This document shows, piece by piece, positions 1 to 64,000 of a stretch of DNA of 64,000 nt. The number at the start of each line of letters is the position of its first letter. Within the stretch, counting starts at the first letter, position 1. This stretch comes from Candidatus Babelota bacterium. GTDB taxonomy: Bacteria; Babelota; Babeliae; Babelales; Babelaceae. The stretch spans positions 1,899 to 65,898 of the forward strand of contig JABDCP010000003.1 of NCBI GenBank assembly GCA_013288045.1. The letters are read 5' to 3'. Under the pieces are notes generated by a model. That model was not told the DNA's origin, did no database searches, and saw only the letters and a program-made list of their open reading frames with translations. Both the position numbers and the translations under genes were made by a program.

Positions 1-1345
1 TTGCAATGTTAGACCTGATCGTATTTTTCATAGAGTTTGGAGCAATCTCTAAAGCTTGTCTAAAGTAGTCTAAACCTGTTCTGTTGTCCCTTTGAGAACA
101 ATGAGCATTTCCAAGACCAATAAGAGCCTGAGCTTGCAACGTTACATCCCCATGAATGCCAAGGACTCGACGAGCTTCTAGATACCAATCAATATCATTT
201 TTATGTCGATTATCAGTATAACGGGCATTGCCAAGACCGATAAGGGCTCGAGCCTGTAAATCCACGTCACCACGGTCGCCTAGTACTTTGAGAGCTTCTC
301 GATACCAATAGTTTCTATCATGTCGATGATCGGTGTAACGAGCATTGCCAAGTCCAATGAGTGCCTGGGCTTGTAACGATATATCTCCATGAGTGCCAAG
401 GACTCCGAGAGCTTCAAGATACCAATCAGCATTATTTTCATGCTGATTATCAGTATAACGAGCATTACCAAGACCAATGAGTGCCTGCGCTTGTAAGTCT
501 ATATCGCCATGCGAGCCAAGTATTCCGAGAGCTTCTAGATACCAATGGTTTCTATCATGTTGATTATCTGTATAACGAGCATTACCAAGACCAATGAGTG
601 CCTGCGCTTGTAAGGTTATTTCACCAGTAGAACCAAGTACTCTGAGAGCTTCAAGATACCAATCAGCTTGCTTTCTATGTTGAATATCAGAATGACGAGC
701 ATTACCAAGACCAATAAGAGCTGTTGCTTGTAAGGTTATATCACCATGCGAGCCAAGTATTCTGCGAGCTTCAAGATACCAATCAGCATTGTTCCTATGC
801 TGATTATCAGTATAACGAGCATTACCAAGGCCAATAAAGGCCTGGGCTCGTACATTTTGGTTATTATTAGTAGGACACCATTCGAGGGCCTGGAGATAGT
901 ATCTGCAGCCATCTGCGGCATTATGCAATGTTAAACGATAAAAGTCTCCCACATAACAAAGTGTTTGGCCATAGGAAGGGGTCTGTTGACCGATTTTTAA
1001 GGCTTTCAGAGCACATTGCAAGGCTGTTTTGATTTCACCATTTCTTCTATAAAGTTTTGAGAGGTTGCGAGAGCTTATCGATCGTAAGTCTGCAGAAAGG
1101 TTATCCTGAGATTCAATCAGGTGCATATATACTTTCTGAGCAAATCTTAAAGCTTCCTTACTAGTAAGTAGATGTCGATATTCATTAGCAATAGCATACC
1201 AGAATTCTGCATTGTTTGGAGTAATGCCTATGGTATTAAGTTGACTTTCATGCTTAAATAAGATCTTCTGGAGATCTTCAGCCCCCAACCGAGCAAGTTC
1301 ACCCTTAGCCGGAGCAGTAAATGCATCGGGTACAAGGGTTTTCAT
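1..1345 (-). CDS. TPR-like 40-aa repeat protein (3' end runs off the window)
   Basis: The minus-strand frame is open from ATG 1345-1343 to the window edge; it is missing from the ORF track because no stop is reached. My translation gives MKTLVPDAFTAPAKGELARLG... followed by at least 7 tandem 40-aa units like AQALIGLGNARYTDNQHxxNADWYLEALxVLGSHGDIxLQ. Confidence 0.7.
   Translation of the reverse strand, partial: MKTLVPDAFTAPAKGELARLGAEDLQKILFKHESQLNTIGITPNNAEFWYAIANEYRHLLTSKEALRFAQKVYMHLIESQDNLSADLRSISSRNLSKLYRRNGEIKTALQCALKALKIGQQTPSYGQTLCYVGDFYRLTLHNAADGCRYYLQALEWCPTNNNQNVRAQAFIGLGNARYTDNQHRNNADWYLEARRILGSHGDITLQATALIGLGNARHSDIQHRKQADWYLEALRVLGSTGEITLQAQALIGLGNARYTDNQHDRNHWYLEALGILGSHGDIDLQAQALIGLGNARYTDNQHENNADWYLEALGVLGTHGDISLQAQALIGLGNARYTDHRHDRNYWYREALKVLGDRGDVDLQARALIGLGNARYTDNRHKNDIDWYLEARRVLGIHGDVTLQAQALIGLGNAHCSQRDNRTGLDYFRQALEIAPNSMKNTIRSNIA
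100..870 (-). repeat. Tandem 120-nt coding repeats (the TPR-like units)
   Basis: The motif gcattaccaagaccaatgagtgcctg recurs every 120 nt (about 226, 343, 463, 583, 703, 823). The repeats are in frame within the CDS above. Confidence 0.85.
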
Positions 1346-1594
1346 GCTAGAGCTGAAGCTCAAATGGTTGTAAGTAGAGAGAATTCCTATAAGCAGAAGT
1401 CTTAATATGCTGTTCAAATGAAAACTCCATACGTTTTACAAAATAGTTGATAGTATAATATATACTAAAATAATTGCGATGAGTAATGAGGGATTTTCTT
1501 TCGGAAAGACCCTTGTTCATAGTAGCGGGTGAAATGATATTCTAATAGGGATGTCTGGTGCTCGAGCGATAAAGCATCTTCATAATGCTTCATC

Positions 1595-2245
1595 CTAGCG
1601 CGATGATGCTTTAGGGAGTCGAGAAAGGTCTTTGATGGTGCCTGAAAAGAGAAGGACATCTTTTTCCGTAACAATATAACTGGGATCAATAGGTTCTATT
1701 CTATCATCTTCTTTCTTGCCAATGCAGATAACTCCATATGTATGAGGAAAATCAAGCTCTTTAATGCTTTTTTTCTGAAATTCTTTAGGAGCTTCGAGTC
1801 TACTTATGCAGAAGTTTGAGGCAAGGCGCGTTACCGCTTTAAAGGGTAAGCTCAATACATCGGCGACTCTTCTTCCTTCTTCACGTTCAGGAAGGACGAC
1901 TTGGTCTGCTCCGATAAGAAGGAGAATCTCGCGGTGAATGTCGCTAATAGAACGGGTGATAACTGTTTTTATATGGAGGCGATGTTTTAAAAGTGCGGTA
2001 ACTAAGATAGATTGTGCAAAGTTTTCACCCATAGCTACGATGACCGTATCCATATCATCAACGCCGACACTGCGTAGCGATTCCTCATCATGTATTCTAA
2101 GGCAAACTGCTTGAGAGACCTTGTCACGTATAGATGCAATAATGCCTTCATTGGCATCAATTGCTAACACTTCCATGCCATTTTCTGCAAGCGTAACGGC
2201 AACATGATATCCAAAACGACCAACTCCGATTACACAAAATTTCAT
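1595..2245 (-). CDS. trkA: Trk/Ktr potassium uptake system, NAD-binding RCK subunit
   Basis: 216 aa with an N-terminal Rossmann motif (MKFCVIGVGRFGYHVAVTLAENGMEVLAID) and a C-terminal RCK-C-like part. It lies directly downstream of the TrkH-family gene. Confidence 0.85.
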   Translation of the reverse strand: MKFCVIGVGRFGYHVAVTLAENGMEVLAIDANEGIIASIRDKVSQAVCLRIHDEESLRSVGVDDMDTVIVAMGENFAQSILVTALLKHRLHIKTVITRSISDIHREILLLIGADQVVLPEREEGRRVADVLSLPFKAVTRLASNFCISRLEAPKEFQKKSIKELDFPHTYGVICIGKKEDDRIEPIDPSYIVTEKDVLLFSGTIKDLSRLPKASSR

Positions 2246-2260
2246 AGTGGGGTTCCTAAG

Positions 2261-3646
2261 TTAGCTCATCATAATTCGTTCTTCAGGGTAGTGAAATTCT
2301 GCTCGTTCACGTGGTGTACGTAATGCGAGCATGAGCGTCAATATTCCTACTCTACCCATAAACATGTTTACTATAATAATCAGTTTTCCAGCAATAGTTA
2401 AGGTTGGCGTGATTGAAGTAGCCAGGCCCAAGTTCGTAAACGAGGAAACTGCTTCAAAAAAAACACTGATAAAACTACTGTGACTTTCCACAAGAGCCAG
2501 CAGGAATGTACTTGCAGTAATCCACACAAGACTTACTGAAAGTACTGCCATAGCCTTAAAGATCTGATCTTGAGCAACGCGCCTGTTTATTATATCAACT
2601 TCCATACGTCCATTGATAACCGCCCGAATCGTTGCAAGAAAAATAGCAAAGGTGGTTACTTTGATGCCCGATCCTGTTGAAACAGGTGATGAACCGATAA
2701 AGCTATACATCATGATTAAGAAGATGGTTGCCGTTTGCATCGTATCAAGATCAATAGTGGTAAATCCAATACTCCGATAGGAGATAGCATTGAAGAGCAT
2801 ATTGCTCAATGTCTCCCACCAGGGACTATCAGAAAAATGGCTCGGCCCTTCTAACAAAATGAGCAGTAAGGTTGCTCCTAGGATAAGAATGGCAGTCATG
2901 CTTAATATGATTTTTGAGGTGAGCGAAAACTGAAAGAATCGTCCTTCCCATCTACTTTTGATGAAGAGAAATAGTTCATGGAGGGTGATAAATCCGATAC
3001 CGCCTATCATAATTAAAATACTGGTAACTGCAAGAAAGGGTAAATTGTGGCTATAGGGAACTAAGCTTTCAGATCCAAAGCTGCTCATTCCAGCCATACA
3101 GAAGGACGAGATGCTATGAAATATCGCGTGAAATGCCGCATCCCAAGGTGCATACTGGTCCTTGATTAGAAGATAAATACATACAGCTCCAACAAGTTCA
3201 ACAATAATGGTCGTTCTTATAATAAAGAAGAGAATTTGACGAGGATTTTTGAACGTTGAGAGTTCTAGGATTTTTCCTAACATAAATTTTGTTGAGATCC
3301 CTAAGTTAAAAAAGAGTGCGACTAAGAAAAGCCAGAGAGTAAGCAGCCCTATGCCACCAATTTGGATAAGGCCAAGTATGATGCATTTTCCAAAGAGACT
3401 AAATGATTCGAATGGTACCGTAAGCACCCCAGTGACACACGTTGAAGACGTAGCAGTAAAGAAGCAATCGATAAGTGAGATCGGAGTATTTTGCGCAGCA
3501 GGCACCCTCAAAAGGATCGTGCCTAATATGATAGTGAGAGCGATCGTGAATAGAACCGTTCTCCCGGGCGAGTCTGTTAAGGCACGTAATAAACGCATAA
3601 TCTGACCTTGCTCTTTCATATCTAAAAGGTACCTGCCAATATACAC
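2261..3646 (-). CDS. trkH: TrkH/KtrB-family potassium transporter membrane subunit
   Basis: 461 aa polytopic protein with repeated pore-loop-like GxG segments (TGSGIKV, IGGIG) and adjacent trkA. The start may be an internal Met (aa 10 or 17). Confidence 0.8.
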   Translation of the reverse strand: MYIGRYLLDMKEQGQIMRLLRALTDSPGRTVLFTIALTIILGTILLRVPAAQNTPISLIDCFFTATSSTCVTGVLTVPFESFSLFGKCIILGLIQIGGIGLLTLWLFLVALFFNLGISTKFMLGKILELSTFKNPRQILFFIIRTTIIVELVGAVCIYLLIKDQYAPWDAAFHAIFHSISSFCMAGMSSFGSESLVPYSHNLPFLAVTSILIMIGGIGFITLHELFLFIKSRWEGRFFQFSLTSKIILSMTAILILGATLLLILLEGPSHFSDSPWWETLSNMLFNAISYRSIGFTTIDLDTMQTATIFLIMMYSFIGSSPVSTGSGIKVTTFAIFLATIRAVINGRMEVDIINRRVAQDQIFKAMAVLSVSLVWITASTFLLALVESHSSFISVFFEAVSSFTNLGLATSITPTLTIAGKLIIIVNMFMGRVGILTLMLALRTPRERAEFHYPEERIMMS

Positions 3647-3896
3647 CTGGGTAGGGTACTGCTGTCAAGTGGAGGAAAACTCGAGTATGAAAATTGTGGG
3701 CCCCACATGTACTAGGCGGGCACTAGGCGGTTTTTCGTCATAGGTATGTAATAGAGATGGTGAAAGAATTAGCAAGAGAAGGAAAGGTGCGACGAGATCT
3801 CTTGTTTGGGCTGTACCAAGAACTAGACACGCCATGTAGATTTTGATACCATTTCTACAATGTATCTCCTTACCCAGAGCTAAAAGAAATTATTTG

Positions 3897-4238
3897 ATGA
3901 AAGGACATGCGATGCCTAAAAAAATGAAAACGACGTATGATGTGTTTCTTGAGTCGATGACCTCTGATCAGAAAAAAGAGTTTGATAAAGAGCTTCGCAA
4001 CCTCGCACTCTCAGAGTTAGTTTTTGCAGCAATGGAGGAAGATACCGTATCGGTACGAAAGCTTGCAAAAATAGCTGGTGTATCCCCAACAATTATACAA
4101 GCGATCCGGTCAGGCTCCAGAGATGACTTTGCGCTAAAAAGTATATTTAAGGTTTTAAATAGTTTGGGTTTCAAAATACTTTTGGAAAGGAATGGTGAGA
4201 TTACGCCACTCGATATTTCCTGGATAGCATCCGATTGA
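3897..4238 (+). CDS. XRE-type helix-turn-helix domain protein
   Basis: The HTH segment VSVRKLAKIAGVSPTIIQAIRSG is present. I moved the start from the tracked TTG 3843 to the first ATG in frame (3897). Confidence 0.55.
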   Translation: MKGHAMPKKMKTTYDVFLESMTSDQKKEFDKELRNLALSELVFAAMEEDTVSVRKLAKIAGVSPTIIQAIRSGSRDDFALKSIFKVLNSLGFKILLERNGEITPLDISWIASD

Positions 4239-4311
4239 TTTGTTCTGTCGTTGAGAATGAACGACTAGTACAAAAGCGTGAACGACCTTGAAAGTGTAAG
4301 ATATACCTCAC

Positions 4312-4350
4312 GAGAGAAATAGCGCCACTCTCGTTACGGGAGCAGCGCTA
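4312..4350 (-). terminator. Hairpin terminator downstream of lon
   Basis: TAGCGC...GCGCTA outer stem with an inner CTCTCG/CGGGAG stem (4320-4350), followed on the minus strand by TTTCTCT. It lies 13 nt after the lon stop. Confidence 0.45.
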
Positions 4351-4362
4351 TAAAATCTGATA

Positions 4363-6813
4363 CTATTTTGTCTTTTTTCGTTGTGCAATTTTTGTCTGCT
4401 TTTTCTTACCTGTTTCCGCTGTCTTTTTTGATTTTGCTTTATCTTCTTCTTTCTCCGAAGGAGCTTTTGCTTTAAAAGGATCTTTTATTAAAGCGAGCTT
4501 AAGCACTTCATCCATATTTTTTACATAGATGATTTTCATATCTTTAAGTTCACCAATATCTGCAATTACCTCTTCAATGTCATCCTTGTTTTCATCAGGT
4601 ACAAAGATCGTCTTAATGCCATGTTGCCGTGCAGCAAGAATCTTAGCTTTTAAGCCGCCTACGCCAAGAACGCGACCACGAAGGGTAATCTCTCCAGTCA
4701 TCGCCATGTCAGGTCGTGTTGGATTCTTAGTAATTGCTGATACCAAAGCTAAGCACATTGTAATACCGGCAGAAGGGCCATCCTTTGGTGTAGCACCCTC
4801 TGGAATATGGACGTGAATATCTCTTGATGCATAGAAGGATTCTTTCAATCCAAGCGGGGTTGCTCGTGATCTTATATAACTAAGAGCAGCGTGAGCAGAC
4901 TCTTGCATAACTTCACCAAGCTGACCTGTAAGAGTGAGTCCACCTTTACCAGGCAGTACGGTTGCCTCAATCTCAAGGATATCTCCTCCAACCTCGGTCC
5001 AGGCAAGACCGGTTGCAAGGCCGATACGTTCACCCGTATCAAGTGTAGTTTTTTTATAGCGAGGATGTCCAAGCCACTCTTTAAGAAGCTCGTCAGTTAC
5101 CTTGACGCTAGTTACCTTCGGATCTTTTAAGAGGATCTGGATACTCTTACGCATGAGCTTTGAAATGATACGTTCAAGTTGACGTACACCAGATTCTTTC
5201 GTGTATTCATTGATGATCTTATGTAAAAGCTCTGTAGGGAGCTTAAACTGAGTAGGTTTTAAGCCATACTCTTTCAAGTTTTTAGGAATTAAGAAAGATT
5301 TTGCAATCTCCATTTTCTCGGCATCAGTGTATCCTGAGAGCATAATGCGCTCCATCCTATCATACAGAGGGAACGGAATGCCTTCAGTATGGTTTGCGGT
5401 AGCAATAAACATTACCTTAGAAAGGTCATACTCAAGCTCAAGAAAATGGTCTACAAACGATTTGTTTTGTTCAGGATCAAGAACCTCAAGCAACGCTGCT
5501 GCAGGATCTCCATGGAAATCGTTCGACATCTTGTCGATCTCGTCAAGTAAGATCACAGGGTTAGCAGATCCGGCTTTTTTAATGGCCTGGATAATCTTAC
5601 CAGGTAAGGCACCAATATAGGTACGACGGTGACCACGTATTTCTGCTTCATCTTTTACACCACCAAGAGAGATCCGCACAAATTCACGGCCTAAGCTCTC
5701 AGCTATAGAATGTCCTAAGGATGTTTTACCAACACCTGGAGGACCAATTAAACAGATGATAGGAGACCTTTGAAGCGATTTAGAGAACTTGCGAGCAGCA
5801 AGGAACTCAATAATACGCTCTTTTGCACGTTTTAATCCTGCATGGTTCTTATTAAGAATCTTTTCCGCATCTTCAAGGCTTATTTTGTCTTGAGTCACCT
5901 TATTCCAAGGTAATGAAATTATCCAATCAATATAGTGCCTACTGACAACCGCCTCTGAAGATAGGGGGGGCATCTGTTCAAGCCGTTTAAGCTCTTTATT
6001 TACCTTATCAAGGGCTTCCTTAGGAAGACCAAGCTTTTTTACTTTGGAGCGAATAAGGGCAATATCTGATTGGGTATCGTCGCGGCCAAGCTCTTTTTGA
6101 ATAGCCTTCATCTGCTCAGTTAAATAGTATTCCCTTTGGCTTTTTTCAACCTGTTTTTGTACATTCCCTCGGATCCGTTCTTCAGTCTCTAAGATATCTA
6201 TTTCTCGCTGCAGAAGGGCGGATATCTTGGATATACGAGCCTTAAGATCAGGAATCTCAATGATTTCCTGGCGTTCTTCAAAGGACAAATTAAGATGGAC
6301 TGCGAGCGTATCGACAATATTGTCCATATCTTCAGGACTTTTGACCGCAACAAGGAGCTCAGCGGGTATTTTTGTATTGTATTGGGCAAATGTAGCATAG
6401 AGCACCTTGAGCTGTCTCCAAAGGGCTTCTAGCTCAACGGTTTTATTTAAGCTTGTTGTAGGAAGGTCGACCGTTTCGACCGTAATAAAGTCATCACATT
6501 TTTCGGGCCTTACAATTTGTGAGCGGCAAATACCTTCTACAAGAATTTTAAGAGTGCCCTTAGGCATTCTCATAACCTGTAATATGGTTGACTTAGTACC
6601 TATTTGGTAGACATCGTCTTCAGTGGGATGCTCAATTTCTGCATTTTTTTGAGCCGTTATAAACAGCTCTTTATTATGACGCAAGGCATATTCTACCGCT
6701 GAGATTGAGGAAGATCTTCCTACAATGATCGGCAAAATACTTTTGGGTAATATAACCACATTCTTAAGCGGTAAGAGAGCTAAGACTGCAGGATTTTTCT
6801 CGTTTTCTATCAT
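4363..6813 (-). CDS. lon: ATP-dependent Lon protease
   Basis: 816 aa with Walker [10 protein letters not shown], catalytic Ser motif PKDGPSAG and Lys motif [10 protein letters not shown]. It also carries a Lys-rich C-terminal tail. Confidence 0.97.
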
Positions 6814-7088
6814 ACTAATTCCTGATTATGGCGCTTTTTTAACTAATTTAGGACTAGGCCATAGGCTCTAGCCAATCTTTTTGTTGAAGTGAAATTTTAC
6901 TCGCATCTTCGCATATTAGGATACTTTTAGCAATATTTTATACAAAGAATCTTCTTTCTTTGTTATCAGAGACAATCAGATCTTAGTTTAGCCTGTAGAG
7001 CAAGAACCTTTGATTGAAACCGAAATATCGGCAAATATACGGAGTAATTTCTTCAAAAACAGACTAACATTACTTTAGCATAAGTGAC

Positions 7089-7337
7089 TCAGATTGTACA
7101 GTTTTTCCCGAGGACTTCAAAGAGCGGTTTAATTAGTTTAAAACGGGGCACTGGTTGACCATTTACGTCGACAGTCTCACTAAACATCTTAGCTGGACGT
7201 ACCCAAAGACTATAATCACCATAAAGGGCCTGATACACGACCATTTCTTCTAAGGTTTCCGAATGCCGGGCGAGTCCGATAACTCTGTAAACGTCTCCAC
7301 GATAATGTTGATAAAGGCCTAAAGAGAAATTTGTCAT
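7089..7337 (-). CDS. DUF1653-like small protein
   Basis: 82 aa. YQHYRGDVYRVIGLARHSETLEEMVVYQALYGDYSLWVRPAKMF matches my recollection of the DUF1653 signature. Its ATG overlaps the upstream stop (ATGA at 7334-7337). Confidence 0.6.
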   Translation of the reverse strand: MTNFSLGLYQHYRGDVYRVIGLARHSETLEEMVVYQALYGDYSLWVRPAKMFSETVDVNGQPVPRFKLIKPLFEVLGKNCTI

Positions 7338-7966
7338 TGTTTTTTATCATCCTTTGGGAGTGTTTCTAAGGAATTATACTTCAGAGGAACGATGATCTTA
7401 CCAGTCTTATCGATCTTTCCCCATTTGCCACCAACTAAGGAGAAAAACATCTCTTTGCGAGGCTGATGGAAAGAACTAGAGCTTAATGGTAGGAAAGTTG
7501 GCTTTTGAGGATATTCCGCATGGCATCCGATACTGACATTGGAAGTGCCATTTTTAAATGGACTGGCAAAATCAAACTCAGGTTTAATAACCACATGTCC
7601 CCGACGATCATGAAAGCCAATCTTGCCCGTTTTGGGATCGATAAACCGAGCAAGACCTTCTTCATAATAATCTGGACCATTATCAAAAAAGACGCTTTCA
7701 AATTTAATTTTTCCATCTTTGGAAATCCTGTAGGTAGTCCAATTCTTTATTACGCCCACGAGATATTCTGTCTCTTTGTTTTTAGGGCTGAAGACCTCAT
7801 CAGTGGTGGCATAGACAGCAGCAAATTGTGGTTTAATAACCACTATTCCCTGAGCATCTTTGAAACCCCACAGCTCTGTGGTTTTGTCAAGATAAGCAAC
7901 AAGTCCTGCTTCTGCTACAACCGGAACAAGAAAGATTATTAGCATGGCAATGAACGTTCTAAGCAT
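7334..7966 (-). CDS. WG-repeat (KWG-type) secreted protein
   Basis: Repeats are LWGFKDAQGIVVIKPQF, GKIGFHDRRGHVVIKPEF and GKWGKIDKTGKIIVPLKY. I chose the start at MLRTFIAMLIIFLVPVVAEA (signal peptide) instead of the tracked TTG 8014. Confidence 0.65.
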   Translation of the reverse strand: MLRTFIAMLIIFLVPVVAEAGLVAYLDKTTELWGFKDAQGIVVIKPQFAAVYATTDEVFSPKNKETEYLVGVIKNWTTYRISKDGKIKFESVFFDNGPDYYEEGLARFIDPKTGKIGFHDRRGHVVIKPEFDFASPFKNGTSNVSIGCHAEYPQKPTFLPLSSSSFHQPRKEMFFSLVGGKWGKIDKTGKIIVPLKYNSLETLPKDDKKQ

Positions 7967-8515
7967 GCGAAGCCTCAAATGCTGTATTGTTATAAGCATA
8001 TTTGATTCGAACAATGTAGTTTTCTATCAGTATCTTCAAACGCACCTCGAATGGTGCATTATAGCTAATGTAATGTTAGTTTGCCCTGTTAGTTGATACT
8101 ATGTGCCTGTATCATGGACAAGCATATCAAACTTACTTCCTTTGGGATAGTAGTATCGGACTAACCCATTGGTATTCCCCGTGGGACTGAAAGCGTCTTG
8201 ATTGTTATGGGCGCATAATTAGGGAAGCTTTAGGGGGCTCTTCGGAACAAAGTGCTTCTAAATCGATATTTTGGTTTGGATCGGGTAAAATTCGCACTCT
8301 GTGATAAAAAGAAGTATACTGAGTTCCAAGGTTAAAACTCTTTTAGGTATGATGGAGCCAGGAGAAGAGCATTATGACGTGACAGGTTCTTTTTAGCGCG
8401 AAAGCGTTGCTTAATGCATGATGTGGTCGTGCGCATATGCTTGATACGTAATAAACTTGTCAAGTAAAGGTGCTCTGACATAGGTATATATCATTAATCT
8501 AAAGGATCTTAGTAT

Positions 8516-10033
8516 ATGTTTGAATCTCTCTATCAATTATTAGAATTACCCATTAAATATTTGGGCCTTGCGGGAACGATCACGCTAGGCTTTGGTGTCA
8601 TCTTTCTACTCTTGAGTTTGATTTTCGGAGCTCGAAATGTTTTAAAGCCCATGTTTGGTGACTTTGAAACTGAAGAACTCAAAAAATTCATCCTTCTTGG
8701 TTTAATTTTTGGTCTCATTATTGGTATTTACTGGACCTTACGTCCTTTGAAAGATGCACTCTTTCAAGAAATCGTTGGCGGTGAATGGCAGCCTCGTGCT
8801 AAATGGCTCTCTTTAGTAGCTATTTTGCCTCTCGTTGTTATCTATAGCAAACTTGTTGAGATGCTGTCCCGTCAAAATCTTTTCTATGTCATGTCTGCTG
8901 CTTATGGTATAGCAACTTTGATTTTGGCATGGTTCTTCTTCCACCCGACCTACGGGCTTGAGAATCTGCATGCAGATCCATCACGTCTTCTTGGGTGGGT
9001 GTGGTATGTGTTCGTTGAGAGCTTTGGTTCATTGCTTGTCGCACTCTTTTGGGCTTTCGCTACGGACATTACAAAAGCGGACTCGGCTAAGAAAGGATTT
9101 TTCTTAGTTGCTATGTTTGGGCAGATCGGGGGCATATATGGACCTCTGATGACCAAAATTCCAAAGATATATAATGTAAGCAATGCCTATCCGGTGGTTG
9201 CCTGTGGATTCTTAATCTTGCTTATTATACCACTTGTTTGGTTCTTTATGAGAACTGTTCCAGCGTCCCAAATGAAAGGGTTTGAGGGAACTGAGCCTAA
9301 AAACACTAAGCATGAGGCTGAGCCCGGGTTCTTCGAAGGATTGAAGTTGATGGTCTCAAAACCTTACTTGTTAGGGATTTTTGGTATCATCTCCTTCTAT
9401 GAAATTATTGTCACCGTTTTTGACTATTACTTTAAACTCATGGCACAGGCCAACATTCTTGATAAAGCTGAAAAACTTCACTTTTTGGGTGAATATGCAC
9501 AGTTTGCAAACCTTGCCACATTCGTGTGCCTGATATTTGGTATCAGCAACATTCAGCGCTACTTGGGTCTTACAGCATCTTTGGTGTTGATGCCTATGTT
9601 AGTTACCTGTGCTGTTGCTGTATTCAGGTTCTATCCAGCATTAACGCCTCTGTTCTGGCTCATGGTTGCATCAAAGGCAGTAAACTATGCCTTAAATAGT
9701 CCTTCTATGAAACAGCTGTATATTCCTACAACTGAAGATGTTCGTTACAAGTCCCAGGCTTGGATTGAAACCTTTGGATCACGAGGATCTAAAGCAGGGG
9801 GATCAGCTATCACTGATCAGCATCAAAATGTAGTTATTGCAAATGGGCCTCAGTGGGCCGATAAGGCATTCAGAAAAGAGCATATGTTCCAACCAGAGGA
9901 TCTTGGCTCATTCTGGTACATGGCAATTAGTTGCTATTTCTTCCTCGGTGTCCTTGCTGTGTGGGTATTTGTAGCCCTATACCTTGGTAGAACGTATCAA
10001 AAAGCTGTTGATAGTAACAAGGTTGTTTGTTAG
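8516..10033 (+). CDS. tlc: ATP/ADP translocase-type nucleotide transporter (TLC/NTT family)
   Basis: 505 aa with about 12 TM segments. Family motifs are LRPLKDALF, FWAFATDITKADSAKKGFFLVAMFGQIGGIYGP and MKQLYIPTTEDVRYKSQAWIETFGSRGSKAGGS. Confidence 0.85.
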   Translation: MFESLYQLLELPIKYLGLAGTITLGFGVIFLLLSLIFGARNVLKPMFGDFETEELKKFILLGLIFGLIIGIYWTLRPLKDALFQEIVGGEWQPRAKWLSLVAILPLVVIYSKLVEMLSRQNLFYVMSAAYGIATLILAWFFFHPTYGLENLHADPSRLLGWVWYVFVESFGSLLVALFWAFATDITKADSAKKGFFLVAMFGQIGGIYGPLMTKIPKIYNVSNAYPVVACGFLILLIIPLVWFFMRTVPASQMKGFEGTEPKNTKHEAEPGFFEGLKLMVSKPYLLGIFGIISFYEIIVTVFDYYFKLMAQANILDKAEKLHFLGEYAQFANLATFVCLIFGISNIQRYLGLTASLVLMPMLVTCAVAVFRFYPALTPLFWLMVASKAVNYALNSPSMKQLYIPTTEDVRYKSQAWIETFGSRGSKAGGSAITDQHQNVVIANGPQWADKAFRKEHMFQPEDLGSFWYMAISCYFFLGVLAVWVFVALYLGRTYQKAVDSNKVVC

Positions 10034-10051
10034 AGAGCTTAGTGTGAATTT

Positions 10052-10130
10052 AAAAGACCTTTCTTCTTTGGCATTGTACGTAAGACAAGAGATGTGTGCG
10101 TTATCTGCCACGTGAAGAAAGGTCTTTTTT
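10052..10130 (+). terminator. Long-loop hairpin plus T-run after first transporter gene
   Basis: aaaagacctttcttc ... gaagaaaggtctttttt: a 14-15 bp stem with a roughly 45-nt loop, followed by a T6 run. Confidence 0.4.
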
Positions 10131-10176
10131 GTAGGTAGACGGTATCTAAGATGGATGTTGACTGGGGGGATTGTCG

Positions 10177-27948: not shown

Positions 27949-28677
27949 ATGAATGTCGGACTATGGGCTATTATTTCTTCAACTGATCTCATGAGTAAGG
28001 GAATACTGCTTTTGCTTCTTGCTGTATCGATTGCCTGTTGGGCCTTAGCTTTCTATGTGCACTCTGCCTTCAAAGAAAAACATGCATCCTTAAAACGAGC
28101 CAAAGAACTGCTCATTAATGTAAAAGGAATGGACGATTTTCTTGCTCGTTTGTCAGTGATGCAGTCGACCTATGCAGGTGAGCTTATTGCGTCATTTTTA
28201 GGTGACTTTAAAAAACTACTAAGAGCCAATGACTCAAATAATATGGTGGATGATAGAGATTGGTATCTCCTTCAATCTTCCATGAATCAGCATATTGATC
28301 AAGCAGTTGCCCATGAAGAGTCGTATCTTGGGTTATTATCTACCAGTGCTGCAGCTGCTCCTCTCGTAGGGTTATTTGGTACGGTATGGGGACTCATTCA
28401 TGCCTTTATGGGGATAGCAGAAAAACATAGCGCAGATATTTCTGCAGTGGCACCGGGAATCTCTGAAGCTTTACTTACCACCTTAGCTGGCTTAGTTGTC
28501 GCTATTCCATCGCTTTGCATGTATGCCTTTTTACAAGCAAGAATTCGTAGAATAGAACAAGAGATTGTTGACTTAGCTGATGAGTGCTTATGGATTATGC
28601 GCGGAGTTTTGACCTCGCCATCACGTAAGACAGCCTCTATGCAACGGAGTCCTGTGCACGTTGAGGAGTCTCTATGA
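27949..28677 (+). CDS. tolQ: TolQ (MotA/TolQ/ExbB proton channel)
   Basis: Start at ATG 27949 with an upstream AAGAAGG. Family motifs are GLFGTVWGLIHAF and APGISEALLTTLAGLVVAIP. It heads a tolR/tolA/tolB cluster. Confidence 0.85.
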   Translation: MNVGLWAIISSTDLMSKGILLLLLAVSIACWALAFYVHSAFKEKHASLKRAKELLINVKGMDDFLARLSVMQSTYAGELIASFLGDFKKLLRANDSNNMVDDRDWYLLQSSMNQHIDQAVAHEESYLGLLSTSAAAAPLVGLFGTVWGLIHAFMGIAEKHSADISAVAPGISEALLTTLAGLVVAIPSLCMYAFLQARIRRIEQEIVDLADECLWIMRGVLTSPSRKTASMQRSPVHVEESL

Positions 28678-29090
28678 TACTTGGTCGACGCAAAAGAAAA
28701 GAGAACCGACTTCCTGAGATAACGTTAACGCCACTTATTGATACTGCTCTGGTATTGTTAGTGATTTTTATGGTAGCGACACCTATCATGCATAACTCTT
28801 TAGAAATCAATTTACCCTCGGGGCAGATGAAAGAGGGTGCTCAGTCTACTGCATCTTCGTTGATTGTTTTTATCTCAGGTGAGGAAAAAATTCAGCTTAA
28901 TGGTACCTCCTATAAGCTTGATAGCTTGCTTGCTGAGTTAGCAAAAAAAGTTGCCAAAACAAAAGATACTCGCGTGTATGTCAATTGTGATCGTAAAGTA
29001 TCATCCGGAACGCTCGTAAAAGTAATAGACTCAATAAAATATGTAGCGGGGGTTGAGCATGTTATTCTCTCCACCGAACGAGTTCGGTAA
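28674..29090 (+). CDS. tolR: TolR (ExbD/TolR family)
   Basis: 138 aa. PEITLTPLIDTALVLLVIFMV matches the ExbD/TolR TM motif. It overlaps tolQ with an ATGA junction. Confidence 0.85.
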   Translation: MILGRRKRKENRLPEITLTPLIDTALVLLVIFMVATPIMHNSLEINLPSGQMKEGAQSTASSLIVFISGEEKIQLNGTSYKLDSLLAELAKKVAKTKDTRVYVNCDRKVSSGTLVKVIDSIKYVAGVEHVILSTERVR

Positions 29091-30093
29091 GCACACATTC
29101 TATAAGCTGATAGGGTTTTCTTGTGCAGTACATAGCCTGCTTCTGCTGCTTATCTTTGGCACTGAAGTATGGTTGAGTATGCGTCCTCAGACGGTTTTAC
29201 TGAGAAAACCGGGCCGGGTAAGTCTATCAAGACGTGGCAAAAAGCCCCAAGGTGCTTTGCAGGGTACTCCAAAGAACTTAGGTTCATTGGGTGGCCAAGA
29301 AAAGTCTCAACCTGTAGAGCCTCAGCAGTTACCTAAAAATCCTGACAGTGCAGAGCCTCAGAAATTAGTGGCTAAAGACGTTGAGAAAACTACTCCTACA
29401 AAAAAAGAGAGTGAGAAAAAAGCGCAGCCGGCATTAAAGTCTAAGGATCTTCCATTAAAGTCGAGTGTTCAGAAGAGTGCAGAGAAAAAAATTCCTGCGG
29501 AAAAAAAAGCAGCTACAAAAAAAGAGTCTCTCAAGCCTGAAAGTAAAAAAGAAGTAAACTCTGCTGAAAAAGAAGTGGCTCCACCTGCAGAAAAAGCCCA
29601 AAAAAAAGAACTGGCGCAAAAAGAGATAGCGCACGAGAAAGAACCAGGGAAAGCACACAAAGAACCTGAAAAAGCTTTGAAAGCGATTGAAAAAAAGGAT
29701 ACTCAGACTACAAACGATGTGTCTTCAAAACCTGAAAAATCGAGCAATATACATACTGGAACGCAGGCCGTAGCAGTTCAAAGTTTGCTGAGTGCCCAAC
29801 AGGAAGAACTGGGTGATGCTACGGGTGAAGAGTATGAAGAGGTACATGCTGCGGAAGCAGCCTATTCTGAAGATAGTATTCAGCAAGAGTTTGGACGAAA
29901 CTTTACCATACCGGAAGGTTTTGATGAGTATGATTCATTTACGATATCCTTTGATATTAAAGATGGCAAGGTGATGAATGTGAGCCCCCACACCAAGGGT
30001 GCGTTAGTGGTCTACACTGCGGTGAAAGATGCCTTGCTTAAGTCTACTATGCCAAAACGAAATAGAAAAAATATAGTCTGGGTTATAACCTAA
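29059..30093 (+). CDS. tolA: TolA-like protein
   Basis: N-terminal TM (YKLIGFSCAVHSLLLLLIFG), a long K/E/P/A-rich linker and a small C-terminal domain. It lies between tolR and tolB. Confidence 0.65.
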   Translation: MLFSPPNEFGKHTFYKLIGFSCAVHSLLLLLIFGTEVWLSMRPQTVLLRKPGRVSLSRRGKKPQGALQGTPKNLGSLGGQEKSQPVEPQQLPKNPDSAEPQKLVAKDVEKTTPTKKESEKKAQPALKSKDLPLKSSVQKSAEKKIPAEKKAATKKESLKPESKKEVNSAEKEVAPPAEKAQKKELAQKEIAHEKEPGKAHKEPEKALKAIEKKDTQTTNDVSSKPEKSSNIHTGTQAVAVQSLLSAQQEELGDATGEEYEEVHAAEAAYSEDSIQQEFGRNFTIPEGFDEYDSFTISFDIKDGKVMNVSPHTKGALVVYTAVKDALLKSTMPKRNRKNIVWVIT

Positions 30094-30104
30094 ATGGAAT
30101 ATGT

Positions 30105-31427
30105 ATGAAAGCACAGTACCTTGTTGGTTTCTTCTGTATGCTAGTGAACATAAGCTATGCTTCTGAAATAAAGCAAAGTCTCTATGAGCATGCAACACTC
30201 AAGGCGATGCCGTTACTGGTGGTGGTAAGTCCTGAAAATGATACCGAGCTTATGAGCGTAGCGCAAATCCTTGCAAAAAATCTTGAGCGAAGTGGTCAGT
30301 TTACGGTAACACTTAAGGCAACTCGAGAGCCTTCAAAGAAGTCTGAATTAGATGGGCTCTTTGAGAAGGGCTATCCGTTACAGATATTTTTACAGCACGA
30401 TGATGGTAGGAAATCAATTGGGTGGCGGCTCTATGATGTAGCTGATCAGCGCTTAGTCAAAGGTAAAAAATGTACCAAGCGTGGTGCTCTTGCACATGGT
30501 TATGCAGATAACCTTGCGGATGATATATGGCCGGTGCTTACCAATCAGCCAAGCTCATTTTCATCGAAGCTTGCCTATGTAAAGAAAAAGAATGTTCCTG
30601 GGCAAAAAGATCGGCAGCGCTCTCAAGTGTGCGTAGCAAATAGTGATGGCTCTCATGAGCAGCTTATTATTCCTCAAATGGGGACCTATGTGAGTCTTTA
30701 TTGGCACCATGACAAGAATAATCCCTGTATCTTTTGCTCAGAGTTCACCCGATACAATGTTCGATTTGTGTCAGCAAACTTCCATGGACAAAAAAGGACA
30801 GTCCTCGATCTTAAAGGTACCTGTGTAGGCATATCTCTCTCAAATGAAACAAATAAGGCTGTCTATTGTAGGTCGGGAACGATTTGGGAATATGTCTATG
30901 ATCCAGTACAGATGCAGGCAGCGCACCGCGTTCTTATTGCTAATGATGGCAACAATGTGTCTCCCACACTGCTGCCTTCGGGAGATGTTATTTTTTGTTC
31001 TGATGCTCCTTCGTTATTACATAGTGCTAAATCCAAAGGTCCTAAGATCATTAAATACTCTGCACGTGATAAATCTACAACGCTATTAACAAAGGATGGC
31101 TATTGTGTAGGGCCAAGCTATGCTAAAGCCACCGGCAAGATTGCCTATTCTAAGAAACTAAATGGTGAGATGCAGCTCTTTGTGTATGATCCTGCCAATC
31201 ATACTGATGTACAAATTACCTTTGACCATGGCAATAAGATAGACTGCTGCTGGTCCCCCTGTGGAAAATACCTGGTATTTTGTTACCGCAATGGTCGAAT
31301 CAGCAGGATTGCCGTTATGCACGTAGGTTTAAAGAAAAGATACTACATTACTCAAGCTCATGAGTACTGTACCTCGCCCGCCTGGTCGCCTGTGTATGAC
31401 GAAGTACCTAGCATAATCACCAGGTGA
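30105..31427 (+). CDS. tolB: TolB-like periplasmic beta-propeller protein
   Basis: 440 aa with a signal peptide. Propeller-blade signatures are CCWSPCGKYLVFC and TSPAWSP. Gene order also supports the call. Confidence 0.75.
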   Translation: MKAQYLVGFFCMLVNISYASEIKQSLYEHATLKAMPLLVVVSPENDTELMSVAQILAKNLERSGQFTVTLKATREPSKKSELDGLFEKGYPLQIFLQHDDGRKSIGWRLYDVADQRLVKGKKCTKRGALAHGYADNLADDIWPVLTNQPSSFSSKLAYVKKKNVPGQKDRQRSQVCVANSDGSHEQLIIPQMGTYVSLYWHHDKNNPCIFCSEFTRYNVRFVSANFHGQKRTVLDLKGTCVGISLSNETNKAVYCRSGTIWEYVYDPVQMQAAHRVLIANDGNNVSPTLLPSGDVIFCSDAPSLLHSAKSKGPKIIKYSARDKSTTLLTKDGYCVGPSYAKATGKIAYSKKLNGEMQLFVYDPANHTDVQITFDHGNKIDCCWSPCGKYLVFCYRNGRISRIAVMHVGLKKRYYITQAHEYCTSPAWSPVYDEVPSIITR

Positions 31428-31561
31428 GCGAGTTAAAGAGCAGGCTAAACGATTTATGTGCCGATAAGACCTTATCTAGCAAAACATCTATCTTTCTCCG
31501 TTTCTGCTTTAAGGCAAAAATGTGAGAGAGCTACAGCGATTTTTAGCACGAAAAAGTGGTA

Positions 31562-32254
31562 TCAAGCAGCTGTTGCCGCCGGTGCTGTCGTGCTGCTAAG
31601 AGCGCAGTTACAATACTTATTAAAAATATAGACTTTCAGCGCATTGCCCATGCCTTGAGGAAAAGGAAATCCTACTGTGAAGAAAGCATTGGATTGAGTT
31701 ATCCTTGCAAAAAGCCCAGGCACAATACTTGGAAATGCAGAGAAAGTTTGTGAAAAGGGGGCTACTGATTTTGTGATTCCAACAACATCATTTTCAAACG
31801 TATCGTCGATTGCAAGTCCGACAGCAAAATTAATAGGACCTGAAGGATTAACGGCACTTAAGGTTATGCATCCTGGACCATCACCCAAGGGTAATGAATC
31901 GATTGAAAAAACTATCGGTATAGTGACAGCACTGTTGCTGGTAAGACGGTATGTGACCGTGTTATTTGCTGAGTCTGTTATCACTAAATTAATTTCATGT
32001 TCCAATTCAGAAATAAGGACGTTATTAAATTGTGCTACTTGTGTTGTCTGAGGAGTGAAGCCGATGACGTCCTGTAAATCATAGGTATATGATCCGTCAG
32101 CGGCGGGCTGGCCTCCAGATGCAGTTATTGTAAGATTTACAGCTACTGGTCCATTTGGAGTGACGGTAATATTGGAGATAAATAATGGTTGGGGTCCTAC
32201 CTGGGAAGCGAGAATAATCGGCCAGGAGAGCAGCGCTAGCAAAAGTTTCTTCAT
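31562..32254 (-). CDS. Secreted protein, FISNI...FPFPQGMGNALK family, member 2
   Basis: N-terminus MKKLLLALLSWPIILASQVGPQPLFISNITV and C-terminus VGFPFPQGMGNALKVYIFNKYCNCAL. Confidence 0.75.
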   Translation of the reverse strand: MKKLLLALLSWPIILASQVGPQPLFISNITVTPNGPVAVNLTITASGGQPAADGSYTYDLQDVIGFTPQTTQVAQFNNVLISELEHEINLVITDSANNTVTYRLTSNSAVTIPIVFSIDSLPLGDGPGCITLSAVNPSGPINFAVGLAIDDTFENDVVGITKSVAPFSQTFSAFPSIVPGLFARITQSNAFFTVGFPFPQGMGNALKVYIFNKYCNCALSSTTAPAATAA

Positions 32255-32701
32255 AGTAGTTCCTTTTTGTTTAAAGAGCATCATCGACTCATGTGGTAAC
32301 GCATATCACATGCGTTTTAACTAAGATACCATAGCTGTTTTTATGAATGCAATGATTTTATCTTTTTCTAACACCACTAGGAATTGCAAGGTTATTGTCT
32401 AAGATACGTGATAAAAATTTAGTTGTGCGAGCTGTAAAATATTGGTTGTGAATGCCCACTTACGATGCTATCCAAAATGTTTTTGCTTAAAAGTCTCCTG
32501 GCATGCAAAAAAGACATCAAACTGTTGGCTTCTGCTGATAAATGTGATAGGTTCAACTGAAACTCTGCAATCATGTGCGCAGGAGCTTGAAAAAGAAGAA
32601 TCTCAATAAGCTGATTGTACCGCATTGGACAATATAAAGGGACTATGGTATACTGGGCTTCAAAAGGCTATTAACTTATTTAAGGATGACATAGGGTTCT
32701 C

Positions 32702-34528
32702 ATGAAAAAAATCAACATTAAACATTTTCGAGGTGGGCCAGGCAACGTGCTTTTGGTAATCGTATTCCTTGCGTTGACGCTGCTCGCCGTATTAAAGCTT
32801 GCTGACTTTAGTCAGCGTACGGAACATATCAGTTATACAACCTTTATGAAGAAGCTTGAGAGCAATCAAGTGTCAAAGGTTGAGGTGACCGGTTCTGAAG
32901 TGCGTGGAGTATATCGAGATGGACGAACTCATTTTGAAACGGTAGTGCCTAATACTCCTAAACTATGGGAAATGCTCAAAGAATATAATGTAGAGACAAA
33001 TATTGCAGGGAGTGTAGGGGCATTTGGCTTCTGGCAGCTTCTGTACTTACTCCCTTTACTCTTAACTCTTGGTGCTGTGTGGTATTTCTTCCGCCAGTCA
33101 CGGAATAACAGCGGCAGTGGTGGTGGAAATATCTTTAGTATGAGTAAAAGTAAGGCAAAGATGTTTATGCCTTCTCAAATAAAGGTAAACTTCGATTCGG
33201 TCGCAGGTGCCGTGGAGGCAAAGGAAGAATTGGTCGATATAATCGACTTCTTGCGTAACCCCGATAAGTTTAAGCGACTAGGAGCTAAGTTAACGCGTGG
33301 AGTCCTTCTTGTAGGAGAACCAGGTAACGGGAAAACCTTACTTGCAAAAGCGGTAGCTGGAGAAGCAAGTTGTCCTTTCTTTAGCGTAAGTGGTTCTGAC
33401 TTTATTGAAGTATTTGTAGGTGTGGGCGCTGCTCGTGTGCGCGACCTATTTGCACAGGCACGTCGCCATGCACCGAGTATCGTCTTCATTGACGAGATTG
33501 ACGCAGTCGGGCGCCAAAGAGGCGCAGGGCTTGGTGGAGGTCATGATGAACGTGAACAGACATTGAACCAGCTTCTCATTGAGATGGATGGCTTTGAGTC
33601 GGGCAATTCACCAGTAGTTGTTATGGCTGCGACCAATAGGCCGGATGTGCTTGATAAAGCACTTTTACGTGCTGGGCGTATCGATAGACGTGTACATGTA
33701 CCATTTCCAGATATTAAGAGTCGTGAGGCTATATTGAAGGTCCATGCCGAACATGTACCTATGGATGGACAGGTGAACTTAGGAAAGATTGCTCGAGGAA
33801 CTCCTGGATTTACGGGGGCTGATCTTGCGAATCTTATCAATGAGGCTGCAATTAATGCATCGAAACTTAATAAGAATTCAGTATCGGTAGATGATTTTGA
33901 AGAGGCGCGTGATAAGATTATTCTTGGTAAAGAGATGAAAACAATGGTTCTTACTGATGAAGAGCGTGAAGTGACCGCATATCATGAAGCGGGACATGCA
34001 TTGGTGACGCTTTTAACGCCTCAAGAAACCGATCCTCTTCATAAAGTAACGATTATGCCTCGAGCCAAAGCCTTGGGTGTGACCTGGTCATTGCCTGAAC
34101 GTGATAAGCATACGATCAGTAAAGATGAAATGACAGCACGTATTATGGTCGCCCTAGGGGGCCGTGCAGCTGAAGAGCTTGTCTTTAATAGACTTGAGTC
34201 AGGAGCTCATAGTGACTTTGCGACAGCTACGCAGGTAGCTCGAGCAATGGTATGTTCGTATGGTATGTCTCAAAAGCTTGGGCCACTTGTGTATGAACAG
34301 AATAGCCTTGGTGAAAACAACTATTCTGAGGAAACGGCGCGAACAATTGACGAAGAGATGAGATCGATACTCGATAACTGCTATAAGCATGTATATAAGT
34401 TGCTTTCGGATAACCGAGATAAGCTTGAAAAGCTTGCTAAGGCATTAATAGATAATGAAACCATGTATGCTGGCGAAATCTATGAGCTTCTGGGGATAAC
34501 ATCCCGTGAAGAGCATCTATTTCATTAA
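32702..34528 (+). CDS. ftsH: ATP-dependent zinc metalloprotease FtsH
   Basis: Motifs are Walker [19 protein letters not shown], Walker [11 protein letters not shown] and zinc site HEAGHAL. Confidence 0.97.
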
Positions 34529-34595
34529 TAAGATTGAAAAAAGACGAGCTTCTTGTACACTAGTGGATAGAGAAGCTTTTAAGAAAGGTATAATA

Positions 34596-34799
34596 ATGGC
34601 ACGCATATGTGGGATATGTGGTAAGAAACCACAGGTAGCAAATATCGTTAGTCACGCAAATAATAGAACGAAGAAATGGGTATATCCCAACGTCCAGAAG
34701 CTCCGCTATACGGTAGTAGGCTGTTCTGATGGCAAAGTGCATGCTGGAAAAGTATGTACCAAATGTATGAAAGCACAAAAGATCGTAAAAGTTATTTAA
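34596..34799 (+). CDS. rpmB: 50S ribosomal protein L28
   Basis: MARICGICGKKPQVANIVSHANNRTKKWVYPNVQ matches the L28 N-terminus. I trimmed the start from the tracked 34506. Confidence 0.85.
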   Translation: MARICGICGKKPQVANIVSHANNRTKKWVYPNVQKLRYTVVGCSDGKVHAGKVCTKCMKAQKIVKVI

Positions 34800-34817
34800 C
34801 GTAGGTGAGACTCAGGT

Positions 34818-35096
34818 ATGGCAAATACTTCGTCTGCAAAAAAAGCAGCTCGGCAAAATGAGAAACGTCGGTTTAAGAATATGGCTCGTAAATCAGCCAT
34901 TAAAACGGCAATAAAAAAGGTTCAGGTAATGGTTGAAGCATCCTCATTTGATGCGGAAGCTGCAGACCTTTTAGTTCGTGATGTAGCTGCAAAGCTCGGC
35001 CGTGCAAAAGGGAAGCATGTATTTCATGCAAATACGGCATCTCGCAAGTTGAGTAGACTTGCCAAGAAGGTACACAAACGCGCTCAAGCAGCATAA
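34818..35096 (+). CDS. rpsT: 30S ribosomal protein S20
   Basis: MANTSSAKKAARQNEKRRFKNMARKSAIKTAIKKV is typical of S20. Confidence 0.9.
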   Translation: MANTSSAKKAARQNEKRRFKNMARKSAIKTAIKKVQVMVEASSFDAEAADLLVRDVAAKLGRAKGKHVFHANTASRKLSRLAKKVHKRAQAA

Positions 35097-35116
35097 TTCC
35101 TACGTAGAAGATTAAA

Positions 35117-35143
35117 AGCTCCATGTTAAGTGGGGCTTTTTTT
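35117..35143 (+). terminator. Rho-independent terminator after rpsT
   Basis: AGCTCCA / TGGGGCT stem with a 7-nt loop, then T6. Confidence 0.7.
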
Positions 35144-35277
35144 AGTGCCTTGCGATGCGAATTTAAGTACCTCAGCCATGAGAGGGATAGAGAGTCTTAT
35201 TAATTAGAATTACCGTATGTTTGCCGAGCAGTCCTCGTCTTATGACTCAGTGTTTACAAAGCCTAGTCGTAACGAAT

Positions 35278-35310
35278 AAAAAAAGATCCCTGAGCAGATG
35301 CTCAGGGATC
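35278..35310 (-). terminator. Rho-independent terminator of the RING-like gene
   Basis: gatccctgagc - agat - gctcagggatc (11-bp perfect stem), followed on the minus strand by T7. Confidence 0.75.
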
Positions 35311-35338
35311 TTAGTGTTTCTTGTTTAGGTAGAAGCCT

Positions 35339-36691
35339 TTAACCACTATGGCCGGTCAGCATTGCATTGGCGGCTATGCCTGCACCAATACCAGCTGCCC
35401 AACAAAGTGCCTGTTTGAGTTCAAAGGACCTTTCTGGATTTGCTTTCTTGACCAGAGTATATGCCCCTAGACCAGCTGCGCTATATACCAGCCATGTAGA
35501 CTTAGGGGTAAAACGATCAGGTTTATTATAGTCTCGACCTACTAAAAGTCCTAAGCAAAGACCTCCAAGAAGATCACCAGTAGACCCTTTAAGAAATTCA
35601 GGAGCTGTATCTTCTTCAGTGGTTTCATGAAAGTGAGGGACCTTAGAATTAGAATGACGGCTTGGAAGACGATGTGCCCGTTTCATACAGGCGAGCTCTT
35701 CTCGCTTGCCCGTATTAATGACCACTACCTGCCAATCTCTTGGATCAAGATGTTTTGGTAGCAGCTTATTTAGTTGTGCATCTTCTTTGGTGAGATCCTT
35801 GATAGGGTACAAGTCCGGGAGCACACGCAGATTGCCTTGTTTTAAACCAAACTTTTTACGGAATTCATCAGGCGTCATGCCATCGATGGTATCATCCTCA
35901 TCATCAGGTATATCAAAAGTTACATTCTTCTTTGTTTGCTTAGGAGCTACTTTTGAGGTAGCGGATACTCTGCGCTCTACCGGAATATGTTCTTGAAACA
36001 GGTCACTTGCTGCAGAGCGTATTTTTTGAAGACTCATGGATTCTTTTTTAGTAGGGGCTCTTTGTAAGTATTTCAGTATAACCTGATCATTTCCATCCTT
36101 TTGGAGGGGATCTATGATCTTCATCGGTTTTCTACAGGTAGGGCATTGATGCTTGTTTCGGGCTGCTTTTAGAGCTTCTTCCAGAGAAAGGTTATGTCCA
36201 CACCCTAACTCAATAATGATATGACCTTTATCTACCTCTTGTTGAGAAGCAGAGCATTTTCGTAGTACAGTATCAGGAGCTGGCTTAGTTGATGGCGTAT
36301 GTCTCATTAAATACGCGCGTAGCTTGTTTTGTTCTTGAACGTTGAGCGGCTTTTGACGATGGTGTACGTATGCATAGCTATTCTTATTGACCCGAGGATC
36401 ATGTACTTTGTAGGTGCTACGGCAGGTTGGACATGCCTTATCCATTGGATTTGCAAGATCCATTGCGTTCACACAATCTAAGCAATAATGATGGTTAACT
36501 TTTTGCTGACAATCGAACTGAATGACGATACTGTCAGGTGTATAAGCGGTCATACAAATGGGACAGCCTGTTCCCTCATCCTCTTCCTCTACTTCATGAG
36601 TATGAGCTCTCGGTCCTGTGGCCCAGAGACTTGGGGTAATACTACCAAAAAGCACTGCTACACCGAGCAGGGTAATAAATAATTTCTTCAT
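35339..36691 (-). CDS. Signal-peptide protein with RING-like zinc finger(s) and C-terminal glycine-zipper TM region
   Basis: CPIC-x14-C-x5-HH-x-C-x2-C-x13-C-x2-C (GCPICMTAYTPDSIVIQFDCQQKVNHHYCLDCVNAMDLANPMDKACPTCRSTY), plus a second degenerate copy (LGCGHNLSLEEALKAARNKHQCPTCRKPM). The C-terminus has GLCLGLLVG and AAGIGAGIAANAML. Confidence 0.7.
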   Translation of the reverse strand: MKKLFITLLGVAVLFGSITPSLWATGPRAHTHEVEEEDEGTGCPICMTAYTPDSIVIQFDCQQKVNHHYCLDCVNAMDLANPMDKACPTCRSTYKVHDPRVNKNSYAYVHHRQKPLNVQEQNKLRAYLMRHTPSTKPAPDTVLRKCSASQQEVDKGHIIIELGCGHNLSLEEALKAARNKHQCPTCRKPMKIIDPLQKDGNDQVILKYLQRAPTKKESMSLQKIRSAASDLFQEHIPVERRVSATSKVAPKQTKKNVTFDIPDDEDDTIDGMTPDEFRKKFGLKQGNLRVLPDLYPIKDLTKEDAQLNKLLPKHLDPRDWQVVVINTGKREELACMKRAHRLPSRHSNSKVPHFHETTEEDTAPEFLKGSTGDLLGGLCLGLLVGRDYNKPDRFTPKSTWLVYSAAGLGAYTLVKKANPERSFELKQALCWAAGIGAGIAANAMLTGHSG

Positions 36692-36780
36692 AGTAAACTT
36701 CCACATTTTAGATTTTCTTATATGTTTATATAAGTAGTATAGCCTAAAATGAATAAAACCTTAAGTGGGTAGAAGAAAGC

Positions 36781-38499
36781 TTATTCTGAAGCTGTTTTGG
36801 ACTGCTTATCTACGGCTTGGGCGTATCTTACAAGGAACTGATAGGCAACACGGATCGCATGACTAGATGAGCCTGCATGCTCTATAAGGATAATAAGGAC
36901 ACGGGGCTTTTCATGCTTATACTGTACATGCGCTGCAAAATACCCATGTGGCATATCTTTCTTTCGTATTGGCTGAGCATGACGTGCTCTAACCTGGGCA
37001 GTACCCGACTTTCCCTTGAGTTTAAATCCCTTTAGAGAGCCAAGCATAGAACCGGTACCTTGAGTAATTACCCCCTGTAGGCACTCTTGAATGTAGGAAA
37101 GCGTAGAAGGCCTTATGGATAAGAGTTCATGAACAATGGGGTCATCGGTGAGGATCCGAGGTCGTACCCGATAGCCGGTGCATACTGCCGATAGTAGACA
37201 GGCTATCTGTAAGGGGGTTACAAGAAGGGAGCTCTGTCCAATGGCAGCTGAAAGTGTTTCTCCGGGCCACCATGGTTCATTTTTTACTCTTCTTTTCCAT
37301 TGGGAGGTTGGAATGAGCCCCTGCTGTTCAGGGAATAATATTCCTGTCTTGTTTCCGAGTCCAAGATCTTGTGCGTACCAGGCAAGGGTGTCTATTGAAA
37401 GACGTTTTCCGATCTCATAAAAGGGCTGATTGCAGGAAAGGGCGAAGGCCTGTTTGGTTGTTAGGGCACCATGTACGGCATCATTGTTGCAATGGTAGTG
37501 TCTTCCCTTGAAATCAGTATAGCCCCGACAGTTCCAATGCGTATGAGGGGTGACAATGCCTGTTTCAAGGCCAGCTGCGAGGCTTACCAGCTTAAAAAGG
37601 GACGCAGGAGGGTAACATGCGCTGAAGGCCCGATTCATGAAGCCTTTTTTCTCCTGCAGAAGGCCCCATTGAGAGTGGGTAATAGGTTTAAGAAAGATAT
37701 TTGGATCAAATGAAGGTCGTGAGAGAACTACTTCAAGGGCCCCGTCCTCGTCCATAAAGATGATGCTCCCTTCAAGATCCTGAGGAAATATCTCTTCAGC
37801 AAACTGTTGAAAAGATAGGTTTAAGGTCGTTTGAAGTGTTTTACCGGCAAGGGCGTGGGAGATGGTATGGGCATGTAGAGGGTTGCCTATGGCATTGGTA
37901 ACCTTAAGTATTTGTCCTGCTTGGCCCTGGAGATCTTCTTCATACAACCTCTCAAGTCCCATTTTTCCTTGGAGAGATTCTTTAACGCTTAGGTACCCAA
38001 TAATATGACAGGCGGTGGTGCTGTAAGGATAGCATCGCTCATAGGTCTGCTTTATAGAAAGATTCCTGGAGGTAGGTAGAGTTTCAAGAACTGTGCTGAG
38101 CTGCTCATAGGAAATATCATGAACAAGCTTAAGTTTCGAAGAACGTCTCTCAGCTATTTCTATATCTTGCAGGACTTCTTGGTCGAGATTGCATATAAGG
38201 AGAGCTTGTTGCGCACTCTGCCGTTGTCCTGCTGAAAGGGTTACCTTACCGCTGCCTTCCCACAGTAATGAATAGACCGGTCTGTTTGTGACAAGCAGCG
38301 TACCCTGTTGGTCGGTAATGTTTCCTCGAGGTGAGGCAACCTTTTCCGTTCTGAGATAGTTACGCTTACTCAGGCTCTTAAACTGATGCATCTGACTAAT
38401 TTGTAGATGGAATAAATAAAGTACGATCGTTGAAAGCGCGAAGAATATCAGGAAAAGTATATGCCTCATTCGTGCTGAAAAAATGTGGGGAATATACAT
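36781..38499 (-). CDS. mrdA: Penicillin-binding protein 2 (elongation transpeptidase)
   Basis: Motifs are SxxK (ASLFKLV), SxN (SCN) and KSG (KGKSGTA), with an N-terminal TM anchor. A GGGAG SD sits in the 9-nt gap after the upstream regulator gene. Confidence 0.9.
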   Translation of the reverse strand: MYIPHIFSARMRHILFLIFFALSTIVLYLFHLQISQMHQFKSLSKRNYLRTEKVASPRGNITDQQGTLLVTNRPVYSLLWEGSGKVTLSAGQRQSAQQALLICNLDQEVLQDIEIAERRSSKLKLVHDISYEQLSTVLETLPTSRNLSIKQTYERCYPYSTTACHIIGYLSVKESLQGKMGLERLYEEDLQGQAGQILKVTNAIGNPLHAHTISHALAGKTLQTTLNLSFQQFAEEIFPQDLEGSIIFMDEDGALEVVLSRPSFDPNIFLKPITHSQWGLLQEKKGFMNRAFSACYPPASLFKLVSLAAGLETGIVTPHTHWNCRGYTDFKGRHYHCNNDAVHGALTTKQAFALSCNQPFYEIGKRLSIDTLAWYAQDLGLGNKTGILFPEQQGLIPTSQWKRRVKNEPWWPGETLSAAIGQSSLLVTPLQIACLLSAVCTGYRVRPRILTDDPIVHELLSIRPSTLSYIQECLQGVITQGTGSMLGSLKGFKLKGKSGTAQVRARHAQPIRKKDMPHGYFAAHVQYKHEKPRVLIILIEHAGSSSHAIRVAYQFLVRYAQAVDKQSKTASE

Positions 38500-38508
38500 A
38501 ATACTCCC

Positions 38509-41223
38509 TTATTTAAGGTTGTATTCTTGACAGCGTCTATTAACTGATGAGCGGTTAACCCCTAAGAGGGTAGCAATTTTGCTTTGACTTTTGAACTTCT
38601 GCCAAAGGACAGCCATGACATGAGGATCCTTGAGAGCTTTTTTGCCAAGTCGCACTGCATGGGCAATGTCTGGATCTGAAACGTTATAAGCGGGATCAAA
38701 TTTAGTAACCTCAGAAATATTATGCTTACTCGATTTTTGCACAAGGAGTTGATGTACTCGATCTTTAAAAGCACGTAAGCTTAATGGCCGTTCATCATAG
38801 AGTTTTGAGGTATCTTTATCCGTTAATGAGAGCAGGTTTTTATAGGTATCTTCAGTAACAATTTGATCGGCAAATCCTTGCGCTAAAGCGGTGACCTCTG
38901 GTTCTGAAAGCTCATGCATTGGAGGCATAACTAATGAGGTTTGTTCAAGCTCATCATAGAGCTCCTGACAGAATACGCCTTCATGGACAAGCTGCAGAAG
39001 ATTTTTGTTGGTTGAACAGATAATGCGAACGTTACTAAATACTTTATGATCGCTCTTAAATTTATGAAAATAACCAAGTGAAATGAATTCTGCTAAATAA
39101 TTCTGAGTCTCTGTTCCTAAATATTCAACATTCTGGATAAAGAGGGTTCCGATATTATCTAGTTTTTCAAGCAAGGGCTGAATGCCATCTTTTTTTATGA
39201 GCGGATTATGGCCAAAGAGTTTTATAGCAACATCGTCCTGTTTCTCAGGAGAAGTAAGTTTTATAGTGTGGAGTGATTGTCGAAGGCTTATGCTATGGAG
39301 TACTTCAACCGTTGGTATAAGATCTTCCTCAGGCAGATCAAGGAGCGTAGCTTTTTTACCTAATGCTGTTGAAAGCAAGTTAATTTTAAAGGAAAGGAGC
39401 TTTTCGCTATTTCCTGGTATAAGTCTGTTTATTAATTGACCTGATTGTGTCGTTTCTAAATAGAGAACATAGTCCCACATGGAAGGATCTTTGAGCTCAT
39501 CAAAATGAGTTTTAATGATGTCCGATACTTCAGGATAATGAATCAAGACGATCGTTGCCCGCTCTTCAAGGCTTGGGATACCATTTATAATAATTTTTTG
39601 TCCTTTTGCGTCATGTGCAAAGGTAGTTTGTGAGGTCTTAAATTCTTGTACACGACGAGCAAGTGTTCGGATTGCCTGAGTAAGTGGGTGGCCTTCGTTC
39701 GCATTTAAATCTATCCCGACAAGCTCTTGAGCGGCCTCATTTGCTAGCGTGAACTTACGATACTTATAAAAGAGGATGCCGACTTTACGCTCTTTATTGG
39801 AGCGTAGGAAGGATCGGATACTTTCCTTATATTGATTAATTTCTTGGTGCTTGTAATACAGCTCTTCACTAATCACTTTATGTCTCTGATGAAGTGCCTC
39901 TAAATTACTATATTTGAGAATGTTAATAATATTACTTACATAGGTGGTAAACACGAGCATCTCATCTCGATCTTTATTAGTGTACAGTTTGCCCGGTCGT
40001 GCATCACGCTCTACAATGATATAGGCGGATATACCAGATCGCTCAAAGATTGGGAGGAACACGTCGGCATTAATTTCGTTGAGGAATTGAAGAATTTCCT
40101 GATTTTGAGCATCATCTTCATAAAAGGCGGAAAAATGAATGTCGTCTCGTATAAATATTTTTAGTTTATGTAATGCCTGGGTAACCACTTCTTGCTTGTC
40201 GATATACTGCTCGACCTTAGCTGTTGTCTGGGCAATGTCATAGTAGTTGTGATCATCCTGCTCTGAATCGGCTTTACGAATATACAGTCTTACACGACCT
40301 AGAGGGATGCTAAAAGCAGTCTGAAAGAAACTCTGAGTGAGCTGGGCAAGCTCCTTGAGTGCACTTGCATAGCTTAGCTGCTCCAAAATATCTTTAAATT
40401 GTGTGATGAAGTTAAATTTCTGTTTTGATTCAACGGTCTTTCTGATATTAAGGAACCTTAGGCCTAACATTTTTTGAATAATGAGATAAATGGCGGCGCT
40501 ACTTAAGAGACTTGTAAGCGAGAGAACATTAAATCTATGATACCAGGCTGTCGGAATAATCCAGGCGAGTGTTTGACCGGAGTTATTAAGAAGGTCAAAG
40601 CCTATAAAGGGGATAAGGAAACTGGTAAATACACGAATATGTTGCCGCAAAATAGTAGGAATTTCTCGGTTACTATCACGCAGTACCCTATAAAATAGGG
40701 GAATGAGAAGGAAAAAGAGCAAGTAAAAATGAATCGCTTGGATAAGGTCCATCTCAAAATTGACAGTTCTTGGATTGAGCGGAGGAAGTCCATAATTAAT
40801 AAAAGCGTGATAGAGATACGTGCAACTGATGGCAATATTAACTAGTATATGAAAGATAGTCGTGAGGGGATGCAAGGTGATTCGTTTGTGAAGCAAAAAT
40901 TCAAAGAAAAGTGCAATCGTTTGAATTTGCGTTATGTAAATTGACCAACATATACGACAATAGAGGGTGAAGGCAGGGATATCTCCCACAAGGTGATTGA
41001 TATCCCTAATCCAATATTGCAAGATAAAGGTAAGGTCATTTGCAAGTAATCCACCAAGGAAAAACAAAAGACAGACCAGGAGCATCCGGCGGCTTTTTGC
41101 TGAGAAATAGTAGAATATACAGCCAAAGAAAATGATCGCTTTAAAAAGCCACGCACCAATCATAATGCCAAGGGTGACATACTGATTACTCAATAGCGTA
41201 TAAATGGAACTTAGATATTGCAT
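38509..41223 (-). CDS. Polytopic-membrane regulator: multi-TM N-domain, GAF-like, PAS-like, degenerate sigma-54-activator-type AAA+ domain, Fis-type HTH
   Basis: 904 aa, with the first ~270 aa hydrophobic and multi-pass. GTLFIQNVEYL...VRIICSTNKNLLQLVHEGVFCQELYDEL aligns to the NtrC-family GTLFLDEI...VRIIAATN...EGKFREDLYYRL. However, the Walker A position reads LPEEDLIP, Walker B DE is QN, and GAFTGA is absent (KLFGHNPLIKKDG). The C-terminal HTH is IATLLGVNRSSVNRRCQEYNL. Confidence 0.7.
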   Translation of the reverse strand: MQYLSSIYTLLSNQYVTLGIMIGAWLFKAIIFFGCIFYYFSAKSRRMLLVCLLFFLGGLLANDLTFILQYWIRDINHLVGDIPAFTLYCRICWSIYITQIQTIALFFEFLLHKRITLHPLTTIFHILVNIAISCTYLYHAFINYGLPPLNPRTVNFEMDLIQAIHFYLLFFLLIPLFYRVLRDSNREIPTILRQHIRVFTSFLIPFIGFDLLNNSGQTLAWIIPTAWYHRFNVLSLTSLLSSAAIYLIIQKMLGLRFLNIRKTVESKQKFNFITQFKDILEQLSYASALKELAQLTQSFFQTAFSIPLGRVRLYIRKADSEQDDHNYYDIAQTTAKVEQYIDKQEVVTQALHKLKIFIRDDIHFSAFYEDDAQNQEILQFLNEINADVFLPIFERSGISAYIIVERDARPGKLYTNKDRDEMLVFTTYVSNIINILKYSNLEALHQRHKVISEELYYKHQEINQYKESIRSFLRSNKERKVGILFYKYRKFTLANEAAQELVGIDLNANEGHPLTQAIRTLARRVQEFKTSQTTFAHDAKGQKIIINGIPSLEERATIVLIHYPEVSDIIKTHFDELKDPSMWDYVLYLETTQSGQLINRLIPGNSEKLLSFKINLLSTALGKKATLLDLPEEDLIPTVEVLHSISLRQSLHTIKLTSPEKQDDVAIKLFGHNPLIKKDGIQPLLEKLDNIGTLFIQNVEYLGTETQNYLAEFISLGYFHKFKSDHKVFSNVRIICSTNKNLLQLVHEGVFCQELYDELEQTSLVMPPMHELSEPEVTALAQGFADQIVTEDTYKNLLSLTDKDTSKLYDERPLSLRAFKDRVHQLLVQKSSKHNISEVTKFDPAYNVSDPDIAHAVRLGKKALKDPHVMAVLWQKFKSQSKIATLLGVNRSSVNRRCQEYNLK

Positions 41224-41239
41224 AGGTCTAAACTTTTTG

Positions 41240-41267
41240 TTGACTTTTGAGGAAACTGTTATAGAAT
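41240..41267 (+). promoter_or_regulatory. Sigma-70-type promoter, cassette 1
   Basis: TTGACT (41240-41245), 16-nt spacer, TAGAAT (41262-41267). The spacer sequence is almost identical in all three cassettes. The -35 lies 17 nt from the divergent regulator ATG. Confidence 0.6.
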
Positions 41268-41401
41268 CACTTTACAGAAAATCTAATCAAAAAGAGTTTA
41301 ACTCCGTAGCAGCTAATGTCAAATTATGCGCAATGGTTGCTACTTGAAGCTAAGGAATTGTAGTTGGTGGTTTTTTAACATATTTTCAAAAAGGAGTAAC
41401 G

Positions 41402-41524
41402 ATGGCTAAACTAATTGTTAGCGCATTGTTCGCTATACTAATGACTGGTGCAGTAGCTGAAGTTTCTGCACAGACTCGGTCCGAGGCAGCTAAAACGTAT
41501 GCAATCGCCCCGTTTCCGTTCTAA
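41402..41524 (+). CDS. Small secreted peptide precursor 1 (40 aa)
   Basis: AGGAG lies 5 nt before the ATG. Product is MAKLIVSALFAILMTGAVAEVSAQTRSEAAKTYAIAPFPF, with a signal-peptide-like N-half and a VSA|Q site. Changes relative to copy 2 are mostly synonymous. Confidence 0.7.
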   Translation: MAKLIVSALFAILMTGAVAEVSAQTRSEAAKTYAIAPFPF

Positions 41525-41540
41525 AGTATTTTAACTATAA

Positions 41541-41574
41541 AGAAAGAACCCCTCGAATTCGAGGGGTTCTTTCT
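41541..41574 (+). terminator. Terminator, cassette 1
   Basis: agaaagaacccctcg - aatt - cgaggggttctttct: a 15-bp perfect stem with a T-rich tail. Confidence 0.8.
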
Positions 41575-41671
41575 TATAGTTAGGTTTCGCAGCTACTAGT
41601 GCTGGGAATGTGCCCCAAACCTCTGCTTTTAAAGTGTATTGTTCTCCCTAAGAATTTCCTATTCACTTTGG

Positions 41672-41699
41672 TTGACTTTTGAAGAAACCGTTATAGAAT
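41672..41699 (+). promoter_or_regulatory. Sigma-70-type promoter, cassette 2
   Basis: TTGACT (41672-41677), 16-nt spacer, TAGAAT (41694-41699). Confidence 0.6.
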
Positions 41700-41826
41700 A
41701 ATTTATAAGAACCGTACATAAAAATAATATAACTTCGAGCAGCAGCTTATAGTAATTACTTGGCGGCTGTTTGGGTTTTGAGAATTGTGGTGGGTTGGTT
41801 TTATTATTATTCAAACAGGAGTGACG

Positions 41827-41949
41827 ATGACAAAGCTAATTCTTGGTGCTTTGCTTGCTATGTTAATGATTGGTGCAGTAGTTGAAGTTTCTGCACAGAC
41901 TCGGTCAGAGGCCACCAAAACATATGCGGTCTGCCCATTTCCGTTCTAA
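41827..41949 (+). CDS. Small secreted peptide precursor 2 (40 aa)
   Basis: AGGAG lies 5 nt before the ATG. Product is MTKLILGALLAMLMIGAVVEVSAQTRSEATKTYAVCPFPF. Confidence 0.7.
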   Translation: MTKLILGALLAMLMIGAVVEVSAQTRSEATKTYAVCPFPF

Positions 41950-41965
41950 CTTATTCTAACTATAC

Positions 41966-42003
41966 AAGGAAGAACCCCTCGAATCTAGAGGGGTTCTTCC
42001 TTT
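41966..42003 (+). terminator. Terminator, cassette 2
   Basis: aaggaagaacccctc - gaatcta - gaggggttcttcctt: a 15-bp perfect stem. Confidence 0.8.
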
Positions 42004-42090
42004 ATGGCTAAGGTGTCGAGGCTATCATTGAGGGGAAAGCACCCCAAATTGTATGTACGTTAGATCTAAGATTTTCCAGTTCACTTTTGG

Positions 42091-42118
42091 TTGACTTTCG
42101 AGAGAACTGTTATAGAAT
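42091..42118 (+). promoter_or_regulatory. Sigma-70-type promoter, cassette 3
   Basis: TTGACT (42091-42096), 16-nt spacer, TAGAAT (42113-42118). Confidence 0.6.
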
Positions 42119-42233
42119 CCTCTGTAAGAACTGTACATAAAAATAATATGCCTGCGAGTAGCAGCTTATAATAGGCGGCTATTGGAGTTTTGAATTGTAG
42201 TGTGTTGTTTTATAGTATCCAATAGGAGTGTCT

Positions 42234-42359
42234 ATGACAAAGCTGATTTTTAGCGTATTGCTCGCTATATTAATGACAGGTGCAGTTGTTGAAATATCTG
42301 CGCAAGCAAAGCGTTCAACCGTTTCTGCAACTTGCACCGAAGCGCGGTTTCCGTTCTAA
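42234..42359 (+). CDS. Small secreted peptide precursor 3 (41 aa)
   Basis: AGGAG lies 5 nt before the ATG. Product is MTKLIFSVLLAILMTGAVVEISAQAKRSTVSATCTEARFPF. Confidence 0.65.
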   Translation: MTKLIFSVLLAILMTGAVVEISAQAKRSTVSATCTEARFPF

Positions 42360-42368
42360 GTTAAAGTT

Positions 42369-42409
42369 AAAAGAAAGAGCCCCTCGAATTTCGAGGGGCT
42401 CTTTCTTTT
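42369..42409. terminator. Bidirectional terminator shared by cassette 3 and the convergent regulator gene
   Basis: aaaagaaagagcccctc ... gaggggctctttctttt: a 17-bp perfect stem with A/T runs on both sides. It lies 24 nt from the stop of the 42433-45141 gene. Confidence 0.8.
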
Positions 42410-42432
42410 AATAATAGTTTTCAAGTTGGAGG

Positions 42433-45141
42433 CTAGTTGCTTCTCAAATTAAGCTCTCGGCATCTACGGTTCACCGAAGATCTATTCACACCAAGAAGAT
42501 GAGCAATTTTACTTTGATTTTTGAAGGTATACCAGAGCTGAGCCATTATGTGTGGATCGCGGAGTGCTTTTTTCCCTAGTCTTACAGCTTGAGCGATGAC
42601 CGGATCGGTAATACTATTCACCGGATCGATTTTCTCAATGTCTGTGATATTATGTGATCGGGACTTTTCAAGAAGCAGCTCTTGAATTCGCTCTTTAAGC
42701 TCTTGCAAGCTGAGAGGACATTCCTTGATAAGTTGTGAAGTTTCCTTTGGTGTGATACTCAAGAGGTCTTTGAACGTATCAGTAGTGATTAGTTGATCGG
42801 CATATCCTTGTGCAAGCAGGGTGATATCTTCATGAGCAAGGTCAGTTAATGAAGGGAGACTTATGGTAGTGGCTTGCAGCTGCTCAAAGAGCTCTCGAGA
42901 AAAGATTCCTTCATTCACTAATACAGAAAGATCTTTTGACGTTGAACAGATGATGCGGGCAGAGCTCATTATTTTTTGGTCGCTTTTTACTTTATAAAAG
43001 TACCCCATGCGGATGTACTGGGCCAAGGCCTCTTGTGAGGTGAGACTTAACAGTTCCAGATTTTGAATAAAGAGGGTGCCTGATTCATCGAGCTTGGTAA
43101 GCAGACTTTCAGATTGACTACCGCCCAGGAGGTCATTGATCCCAAAGAGCTGTGTGGAGATTTCATCATGCTGCTCATGTTGGGTAAGCTTGAGGGTGTA
43201 CAAGTTCCTCCTTAGACTTATCGAATGGAGTAATGTTACTGCTGAAAGCAGATCTTCCTCAGGCAACGAAAGAAGGACAGCTTTTCTGGTTAAGGCCGCA
43301 GAAAGAAGTCCAATTTTAAAGGACAAGAGTGCCTCAGAGGTGCCAGGAATAAGTTCATTAATAAGCCGCCCCGATTGGGTTGTTTCTAAATAGAGCACAT
43401 AGTCCCAACAGGAGGGATCTTTTAAATACCCAGCATGGGGTTTTAGCAAATCTGAAATTTCTGGATAGTAGAGGAGGAGTATACTTGAGGTCGTATCTGC
43501 ATTTGGAATACCTGAGATCACCAGCTTAGTGCCACGCGTATCCTTACCGTAGGCTATTTGTGCAGTTTTATACTGTTCAACCCGTTGTGCTACGGTCGTG
43601 CATACTTTGGTGAGTGGATGTCCTGAGAGCTTATTCAGATCAAAGCCCACGAGGTCATGAGCAGCTTCATTGGCATATGAAAAAGTGCGATTCTTATAGG
43701 ATATGATGCCGATTTTTCGCTCATGAGAGGTGCGCATGAATGAGCGTATCAGCTCCTTGTACTGATTAATTTCTTGATGCTTATGATAAAGTTCCTCAGT
43801 AAGCTGTTTCTTTTGTACATGCAACGCCTCCATACTACTCTGTTGCAGTGCGGAAATGACGTTACTTATATACGAGGTAAACACGAGCATTTCATCCCGT
43901 TCTTTATTTGTGTAGAGCTTATCAGGTCGTGCATCGCGTTCTACCATAATATAGGCAACTATCCTTGACTGTTCGTAAATTGGTACAAAGAGATCAGCAT
44001 GGATCAAATCAAGGAAAGCGAGAATCTTTCTGTTGAGATCTGAAGCCTCATAGAAATAGGAAAATTCTACGGAATCTCGAATAAATATTTTATCGCGGGC
44101 TAAAGCGGCACGTAATAATTCATCCTCTTTAAGAAATTGGTCAATTTTTAGCGCTGCTCCTATGGCTTCTGGCGAAGTGATCGCGGCATCTTTAATGAAG
44201 AGCCGGGTAAAACTGAGTCGTATACCGAAGGCTGTATGAAAAAAGGTCTGGGTGATATGGCCCAGTTCATTGACTGCTGAGGCATACCTCACCTGCTCCA
44301 AGATGTCCTTAAAATTAGTAAGAAAGTTAAAGGGTACCTTCGAGGTGACATCTGAATGTAGATTAAGCAATCTCAGGCCGAGCATTTTTTTGCTCAAAGT
44401 TATCAGAAGAATGGCACTGCAGAGGGCACCAAGAGTGGCCCAGGAGTATTGACCTAAGGGGAAAGGAATATGTGCCGCACTAAAAATGGTGTACCAGCCG
44501 TCACCAAACAGAAGCAAGGAAAAAGGAAAGAGGTACAGGAGGCATGATTGTGCCTGAACAGCCAAAATTTTAGGAAGTGTTCTGGTGCGTAGTTTTCGTA
44601 TAAGGAATATAAAAAGACCCAAATACAAGACAAATACATAACAATAACTCGCAGAAATTACGTTATGCTCAAGGAGATATTCGCTGCTTGATGTAACTAC
44701 CGGAATTCCATAATAGGCTCCCGCTTCATATAAGAAAAAGCTGGTGAACAGGAGATTGCACAGAAGGCTGAAAATATGAAGGAAGGTGCACTTAATTCTT
44801 TGGGTTAAGAGGTATTCAAAAAAGAGGACTAATGCCTGATGTGCAGTTATGAAAAGACTCAAAGAAATCCGGCAATAGAGGGTAAAAAGGGGGATGTCGC
44901 CCTGTATTTCAAGAATCCTTCGTAAGACGACCGATCCAATATAGGTAGCATCATCAAGGAGCGTTCCGAAAAGAAATATGAGTAACAGAAAAAGAGGTGC
45001 CCTGAGCTGTGGTTTATTATACCAGAACTTGACAATAAACCGACTAATAACGAGCTTGGCAATGCCCACAAGGATGAGAGCGCTACACGTTATATACGGA
45101 TTAACAAGGAAGGAGGTGAGTGCTTCCAATAAGTGGTTCAT
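42433..45141 (-). CDS. Paralogue of the 38509-41223 membrane regulator (same architecture)
   Basis: Colinear with the first regulator along its full length, e.g. GDIPLFTLYCRISLS, FNFLTNFKDILEQVRYASA, AYIMVERDARPDKLYTNKERDEMLVFT and GTLFIQNLELL..ARIICSTSKDL, with HTH IAHLLGVNRSSVNRRCRELNL. I chose ATG 45141 (MNHLLEAL) because it aligns with the paralogue's N-terminus; the tracked ORF starts at TTG 45213. Confidence 0.7.
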   Translation of the reverse strand: MNHLLEALTSFLVNPYITCSALILVGIAKLVISRFIVKFWYNKPQLRAPLFLLLIFLFGTLLDDATYIGSVVLRRILEIQGDIPLFTLYCRISLSLFITAHQALVLFFEYLLTQRIKCTFLHIFSLLCNLLFTSFFLYEAGAYYGIPVVTSSSEYLLEHNVISASYCYVFVLYLGLFIFLIRKLRTRTLPKILAVQAQSCLLYLFPFSLLLFGDGWYTIFSAAHIPFPLGQYSWATLGALCSAILLITLSKKMLGLRLLNLHSDVTSKVPFNFLTNFKDILEQVRYASAVNELGHITQTFFHTAFGIRLSFTRLFIKDAAITSPEAIGAALKIDQFLKEDELLRAALARDKIFIRDSVEFSYFYEASDLNRKILAFLDLIHADLFVPIYEQSRIVAYIMVERDARPDKLYTNKERDEMLVFTSYISNVISALQQSSMEALHVQKKQLTEELYHKHQEINQYKELIRSFMRTSHERKIGIISYKNRTFSYANEAAHDLVGFDLNKLSGHPLTKVCTTVAQRVEQYKTAQIAYGKDTRGTKLVISGIPNADTTSSILLLYYPEISDLLKPHAGYLKDPSCWDYVLYLETTQSGRLINELIPGTSEALLSFKIGLLSAALTRKAVLLSLPEEDLLSAVTLLHSISLRRNLYTLKLTQHEQHDEISTQLFGINDLLGGSQSESLLTKLDESGTLFIQNLELLSLTSQEALAQYIRMGYFYKVKSDQKIMSSARIICSTSKDLSVLVNEGIFSRELFEQLQATTISLPSLTDLAHEDITLLAQGYADQLITTDTFKDLLSITPKETSQLIKECPLSLQELKERIQELLLEKSRSHNITDIEKIDPVNSITDPVIAQAVRLGKKALRDPHIMAQLWYTFKNQSKIAHLLGVNRSSVNRRCRELNLRSN

Positions 45142-45303
45142 TGACAATGTCTCTAGTCCCTCACAGGAGGGTATATATAAAATGAGTACTGCTTGTATTA
45201 TTAATTTAAACAAATTGGTCTATTGGTCAAATGGTTGGGCGTCTCCTTTGTTGTCTAATGGGCAGTAAAAAGGTAAAGTAGCACATAGGTAGCAAGGAGT
45301 GGC

Positions 45304-45966
45304 ATGCAGCTTCAGGAAAAAATAGTACGTATTATACAGCTTTTAAAGGAGGCAACAAAAGATATGCCTCCGACCTTAACGACGTCCCTCATAAGAGAGT
45401 ATGGGCGGGACCCGTTTATTATCCTTATTTCGTGTCTTTTAAGCCTTCGTGCAAAAGATACTGCCACCTATCCGGTCAGTAAAAAGCTCTTTGAGCGGGT
45501 GCGTACCCCTGAAGAGCTGCTTAAGATGCCTGTAAGGGAGCTTGAAGAGCTTCTGTATCCCCTTGGCTTTTATCGCAAGAAGGCCCAAACTGTCCGATCG
45601 GTTTGCCAAGAGCTCATTACGAGATTTAAGGGGAAGGTGCCCCAAACTGAAGAAGAGCTTCTCTCGTTAAAGGGCGTAGGGCGGAAAACAGCCCAGCTCG
45701 TACTAGGCAGTGCATTCAAGGTACCCACTATTTGCGTTGATACCCATGTACATAGGATTGCCAATAGGCTTGGCTGGATCCAGACGACCCATCCTGATGA
45801 AACGGAAAGGGAATTAAAACGGCTCATTCCACAAGAATATTGGCTGGATATTAATACCTATCTCGTTATGTGGGGCCAGAATATCTGTGTACCCATCTCA
45901 CCCAAATGTTCTCAATGTGTTTTGAGTCCCTTATGCCCTAAAATTGGCGTAGGGAAAAGAAGGTAA
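45304..45966 (+). CDS. nth: Endonuclease III
   Basis: HhH motif LKGVGRKTAQLVL, catalytic region CVDTHVHRI and the 4Fe-4S ligands CVPISPKCSQCVLSPLC. Confidence 0.9.
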   Translation: MQLQEKIVRIIQLLKEATKDMPPTLTTSLIREYGRDPFIILISCLLSLRAKDTATYPVSKKLFERVRTPEELLKMPVRELEELLYPLGFYRKKAQTVRSVCQELITRFKGKVPQTEEELLSLKGVGRKTAQLVLGSAFKVPTICVDTHVHRIANRLGWIQTTHPDETERELKRLIPQEYWLDINTYLVMWGQNICVPISPKCSQCVLSPLCPKIGVGKRR

Positions 45967-46059
45967 TGGTGCGCCATTGTTGTATCCAATACGAACGTGT
46001 GGCTGATCGGATCAGGTCATTTTAAGGGGGCAGGATCTTAGGGGGTACTGAGCTCGTTC

Positions 46060-46088
46060 TTGACGTTCTTGAGTTACTCGTGTATCTT
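46060..46088 (+). promoter_or_regulatory. Candidate promoter of the RRM gene
   Basis: TTGACG (46060-46065), 17-nt spacer, TATCTT (46083-46088). This would give a 5' UTR of roughly 125 nt. Confidence 0.3.
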
Positions 46089-46221
46089 AAGTAATAGCTT
46101 TTACTGGAAATCCTTTTGTTGTTTGATCCAATTCTGACGTAGTCTAGTTGCACTCACAAGTAGGTAGTACCTAAAAGTATTTTGATACATTTTTCTAACA
46201 TCTATTTTGTGAGGTTCTTGA

Positions 46222-46569
46222 ATGAAACTATACGTAGGAAACCTTTCCCGCTCTACAACGGATGATACGGTTCGACAAGCATTTGAACAATTTGGCGAAG
46301 TATCGTCAGTTCGAATTCTCTTCGATCGTGAAACCCGCCAATCTCGTGGTTTCGGCTTTGTCGAAATGCCACAAGATGAGCAAGCGAAAGAAGCTATGGA
46401 TAAGCTTAATGAAACTGAAATTGAAGGTCGTCGCATTCGTGTAAACGAAGCGCGCGAACCAGAACGCACCGGCGGAAGCAGTGGTGGTGGCCGTTCAGGT
46501 GGTGGTTTCCGCGGTGATCGCGGCGGTGACCGTGGTCCACGTGATGGCGGTTTTAGAAATCGTTTCTAA
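46222..46569 (+). CDS. RRM-type RNA-binding protein with Gly/Arg-rich tail
   Basis: RNP-2 LYVGNL, RNP-1 RGFGFVEM and a C-terminal GGSSGGGRSGGGFRGDRGGDRGPRDGGFRNRF. Confidence 0.9.
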   Translation: MKLYVGNLSRSTTDDTVRQAFEQFGEVSSVRILFDRETRQSRGFGFVEMPQDEQAKEAMDKLNETEIEGRRIRVNEAREPERTGGSSGGGRSGGGFRGDRGGDRGPRDGGFRNRF

Positions 46570-46586
46570 GTTTTGAAACAAACAAA

Positions 46587-46616
46587 AGGGTGGGCCTTAA
46601 AACCCACTCTTTTTTG
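46587..46616 (+). terminator. Terminator of the RRM gene
   Basis: agggtggg / cccactct stem with an 8-nt loop, then T6. Confidence 0.65.
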
Positions 46617-46681
46617 TTGTCTAAATTTTGGGGTGGTAGTGCAATACTCCCATGCTCCAAAGCTCTTTCTAAATTAATTCA

Positions 46682-47416
46682 TTATTGATTTGTAGGTATG
46701 GTCGTGCTTAACAAGGCGCAGCTACAATATTTGTTAAATATATAGGCTTTAAGGGCATTACTCATTCCTTGAGGAAAAGGAAATAGAAATTCAAAGGATG
46801 GATTTGGATTATTACAATCATTGGAGGTGGTGATAAAAACATGAAAAACTTGATTTTTTGGTAAAGGAAAGGCGGAAAAGGTACGTTCAAAAGGTGATTC
46901 ATGTGCAGTAACTGTAATTGGAGGGTGAATTAGATTGAGTTCAGTGTCCTCTACCTGTACTTCAAAAGAAACTTCCCCTGAGTCTTGGCCGCCCGGGTCA
47001 GTAACACTGAGCGTGAAGCATCCCGGACCATCTCCTAGAGGCAAAGAGTTAATCGACAGGCTTACTGATTTGGTTTGAGATGTTGAAGGTAGAATGCTAT
47101 AGGTTATTTGGTTATTTAAAGTGTCCGTTACGATCAAATCATATTTAGTAAATTCTCCAAATACTGGTACCGTGAATGTTGCAGTTGGAGCTACTATAGG
47201 GGAGCTACTAAAGGGGAGGCCTGAATTAACTATGGTATAGGTATAATTACCTGCAGAACTAGGTGTACCACCAGCGGCGATTGCTGAGATGTTTGTAGTT
47301 GATGATACACATCCGCTAGGATTGATTGTTATATTCGAGATAAATAATGGTTGTGACCCTGTCTGGGCTGCGAGGCTCACAGACCAAGCGAGTAACGTGA
47401 GTAAGAATTTCTTCAT
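46682..47416 (-). CDS. Secreted protein, FISNI...FPFPQGM family, member 3
   Basis: N-terminus MKKFLLTLLAWSVSLAAQTGSQPLFISNITI and C-terminus LFPFPQGMSNALKAYIFNKYCSCAL. Confidence 0.75.
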   Translation of the reverse strand: MKKFLLTLLAWSVSLAAQTGSQPLFISNITINPSGCVSSTTNISAIAAGGTPSSAGNYTYTIVNSGLPFSSSPIVAPTATFTVPVFGEFTKYDLIVTDTLNNQITYSILPSTSQTKSVSLSINSLPLGDGPGCFTLSVTDPGGQDSGEVSFEVQVEDTELNLIHPPITVTAHESPFERTFSAFPLPKNQVFHVFITTSNDCNNPNPSFEFLFPFPQGMSNALKAYIFNKYCSCALLSTTIPTNQ

Positions 47417-47727
47417 AATGCTTCTCTTTAGTAAAAATGTAATAGTTAGGTTCTGATATCTCAAATCTTGCTGATCACAAACTACCATAGTCCCCTTAAT
47501 GAAAACAATAATTTTACGCTCATGAAACTGAATACATGAAACTATAGCCGGGAACCCGGGAAACTACCAATGCTTGAGCCAGTGCGTTCAAAGCGATGGC
47601 GGTTTTAGAAATCGTTTCTAAGTTTTGAAACAAACAAAAGGGTGGGCCTTAAAACCCACTCTTTTGTTTGTTGTCTATATGTTGAGAGGTGCAGTACAAT
47701 ACCCGAGATGTTCCTCAGAGCTCTTAG

Positions 47728-48420
47728 TTAGGATTGGCTGGCAGGTATGGTGGTGCTAATTAACGCACAGCTGCAATATTTAGTAAAGATATACGTCTTC
47801 AGGGCATTACCCATTCCTTGAGGAAAAAAGGGAAAGGTAATGGAGATAGTAGAGAGGCCGTTATCATTACAATCATTGTTCAGAAAGAAAAGAGCAGTAA
47901 GTGGTATTGAACTTTTGAAAGCAGAGAACGTCTTTGTAAAAGGGGCTTTGCTCAGTGTCTGTACTACGGGTGATCCATCTGAGACAGAAAATTGAACCGA
48001 AGTTGTTGAAGCCGATGGATCAATAACCGTTAAGGTGATGCATCCTGGGCTAGTTCCTAGAGGTAATGAACCGACCGATACGCTGATAGACTGGGCACTA
48101 AATGGTTCAAATAAAACGGGATAGATTACCTGGTTGGTACTGCTATCTGTTATTACTAGATCAAAGTTTCCCGATTCGACATCACTAAATTGTACCGTTG
48201 TTCCAACTTCGGTTATGCCATTTAACTGATAGGTATATGAACCATCTGTTGCAGGCTGACCACCTGAGGCAGTCACTGATATATTTGCGGTGTCTGTACA
48301 TCCTGGAAGTTGAGGTGGAGGATAATTAAAAGTTATGTTGGAGATAAACAATGGTTGTGGCCCTGTCTGCGCTGCAAGGCTTACAGACCAGGCGAGTAAC
48401 GTGAGTAAGAATTTCTTCAT
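47728..48420 (-). CDS. Secreted protein, FISNI...FPQGMGNALK family, member 4
   Basis: N-terminus MKKFLLTLLAWSVSLAAQTGPQPLFISNITF and C-terminus TFPFFPQGMGNALKTYIFTKYCSCAL. Confidence 0.75.
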   Translation of the reverse strand: MKKFLLTLLAWSVSLAAQTGPQPLFISNITFNYPPPQLPGCTDTANISVTASGGQPATDGSYTYQLNGITEVGTTVQFSDVESGNFDLVITDSSTNQVIYPVLFEPFSAQSISVSVGSLPLGTSPGCITLTVIDPSASTTSVQFSVSDGSPVVQTLSKAPFTKTFSAFKSSIPLTALFFLNNDCNDNGLSTISITFPFFPQGMGNALKTYIFTKYCSCALISTTIPASQS

Positions 48421-48728
48421 AATGCTTCCCTTTAGTAAAAATGCAACAGTAGTTTTTGATATCTCAAATCTTGCTGATCACAAACTACCATAGTCCCCTT
48501 AATGAAAACAATAATTTTGTGCTTATGAAACTGAATACATGAAACTATAGCCGGGAACCCGGGAAACTATTATTGCTTTAGCCGGTGCGTTCAAAGTAAT
48601 GGTGGTTTTAGAAATCGTTTCTAAGTTTTGAAACAATCAAAAGGGTTAGTCTTAAAAACCCACTTTGCCAGCAGCCTGCAATCACCTCGTATCATAAGCC
48701 TATGCCGGAATACCTCTTACGAACCCGA

Positions 48729-48781
48729 TGAGTTATAAAAGCTTGCCATATAACTCATAAAATGATAAAATGTGAGTTATA
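48729..48781 (+). promoter_or_regulatory. Three copies of a 9-mer forming two mutually exclusive inverted repeats just upstream of the Fic gene
   Basis: TGAGTTATA (48729-48737), TATAACTCA (48749-48757), TGAGTTATA (48773-48781). The third copy runs into the AGAGGA SD. Confidence 0.5.
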
Positions 48782-48792
48782 GAGGATGACCT

Positions 48793-49890
48793 ATGCAGTG
48801 GAACTGGCAGCTGGCGACATGGCCGAATTTTACCTATAACCCTGATAGCATAACTGAACTTGAAAGAACATTTCTTTTAAGAGCAGGCAGCAGCTATGCT
48901 TTGTTATGCACTACAGGTGAGAATGATAGAACTCAATTTGTAATTGAGATGCTCACTCGAGAAGGATTAGAAAGCTCAAAAATTGAGGGAGAGCTTCTCG
49001 ACCGGGAAAGTTTAGTTTCATCACTTAAAAAACACTTTGGGTTGCATGATGATATAAAGAATCAATTTAATAAAGAGGCGGGGATGGCTGAGCTTCTCTG
49101 TAACGTATATGATACCTATGATGCACCGCTTAGTCACGAAATGCTTTGGCAATGGCATGGGATGCTCTTTAAAAAAAATTGGTCCATTCTTGAAGAATGC
49201 GGACAGTATCGGACAGATAAAGAGCCTATGCAGATCGTTTCTGGTCATGGTGATGGACGCGTATATTTCGAAGCGCCCCCTTCAAAGAATGTATACAAAG
49301 AAATGACGAGATTTATCGAATGGTATAATGCTTCACGCACTTCAGAAACTCTTTTGGGGCGTGCCGCTCTTGCACATGTGTATTTTGAAAGTATTCATCC
49401 GTTTGAAGATGGAAATGGAAGGATTGGCAGAGTTCTTGTGGAGAAAGTCCTCTCCCAAGGAGCTCAACAACCTCTTTTGATCGCAGTTTCAAAATGCATT
49501 GAAAAACGCAAAAAGGCATATTATTTGGAACTTGAAAGATGCAATAGGACGGTGGAGGTACAGCATTGGGTTGAGTTTTTTGCCAATATAATCCTGCATG
49601 CTCAGCAAGATTCGATGAGGCTTCTCAACTTTTTGATGCAGAAGTCTAAAATGCTTACGGCACTTTCAGGAAAGATCAATCAACGACAAGAAAAGGTTTT
49701 GTTGAGGATGTTTGCAGAAGGACCCGATGGCTTTCAAGGAGGTTTAAGTGCTGAAAAATATATCTCTATTACAAAAGCACCTCGAGCAACGGCTACTCGC
49801 GATTTAGTTGACCTTGTTAGTATGGGAGCTTTGCTAAAAACTGGTGAGTTGCGGTATACCCGCTACTGGCTAAATCTGGCCTATGTGTGA
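48793..49890 (+). CDS. Fic-domain protein (AMPylase-type) with N-terminal inhibitory-helix motif
   Basis: Fic motif HPFEDGNGRIGR and N-terminal SSKIEG, which matches (S/T)xxxE(G/N). The C-terminal end looks like a winged helix. Confidence 0.9.
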   Translation: MQWNWQLATWPNFTYNPDSITELERTFLLRAGSSYALLCTTGENDRTQFVIEMLTREGLESSKIEGELLDRESLVSSLKKHFGLHDDIKNQFNKEAGMAELLCNVYDTYDAPLSHEMLWQWHGMLFKKNWSILEECGQYRTDKEPMQIVSGHGDGRVYFEAPPSKNVYKEMTRFIEWYNASRTSETLLGRAALAHVYFESIHPFEDGNGRIGRVLVEKVLSQGAQQPLLIAVSKCIEKRKKAYYLELERCNRTVEVQHWVEFFANIILHAQQDSMRLLNFLMQKSKMLTALSGKINQRQEKVLLRMFAEGPDGFQGGLSAEKYISITKAPRATATRDLVDLVSMGALLKTGELRYTRYWLNLAYV

Positions 49891-49946
49891 GAGATCTGGA
49901 ATATGAAGGCTAACTCGCTAAATTCGTCTGAAAGCAATAATTGGCC

Positions 49947-51812
49947 TTAATGATCTTCGATTGAAATGGCACCTTGCATGAGTCTTTGATAGTAGGATGA
50001 TTTCTTTTCAAGAACTGATCGTGGATAGAAGACAATATCTTTTTCTTTGTCGATCAATGAAAAGTCGAGGATTCCAACGGCTTCCTCAATAGTTTTTAAG
50101 CGATGCGCAATAACGATAGTAAGCGCACTTTGCGCAAGTTCACTAATCATCTTAGTAATTGCCGTTTCACTGACTTCATCAAGACTACTTGTAGGTTCGT
50201 CAATAAGAATAAGAGCAGGGTTATAATACTTTGCACGCATATAGAGACTGGCAAAGTTTAAGCGTTGCCGTTGTCCGCCTGACAGGGTAAGTCCCGCTTC
50301 ACCAATAGGAGTTTCAAGTCCCTGCTTTTTCTTAAAGACCTCCCAGATTCCCACTTGGGTAAGAATCTCTACGATCTCTTCATGAGTGTAGATAACCTTG
50401 TCATGAGGGAGTCCTAGGAGCAAGTTCCTATAGACCGTTCCACTTAAGCTGCTTGCTATCTGACCTTGCATACAAATAAGGCTTCGACGTATTTCGTCAT
50501 TTACGTTATAGACAGGTACTCCATTAACAAGAACATGACCTTTGTCGGGTTTTAATTGACCGCCAAGGAGAGAGAGAAAAGTTGTTTTACCTATTCCTGA
50601 GGGCCCGATAATGCCATAGAGCTTCTTCGGTTGACTCCGTGGCACCTCTATGAAAAAGGTATGATCATCAAAGATTTTTGCTTGAGGATTATAGTAAAAA
50701 TGAATGTCTTTAGCAGATACCGTTATCGTGTCCGTTTTTGCAGGGATAATAGGCATAGCTTCTGGAGCTGCAAGTACCGGATAGGTTTGTTTGCCAAACA
50801 TTTGGATAAATAGGTAAAGATCATCTATGCGTGTGGTTGCTCGAAGAACTTTTCTAATACGTCTTCCAATCTCTATCACTTCATATGTTCCGTTAATGTA
50901 GGTATAGAGAACAGCCACGCCTTGCATGACCGTTAACGAGCCATCCTTGATTAATGAGAACACTAACCAGCCAAGTATAAAAATGCTTCCTAAATAAAAA
51001 AGACGTGAAATGGTTACTGATGCTGCAAAGGCGAGCCATGCCGTTCCTTCGATATCCATGAGATCTTTTGCCTTTTGTTTGGTGAGATCTGCAATTTCAT
51101 GGGTAGCAAATGAGGAACGAATAAGCTGTACTTGCGTCAGACTTTCTACAGCAACTGCTTTTAATGAGTCATCCGCATCGATCATATTATTCTCAAAGGA
51201 AGCGCTGGTAAATAAGTTAAGGATTATATTAATGATCGCGATAAACGCTAACAAAATTAAGCAGGTTAATCCGAGCGTACGATCAAGAAAGAAAAAGGTG
51301 ATGGTAACACTGAGCACACTTATAATAACCGGTAAGATATCCCATAACATCATATCGATGAAATTTTCATAGGCACGAGCACATCGTTCTACTTTGACAA
51401 AGAGTTTTCCGGTTGATTTTAGGGTATGGTAAAGTGGATCAACCGTAAGGAAATGTTCAATGGCATTGTACAGTATACTGTTGACACACTGTACTTCTAA
51501 AAATGCAGCAAAATAAACTGACACAAACTCAAGGACTATAATAAAAAGCCAGAATGCGATTAGATACAGAAAGAGCGTAAAGCTTTCAAGGTGGATGATT
51601 TTTTCAAGCAGCATCGGATAAATTGCATAAAAGCACTGGATCAGCGCAATGCAAAGAACTGAAATAATGAGAGGCACTTTTTTTTTGCCAATAACACGCA
51701 GCCAGTGCTCACTAAAATCGATTGGGAAGACGCTAGCTTTTTTTCCAAAGTTAGCTAACCTTAGCCAAAAATGATAATAGCTCTCTACTAAATGTTTATA
51801 CTGATTAAACAT
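49947..51812 (-). CDS. ABC exporter, fused permease/ATPase
   Basis: N-terminal 6-TM domain, Walker A GPSGIGKTT, signature LSGGQRQRL, Walker B LILIDEPTSSLD and H-loop IAHRL. I set the start at ATG 51812; the tracked ORF starts at TTG 51842. Confidence 0.85.
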   Translation of the reverse strand: MFNQYKHLVESYYHFWLRLANFGKKASVFPIDFSEHWLRVIGKKKVPLIISVLCIALIQCFYAIYPMLLEKIIHLESFTLFLYLIAFWLFIIVLEFVSVYFAAFLEVQCVNSILYNAIEHFLTVDPLYHTLKSTGKLFVKVERCARAYENFIDMMLWDILPVIISVLSVTITFFFLDRTLGLTCLILLAFIAIINIILNLFTSASFENNMIDADDSLKAVAVESLTQVQLIRSSFATHEIADLTKQKAKDLMDIEGTAWLAFAASVTISRLFYLGSIFILGWLVFSLIKDGSLTVMQGVAVLYTYINGTYEVIEIGRRIRKVLRATTRIDDLYLFIQMFGKQTYPVLAAPEAMPIIPAKTDTITVSAKDIHFYYNPQAKIFDDHTFFIEVPRSQPKKLYGIIGPSGIGKTTFLSLLGGQLKPDKGHVLVNGVPVYNVNDEIRRSLICMQGQIASSLSGTVYRNLLLGLPHDKVIYTHEEIVEILTQVGIWEVFKKKQGLETPIGEAGLTLSGGQRQRLNFASLYMRAKYYNPALILIDEPTSSLDEVSETAITKMISELAQSALTIVIAHRLKTIEEAVGILDFSLIDKEKDIVFYPRSVLEKKSSYYQRLMQGAISIEDH

Positions 51813-51904
51813 GGTATTCTCAATAACTGTCACGGTATCCAATATTAGCTATAGTAGTATATAGTTGATAAATATACAAGAGATGATGCAAGAAAGTACA
51901 GAAG

Positions 51905-52687
51905 ATGTGGAAGATTGAATCTTATAAAGCCTCATGGAGAGAGGCTCTTGAAATTTTTAGGAATGACATCGGTCTTCTCCTCTTAGTTTCGTTGCGCACT
52001 CTCATGTCTGTATACCGATCTTTACTCCATGCATGGTTCTTACCTATAACCCTCTTAGTAGGACTTGTGCTTTCTCTGCCACTGTTACTCGGATCATTTT
52101 ATACGGTGCTAGTTGCTCGTGCAGCGCGTCCTTCCATGGAACCGAAAAATTGTGCCTATTGGCAGCGCCTAGTTTTTGTTGATTGGTATCTCTTTTTTGG
52201 TGTGCTTATTCTTGAGAGTAAGTCATCTTATCTTGCTACGCATGCGCAGCATTCTTGGGGTATTACTATACTTTGGTATGCATATGATGTTTTGGCACGA
52301 CTTTTTTTCGTATCAGGAAAATTCTGGCTACCGGGCACCGAGGCATTGGGAACTATGCTCATGTTCCTTTCACCATTTCTTATCCTCGTAGTTCTTTTTA
52401 TGCTTGATTCGGAGAAAACAATTATGGCCTCACTGCAAGCGGTAGGGAGAGCGTTCCTTATGCTTGCCTATAATTATCCGTTTTTCTTGCTACTCTATGC
52501 TTTTTTCAGACTGATTCTCTCAGCTGGATATCTTTCATCTATGGTACTTGATCCTTATATTCCCCAGATTGGCCTATTTGGTTGGTTCTTCTTCCTCTTC
52601 GTACTGTATCCTTATTGGGTTTGTGTGATAACAAACTTTTATGTGAAGCGTCTTCATGAGCAACTCTCTTGGTACTACTGGCGTTAG
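51905..52687 (+). CDS. Hypothetical polytopic membrane protein
   Basis: 260 aa with about 6 hydrophobic segments. I recognise no family. Confidence 0.55.
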   Translation: MWKIESYKASWREALEIFRNDIGLLLLVSLRTLMSVYRSLLHAWFLPITLLVGLVLSLPLLLGSFYTVLVARAARPSMEPKNCAYWQRLVFVDWYLFFGVLILESKSSYLATHAQHSWGITILWYAYDVLARLFFVSGKFWLPGTEALGTMLMFLSPFLILVVLFMLDSEKTIMASLQAVGRAFLMLAYNYPFFLLLYAFFRLILSAGYLSSMVLDPYIPQIGLFGWFFFLFVLYPYWVCVITNFYVKRLHEQLSWYYWR

Positions 52688-52782
52688 ATGTGATTTGCTA
52701 TTATTCGGTTTCTTTGGTACATCTAAGAACATAGCTCAAATCATACCATGGCGCACATGATGCCATCTACGAGGTACCAACA

Positions 52783-54723
52783 ATGCAGGTTCTTCTTTCC
52801 CGTAAAGTTTTTTTTGTACCCTTGGTGACTATCCTTTTTCTTGTCCCAAGCAGAGTACTGTATGCACAAGAGAGTATTCCAACTATTATTCCGGCAGTCA
52901 TCCAGGGAGGCTGCAGTGTCTGCGGAACTACTTCTTGTATTAACTGTCCCAAATTCTCAGGGGTAACCCGTGCTGTAAGTGACCAGGTGTCAGTAGGCTG
53001 TGGTGCCTGTAAGGATACTGGTGAATTTTGTAACGACACAGCTTGTGCCTGTTTTATTGATCCCAGAGCATCACGAGGTGTGTGCCGTGGTCGGACTGAC
53101 TGCAGTATGAGAGAGCTACCCCCTTATTCAGCATTTATTCCTCGGTCACAAGGTACCAATACTGCGCGAGAATTAGCAGGCTGGGAAGAGTTTATTCATC
53201 AGTTTGATGTAGGGGAGTATTACCTTACGACCGGCCATGTTCTTGGCTATTATCATTCCTTTAGGCCTGAGAGGATCGCACGAGAACTTTTTGGAGAGAC
53301 TGTGCTTCGGTTTGCCGGAAGTCAGGTGCCTAACAGAGGTTGCTGTGAGTTGCTTGCTGATAATTTTGGGTTATCAGATACCTTGCGTGGTGTCGTGACC
53401 ATCGAACCTACTATTGAGAATATCGTCTTTGATAACCAATTTTTCATTGGACTTGATCCACTTGCGTGTGGGTTGTATGCCCGTATACATGTGCCGATAG
53501 TGCATACCCGCTGGAATCTTAATCTCTGTCAAAAAATAGAAAGTGTACAGCCTTGTCCTGATTTCCCTGCATGCTATATGGCAGATGAGGCGGTACCTGC
53601 CCAGTGTGATATTATCAAGGCACTGAGTGGACAGCATACCTTTGGTGATATGCAAACTCCCTGGGCCTATGGACGCATAAAAAATGGTCCTCAAACAAAG
53701 ACCGGACTTGCTGATATAGATCTTATTGTAGGGTATGACTTTAGGCAAACTGATACTTCCCATCTAGGATTCTATGCGCAAGCAGTACTCCCTACTGGGA
53801 CAAAGTTTACGGCACGAGAGCTTTTCCAGCCTCTTGTGGGTAATGCCCATCATTTTGAGTTGGGAGTTGGGGTGAGCAGCCATTGGATTCTTTTAGAGAG
53901 CGACGCTCACAGTAACCTTGCCCTGTACTTAGAGGGAAATGTCGTTCATATGTTTAAAAATACTCAGATGCGTACCTTTGATTTTTGTAATAATGGTCCT
54001 TTAAGTCGATATATGTTGCTTAAAGAGCTTACTGAAGAAGATGGACAATTTACCTATGCAGGCTCGCTTATTAATGCAGTTAACTTTGCTACTCGCCCAG
54101 TATCAGTAAGCATAGCAGCGAAAGGTGATATTAGTGCTAAGCTTGCTGTCCGGACCCCTCATATTATTGCTGATATTGGCTATAACTTTTATGGACGCAC
54201 CAAAGAAAATGTGCATATTAATTCGTGCTCAGATGAACGTATCTATGCTATAAAAGGTACAGAGGGCGTGTGTGGCCTTGAATACATGACAGATGGCATG
54301 CAATTTGGTTCCTTTGTGGGGGATATTCCTCTTAATTCGTCGCAAAGCCATGCAACGATTAGACGTGGAGCCCATACTGATAATCCGCAACCTGCACCAC
54401 AAGCGAGTCCGTCAGATATTGTGGTCGCCGCTTTTAGTAGGCAAGAAGGCTCCATTGAAGGGCCTGACGTTAAGAAAGCCTTCGTCTCAGCTCCTCCCAA
54501 ATTAGTTACCGTCCGCGACCTTCATAAGGCAAGCGGAACATCTCCATCGCAAGCAACCCATAAGGTATTTGGGTATCTTGGGTACAATTTCTATGATTGT
54601 GACTGGTGTGCGACCCCGTATCTTGGCATTGGTGGTGAAGTTGAGTTTGATGCGCTCTTTCGTGAGGATCGTTCTTCTTTAAACCAATGGTCAGTCTGGG
54701 TTAAAGGTGGGTTTGAATTTTAA
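52783..54723 (+). CDS. Putative outer-membrane beta-barrel (porin-like) protein with Cys-rich N-terminal module
   Basis: Signal peptide ...RVLYA|QE. Fourteen Cys lie within about 80 aa of the mature N-terminus (GGCSVCGTTSCINCPKF..GCGACKDTGEFCNDTACACF..GVCRGRTDC). Amphipathic strands alternate along the rest, and the C-terminus VWVKGGFEF resembles a beta-signal. Confidence 0.6.
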   Translation: MQVLLSRKVFFVPLVTILFLVPSRVLYAQESIPTIIPAVIQGGCSVCGTTSCINCPKFSGVTRAVSDQVSVGCGACKDTGEFCNDTACACFIDPRASRGVCRGRTDCSMRELPPYSAFIPRSQGTNTARELAGWEEFIHQFDVGEYYLTTGHVLGYYHSFRPERIARELFGETVLRFAGSQVPNRGCCELLADNFGLSDTLRGVVTIEPTIENIVFDNQFFIGLDPLACGLYARIHVPIVHTRWNLNLCQKIESVQPCPDFPACYMADEAVPAQCDIIKALSGQHTFGDMQTPWAYGRIKNGPQTKTGLADIDLIVGYDFRQTDTSHLGFYAQAVLPTGTKFTARELFQPLVGNAHHFELGVGVSSHWILLESDAHSNLALYLEGNVVHMFKNTQMRTFDFCNNGPLSRYMLLKELTEEDGQFTYAGSLINAVNFATRPVSVSIAAKGDISAKLAVRTPHIIADIGYNFYGRTKENVHINSCSDERIYAIKGTEGVCGLEYMTDGMQFGSFVGDIPLNSSQSHATIRRGAHTDNPQPAPQASPSDIVVAAFSRQEGSIEGPDVKKAFVSAPPKLVTVRDLHKASGTSPSQATHKVFGYLGYNFYDCDWCATPYLGIGGEVEFDALFREDRSSLNQWSVWVKGGFEF

Positions 54724-55499
54724 ACTATCCGGTAGCCAGCAAAATATTCTTTGAAGTAGGTACGACAATCCCATTTTTGAGATTTATCCTGTTGAAGATA
54801 CTTTCCTGCTTCTTCTAAGATGCGTTGTACCTTTGCAGAATCAGGTTCCTGGTCAAGTAGCCGTTTCATTTCTTTAAAGAGAAGTTTTAAGGCGCCTTCA
54901 GTAAAGTCGGTTGCTGGGTTATGTCCATAGCCAAGAAGTCGTAAATATCCTTTAACTTCAAGATCGGCATCATAGTTCGATTCTGTATCGATGATACAGA
55001 GCTTACCATCTTTTACGTGCAAATAGTTGTCATGAGTGAGACTAATATATTTAGTTTCTCGGATGAGTACAATAAGCTGGCGCATCTGCTCTTCAGTAAC
55101 TTGATGAGAACCTTGCGGATGTACCTTTTTTACCACGACACAATAGTTTACATTATTGACCTGGCGTGGGCGTCCCTTGAGGTGATAGATGCGTTTATCA
55201 GGCAGGGTGATAAGATCGAGATGATTGGTATCGATAACCTGCTGCATAAGTTCCATGCCCCAGATTCTACTTAGTCCAAACTTTACAAAGTAATCTGGAA
55301 GATCATCAAACGTCCAGACCCCATGTTGACCGCCATGCTTATCGACGTTCTTCAGCTTGGTAAATAGGGAGCTGCTATGCCGATCAAGAATCTTAGCAAC
55401 CTGCTGATCAACCAGGTACTGCTCTATATGATCAAGGATAGTGTAGGCTTGAGTGATCTGAGATGATATGAGTAGTAGGCTCAGGGCACCGCATTTCAT
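54720..55499 (-). CDS. Tandem family protein, subtype A (A1)
   Basis: 259 aa with a signal peptide. Motifs are HGVWTFDDLPDYFVKFG, PDKRIYHLKGRP, DGKLCIIDTE and WDCRTYFKEYF. Its ATG overlaps the upstream stop. Confidence 0.75.
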   Translation of the reverse strand: MKCGALSLLLISSQITQAYTILDHIEQYLVDQQVAKILDRHSSSLFTKLKNVDKHGGQHGVWTFDDLPDYFVKFGLSRIWGMELMQQVIDTNHLDLITLPDKRIYHLKGRPRQVNNVNYCVVVKKVHPQGSHQVTEEQMRQLIVLIRETKYISLTHDNYLHVKDGKLCIIDTESNYDADLEVKGYLRLLGYGHNPATDFTEGALKLLFKEMKRLLDQEPDSAKVQRILEEAGKYLQQDKSQKWDCRTYFKEYFAGYRIV

Positions 55500-56344
55500 T
55501 TGGTTCCTTTATCTCTTTTTTTTAGATAGTGCTGGGTATATTCTGCAAGGACTTTGATAATCTTTTCCCGAACCTTTGTATTTTGGCGACTTACGTAGAG
55601 GTCAAGATCAGAGAGGCATTTGTCTCGTCGTTTATCATCGGTCTCTAGTACGAGATGCTCAGCAATTTTATCAAGAATATAGGCAAGAGCTTCAGCCGTG
55701 TAGTAGTGCGAAAGGTTGCGGTCTAACAATCTAACAAAGCCGGTATTAGGCTTGTCGCGATTGAAGCTACCATCGGTGTCTATAAAGGAGATTCTTCGGT
55801 CTGACAATCTGAGAAAATTAGGCTCGAAGGTGCTTAAATGGCCCGTTTTTTCGATAAGCATAATAAATTGTTGTACCTGCTCAAGGTCCATGGGTATATG
55901 ATACTCGTCCTTGGAATCATGTACCTTTTTACAAATAACCACGTAGTTGAGGCTCGTAAATTCAGTAGGTCTTTCCTTAAGGTGATACAAATATTTTTCT
56001 GGAGTATGCAGAAGATGCAGGTTTTCCTCTTGAATGCATAGGGAGATTCGCTCACGCTTTACCATCCTTGAGACGTTATACTTAACATAATATCCGGGCA
56101 ACCATTTGAAGGTCCAAACCCCATGCTTTTGACGCTCCGTAGCATGGACCGCATCGACAAGACGTGCTAATTCCTTGCTATGCTGATCAAGTATCTCTGC
56201 AAGTTTTTCACTTACCCTATGGTGTTCAATAAATGTTTCATCAACTTCGAGCGAGCCAACTAAGCCTCCATGCAGTAGAGCTGCATGAACGACTAATGAC
56301 CCGCAGAATAAGCTCCTGCGGAGCTTTTGCTTCATCGAATTCAT
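55496..56344 (-). CDS. Tandem family protein, subtype B (B1)
   Basis: 282 aa. Motifs are QKHGVWTFKWLPGYYVKYN, LEQVQQFIMLIEKTGHLSTFEPNFLRLSDRRISFIDTDGSFN and YYTAEALAYILDKIAEHLVL. Confidence 0.75.
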   Translation of the reverse strand: MNSMKQKLRRSLFCGSLVVHAALLHGGLVGSLEVDETFIEHHRVSEKLAEILDQHSKELARLVDAVHATERQKHGVWTFKWLPGYYVKYNVSRMVKRERISLCIQEENLHLLHTPEKYLYHLKERPTEFTSLNYVVICKKVHDSKDEYHIPMDLEQVQQFIMLIEKTGHLSTFEPNFLRLSDRRISFIDTDGSFNRDKPNTGFVRLLDRNLSHYYTAEALAYILDKIAEHLVLETDDKRRDKCLSDLDLYVSRQNTKVREKIIKVLAEYTQHYLKKRDKGTK

Positions 56345-56451
56345 GTCCCCCTCTTTCGATGTTCTGGTCTTAACCCTTATTATTATAGCAATTTAGCTTT
56401 TAAATTTTCAATATTATTATTAAAATGCACATTTGAATTTTAATATTTGAA

Positions 56452-57261
56452 TTACCGTGCTTTGGCACGACCCATAAGGTCCTTAAAGTACTCTGCAAAA
56501 TAGGTCCTATAGTCCCATGAGGGCGGAGTCTCTTTCTCATCTATGTACTGTTGGATCTCCGCAAGAGTGGAACTGATCTCCGATGGTGATTGTTTGAGCA
56601 ACTGTTTTACCTCCAAGAAAACAAGCTGTAGAGCTTCTTTGGAAAGATCTTTGGTAAAGTCATGCGTTCTTATTAAGCGTAGGAACCCCTTCAGAAGATG
56701 GTCAGACTCGTAACGCGATTCGGTATCGATAAAACAGAACTTTCCATCTGTTGTACGTATATAATTAGGTCCTTTTCTATTGCGAGGACCTGCCATACTT
56801 ATATAGCCGGTCTCATGCATAAGCCGGCACAGCTGTTTCATCTCTTTTCCCGTTATGGGTGGTAGTTTGCGTGCAGCATGAACTTTTTGGATCACAATGG
56901 CATAGTTCCGGTTAGAAAGGGTGGTAGGGGTACCCTTTACGTGATATACCCGCTTGTTAGCAACGGTCAGTGAGCTCAAATGGCAGCGTTCCATTGCCTC
57001 TTTCATTTTTTCCAGACCAACTATTCTCGCGATACCATATTTAATGTAGTAGTCAGGGAGCCAATCAAAACGCCATACGCCATGTTTCTTTGAACCGGAA
57101 TCTACCTCTAAGAGTTTTTGAGCAATGATGTCGCTATGCTCGTCGAGGACTTCTGCGATTTTTTGATCTACGAGATACTGTTCAATATGAATTTTTTGTG
57201 CACACAGAGGTAAGCAGAGGGCGCTCGCCGCCAGAAAAAGCTGTATTCGTATACCTATCAT
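56452..57261 (-). CDS. Tandem family protein, subtype A (A2)
   Basis: 269 aa. Motifs are KHGVWRFDWLPDYYIKYG, NKRVYHVKGTP, DGKFCFIDTE and WDYRTYFAEYF. Confidence 0.75.
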   Translation of the reverse strand: MIGIRIQLFLAASALCLPLCAQKIHIEQYLVDQKIAEVLDEHSDIIAQKLLEVDSGSKKHGVWRFDWLPDYYIKYGIARIVGLEKMKEAMERCHLSSLTVANKRVYHVKGTPTTLSNRNYAIVIQKVHAARKLPPITGKEMKQLCRLMHETGYISMAGPRNRKGPNYIRTTDGKFCFIDTESRYESDHLLKGFLRLIRTHDFTKDLSKEALQLVFLEVKQLLKQSPSEISSTLAEIQQYIDEKETPPSWDYRTYFAEYFKDLMGRAKAR

Positions 57262-58097
57262 GGGCGCTCCTTTATGTTTGGCTTACGCACTTTAAGTACC
57301 TTGAGAGTTTTCTTGTGTGCCTTACGCCGCTCTTTTAGTAAGGTAGAAAGTTTTCGTGCAAGGGACTTTTCTTGATCTTCAAGCATGGTGGCAATCCGAT
57401 TGAGTGCCGTCTGGAGATCTTGTCCGTGGAGGAGCACCAGATGGGCAGCAATACGATCTACTATATATAAGAGTGCTTTTGAAGAATAATATGATGAGAG
57501 GTCGCGATTGAGAAGATCGATAATTCCTCGAATCGGATTTGCTTTATTAAACGTACCATCCGTATCAATAAAAGAGATTCTTCCATCGCTAAGTCTCAGA
57601 TAATTATGAGCAAACGTGCTGCAGTGGCCGGTTTTCTCAATAAGAGTGATAAACTGCTTAACCTGCTCAAGACTCATGGGCTCGGTATCTGCAGCAGGGT
57701 CTTCAGTGAGCTCTTCAACGACTATGACATAATTAAGATTAGATAGATTATAGGGCCTTCCTTTGATGTGATGGAGATACTTTTGCGGGACATGTAACAG
57801 ATTAAGACCATAGTCTTTGATGCACTTTGCAAGGACCTCCCTCATAAGAAGGCGCTTTGTATTGTACTTTACATAATAGTTGGGGAGCCAATCAAATTGC
57901 CATACACCATGTTTTTGATAGGGTGTACGATTAGTCTTTTGTGTAAGAGCTTCAAGGAGTTCGCTATGCTCATCGAGTATGGCGCTTATCCTATCATCCA
58001 CAAGGTGAGTCTGAATAAACAGCTCCTCTTTTCTTGCTACCAGGAGAGTACAAGAAAAAAGGGCCGAGCAAACCAGGATGGCATCTCTTAACATCAT
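57258..58097 (-). CDS. Tandem family protein, subtype B (B2)
   Basis: 279 aa. Motifs are QKHGVWQFDWLPNYYVKYN, LEQVKQFITLIEKTGHCSTFAHNYLRLSDGRISFIDTDGTFN and YYSSKALLYIVDRIAAHLVL. Confidence 0.75.
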   Translation of the reverse strand: MMLRDAILVCSALFSCTLLVARKEELFIQTHLVDDRISAILDEHSELLEALTQKTNRTPYQKHGVWQFDWLPNYYVKYNTKRLLMREVLAKCIKDYGLNLLHVPQKYLHHIKGRPYNLSNLNYVIVVEELTEDPAADTEPMSLEQVKQFITLIEKTGHCSTFAHNYLRLSDGRISFIDTDGTFNKANPIRGIIDLLNRDLSSYYSSKALLYIVDRIAAHLVLLHGQDLQTALNRIATMLEDQEKSLARKLSTLLKERRKAHKKTLKVLKVRKPNIKERP

Positions 58098-58864
58098 CGG
58101 AGTCCCCCCAGGTCATCAAAGTATTCATGAGCGTAGGAAAGGTAGTTCCATGCGTGGGGTTGCGGCTGTGCTTCTAGTTGCTCTCTGAGATAGGGTAGAG
58201 CGAATGAGATGTTTTCAGGATGCTTACGGAGCTCTTCTTTAATTTCCCAAAATATATGCTTCAAAGCATCTTTGGTATAATTTTTATTAAGATCATGCCG
58301 AGTTCCGATCATTCTTAAAAACCCTTTAATGCGTTTACTTGCATCAAAGATTCCTTCAGTGTCTATTAAACAGAGCTTACCGTCAGCCATTTGGATATAA
58401 TTAGTACTGGTCATATCAACATAATCTGCTTTGCGAATAATGGTGCAAAGCTGCTGGACCTGTTCAAGTGTAAGTGGTCGTTGTTTTCCTGCTGGCTCAA
58501 TAGCTTTTATCACCACTGCATAGTTGAGATTATTTTGTGTGTATGGCCTACCCTTAATGTGGTATACTCGTTTATCAGGCGTTGTGAGACAATCAAGATC
58601 GTAGGTTTCTATGCATCGCCTTATTCGCTCGACCCCTTTAATGCGTTCTAGGCCATATTTTATATAGTAGCCAGGAAGCCAATCAAATTGCCAGACGCCA
58701 TGCCATTGGATGGTGCTATCAATCTTTTTGATCTTTTTATAAATTTCATGGCTGTGGGCATCTAAGATAGCTTCGATGTCTGAATCGACAGCATATCTTT
58801 CAAAAGCACCCCAGCAACTACTTGCATATACGCTCAAAATGAGCACGGATGCTAGCCATTTCAT
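58094..58864 (-). CDS. Tandem family protein, subtype A (A3)
   Basis: 256 aa. Motifs are WHGVWQFDWLPGYYIKYG, PDKRVYHIKGRP, DGKLCLIDTE and WNYLSYAHEYF. Confidence 0.75.
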   Translation of the reverse strand: MKWLASVLILSVYASSCWGAFERYAVDSDIEAILDAHSHEIYKKIKKIDSTIQWHGVWQFDWLPGYYIKYGLERIKGVERIRRCIETYDLDCLTTPDKRVYHIKGRPYTQNNLNYAVVIKAIEPAGKQRPLTLEQVQQLCTIIRKADYVDMTSTNYIQMADGKLCLIDTEGIFDASKRIKGFLRMIGTRHDLNKNYTKDALKHIFWEIKEELRKHPENISFALPYLREQLEAQPQPHAWNYLSYAHEYFDDLGGLR

Positions 58865-59065
58865 ACCTTCCCCCTTTGTATGCCAATATGAGCTATAATC
58901 ACTACGGGTACATTTTGAGTATACTTAATTAAATTTCTAAAAGTAAATAGAAATTAAAATAACAAGCCATCGATTTTATAATTAGATTAATTTGGCGAGC
59001 TTGCCTCTGATGTGGTTCGGCGTTAGAATAAAAGAATTCGCGCATTATACCTAAAGGAGTTCCCT

Positions 59066-60634
59066 ATGTGGTTCAGCTTTGCTACGAGTTACCGTAACCA
59101 TAGAGAAGATGGGAACTGGAAGATGCTGGGTCTAGTCCTGGTGTTCTTCGTAAGTGCCCTCGCAGCTGATTCAAGAGCCCTTAAGGAGCTACAAACCAGC
59201 ATCTCTTCATTGATCGATCAGCCTAAGTTTGTCTCAATGCGTTGGGGCATGTTAATTATGACAGCCGATGGGCAGGTTCTTTTTGAACGGGATGCTGATA
59301 AAGCGTTTTTGCCAGCATCAACGATGAAGCTTTTTACTGGGGCAGTGGCTCTGCATGTCCTGGGTCCTGACTGTACGATGAGAACGTCTGTGTATACAAC
59401 ACAATCTATGCACGCTGGGGTCGTGCATGGAGATCTCATTCTCTACGGACGGGGTGATCCTACCCTATCTGGCCGATTTGAGCTTGAGAATCCCTACAGT
59501 CTAGATTCTTTAGCGTATCAAAAAACAAATTCAGGAATTGAAAGCTTAGCAGACCAGATCAAAGCACAAGGTATTAAGCGCATTACCGGTTCTCTTATCG
59601 GAGATGAGAGCTTTTTCCTCTCGAGGAAGCTCGGTCCAGGATGGGAATGTGATGATACACAAGCCTATTATGCTGCTGAAATTAGCGCACTGACGGTTAA
59701 TGATAATTGCCTATCGCTTACCGTGGCACCGAGCTCGATAGGAACAGCTCCTACCATTACCGTGTTGCCTCAAACAGAGTACGTAAAAATACTCAATACT
59801 GCTCGAACATCCGAGTCAGGGCAGACCTGTATTGGTATACATCGGCCGCTCAATAGCAATACTATCGAAATTTTTGGAACGATTCCTCGAGGAGCTAAGG
59901 AGTTCAAGTCGCTTATCTCGATTCATGATCCTGCACTATTTGCCGCGACACTTTTAAAAGAGGCATTAGCACGTCGAGGCATTAAAGTCATGCAAGGAGT
60001 ACGTCGTATGGATGCTCTTTCCCGAATGGCACAGCCCTGTGCCGTATCAAAGTTATTCGAAGTGGCACATGTTACTTCCCAGCCGATGAGCAATATAGTC
60101 AAACTTATGAACAAGGTGAGCCAAAATCTCTATGCAGAACTTTTGCTGAGGCACATAGGCATTGCTCAAGGGTCAGTCCAGGTGGATCAATATGGACGTC
60201 CACAACCAGCTGAAGCAAGAGGCAATGAGATGAGACGCTCTTTTCTTGAGATAGTTGGTATCGATCTGCAACCGCTGAAATTACATGATGGCTCCGGGCT
60301 TACGCGTCATAATCAATTGACCCCAAGGGCTACAGTACGCTTGCTTCACTATATGCTTACCCATCGCGAGAGTGCAAGTTTTCTAGATTCATTACCTCTA
60401 GCTGGAGTAGATGGGACTCTTGAGCATAGGATGAAAGGTACCTCAGCAGCGAATAATGTACGAGCTAAGACAGGGATGCAGGGAGCGGTAAATGCCTTAT
60501 CTGGATATGTTACCACTAAGAAAGGGCGATTGCTTATCTTTAGTTGCATCGCTAATAATTATATCGTGCCAACACCCGAGATTATGAAAATCTATGACCA
60601 AATCGGAGCACTTCTTGCAGACTACGTTGGTTAG
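59066..60634 (+). CDS. dacB: D-alanyl-D-alanine carboxypeptidase/endopeptidase (PBP4, peptidase S13)
   Basis: Motifs are SxxK (PASTMKLFT), SxN (SQN) and KTG (RAKTGMQG). AAGGAG lies 6 nt upstream of the ATG. Confidence 0.85.
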   Translation: MWFSFATSYRNHREDGNWKMLGLVLVFFVSALAADSRALKELQTSISSLIDQPKFVSMRWGMLIMTADGQVLFERDADKAFLPASTMKLFTGAVALHVLGPDCTMRTSVYTTQSMHAGVVHGDLILYGRGDPTLSGRFELENPYSLDSLAYQKTNSGIESLADQIKAQGIKRITGSLIGDESFFLSRKLGPGWECDDTQAYYAAEISALTVNDNCLSLTVAPSSIGTAPTITVLPQTEYVKILNTARTSESGQTCIGIHRPLNSNTIEIFGTIPRGAKEFKSLISIHDPALFAATLLKEALARRGIKVMQGVRRMDALSRMAQPCAVSKLFEVAHVTSQPMSNIVKLMNKVSQNLYAELLLRHIGIAQGSVQVDQYGRPQPAEARGNEMRRSFLEIVGIDLQPLKLHDGSGLTRHNQLTPRATVRLLHYMLTHRESASFLDSLPLAGVDGTLEHRMKGTSAANNVRAKTGMQGAVNALSGYVTTKKGRLLIFSCIANNYIVPTPEIMKIYDQIGALLADYVG

Positions 60635-60653
60635 TAAAACTGGGCCTAGGCTT

Positions 60654-61541
60654 TCAATCGAAAAACCACCCATCTTTAGGCTTGCAGACAAGTAGTATTG
60701 AGCATGCAATAAGCATTGCGCCACTTACTTGCCAAATTGAGGTTACCTCGCCAAGTACTTGTTGAGCTAGTACAGCGGTAAAGAGTGGTAGCGAAGAAAA
60801 GGTGATTAAGTTTACGCGTGAGACACCTTCATGCTTTAAGGCAGATGCATATAAGAAGATACTTGCGATGCTTCCAAGAAGGCTGATACCTATGAAAAGT
60901 CCCCACTGCAGTAACGTAAGATGACCGACTAAGCTTACCAACTCTCGAGGTGCAACGTAGGGAACAACAAAAAGAATGCCCGAAACTGCTGTTGCAAAGG
61001 TTACAAAAAGAGTTGAATAGTTCATGCTTACTTTTCTCAGTGCTTGGGAGTAAAGAGCTTGGCAGAGTACTGCCCCAAAAGCGAGAAGCTCCCCTGTATG
61101 CGTGCTACTTTGATAGGAGAGGATTTTGCCTTGAGTTACTACGAGGGTACTACCTGCGAAGCAAAGAGTTATTGCTGTTAGCTGTAGTCGAGTAAGTACT
61201 ATCTGTCCAAGAAGTGCAGCAAGTACTAGAATCCATAGGGGACTTGTGGCACTTATGAGACTAACTGAGATAGCTGTGGTATACGATAGTGCAGTAAAGA
61301 AAAAACTCGTATATATGAGTACTAAAAAGAGGCCCAGCATAAACATTCCAGGAATATCACGAGCTTTTACGTTCAGATATTCTTTCTGAGCGATAAAAAA
61401 GGGTATTAGTGCAACGGTTACTAGACTGTAGCGGATACAGGCAAAAGCTGCTGCTGACATGGAGGGGGTGAGGAGTTTCGAGGCTACCGTTACTCCTGCT
61501 CCTATGAGAGCACACAGAAGTGCTGCGAAAATATAGAGCAT
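60654..61541 (-). CDS. EamA/DMT-superfamily transporter
   Basis: 295 aa with 10 predicted TM segments arranged as two EamA-like halves. Confidence 0.75.
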   Translation of the reverse strand: MLYIFAALLCALIGAGVTVASKLLTPSMSAAAFACIRYSLVTVALIPFFIAQKEYLNVKARDIPGMFMLGLFLVLIYTSFFFTALSYTTAISVSLISATSPLWILVLAALLGQIVLTRLQLTAITLCFAGSTLVVTQGKILSYQSSTHTGELLAFGAVLCQALYSQALRKVSMNYSTLFVTFATAVSGILFVVPYVAPRELVSLVGHLTLLQWGLFIGISLLGSIASIFLYASALKHEGVSRVNLITFSSLPLFTAVLAQQVLGEVTSIWQVSGAMLIACSILLVCKPKDGWFFD

Positions 61542-61679
61542 ATATTCCTTACTAGTTTTGAGACGATAAATGAGTGTATCGTACTCCCACGGTGAATATC
61601 ATAGGACACTAGAATAAACAAAAAAAAATGATAAAGTAATACATAGTTTTTTTTTAAAAAAAAAGGGAGGTACTCTACT

Positions 61680-63077
61680 TTGATAGAGGCAGTACTCGGA
61701 GCGCATGCATTTGAGAAATCTGAAATAACCGTTATTGGAGCAGGGCCTGCAGGGCTTTTAACAGCTTATCGTTTAAAGAAAGCCGCTCTCAACGTTAAGG
61801 TTATTGAAGCTCGATCTCGAAGTGGGGGAAGGCTTTTCTCAGCACCCTCTATTCAAGCTGAGTTTGGCGCATGGTCCTTGGCAAATGGGGGAAAGCCAGA
61901 GATGTTTCAAGCATTGGCAGAAGAGCTCGGACTTGAAATAGACTATTGGCAAGCGCCTTTTAAGCGGTTAGGAATAGTGAGTAATCAGCTTAGTGATATA
62001 ACCTACCGTTTTATTCAATCGTATGATAATGATCCTCGGAAAGCTCGCAGTATTCTTGAAGCAATTATACTGGTATCTAAGTCAGGCCAAGAGGTATTAG
62101 ATAATTTTTATCCAGATGAACCTTTCCTTAAAGACTTCACGGAGAGGCTTTTGTGGGGCTATTTTGGTTCACGGGCCGCAGAACTCTCTGCTAAACTATA
62201 TAAAGAATCGATTATTCAGCTCTGTCTTGGCGGGATGTCAGATGTCTACAAGCAAGGTCCGCAACAAGCTCCGCTCACTCGAGTCAAAGGGGGCAATGAT
62301 CTGTTTACAAAAAAGCTTGCGGAGTTTCTGCGCAATGATATTACGCTTAACAAGCCATTGACGGCTATTGCAAGAAGCACGGGTAATCGCCTGCGGCTTC
62401 TTTTTGAGGATGGTGCGGCGAGTGAAACTGATCTTCTTGTGCTGGCACTTCCCGTTTCAGCATATAAAAATTTAACTATTGAAGAGGGTCTGGTTCCTCA
62501 GGACCGTTTAGAGAGCATTCGCAGTGTATGTCCAGGGAGTATAACAAAGATACTCATACCTGCCTTGGGAACGGCACGCCCACCTGGTTATATCTCGACA
62601 AATGATTATGGTGCTGCAATGAGTGAGCATGAAAAGTTTCTGACGCTCTATTGGCGTACTCCTTTTACACTTGACGCTTGTAAGGCCCAGGTTGCTAGTA
62701 TAGCACAGGCGCTCAAATGGGATCTTCCGACTAAGTATATTCATGTAGAGACAGATGATTTGCACAAGGACTATCCCCAGGATGCAGTTTACATAATCGA
62801 TTGGGTTCACGCTCCCTATATTAATGGCTCATTTTGTGCTTTTTCTCCCGCAAATGACCGGTTTGTACGAGCTGAAAAAATCGAAGGGATTGCGACGAGC
62901 ACTCTTTTTAAGCCATCAGGGTCCATTTACTTTGTAGGCGAAGCTGCAGGAACGAGTACTCCACCAGGAAGTCTTGCTGCAGCGTTTGAGTCTGCAGAAC
63001 ATATGGCCAGTCTTATTAAACAAAGATTATTATTTCTTTATAGCAATTCGCACCAGGATGTCCAGTTTCGACTATAA
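61680..63077 (+). CDS. FAD-dependent amine oxidase-family oxidoreductase
   Basis: Dinucleotide-binding motif VIGAGPAGLLTAYRLKKAALNVKVIEARSRSGGR and a C-terminal FVGEA segment. The TTG start is supported by a GGGAGG SD 9 nt upstream. Confidence 0.8.
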   Translation: MIEAVLGAHAFEKSEITVIGAGPAGLLTAYRLKKAALNVKVIEARSRSGGRLFSAPSIQAEFGAWSLANGGKPEMFQALAEELGLEIDYWQAPFKRLGIVSNQLSDITYRFIQSYDNDPRKARSILEAIILVSKSGQEVLDNFYPDEPFLKDFTERLLWGYFGSRAAELSAKLYKESIIQLCLGGMSDVYKQGPQQAPLTRVKGGNDLFTKKLAEFLRNDITLNKPLTAIARSTGNRLRLLFEDGAASETDLLVLALPVSAYKNLTIEEGLVPQDRLESIRSVCPGSITKILIPALGTARPPGYISTNDYGAAMSEHEKFLTLYWRTPFTLDACKAQVASIAQALKWDLPTKYIHVETDDLHKDYPQDAVYIIDWVHAPYINGSFCAFSPANDRFVRAEKIEGIATSTLFKPSGSIYFVGEAAGTSTPPGSLAAAFESAEHMASLIKQRLLFLYSNSHQDVQFRL

Positions 63078-63315
63078 TGCTAAGAATAAGCTTTTGCCCT
63101 TTCGATGCCGTTATTAATATGTTAGACCATTTGCTTTTAAAGCATACTTCATTACAATGATTCTATATAATCAACCAATCTGGTTACCAAGCAATAAGGT
63201 AGCGCTTGCTGGTGGAGATTAGTGATAGCTGCTGGTGTATGTTGGTAGTACCTATGCGGCAGGAAAAAGAAAAAGATAGAGATAACGGGTTACTTTGTTC
63301 CCTGATGGAGGACTT

Positions 63316-64000
63316 ATGACAGTAGGTACTAATAAACGAGAAACGTTAAAGGTTATTCTCATCACGATCTTACTCTGTTGCCTTGGGAATACCGTGATTG
63401 CCCTCAACGCGCATAAGGCCCTGACCTCGGCGCTTATCAGAGGATTAGATGGCCAAGATACTGAGGATGATAGAAAATTGTTTTCAGCTATTCCTGATGA
63501 GTATGATATTGATGCTGAGAAAGCTTCAGGAAAGGCATTGCAAGGAATTATAAATGCTCGGCTAGATAAGGCTTTCGATGATAGAGACCATGAAAGTATA
63601 GATAACGTTCTACGAATTGCGAAGTATGTTCAGCCTAATCGCTCAAATACTTACCAGATGATACGGGTTCTCTATAAGTACTGTGAAACATCAAAAAATC
63701 AGAAGCAACCGTTTGATGCATTCAAAACCTGGTATACAGATTATCAAGTAGATGTGGATGATGTCACCCTACATGAAAATAGTAGAGAAACTATTGGTGA
63801 CGACATCACAGGAAGGCTCCTGTTAATCAAAGATAGGGAAACTATGGCAATGAATATTGCCGAGCTAGTTCATGAAAGGCGGAGTAAGAAAGGAATAGTA
63901 CTCCGAGATCTTTTCAAGCATCATGTAGACGATACTTTTGAAACAGCACCTTGGACTCGCGTAAGGCAGTGGCATGAGAGGCATCATGAGGATGTGGATA
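63316..64000 (+). CDS. Hypothetical protein with N-terminal TM/signal anchor (3' end runs off the window)
   Basis: ATG 63316 is preceded by GGAGGA. The frame is open to the window edge by my translation (MTVGTNKRETLKVILITILLCCLGNTVIA...). I recognise no family. Confidence 0.5.
   Translation, partial: MTVGTNKRETLKVILITILLCCLGNTVIALNAHKALTSALIRGLDGQDTEDDRKLFSAIPDEYDIDAEKASGKALQGIINARLDKAFDDRDHESIDNVLRIAKYVQPNRSNTYQMIRVLYKYCETSKNQKQPFDAFKTWYTDYQVDVDDVTLHENSRETIGDDITGRLLLIKDRETMAMNIAELVHERRSKKGIVLRDLFKHHVDDTFETAPWTRVRQWHERHHEDVD

Follow-up and report, generated by a model that had tools for sequence, protein, structure and literature searches.

How could a transcription regulator act when its N-terminal domain appears to lie in the membrane and its AAA+ domain carries none of the expected catalytic motifs, and what is its relation to the small peptide genes beside it? 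The window (the whole 64,000-nucleotide stretch analysed here, from a contig of a Candidatus Babelota bacterium) raises this question through two genes on the minus strand. The regA gene (38509..41223) encodes 904 amino acids from an ATG start, and regB (42433..45141) encodes 902 amino acids from the ATG at 45141, which was chosen as the one matching the N-terminus of RegA; a TTG at 45213 would give 926 amino acids. The products are full-length paralogs with 49% identity and the same predicted architecture, consisting of a seven-helix transmembrane (7TM) domain, a GAF-like segment, a coiled coil, a PAS-like segment, a pseudo-AAA+ module of the bacterial enhancer-binding protein (bEBP) type, and a Fis-type helix-turn-helix (HTH), in this order. 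The assignments are based on the ORFs, Pfam, and NCBIfam and, for RegA, also on an AlphaFold model and Foldseek. RegA and RegB are best explained as lineage-specific paralogs of a membrane-embedded regulator family that extends across Dependentiae.

Three tandem peptide cassettes on the plus strand are flanked by the two genes. Cassette 1 (41240..41575) has a sigma-70-type promoter, TTGACT-16-TAGAAT (41240-41267), a 5' leader of approximately 130 nt, and an ORF (41402-41524) whose product consists of MAKLIVSALFAILMTGAVAEVSA followed by QTRSEAAKTYAIAPFPF. The same promoter is present in cassette 2 (41672..42003; promoter 41672-41699, ORF 41827-41949, mature part QTRSEATKTYAVCPFPF) and cassette 3 (42091..42411; promoter 42091-42118, ORF 42234-42359, mature part QAKRSTVSATCTEARFPF). 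At the 3' ends, G+C-rich inverted repeats were recognized by eye in cassette 1 (41540-41575, with a T run; absent from the list of the terminator scan) and in cassette 2 (41967-42003, where the scan listed only a short minus-strand hairpin, 41991-41975). A search of the cassettes against Rfam gave nothing at the gathering score and only hairpin or terminator look-alikes. The first-pass annotation had described regA as starting divergently 17 nt from the -35 element of cassette 1, and regB as converging on cassette 3 with a common terminator. This layout holds, with 16 nt between the regA start codon (41223) and the -35 element (41240), and with a hairpin at 42367-42411, between cassette 3 and the regB stop codon, that has a terminator-like score on both strands and is common to both. 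No adjacent peptide gene belonging to regB itself was detected. A small ORF upstream of regB (45182-45268), considered as a remnant peptide gene, is frameshifted in a 98%-identical relative (L003) and is probably not a gene.

The pseudo-AAA+ module of RegA (residues 601-833; 38725..39423, on the minus strand like all features of RegA and RegB given below) was delimited by Pfam, profile alignment, and Foldseek. The Pfam profile Sigma54_activat scored above the gathering threshold in RegA and RegB, only over profile positions 66/93-167, and in 47 of 47 family members. A family profile of 61 sequences aligned to NtrC4 (3dzd) across the whole module, with E=1e-19 for NtrC1 and NtrC4. NtrX was the best fold match of the RegA model in Foldseek, which also found DmpR and PspF (TM-score of approximately 0.67 to PspF), and the TyrR, NtrX, and PspF models were among the best NCBIfam matches. 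The C-terminal half is indeed assigned to the sigma-54-interaction family by profile searches, as had been proposed from the sequence.

It had also been claimed that every catalytic signature of this module is replaced, and the claim extends to the family, because the whole-module profile alignment of the 61 sequences recovers no Walker, GAFTGA, or arginine-finger motif; no intact Walker motif emerged under this better alignment. At the Walker A site, GESGTGKE is aligned to LPEEDLxP in the family profile (LPEEDL(I/L)(P/S) in RegA and RegB), and none of the 61 sequences has the lysine or Gly-Lys at the aligned site. The equivalent segment consists of residues 626-640 of RegA (TLLDLPEEDLIPTVE; 39304..39348; profile alignment and model) and lies at 43240-43284 in regB; in the AlphaFold model, only three residues connect strand 1 to helix 1 in this region. 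The Walker B sequence GTLFLDE is aligned to GTLFIQN (GTLFIQNVE, residues 692-700 of RegA, 39124..39150, by profile alignment; 43054-43080 in regB). The DE pair is found in 0 of 61 sequences, the first position being Q in 37, E in 16, and K in 7, and the second N in 59. The GAFTGA loop, which contacts sigma-54, is deleted in the family: ELFGHEKGAFTGA of the reference is aligned to KLFGxNP..L, the profile alignment to NtrC1 and NtrC4 puts gaps or the non-matching LFGxNP..L opposite EKGAFTGA, and the consensus of the 61 members contains no GAFTGA-like sequence. In the arginine-finger region (residues 749-760 of RegA, GVFCQELYDELE; 38944..38979), FREDLYYRL is aligned to FSKxLxNEL of the family (FCQELYDEL in RegA and FSRELFEQL in RegB), and both arginines are lost. 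At sensor II, GNVREL is aligned to LSLQEL, and the position of the arginine is occupied by Q in 23 sequences, H in 14, and R in only 9 of the 61.

The residues that replace these motifs are themselves conserved. Asp634 and His643 are invariant, and PEEDL and QN are kept over 61 sequences that share only approximately 45-50% identity. Because of this conservation, the alignment indicates that the replacement residues are under purifying selection and that the AAA+ domain is retained and repurposed, and we rejected pseudogenization or decay of the domain.

The membrane domain (residues 1-262; 40438..41223) was anticipated as a multi-pass region of roughly 270 amino acids, and both hydropathy and two AlphaFold models place seven helices within residues 14-254 (pLDDT 82 for the full-length model; pLDDT 90.7 and pTM 0.87 for the model of the membrane domain alone). 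An N-out, C-in orientation is predicted because Lys and Arg residues are in excess on the cytoplasmic side: across 106 family members, approximately 10.4 are found on the four predicted cytoplasmic segments versus approximately 2.7 on the four predicted periplasmic segments, which fits this topology. The extracytoplasmic loops are very short in the models. The domain has no Pfam family and is the most divergent part of the protein, with a mean column identity of 38% versus 61% in the sensor region. When its model was compared with the PDB by Foldseek, each of the best 50 matches was a class A GPCR, in many cases a receptor for peptides or chemokines. The E values were 3.6e-3 to 4e-2 (none reaching 1e-3), the TM-scores 0.35-0.61, and the identities 8-17%. 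The predicted domain resembles class A GPCRs in having seven transmembrane helices with the N-terminus outside and the C-terminus inside, but a generic seven-helix bundle could give the same Foldseek matches.

The membrane domain is followed by a GAF-like alpha/beta segment (residues 272-438; 39910..40410), which is recognizable by predicted secondary structure, a long coiled-coil-like linker helix (residues 441-475; 39799..39903) containing the conserved KHQEINQYKESIRSF, and a PAS-like segment (residues 482-562; 39538..39780) with the order strand-strand-helices-three-strands in the AlphaFold model. GAF-like and PAS-like segments had been proposed in the first-pass annotation; the secondary-structure order fits both, but a profile of the sensor region (residues 263-622) matched no PDB sequence, and the Pfam matches are few and weak (GAF_2 in 1 of 47 members with a sub-threshold E=0.09, and PAS_8 in 5 of 47). 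The most conserved motif of the family, LKDPSxWDYxLYLETTxSGxLINxLIPG (residues 577-604; 39412..39495), with invariant Asp584, Leu587-Thr592, Gly595, and Pro603, lies just before the AAA+ module and overlaps its start. At the C-terminus, the Fis-type HTH (LLGVNRSSVNRRC, residues 851-904; 38512..38673) was tentatively assigned, on weak scores, from NCBIfam, the model, Pfam, and an alignment with Fis. Pfam HTH_8 (PF02954) matched RegB with E=0.12 and 12 of 47 members at E<=1, weakly but colinearly, and Fis was aligned at a weak E=0.44 (GINRGTLRKKLKKY against GVNRSSVNRRCQEY) with the G(I/V)NR motif in register. The alignments with TyrR and NifA extend to the regulator C-terminus, and the AlphaFold model has a helical bundle at residues 851-900.

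The phyletic survey suggested by the first-pass annotation was performed by phmmer with residues 1-622 against 1.84 billion cluster representatives. The family comprises approximately 378 clusters at 50% identity, nearly all of approximately 900 amino acids, and has a single fixed architecture; the taxonomically informative names among the relatives listed are all Dependentiae (TM6). The regulators are widespread in the sampled Dependentiae, often in two or three copies and usually at the same locus, with nth, a xerC/D-like recombinase gene, and PBP2 as recurrent neighbours, and the position upstream of the recombinase and PBP2 is conserved. No processing or export gene was noted among these recurrent neighbours. 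No second, intact bEBP was found in any of 78 loci. HisKA and HATPase domains had no Pfam matches in RegA, RegB, or the family members searched. Likewise, no OmpR-type winged helix or periplasmic sensor domain was found by Pfam, and in the AlphaFold model the domains are arranged in the reverse order and none is periplasmic. In the literature, nothing relevant was found linking Dependentiae, TM6, or Babela with sigma-54, rpoN, or sigma factors, and the general literature on membrane-bound bEBPs was uninformative. Babela massiliensis, in which only five predicted transcription regulators have been reported (PMC4378268), encodes a family member (P0069).

Among relatives across Dependentiae, a divergent micropeptide gene lies directly upstream of the regulator in 61 of 73 loci and for 78 of 109 regulator copies, and the chance rate for such a small ORF is 0.014 per 700 nt per strand. 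Its start is mostly 60-100 nt, roughly 80 nt, upstream of the regulator. This pairing is new here, and it independently supports the earlier proposal of a sensor/regulator with a cognate peptide module. The earlier description of two regulators bracketing the peptide genes is true locally, but what recurs across loci is a single regulator paired with a single divergent peptide gene. For the remaining 31 of the 109 copies, regB among them, no neighbouring peptide gene was detected, and some of these may be filter misses. The micropeptide of the family consists of one hydrophobic helix with a Pro-Pro tail; most are 25-40 amino acids long and lack a signal-peptidase site, and their single helix is followed by only four to seven residues. 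The peptide of the window clade differs in that it is predicted to have a cleavable signal peptide with a canonical AxA site, followed by a mature peptide of 17-18 amino acids ending in FPF. At two-copy loci, each regulator copy has its own peptide. The peptides fall into two classes, [DE]-x-PP and R-aromatic-PP, which track two old regulator clades, and the regulator-peptide module duplicates as a unit. In the R-type peptides, the Arg residue is located just after the helix, and the membrane orientation is ambiguous. The micropeptides matched no family in Pfam or NCBIfam.

Two other roles for the small ORFs were considered. That the PP-tailed ORFs encode translation-arrest or leader peptides for a downstream gene was rejected for the window, where each cassette ends in a G+C-rich hairpin and T run and is followed by nothing on that strand; such a role may still apply to loci in which no terminator was detected between the ORF and the nth gene behind it. 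Type I toxins are unlikely in view of the strict one-to-one pairing with the regulator at a conserved position.

The promoters bear on the question of sigma-factor dependence. Two distant loci (L045 and L036) have the same layout as the window, with the -35 element abutting the regulator start codon. In the window, the sigma-54 consensus TGGCAC-N5-TTGCW with up to two mismatches was found 32 times versus 32 expected, and no copy is in promoter position of the cassettes. A regular expression for the RpoN box had no match in 1.16 Mb of targeted loci, a selection that is uninformative on rpoN. In 63 divergent intergenic regions, no conserved operator was picked out by eye; the elements recognized were limited to a -10-like sequence of the AGTATA(A/C) type and the Shine-Dalgarno sequence of the peptide gene. 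Because the GAFTGA loop is missing and the cassette promoters are of the sigma-70 type, we infer that the regulators probably act independently of sigma-54.

The account that we consider moderately probable is a sigma-54-independent, one-component transmembrane regulator with a pseudo-AAA+ scaffold, paired with a cognate micropeptide in an autoregulatory loop. The seven-helix domain would be the sensor, and the signal would pass through the GAF-like segment, the long helix, and the PAS-like segment to the bEBP-derived AAA+ domain. Lacking nucleotide binding, hydrolysis, and the sigma-54 contact loop, this domain would be a pseudo-ATPase, and from these losses it would follow that it acts only as a scaffold for oligomerization and transmission. 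The scaffold would position the C-terminal HTH on the short divergent promoter region beside the regulator's own gene, where the regulator would control the sigma-70-type promoter of the micropeptide gene and probably also its own operon, which continues into PBP2 in the window. The seven-helix domain would most likely have the micropeptide as its cognate ligand or as a partner in the membrane, and this would close an autoregulatory peptide-receptor loop.

Gene pairing would be no less expected if the peptide gene were the regulator's target, and the seven-helix domain may instead sense something else, such as membrane or envelope state, a host small molecule, or a lipid. The micropeptide would then be a product under its control and not a ligand, such as an effector peptide that is secreted or belongs to the envelope. 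We regard this as possible but rather unlikely. Very short extracytoplasmic loops are also a feature of intramembrane-sensing proteins, a neighbouring peptide gene is missing for regB and approximately 30% of copies, and the downstream recombinase and PBP2 hint at an envelope or cell-cycle output. However, the peptide classes have diverged together with the regulator clades, regulator and peptide genes are duplicated jointly, and no part of the protein evolves faster than the membrane domain. Furthermore, of the 25 membrane-domain columns with the strongest separation of the two classes, 17 fall within predicted periplasmic segments (approximately 21% of the domain; our own count), an excess confounded by phylogeny and general loop variability. 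This face is the expected site of the peptide tail. None of these features would be needed for a mere output.

In most family peptides, the small size, the single helix, the short stretch past it, and the absence of a signal-peptidase site are more in keeping with an integral membrane partner than with a secreted pheromone, and the divergent genes have overlapping promoters. These features would suit a small membrane modulator similar to MgrB acting on PhoQ; such a modulator would be induced by the regulator and would bind its transmembrane domain laterally as a feedback brake rather than as a diffusible signal. We consider this improbable, since the window-clade peptides have canonical AxA sites and are predicted to be released as soluble 17-18-mers, and the conserved acidic residue and short tail resemble small hydrophobic pheromone precursors. 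A remaining role in sigma-54-dependent transcription, as non-catalytic subunits or anti-activators co-assembling with an active bEBP, would be in line with the retained AAA+ fold and much of the subunit core (the TM-score of approximately 0.67 to PspF) and with the 'sigma 54-interacting' label in databases, but it is very improbable given the GAFTGA deletion in 61 of 61 members examined, the sigma-70-type adjacent promoters with no -24/-12 signal, the lack of a second intact bEBP in 78 loci, and the reduced, regulator-poor genomes of Dependentiae (PMC4378268).

Under the favoured account of a peptide-paired one-component regulator, RegA and RegB share features with several known systems. Similar to ToxR, CadC, and TcpP, they are predicted to combine a membrane span and a cytoplasmic DNA-binding domain in one polypeptide, and the probable target adjoins the regulator's own gene. 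In contrast to the N-terminal winged helix, single transmembrane helix, and periplasmic sensor domain of ToxR-type proteins, they are predicted to begin with a 7TM sensor, to continue in the cytoplasm with large domains of GAF-like, PAS-like, and AAA+ type, and to end in a putative Fis-type HTH. The AgrC/AgrD and ComD/ComC (HPK10) systems likewise have a polytopic sensor with very short outer loops and a linked gene for a small precursor peptide, and receptor and peptide diversify jointly into specificity classes. No homology to these systems was detected, and no histidine kinase, response regulator, AgrB, or ComAB-type gene was noted at the regA/regB locus, where the receptor would itself be the transcription factor. 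As in Rgg/SHP (RRNPP) pairs, a small hydrophobic peptide gene is divergent from the regulator over a short common promoter region, and a conserved acidic residue precedes the C-terminal tail. RRNPP receptors are, however, cytosolic TPR proteins that bind re-imported peptide, whereas the receptor predicted here is in the membrane and unrelated in sequence.

The closest precedents for the AAA+ module are TyrR, NtrX, VpsR, and Rhodobacter capsulatus NtrC, which have a PF00158-type AAA+ domain without functional GAFTGA and a Fis-type HTH and act at sigma-70 promoters; in VpsR, the ATPase residues are said to be missing as well. RegA and RegB are similar in combining a PF00158-type domain lacking GAFTGA with a predicted HTH. 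TyrR/NtrX-type proteins are soluble and have ACT/PAS or receiver domains at their N-termini, where RegA and RegB have the seven-helix membrane domain. TyrR and NtrX retain ATP binding, whereas in RegA and RegB the P-loop is gone, leaving a three-residue loop and the acidic PEEDL.

If this account is true, the family is a natural, phylum-wide case of a bEBP ATPase core without any nucleotide-related motif that is nevertheless under strong purifying selection, and it would be a clean system for learning what the AAA+ fold does without ATP, for example in oligomerization or signal transmission. A seven-helix sensor joined directly to DNA binding, with a linked micropeptide, would further amount to peptide signalling in two genes. 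A bolder version, offered tentatively and clearly less probable than the account itself, would have a GPCR-like seven-helix peptide receptor fused to a transcription factor on a nucleotide-free bEBP scaffold and forming, with the Pro-Pro micropeptide, an autocrine or quorum circuit built on one protein. The obligate intracellular Dependentiae would have this circuit as their main conserved signalling device; it would diversify by duplication of receptor-peptide pairs, and it might time envelope growth or the developmental cycle because the xerC/D-like recombinase and PBP2 are conserved downstream. Dependentiae are uncultured or hard-to-culture protist parasites with very few transcription factors. 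Because the regulators are widespread, usually at the same locus, and often present in two or three copies, the family would be a strong candidate for controlling their life cycle. In public databases, family members are annotated as 'sigma 54-interacting transcriptional regulator' or 'regulator of aromatic amino acid metabolism', and both names are probably misleading.

Both regulators are encoded on the minus strand and flank three tandem plus-strand peptide cassettes. regA (38509-41223) is a long open reading frame of 904 residues, and regB (42433-45141) encodes 902 residues from the ATG that matches the N-terminus of regA, or 926 residues from a TTG further upstream. The two proteins are 49% identical over their full length. 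In each cassette a TTGACT-16-TAGAAT promoter is followed by a ~130-nt leader and a 40-41 codon ORF with an AGGAG Shine-Dalgarno sequence, and the 3' end is formed by a G+C-rich hairpin with a T run. The first-pass annotation had described two paralogous membrane regulators with a catalytically dead AAA+ module, the first diverging from cassette 1 with its start near the -35 element and the second converging on cassette 3 with a common terminator. This observation is confirmed by the ORFs and their identity, the structural models and the family profile. The regA start codon lies 16 nt from the -35 element of cassette 1, and the hairpin after cassette 3 (42367-42411), which has a terminator-like score on both strands, is also the regB terminator. 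In the window clade (the close relatives of this locus), 9 nt separate the regA stop codon from the PBP2 start.

The cassette leaders (41274-41401, 41706-41826 and 42125-42233, plus strand, ~110-130 nt) have conserved blocks in common. RNAalifold pairs a CUCC-like stretch with the AGGAG Shine-Dalgarno sequence and predicts an internal hairpin (AGCAGC with GGCGGCU); covariation is negligible because only three sequences are available, and the leaders gave no match in Rfam. A small plus-strand ORF between regB and nth (45182-45268, MSTACIINLNKLVYWSNGWASPLLSNGQ), preceded by a GGAGGG Shine-Dalgarno sequence, occupies the same position as the micropeptide gene of other Dependentiae. It has neither the hydrophobic helix nor the PP tail and is frameshifted in the relative L003, and it is therefore probably a decayed remnant.

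A word-indexed search recovered more than 373 relatives, nearly all of ~900 residues; where names are given, they read 'sigma 54-interacting transcriptional regulator' and come from Dependentiae, Babeliales or Babela. When residues 1-622 (the TM and sensor parts) were compared by phmmer with 1.84 billion cluster representatives, almost all of the 378 matches were ~900 residues long, and the sensor half therefore occurs in essentially one architecture. We confirmed 165 relatives in GTDB species genomes, whose informative titles are Dependentiae, Babeliales or TM6; a small number carry the generic label 'uncultured Pseudomonadota', apparently a default from binning. Sequence composition and the names of homologs assign the window itself to Candidatus Dependentiae (TM6). 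The regulator is widespread among the Dependentiae sampled; its locus is usually the same, and multiple copies are frequent. Babela massiliensis, which carries the family member P0069, is reported to have only five predicted transcription regulators (PMC4378268). Given this small number and the wide occurrence, the regulator is likely to be central to these parasites. No paper on the family was found in the literature. The window clade includes a 98%-identical relative (L003, on a MAG contig of 1.6 Mb) and an 81%-identical one (L002, 6355-15774), in which three tandem regulators between nth and PBP2 are accompanied by two intact micropeptide genes and an apparently truncated one (MAKLIIGIFLGILVMLDNVKYLRVIQRDLS). 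The module copy number thus changes fast within this clade.

Pfam Sigma54_activat scored above threshold in regA, regB and all 47 of 47 members, covering only the C-terminal two-thirds of the model. The best partial NCBIfam matches were TyrR, PspF, DhaR and NtrX, and Foldseek searches with the full model returned NtrX, DmpR, PspF (TM-score ~0.67), NtrC1, FleQ and LuxO. For the motif comparison, a 61-sequence family profile was compared with PDB sequences, and NtrC4 aligned across the entire module. Walker A (VLITGESGTGKEIVA in NtrC4) is replaced by TLLxLPEEDLxPTV, and Walker B changes from GTLFLDEVGEL to GTLFIQNIEYL. The GAFTGA segment (ELFGHEKGAFTGA) is reduced to KLFGxNP..L with the loop deleted, the arginine-finger region FREDLYYRL reads FSKxLxNEL, and a further segment, GNVRELKN, reads LSLQELKE. 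By column counts, the Walker A lysine and the Walker B DE are each present in 0 of 61 sequences. The replacement of the catalytic motifs is thus borne out, and alignment of the profile to NtrC4 recovers none of them. In the AlphaFold model, strand 1 and helix 1 are joined by a loop of three residues; a P-loop requires ~8 residues. Judged from these alignments, the module is derived from bacterial enhancer-binding proteins (bEBPs), catalytically void and a retained pseudo-ATPase. A decaying gene was considered and rejected, given the conservation of the replacement residues (D634 and H643 are invariant, and N698 is found in 59 of 61 sequences). At the C-terminus the alignment with Fis is in register (GINRGTLRKKLKKY versus GVNRSSVNRRCQEY), with an E-value of only 0.44; despite this weak score, the position and motif are right for a putative Fis-type HTH. 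Since the family fails five of the seven features that define bEBPs, the database name should not be taken to make it a sigma-54 activator. The highest conservation in the family, with many invariant columns, is found at residues 577-604 of regA (39412-39495, minus strand; LKDPSxWDYxLYLETTxSGxLINxLIPG). This segment lies immediately N-terminal to the AAA+ module and overlaps its start, and no counterpart was found in canonical bEBPs.

Seven TM helices within residues 14-254 are predicted consistently by hydropathy and by two AlphaFold models (pLDDT 82 for the full-length model; pLDDT 90.7 and pTM 0.87 for the TM-only model). Among 106 family members, the four predicted cytoplasmic segments carry ~10.4 Lys+Arg versus ~2.7 on the four predicted periplasmic ones. 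The N-terminus is therefore predicted to lie outside, and everything beyond residue 255 in the cytoplasm. The membrane domain matched no Pfam family and is the least conserved part (mean column identity 38%, versus 61% in the sensor region). The best 50 PDB matches of its model were all class A GPCRs (TM-scores 0.35-0.61), and because the E-values were only 4e-3 to 4e-2, we treat this as a generic 7TM resemblance. In the model, the TM domain is followed by an alpha/beta segment with a GAF-like order of secondary structure (272-438), a long helix (441-475), a PAS-like unit of two strands, helices and three strands (482-562) with a helical stretch after it, the AAA+ alpha/beta domain and lid (~601-833), and a small C-terminal domain of helices (851-900). 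The first-pass annotation is weakest in its GAF and PAS labels: the order of elements is seen in the model, but Pfam gave only sub-threshold matches (PAS_8 in 5 of 47 members and GAF_2 in 1 of 47), and a profile search found no PDB sequence relative of this region.

The regulator gene is paired with a conserved gene for a putative micropeptide partner, a new finding that was previously unnoted. An opposite-strand small ORF lies upstream of the regulator in 61 of the 73 loci with enough upstream sequence, starting mostly 60-100 nt 5' of the regulator start codon; elsewhere in the loci the same ORF filter gives 0.014 per 700 nt per strand. Counted per regulator copy, 78 of 109 have a micropeptide. 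Its product has a polar or basic N-terminus, a single hydrophobic helix and a C-terminal tail, [DE]-x-P-P-x(1-3), and matched neither Pfam nor NCBIfam. The earlier reading of the locus as a sensor/regulator with a cognate peptide module is supported by this pairing. In two-copy loci each copy has a separate peptide, the [DE]-x-PP class going with the first or single copy and an R-(F/W/Y)-PP class with the second, and a rough NJ tree splits the regulators into old clades that match the classes. Regulator and peptide thus duplicate and diverge together as one unit. The window-clade peptide is a derived version in which a signal peptide with a predicted cleavage site (…VSA then Q) precedes a mature part of 17-18 residues ending in FPF; amplification has given three cassettes that encode two types of mature sequence (predicted QTRSEAAKTYAIAPFPF, QTRSEATKTYAVCPFPF and QAKRSTVSATCTEARFPF).

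We propose that the protein is a one-component transmembrane regulator whose seven-helix domain would sense a signal, most likely the tail of the cognate micropeptide at the periplasmic face. The signal would pass through the GAF-like segment, long helix and PAS-like segment to a nucleotide-free AAA+ scaffold, which may determine in what oligomeric state or geometry the Fis-type HTH sits on the neighbouring divergent promoter region of sigma-70 type. For a membrane-tethered protein, a target adjoining its own gene would be the easiest to reach. By our own count, of the 25 TM columns that discriminate best between the peptide classes, 17 map to predicted periplasmic segments, and these segments make up ~21% of the domain; this excess is only suggestive because it is confounded by phylogeny and general loop variability. 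The regB clade has no adjacent peptide gene. It is somewhat unlikely that the peptide is an output only and that the sensor reads membrane or host cues. We consider it improbable that the peptide acts as a membrane modulator of the MgrB kind instead of as a signal.

For the proposed one-component regulator, we infer independence from sigma-54 because every member has lost the GAFTGA loop, the cassette promoters are sigma-70-like, and the window contains no more sigma-54 consensus sites than chance predicts (32 observed versus 32 expected). A residual sigma-54-linked function as a non-catalytic subunit is very improbable.

In function, the nearest homologs are TyrR, NtrX and VpsR, bEBP relatives that work independently of sigma-54. 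Unlike the regA/regB family these proteins are soluble, and TyrR and NtrX still bind ATP, whereas the family has no nucleotide motifs. The membrane-bound transcription factors ToxR and CadC are alike in principle only. In AgrC/AgrD and ComD/ComC, too, the gene of a polytopic sensor is linked to a peptide gene that diversifies with it, and Rgg/SHP has a divergent small hydrophobic peptide gene, but these systems show no homology to the family and their other components are not in common. We regard the family as a probably sigma-54-independent bEBP derivative and a membrane one-component regulator combined.

The gene order across Dependentiae is nth and the micropeptide gene (opposite strand), one to three regulators, a xerC/D-like tyrosine recombinase and PBP2. 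The recombinase (RHSFATHLL…LGH…Y) was identified between the last regulator and PBP2 in two loci (L045, 8497-9423; L054, 8604-9536), and most others show a gap of ~1 kb or more at that position; the window clade has no recombinase there. In distant loci the -35 element of the peptide promoter is also close to the regulator start codon (8 nt in L045 and 4 nt in L036), and L036 has a both-strand terminator-like hairpin between the upstream regulator and the peptide gene, as in the window. Across 63 divergent intergenic regions (L013-L078), the ~80-nt spacer contains a near-palindromic AGTATAAT / ATTATACT element that resembles a -10 hexamer on both strands, so that the promoters of the regulator and the peptide gene may overlap and be in competition. 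In the same regions the regulators have no obvious Shine-Dalgarno sequence, and (G/A)ATCAATA or GCAATA precedes the ATG.

Other genes lie near the module. A 455-residue protein encoded 3' of PBP2 (35339-36706, minus strand; syntenic in L002, L003 and L011) has an N-terminal signal-like helix, two cysteine-rich RING-like segments (faint Pfam zf-RING_2) and a C-terminal hydrophobic region, and resembles an E3-ligase effector of eukaryotic type. Two secreted proteins encoded in tandem (46682-47488 and 47728-48420, minus strand) are paralogs with a common signal peptide (MKKFLLTLLAWSVSLAAQTG) and a common C-terminal motif, ALKxYIFxKYCSCALxSTTIP. A glycine/arginine-rich RRM-type RNA-binding protein (46222-46569, plus strand) adjoins nth and is syntenic in L002, L003, L006, L007 and L010.

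Follow-up and report, generated by a model that had tools for sequence, protein, structure and literature searches.

Putative exported mini-proteins with an aromatic-Pro-Pro tail are encoded beside 7-TM regulators across Candidatus Dependentiae

Among described systems, those closest to the locus reported here include the short hydrophobic peptides of the SHP/Rgg and PrgQ/PrgX systems of Firmicutes. As in those systems, ORFs of 22-35 aa encode a basic N-terminus and a hydrophobic body, and the conserved, presumably active part lies at the C-terminus, often with an acidic residue before it. The arrangement by which SHP/Rgg pairs are recognized, i.e. a gene for a short hydrophobic peptide next to a regulator gene and transcribed away from it, is also found here, and the predicted promoters of peptide and regulator are interleaved, as are PQ and PX in PrgQ/PrgX. 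In contrast to SHP/Rgg, the motif ([D/R/E]-[YFW]-P-P) is unrelated, the candidate receptor is a 7-TM protein with GAF-like, PAS-like, dead AAA+ and HTH parts instead of the HTH and TPR domains of RNPP/Rgg proteins, and the host belongs to a diderm, obligately intracellular phylum. Members of this phylum, the Dependentiae, are obligate intracellular parasites of protists in which quorum-sensing systems are reportedly lacking.

Three cassettes between two regulator genes

We analyzed a 64,000-nt stretch (the window) of a Candidatus Dependentiae (TM6/Babeliales) genome. As a first-pass annotation had described, the segment 41224-42432 consists of three direct repeats, each carrying a promoter, a leader, an AGGAG Shine-Dalgarno sequence 5 nt 5′ of the ATG, an ORF of 40, 40 or 41 codons ending in FPF, and a hairpin (Table 1). 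Start-to-start distances are 425-432 and 405-419 nt, and mean column identity across the aligned repeats is 77%. The near-consensus sigma-70 promoters, one per cassette, follow a 28-nt pattern with only these three matches in 64 kb, where none would be expected. In the terminators, perfect inverted repeats 18, 15 and 22 nt long lead into T runs; the third is bidirectional and probably ends regulator 2 as well. Each cassette has its own promoter and a strong terminator, and no same-strand gene follows the cassettes in the window, an arrangement that speaks for action in trans.

Table 1. Features of the locus. Arrows within peptides mark the signal peptidase site predicted by rule.
Feature	Position	Strand	Remarks
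pbp2/mrdA-like transpeptidase	36781..38499	-	directly downstream of regulator 1; one edge of the conserved block
Regulator paralogue 1, 904 aa	38509..41223	-	divergent from cassette 1; pbp2 9 nt after
Promoter, cassette 1 (TTGACT-16-TAGAAT)	41240..41267	+	17 nt from regulator start codon; promoter scan
Candidate regulator-1 promoter (TTGACA-16-TAAACT)	41295..41322	-	within cassette-1 leader; predicted by promoter scan
Leader box GAATTGTAGTTGGTGG, copy 1	41355..41370	+	~45 nt 5′ of ATG
Peptide ORF 1, MAKLIVSALFAILMTGAVAEVSA↓QTRSEAAKTYAIAPFPF	41402..41524	+	40 aa; called gene on source contig
Terminator 1	41540..41575	+	perfect 18-bp palindrome, T-rich tail; compensatory change in close relative
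Promoter, cassette 2	41672..41699	+	promoter scan
Leader box, copy 2	41782..41797	+	pattern match
Peptide ORF 2, MTKLILGALLAMLMIGAVVEVSA↓QTRSEATKTYAVCPFPF	41827..41949	+	40 aa
Terminator 2	41966..42002	+	15-bp stem
Promoter, cassette 3	42091..42118	+	promoter scan
Leader box, copy 3	42192..42207	+	pattern match
Peptide ORF 3, MTKLIFSVLLAILMTGAVVEISA↓QAKRSTVSATCTEARFPF	42234..42359	+	41 aa
Terminator 3	42367..42411	.	perfect 22-bp palindrome between an A run and a T run
Regulator paralogue 2, 926 aa as listed	42433..45213	-	3′ end abuts cassette-3 terminator
nth (endonuclease III)	45304..45966	+	other edge of the conserved block

If transcription starts ~7 nt past the -10 hexamer, the leaders would be 109-128 nt long. 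Each contains a conserved box (three matches in the window against 0.04 expected), which is kept in 13 long-form cassettes from eight loci, i.e. those encoding peptides of ~40 aa, and could be an operator. The candidate regulator-1 promoter converges with the cassette-1 promoter, their predicted start sites lying ~14 bp apart. Its TGTCAA and AGTTTA elements are also present in the cassettes nearest the regulator at four related loci (L012, L092, L090 and L010) and are absent from copies 2 and 3 of the window. Consensus folding of the 13 aligned leaders predicted not a single base pair; leader hairpins are visible by eye in single copies, at positions that are not conserved among copies. Rfam models scanned over 38-46 kb (E up to 1) gave sub-threshold matches only, all on terminator hairpins, so we assign no known RNA family to the locus. 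The sigma-54 -24/-12 pattern occurred 32 times (32 expected), nowhere sensibly placed.

The first-pass annotation had judged copies 1 and 2 to differ largely by synonymous changes and had argued from this for selection on the peptide. With 12 synonymous and 11 non-synonymous substitutions the former was overstated, yet the latter is supported by a dN/dS of 0.24. Copy 3 is set apart from the other two by a 3-nt indel that preserves the reading frame. All three ORFs are intact in a relative whose DNA is 95% identical (locus L002), and its terminator 1 carries a double compensatory change. At the level of sequence, the mini-ORFs thus behave as real coding genes under purifying selection.

All three peptides begin with M-A/T-K followed by 15 hydrophobic residues and V/I-S-A↓Q, read by eye according to the signal-peptide rule, and so show the basic n-region, the 10-15-residue h-region and the small residues at -3 and -1 of a cleavable Sec-type signal peptide. 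Long-form relatives have comparable AxA-like sites (VVA↓Q, VNA↓E, ATA↓T, ALA↓L and VAA↓Q). Profile searches of Pfam, NCBIfam and PADLOC with the peptides (E up to 0.01-1) returned no family match; a TadE-like profile matched their hydrophobic segment below threshold. A homologue search with peptide 2 retrieved the 95% relative as its sole cluster. Because word-based protein searches are too insensitive for such peptides, relatives were collected via the regulator.

The regulators and their small neighbours across the phylum

The two regulator paralogues are 49% identical over 905 aa (BLASTP); the true start of paralogue 2 may be an internal Met. Each combines 7 TM helices, a GAF-like and a PAS-like domain (separated in regulator 1 by a coiled coil), a degenerate AAA+ domain of the sigma-54-activator (bEBP) type and a C-terminal HTH. 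In both, Pfam matched only positions 93-166 of the 168-position Sigma54_activat model, and the best NCBIfam match, TyrR, scored far below cut-off. A bEBP-type AAA+ fold was nonetheless indicated by Foldseek matches to PspF/NtrC1 (TMt 0.63-0.69, E ~1e-8) and by a profile match to NtrC1 (E 7.5e-20). The GAFTGA loop is absent: the NtrC1 stretch ELFGYEKGAFTGA aligns with LFGiNp--ll in the regulator. Walker B reads LFIQNI in place of LFLDEI in NtrC1, i.e. DE is replaced by QN, and the Walker A region falls outside the alignment, the regulator having LPEEDL there. ATPase activity is therefore improbable, and the regulators are, as far as sequence can tell, probably not ATPases.

In the AF2 model of regulator 1 (pLDDT 81; helices at 14-255), the TM helices are joined by loops of 4-16 residues and a periplasmic domain is absent, so any sensing would take place in or at the membrane. 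R90 and E157 are conserved in at least 90% of the regulators and, in a by-eye topology following the positive-inside rule, would sit toward the periplasmic side of TM3 and TM5.

The comparative set comprised 78 metagenomic and eight genomic loci with relatives of the regulator, together holding 88 regulator genes. Just upstream of ~70 of these, and divergently transcribed, lies a small ORF (63 under a strict filter and ~10 more in a relaxed scan); ~80% of homologous regulators across Dependentiae thus have a partner ORF of this family, and ~20% are without a detectable one. When ORFs were scanned irrespective of their C-terminus, ~50 of the 78 metagenomic loci showed a hydrophobic small ORF 0-500 nt upstream of the regulator and on the other strand, and nearly all of these ORFs end in PP-x(1-3). 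Among other small ORFs of the same loci, PP occurs within the last 10 aa in 1.4% (2.5% of the hydrophobic ones).

Members of the family are 22-49 aa long; a helix, hydrophobic or amphipathic, precedes the ending [D/R/E]-[Y/F/W]-P-P-x(1-3)-stop. In the short forms (n = 64; median 29 aa), the hydrophobic helix runs straight into the PP tail. In 56 of them just one to three residues follow PP, most commonly starting with G, and these ends vary (GN, GQ, CS, SA, GGGI, V, TL and others). Two residues before PP stands D (15 of 64), R (11) or E (9), and directly before it Y (13), F (12) or W (10); K or R is present at the N-terminus in 53 of 64. In all five short-form pairs compared, pN was lower than pS.

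FPF, which an initial scan of the relatives for ORFs ending in aromatic-x-aromatic recovered nowhere beyond the close relative, is thus not conserved. It occurs solely in the window species and in its 95% relative; the peptides of relatives with 49-87% identical regulators have PIPY, PPPYD, GPPF, GPPY, EPPY, GPPWNH, GPPWIIGR, PPGDY or GEPC as their ends. On the sequences compared, FPF is a local variant of a motif in which Pro-Pro and a neighbouring aromatic residue are conserved, and not a free aromatic-x-Phe C-terminus. Likewise, the Sec signal peptide read in the first-pass annotation holds, by rule, for the peptides of the window and not for the family overall: most members, at 22-35 aa, offer no room for a signal peptide plus a mature peptide, and a secreted peptide of 17-18 aa would at most characterize the clade of the window. 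Consistent with what the annotation had surmised, this mini-protein family, located beside a 7-TM regulator across Dependentiae, is apparently undescribed in Pfam, NCBIfam, PADLOC and the searchable literature. ORFs of 22-35 aa, which fall under most gene-calling cut-offs, can hence be a regulator's most conserved neighbours.

A peptide partner for the regulator, and competing explanations

These sequence features suggest the cassettes to be stand-alone genes for small exported peptides that belong to a Dependentiae-wide mini-protein family. Our preferred reading, to which we give roughly even odds, has the peptides acting in trans upon the adjacent DNA-binding, bEBP-like 7-TM regulators, whether as ligand, as pheromone-like signal or as membrane-embedded modulator; comparative genomics favours this role, which the first-pass annotation had offered as its alternative. 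Under such a scheme, each cassette would be transcribed from its strong sigma-70-type promoter up to its own hairpin, both of which are seen in the sequence, and the 40-aa precursor would be inserted or exported with its N-terminus in the cytoplasm. Signal peptidase I would, in the window's clade, probably cut at V/I-S-A↓Q, so that the P-x-P-aromatic end would come to lie on the periplasmic side. The 7-TM bundle, with its short loops and its nearly invariant polar R90 and E157, could then bind either this tail or the mini-protein in its entirety. Binding would alter regulator output through the GAF-like, PAS-like, dead AAA+ and HTH parts, probably together with sigma-70 RNA polymerase. Targets would include the peptide and regulator genes themselves, which have promoters oriented toward one another, and possibly pbp2 downstream. 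The peptides of the second paralogue are amphipathic and not clearly transmembrane, which agrees less well with a single mechanism.

Should the pairing prove functional, it would define an unannotated mini-protein family together with the ligand or partner of a conserved 7-TM transcription regulator, one of very few regulators in the reduced genomes of Dependentiae. It would also represent a rare case of ribosomally made peptide signalling, or of mini-protein control of a sensor, in a diderm bacterium, as well as a rare membrane-anchored bEBP relative lacking ATPase and sigma-54 contact motifs, and would provide a handle on developmental or cell-envelope regulation in these uncultivated intracellular bacteria. 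A broader proposal, which we regard as tentative and would not expect to hold in full, is phylum-wide peptide signalling: an aromatic-Pro-Pro mini-peptide, at or released from the inner membrane, would be sensed directly by a new class of DNA-binding 7-TM pseudo-AAA+ one-component regulators, and their output would set the timing of programmes that depend on population or compartment, cell-wall synthesis or division being examples. The idea of a cell-wall or division output stems from the position of pbp2 immediately downstream of the regulator. Lineage-specific amplification, as in the three cassettes here, would then tune the dose or specificity of the signal.

Adjacency alone is weak evidence for a partnership, since gene order is strongly conserved in reduced intracellular genomes. 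The small ORFs might instead encode envelope proteins unrelated to the regulators, kept beside them by inherited gene order and duplicated passively along with them. Indeed, synteny of the entire block (nth, small ORF, regulator(s), ~1 kb, pbp2) extends across the phylum, and tandem duplication of a regulator would copy its upstream ORF automatically. Where regulators are in tandem, a small ORF is retained between them for each; the nth-proximal paralogue of the window's clade is without an upstream small ORF of its own. In support of a coupling, regulators and peptides vary together in number: one and one in L090, two and two in L004, two and three in the window, and three and two plus a decayed copy in L092. 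Passive inheritance accounts poorly for several further observations. Both ancient paralogue lineages, with regulators only ~40% identical, keep their own specialized small ORF: peptides with a TM helix and [D/E]-x-F-PPG track the first regulator, and amphipathic R-[WFY]-PP peptides pair with the second. A change of gene order in the window's clade left the cassettes beside the regulators and not beside nth, and the predicted promoters of peptide and regulator are interleaved. Moreover, peptide divergence follows the TM domain of the regulator (rho 0.41) beyond its cytoplasmic part (rho 0.32), with partial correlations of 0.30 and 0.15, respectively (permutation p 0.001), a signal that may reflect a faster clock of the TM domain alone. 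Taken with these points, we consider an unrelated envelope protein unlikely.

Less probable still, in our estimate, is that the small ORFs are cis-acting leader peptides, functionless as products, at whose Pro-Pro the ribosome pauses or arrests (EF-P-dependent or arrest-peptide-like) and thereby controls nth or the balance of peptide and regulator promoters. PP followed by G/N/D/W, one to three codons and a stop resembles known stalling contexts, and in the 11 of 64 short forms with R two residues before PP the resemblance extends, superficially, to RAPP/RAGP arrest peptides (ApdA, ApdP, SecM), which are likewise small and have an N-terminal hydrophobic segment and a Pro-Pro near the stop. Enrichment of RAPP-like motifs has been reported for the C-terminal ends of small secretory or membrane proteins whose ORFs precede a variety of genes (PMC12992588). 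In the short-form loci, nth lies 18-100 nt downstream on the same strand, with a clear terminator in between in 12 of 62; since most of these loci thus have no obvious intervening terminator, their ORF could be an nth leader. RAPP-type arrest, however, depends on an irreplaceable Arg and a small residue (G/A/S/P) ahead of PP (PMC12992588), neither of which is conserved in the family: D or E mostly takes the place of the Arg, and Y, F or W that of the small residue. The ORFs of the window are monocistronic; there, as at all other long-form loci, a strong terminator comes after each ORF and no same-strand gene follows, and ORFs between tandem regulators face just the 3′ end of the convergent regulator. 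The retained helix character and the N-terminal K/R further suggest selection on the mature product. A secretion monitor of the SecM/MifM kind was rejected on motif and ORF length: with a median of 29 aa, the helix would still be in the exit tunnel at PP, leaving no possibility of force sensing or force-dependent release.

The lead suggestion of the first-pass annotation would make the peptides periplasmic mimics of outer-membrane protein C-termini (aromatic-x-Phe), i.e. decoys or signals for BAM or DegS-type PDZ proteases. The F-P-F ends of the three peptides and of their orthologues in the 95% relative, the signal-peptide-like N-terminus with its AxA site, and a nearby OMP-like ORF (52783-54723) that does end in FEF (GGFEF) speak for this idea. 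We nevertheless hold it to be very improbable. FPF being a local variant of the aromatic-Pro-Pro motif, the family has no conserved extreme C-terminus of the OMP beta-signal or DegS-activating type; what is conserved is PP, not Pro at -1 of Y-x-F-type motifs, and the length of most members does not suffice for a soluble periplasmic peptide.

We give equally little credence to type I toxin-antitoxin-like loci (ldr, ibs, shoB), for which the ~420-bp tandem repeats, long leader, strong Shine-Dalgarno sequence, hydrophobic peptide and strong terminator, a -10-like TACAAT on the minus strand of the leader box as source of an antisense RNA, and a weak sub-threshold Rfam match to OhsC at a terminator could be invoked, since the locus is fixed, syntenic and usually single-copy beside one regulator family phylum-wide rather than patchy or mobile, a C-terminal PP (and, in the window's clade, an AxA site) is untypical of type I toxins, the TACAAT is without a -35 or extended -10 element, and the Rfam matches lie far below gathering scores and on hairpins. 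Mimicry of eukaryotic EVH1, WW or GYF ligands by (D/E)FPP was set aside, given the link of the gene to a bacterial regulator and the expected orientation of the tail toward the bacterial periplasm.

Relation to other described systems

The proposed pairing of mini-protein and regulator shares individual traits with several further systems. On the regulator side, TyrR and the bEBPs have the same AAA+ fold and C-terminal Fis-type HTH, and the sigma-54 contact loop is missing as in TyrR; the regulators described here differ in their N-terminal 7-TM domain, in their degenerate Walker motifs and in scoring far below the family cut-offs. AgrC likewise is a sensor of 6-7 TM helices with short loops and no large extracytoplasmic domain, with a small peptide, AgrD, encoded nearby; in contrast, there is here no AgrB-like processing enzyme and no thiolactone, and output would be direct, through the HTH, instead of through a kinase.

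On the peptide side, the long forms of the window resemble Bacillus Phr peptides in that their ~40 aa comprise a putative Sec-type signal peptide and a short hydrophilic spacer as well as a C-terminal motif that is conserved, and in being encoded beside a putative receptor gene. Unlike Phr/Rap, the locus has no Rap/TPR receptor, and the peptide gene is not part of a rap operon but a separate gene, divergent from or between regulators. Finally, MgrB-PhoQ (as well as SafA-PhoQ and AcrZ-AcrB) differs in that sequence similarity is absent, that adjacency, systematic here, is not so for mgrB, and that the partner here would be a one-component DNA-binding 7-TM regulator, not a histidine kinase. What the family has in common with MgrB is its architecture, a single-helix mini-protein of 25-50 aa, predicted here to be N-in/C-out with a very short periplasmic tail, and a plausible role as feedback partner of a membrane sensor.

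Three peptide cassettes and a putative facing promoter pair

The region 41224-42432 comprises three direct repeats with a mean column identity of 77%, and here the first-pass annotation was borne out: repeats, promoters, Shine-Dalgarno sequences, FPF-ending ORFs and hairpins were all present. The 28-nt promoter pattern occurs at the three cassette sites only within the 64 kb, followed in each cassette by a leader of ~109-128 nt, an AGGAG 5 nt ahead of the ATG and, at the end, a perfect palindromic hairpin (18, 15 and 22 bp in cassettes 1, 2 and 3) leading into T residues. Copy 3 is separated from copies 1 and 2 by a 3-nt, in-frame indel, and of the changes that separate copies 1 and 2, 12 are synonymous and 11 non-synonymous (dN/dS 0.24). 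All three ORFs are kept in a relative with 95% identical DNA (L002/L003; MAG MFD06714.bin.2.5), in which terminator 1 carries a compensatory double substitution. In these comparisons, the cassette ORFs behave as coding sequence.

Since the cassette-1 peptide promoter begins 17 nt from the start codon of regulator 1, the regulator promoter must sit within the cassette-1 leader. A promoter-like candidate lies there, conserved in the regulator-proximal cassettes of related loci L012, L092, L090 and L010 and absent from window copies 2 and 3. The peptide and regulator promoters would face each other with predicted start sites ~14 bp apart and, the facing site being conserved, transcription of the peptide and of the regulator would converge and overlap. 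Each leader further contains a 16-nt box that lies ~45 nt 5′ of every long-form ATG (long forms being window-type peptides of ~40 aa), is confined to the three cassettes within the window and is conserved in 13 cassettes, i.e., these three plus 10 from seven related loci. On the opposite strand the box reads TACAAT; it may serve as an operator or as a weak antisense promoter. The aligned leaders gave no consensus RNA structure and did not match any Rfam family.

Positions of the features discussed (window coordinates unless a related locus or regulator residues are named)
Feature	Position	Strand	Remarks
Candidate regulator 1 promoter, TTGACA-16-TAAACT	41295-41322	-	Promoter-like sequence in cassette-1 leader
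Leader box, GAATTGTRGTNKGTKG	41355-41370, 41782-41797, 42192-42207	+	One per leader; box also given as GAATTGTAGTNGGTGG
Cassette promoters, TTGACT-16-TAGAAT	41240, 41672, 42091	+	Sequence scan
Peptide ORFs, 40/40/41 codons	41402-41524, 41827-41949, 42234-42359	+	FPF end
Seven long helices, very short loops	residues 14-255		Regulator, AlphaFold2 model
Alpha/beta domain, GAF-like by architecture	residues 272-438		Regulator, AlphaFold2 model
Coiled coil	residues 441-475		Regulator, AlphaFold2 model
PAS-like domain	residues 482-562		Regulator, AlphaFold2 model
AAA+ domain	residues 580-800		Regulator, AlphaFold2 model
C-terminal helical HTH	residues 850-900		Regulator, AlphaFold2 model
RING-finger protein gene, 455 aa	35339-36706	-	Two eukaryote-type RING-finger regions
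RRM-domain RNA-binding protein gene, 115 aa	46222-46569	+	RGG/GGR-rich tail
Tandem paralogues, 268 and 230 aa	46682-47488, 47728-48420	-	Secreted-looking
Near-identical small ORFs, MKQTKGWALKPTL...	46573-46677, 47625-47759		In repeated segments
646-aa ORF	52783-54723	+	Ends ...WVKGGFEF
Third cassette ORF, 30 aa	L092 11805-11897	-	MAKLIIGIFLGILVMLDNVKYLRVIQRDLS
Separated regulator paralogues and extra cassette	L010 1360-1824, 9557-9697; L005 16002-16466 (MAG OY969428)

A mini-protein family in related genomes

Locus L004, with a regulator 61% identical to that of the window, carries two cassettes of the same anatomy between its two paralogous regulators, encoding MAKYFFSAC...VVSA/QGHQTQKKIEVPLGGGPPWIIGR (slash, putative cleavage site) and a 49-aa sister. 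Other long forms came from loci whose regulators are 49-87% identical to the window's. FPF is a local variant of the ending P-[P/F/I]-P-aromatic, because the relatives' long forms end otherwise, e.g. in GPPY, PIPY or PPPYD (L010 IPGPPWNH; L012 MVGEPC; L014 MCEPPY; L015 GEGPPY and ASGPPY; L016 PTPPGDY; L090 ILPIPY; L092 APVPPPYD and STDGPPF).

When metagenomes were scanned with the alignment of the regulators, 78 further loci came up. Small ORFs of 25-85 aa were called if they had a Shine-Dalgarno sequence, an ATG, a hydrophobic 12-mer and K/R at the N-terminus; the C-terminus was unconstrained. This yielded ~50 loci with one ORF just upstream of the regulator on the opposite strand, and nearly all of these divergent ORFs end in PP plus 1-3 residues; among 4880 other small ORFs from the same loci, PP falls within the last 10 residues in 1.4% (2.5% of the hydrophobic ones). 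A small ORF passed the strict filter at 63 of the 88 regulators with enough upstream sequence, a few of them doubtful, and a relaxed scan added ORFs for ~10 more. The short forms (n = 64; 22-39 aa, median 29) share three hydrophobic residues, a position with D (15), R (11) or E (9), one with Y (13), F (12) or W (10), P-P, a position with G (22) among others, 0-2 residues and the stop. Pairs of short forms show pN < pS. The small ORFs are coding and carry a family-wide motif.

Two loci hold irregular copies. The genome of L092 has three tandem regulators, and its third cassette ORF keeps the family N-terminus and lacks the Pro-rich C-terminus, probably as a decaying copy. At L010 and L005, the regulator paralogues stand ~12 kb apart, parted by genes that were inserted or duplicated, among them repeated ORFs of 405 aa and 195-230 aa. 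A second, identical peptide cassette adjoins a 34-aa C-terminal regulator fragment; we read this extra cassette as a trace of segmental duplication or rearrangement.

The flanking regulators and their pairing with the peptides

Regulators 1 and 2 (904 and 926 aa, both on the minus strand) are paralogues with 49% identity, and their homologues occur in Candidatus Dependentiae/Babeliales MAGs and in Babela massiliensis. With its listed TTG start, regulator 2 gains ~25 N-terminal residues not common to relatives; translation probably begins at the Met of MNHLLEAL..., which would make the gene shorter than the listed ORF. Pfam matched Sigma54_activat over the C-terminal half only, and the best NCBIfam match, TyrR, scored far under its cut-off. 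With 51 homologues as input, AlphaFold2 gave a model (pLDDT 81) with a seven-helix membrane (7-TM) bundle and no periplasmic domain; R90 and E157 of the bundle are nearly invariant. In Foldseek and profile searches, the AAA+ domain matched PspF and NtrC1. GAFTGA is absent, Walker B has QN in place of DE and LPEEDL occupies the Walker A position; the regulators are therefore membrane-anchored relatives of enhancer-binding proteins, probably ATPase-dead and sigma-54-independent. A scan for sigma-54-type promoter signals found none.

The block nth (endonuclease III) - small ORF - regulator(s) - ~1 kb - pbp2 (transpeptidase) is syntenic phylum-wide, and adjacency alone is therefore weak evidence of a link. 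A small envelope protein unrelated to the regulator and merely held in place by synteny would fit this arrangement. We consider that explanation unlikely. Five observations beyond adjacency point to a real peptide-regulator link. Tandem regulator duplicates have a small ORF between them as well. Regulator clades are followed by peptide types, first-position regulators pairing with K/R-TM-[D/E]x[F]PPG forms and second-position ones with amphipathic forms, e.g. MDAHIILTIVHHVAEFLNVFFLFLRYPPN. In the window's clade, the cassettes remained between the regulators, parted from nth. Among close relatives, regulator and peptide copy numbers shift jointly. Finally, peptide distances correlate with those of the regulator TM domain (partial rho 0.30; 0.15 for the cytoplasmic part; permutation p 0.001), which is only suggestive of coupling, given that the TM domain is also the faster-evolving one. 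Across these genomes, the pairing of small ORF and 7-TM regulator is systematic.

Other genes of the neighborhood deserve mention. The RING-finger protein (Pfam zf-RING_2, E 9e-9; hydrophobic C-terminus), whose gene stays downstream of pbp2 in L002, L090 and L092, looks like a host-targeting effector. The RRM protein shows 100% identity to its counterpart in the 95% relative, and its gene keeps its synteny with nth among close relatives. The 268- and 230-aa paralogues have the N-terminus MKKFLLTLLAWSVSLAAQTG in common, as well as ...KYCSCAL(L/I)STTIP... in the C-terminal part, each gene being followed by a repeated segment; the one searched had no Pfam match. The 646-aa ORF has an OMP-like C-terminal signature, no Pfam hit is recorded for its L002 orthologue, and a 656-aa ORF in L005 has the identical GGFEF end.

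Proposed mechanism, alternatives and known systems

The reading we favor is that the peptides are ligands of the flanking regulators, a secondary idea of the first-pass annotation that gained weight from the systematic pairing in relatives. The mini-protein would insert with its N-terminus in the cytoplasm and, in the window's clade, probably be cleaved between A and Q of V/I-S-A-Q. Its Pro-Pro-aromatic tail would lie at the periplasmic membrane face and be read there by the 7-TM bundle, where R90 and E157 are placed, by eye, toward the periplasmic ends of TM3 and TM5. The regulator may then alter transcription from the promoters of peptide and regulator, which interleave, and possibly that of pbp2. 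For this scheme as a whole, we judge the balance to be about even.

A cis-acting arrest or leader peptide would account for a stop almost directly after PP and for short forms mostly lacking a terminator ahead of nth. RAPP-type arrest, however, by its published requirements calls for an invariant R with a small residue ahead of PP (PMC12992588), which the family does not have; moreover, force sensing would demand longer ORFs and the window cassettes are monocistronic, each with a stand-alone promoter and terminator, rendering this explanation quite improbable. Mimicry of outer-membrane-protein C-termini, the headline proposal made earlier from the FPF ends, lost its footing as the C-terminus is not conserved among relatives, and has very little to recommend it. 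A type I toxin-like locus, suggested by the tandem repeats, is scarcely credible given a fixed, regulator-linked, phylum-wide distribution.

On comparative grounds, the mini-protein family is real and conserved, tied to an uncharacterised 7-TM regulator and apparently undescribed: full-text searches turned up no peptides or regulators of this kind in Dependentiae, and the Chromulinavorax genome paper states quorum-sensing mechanisms to be absent (PMC6561590). The module would work most like peptide-regulator pairs of the shp/rgg or prgQ/prgX kind: the precursor is short and hydrophobic, its C-terminal part is conserved, its gene is divergent and the promoters interleave. Long forms from the window are similar to Phr pre-pro-peptides, and there is also a resemblance to mini-protein modulators such as MgrB-PhoQ. 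Yet receptor class, motif and host phylum all differ, and the module therefore belongs to none of these systems.
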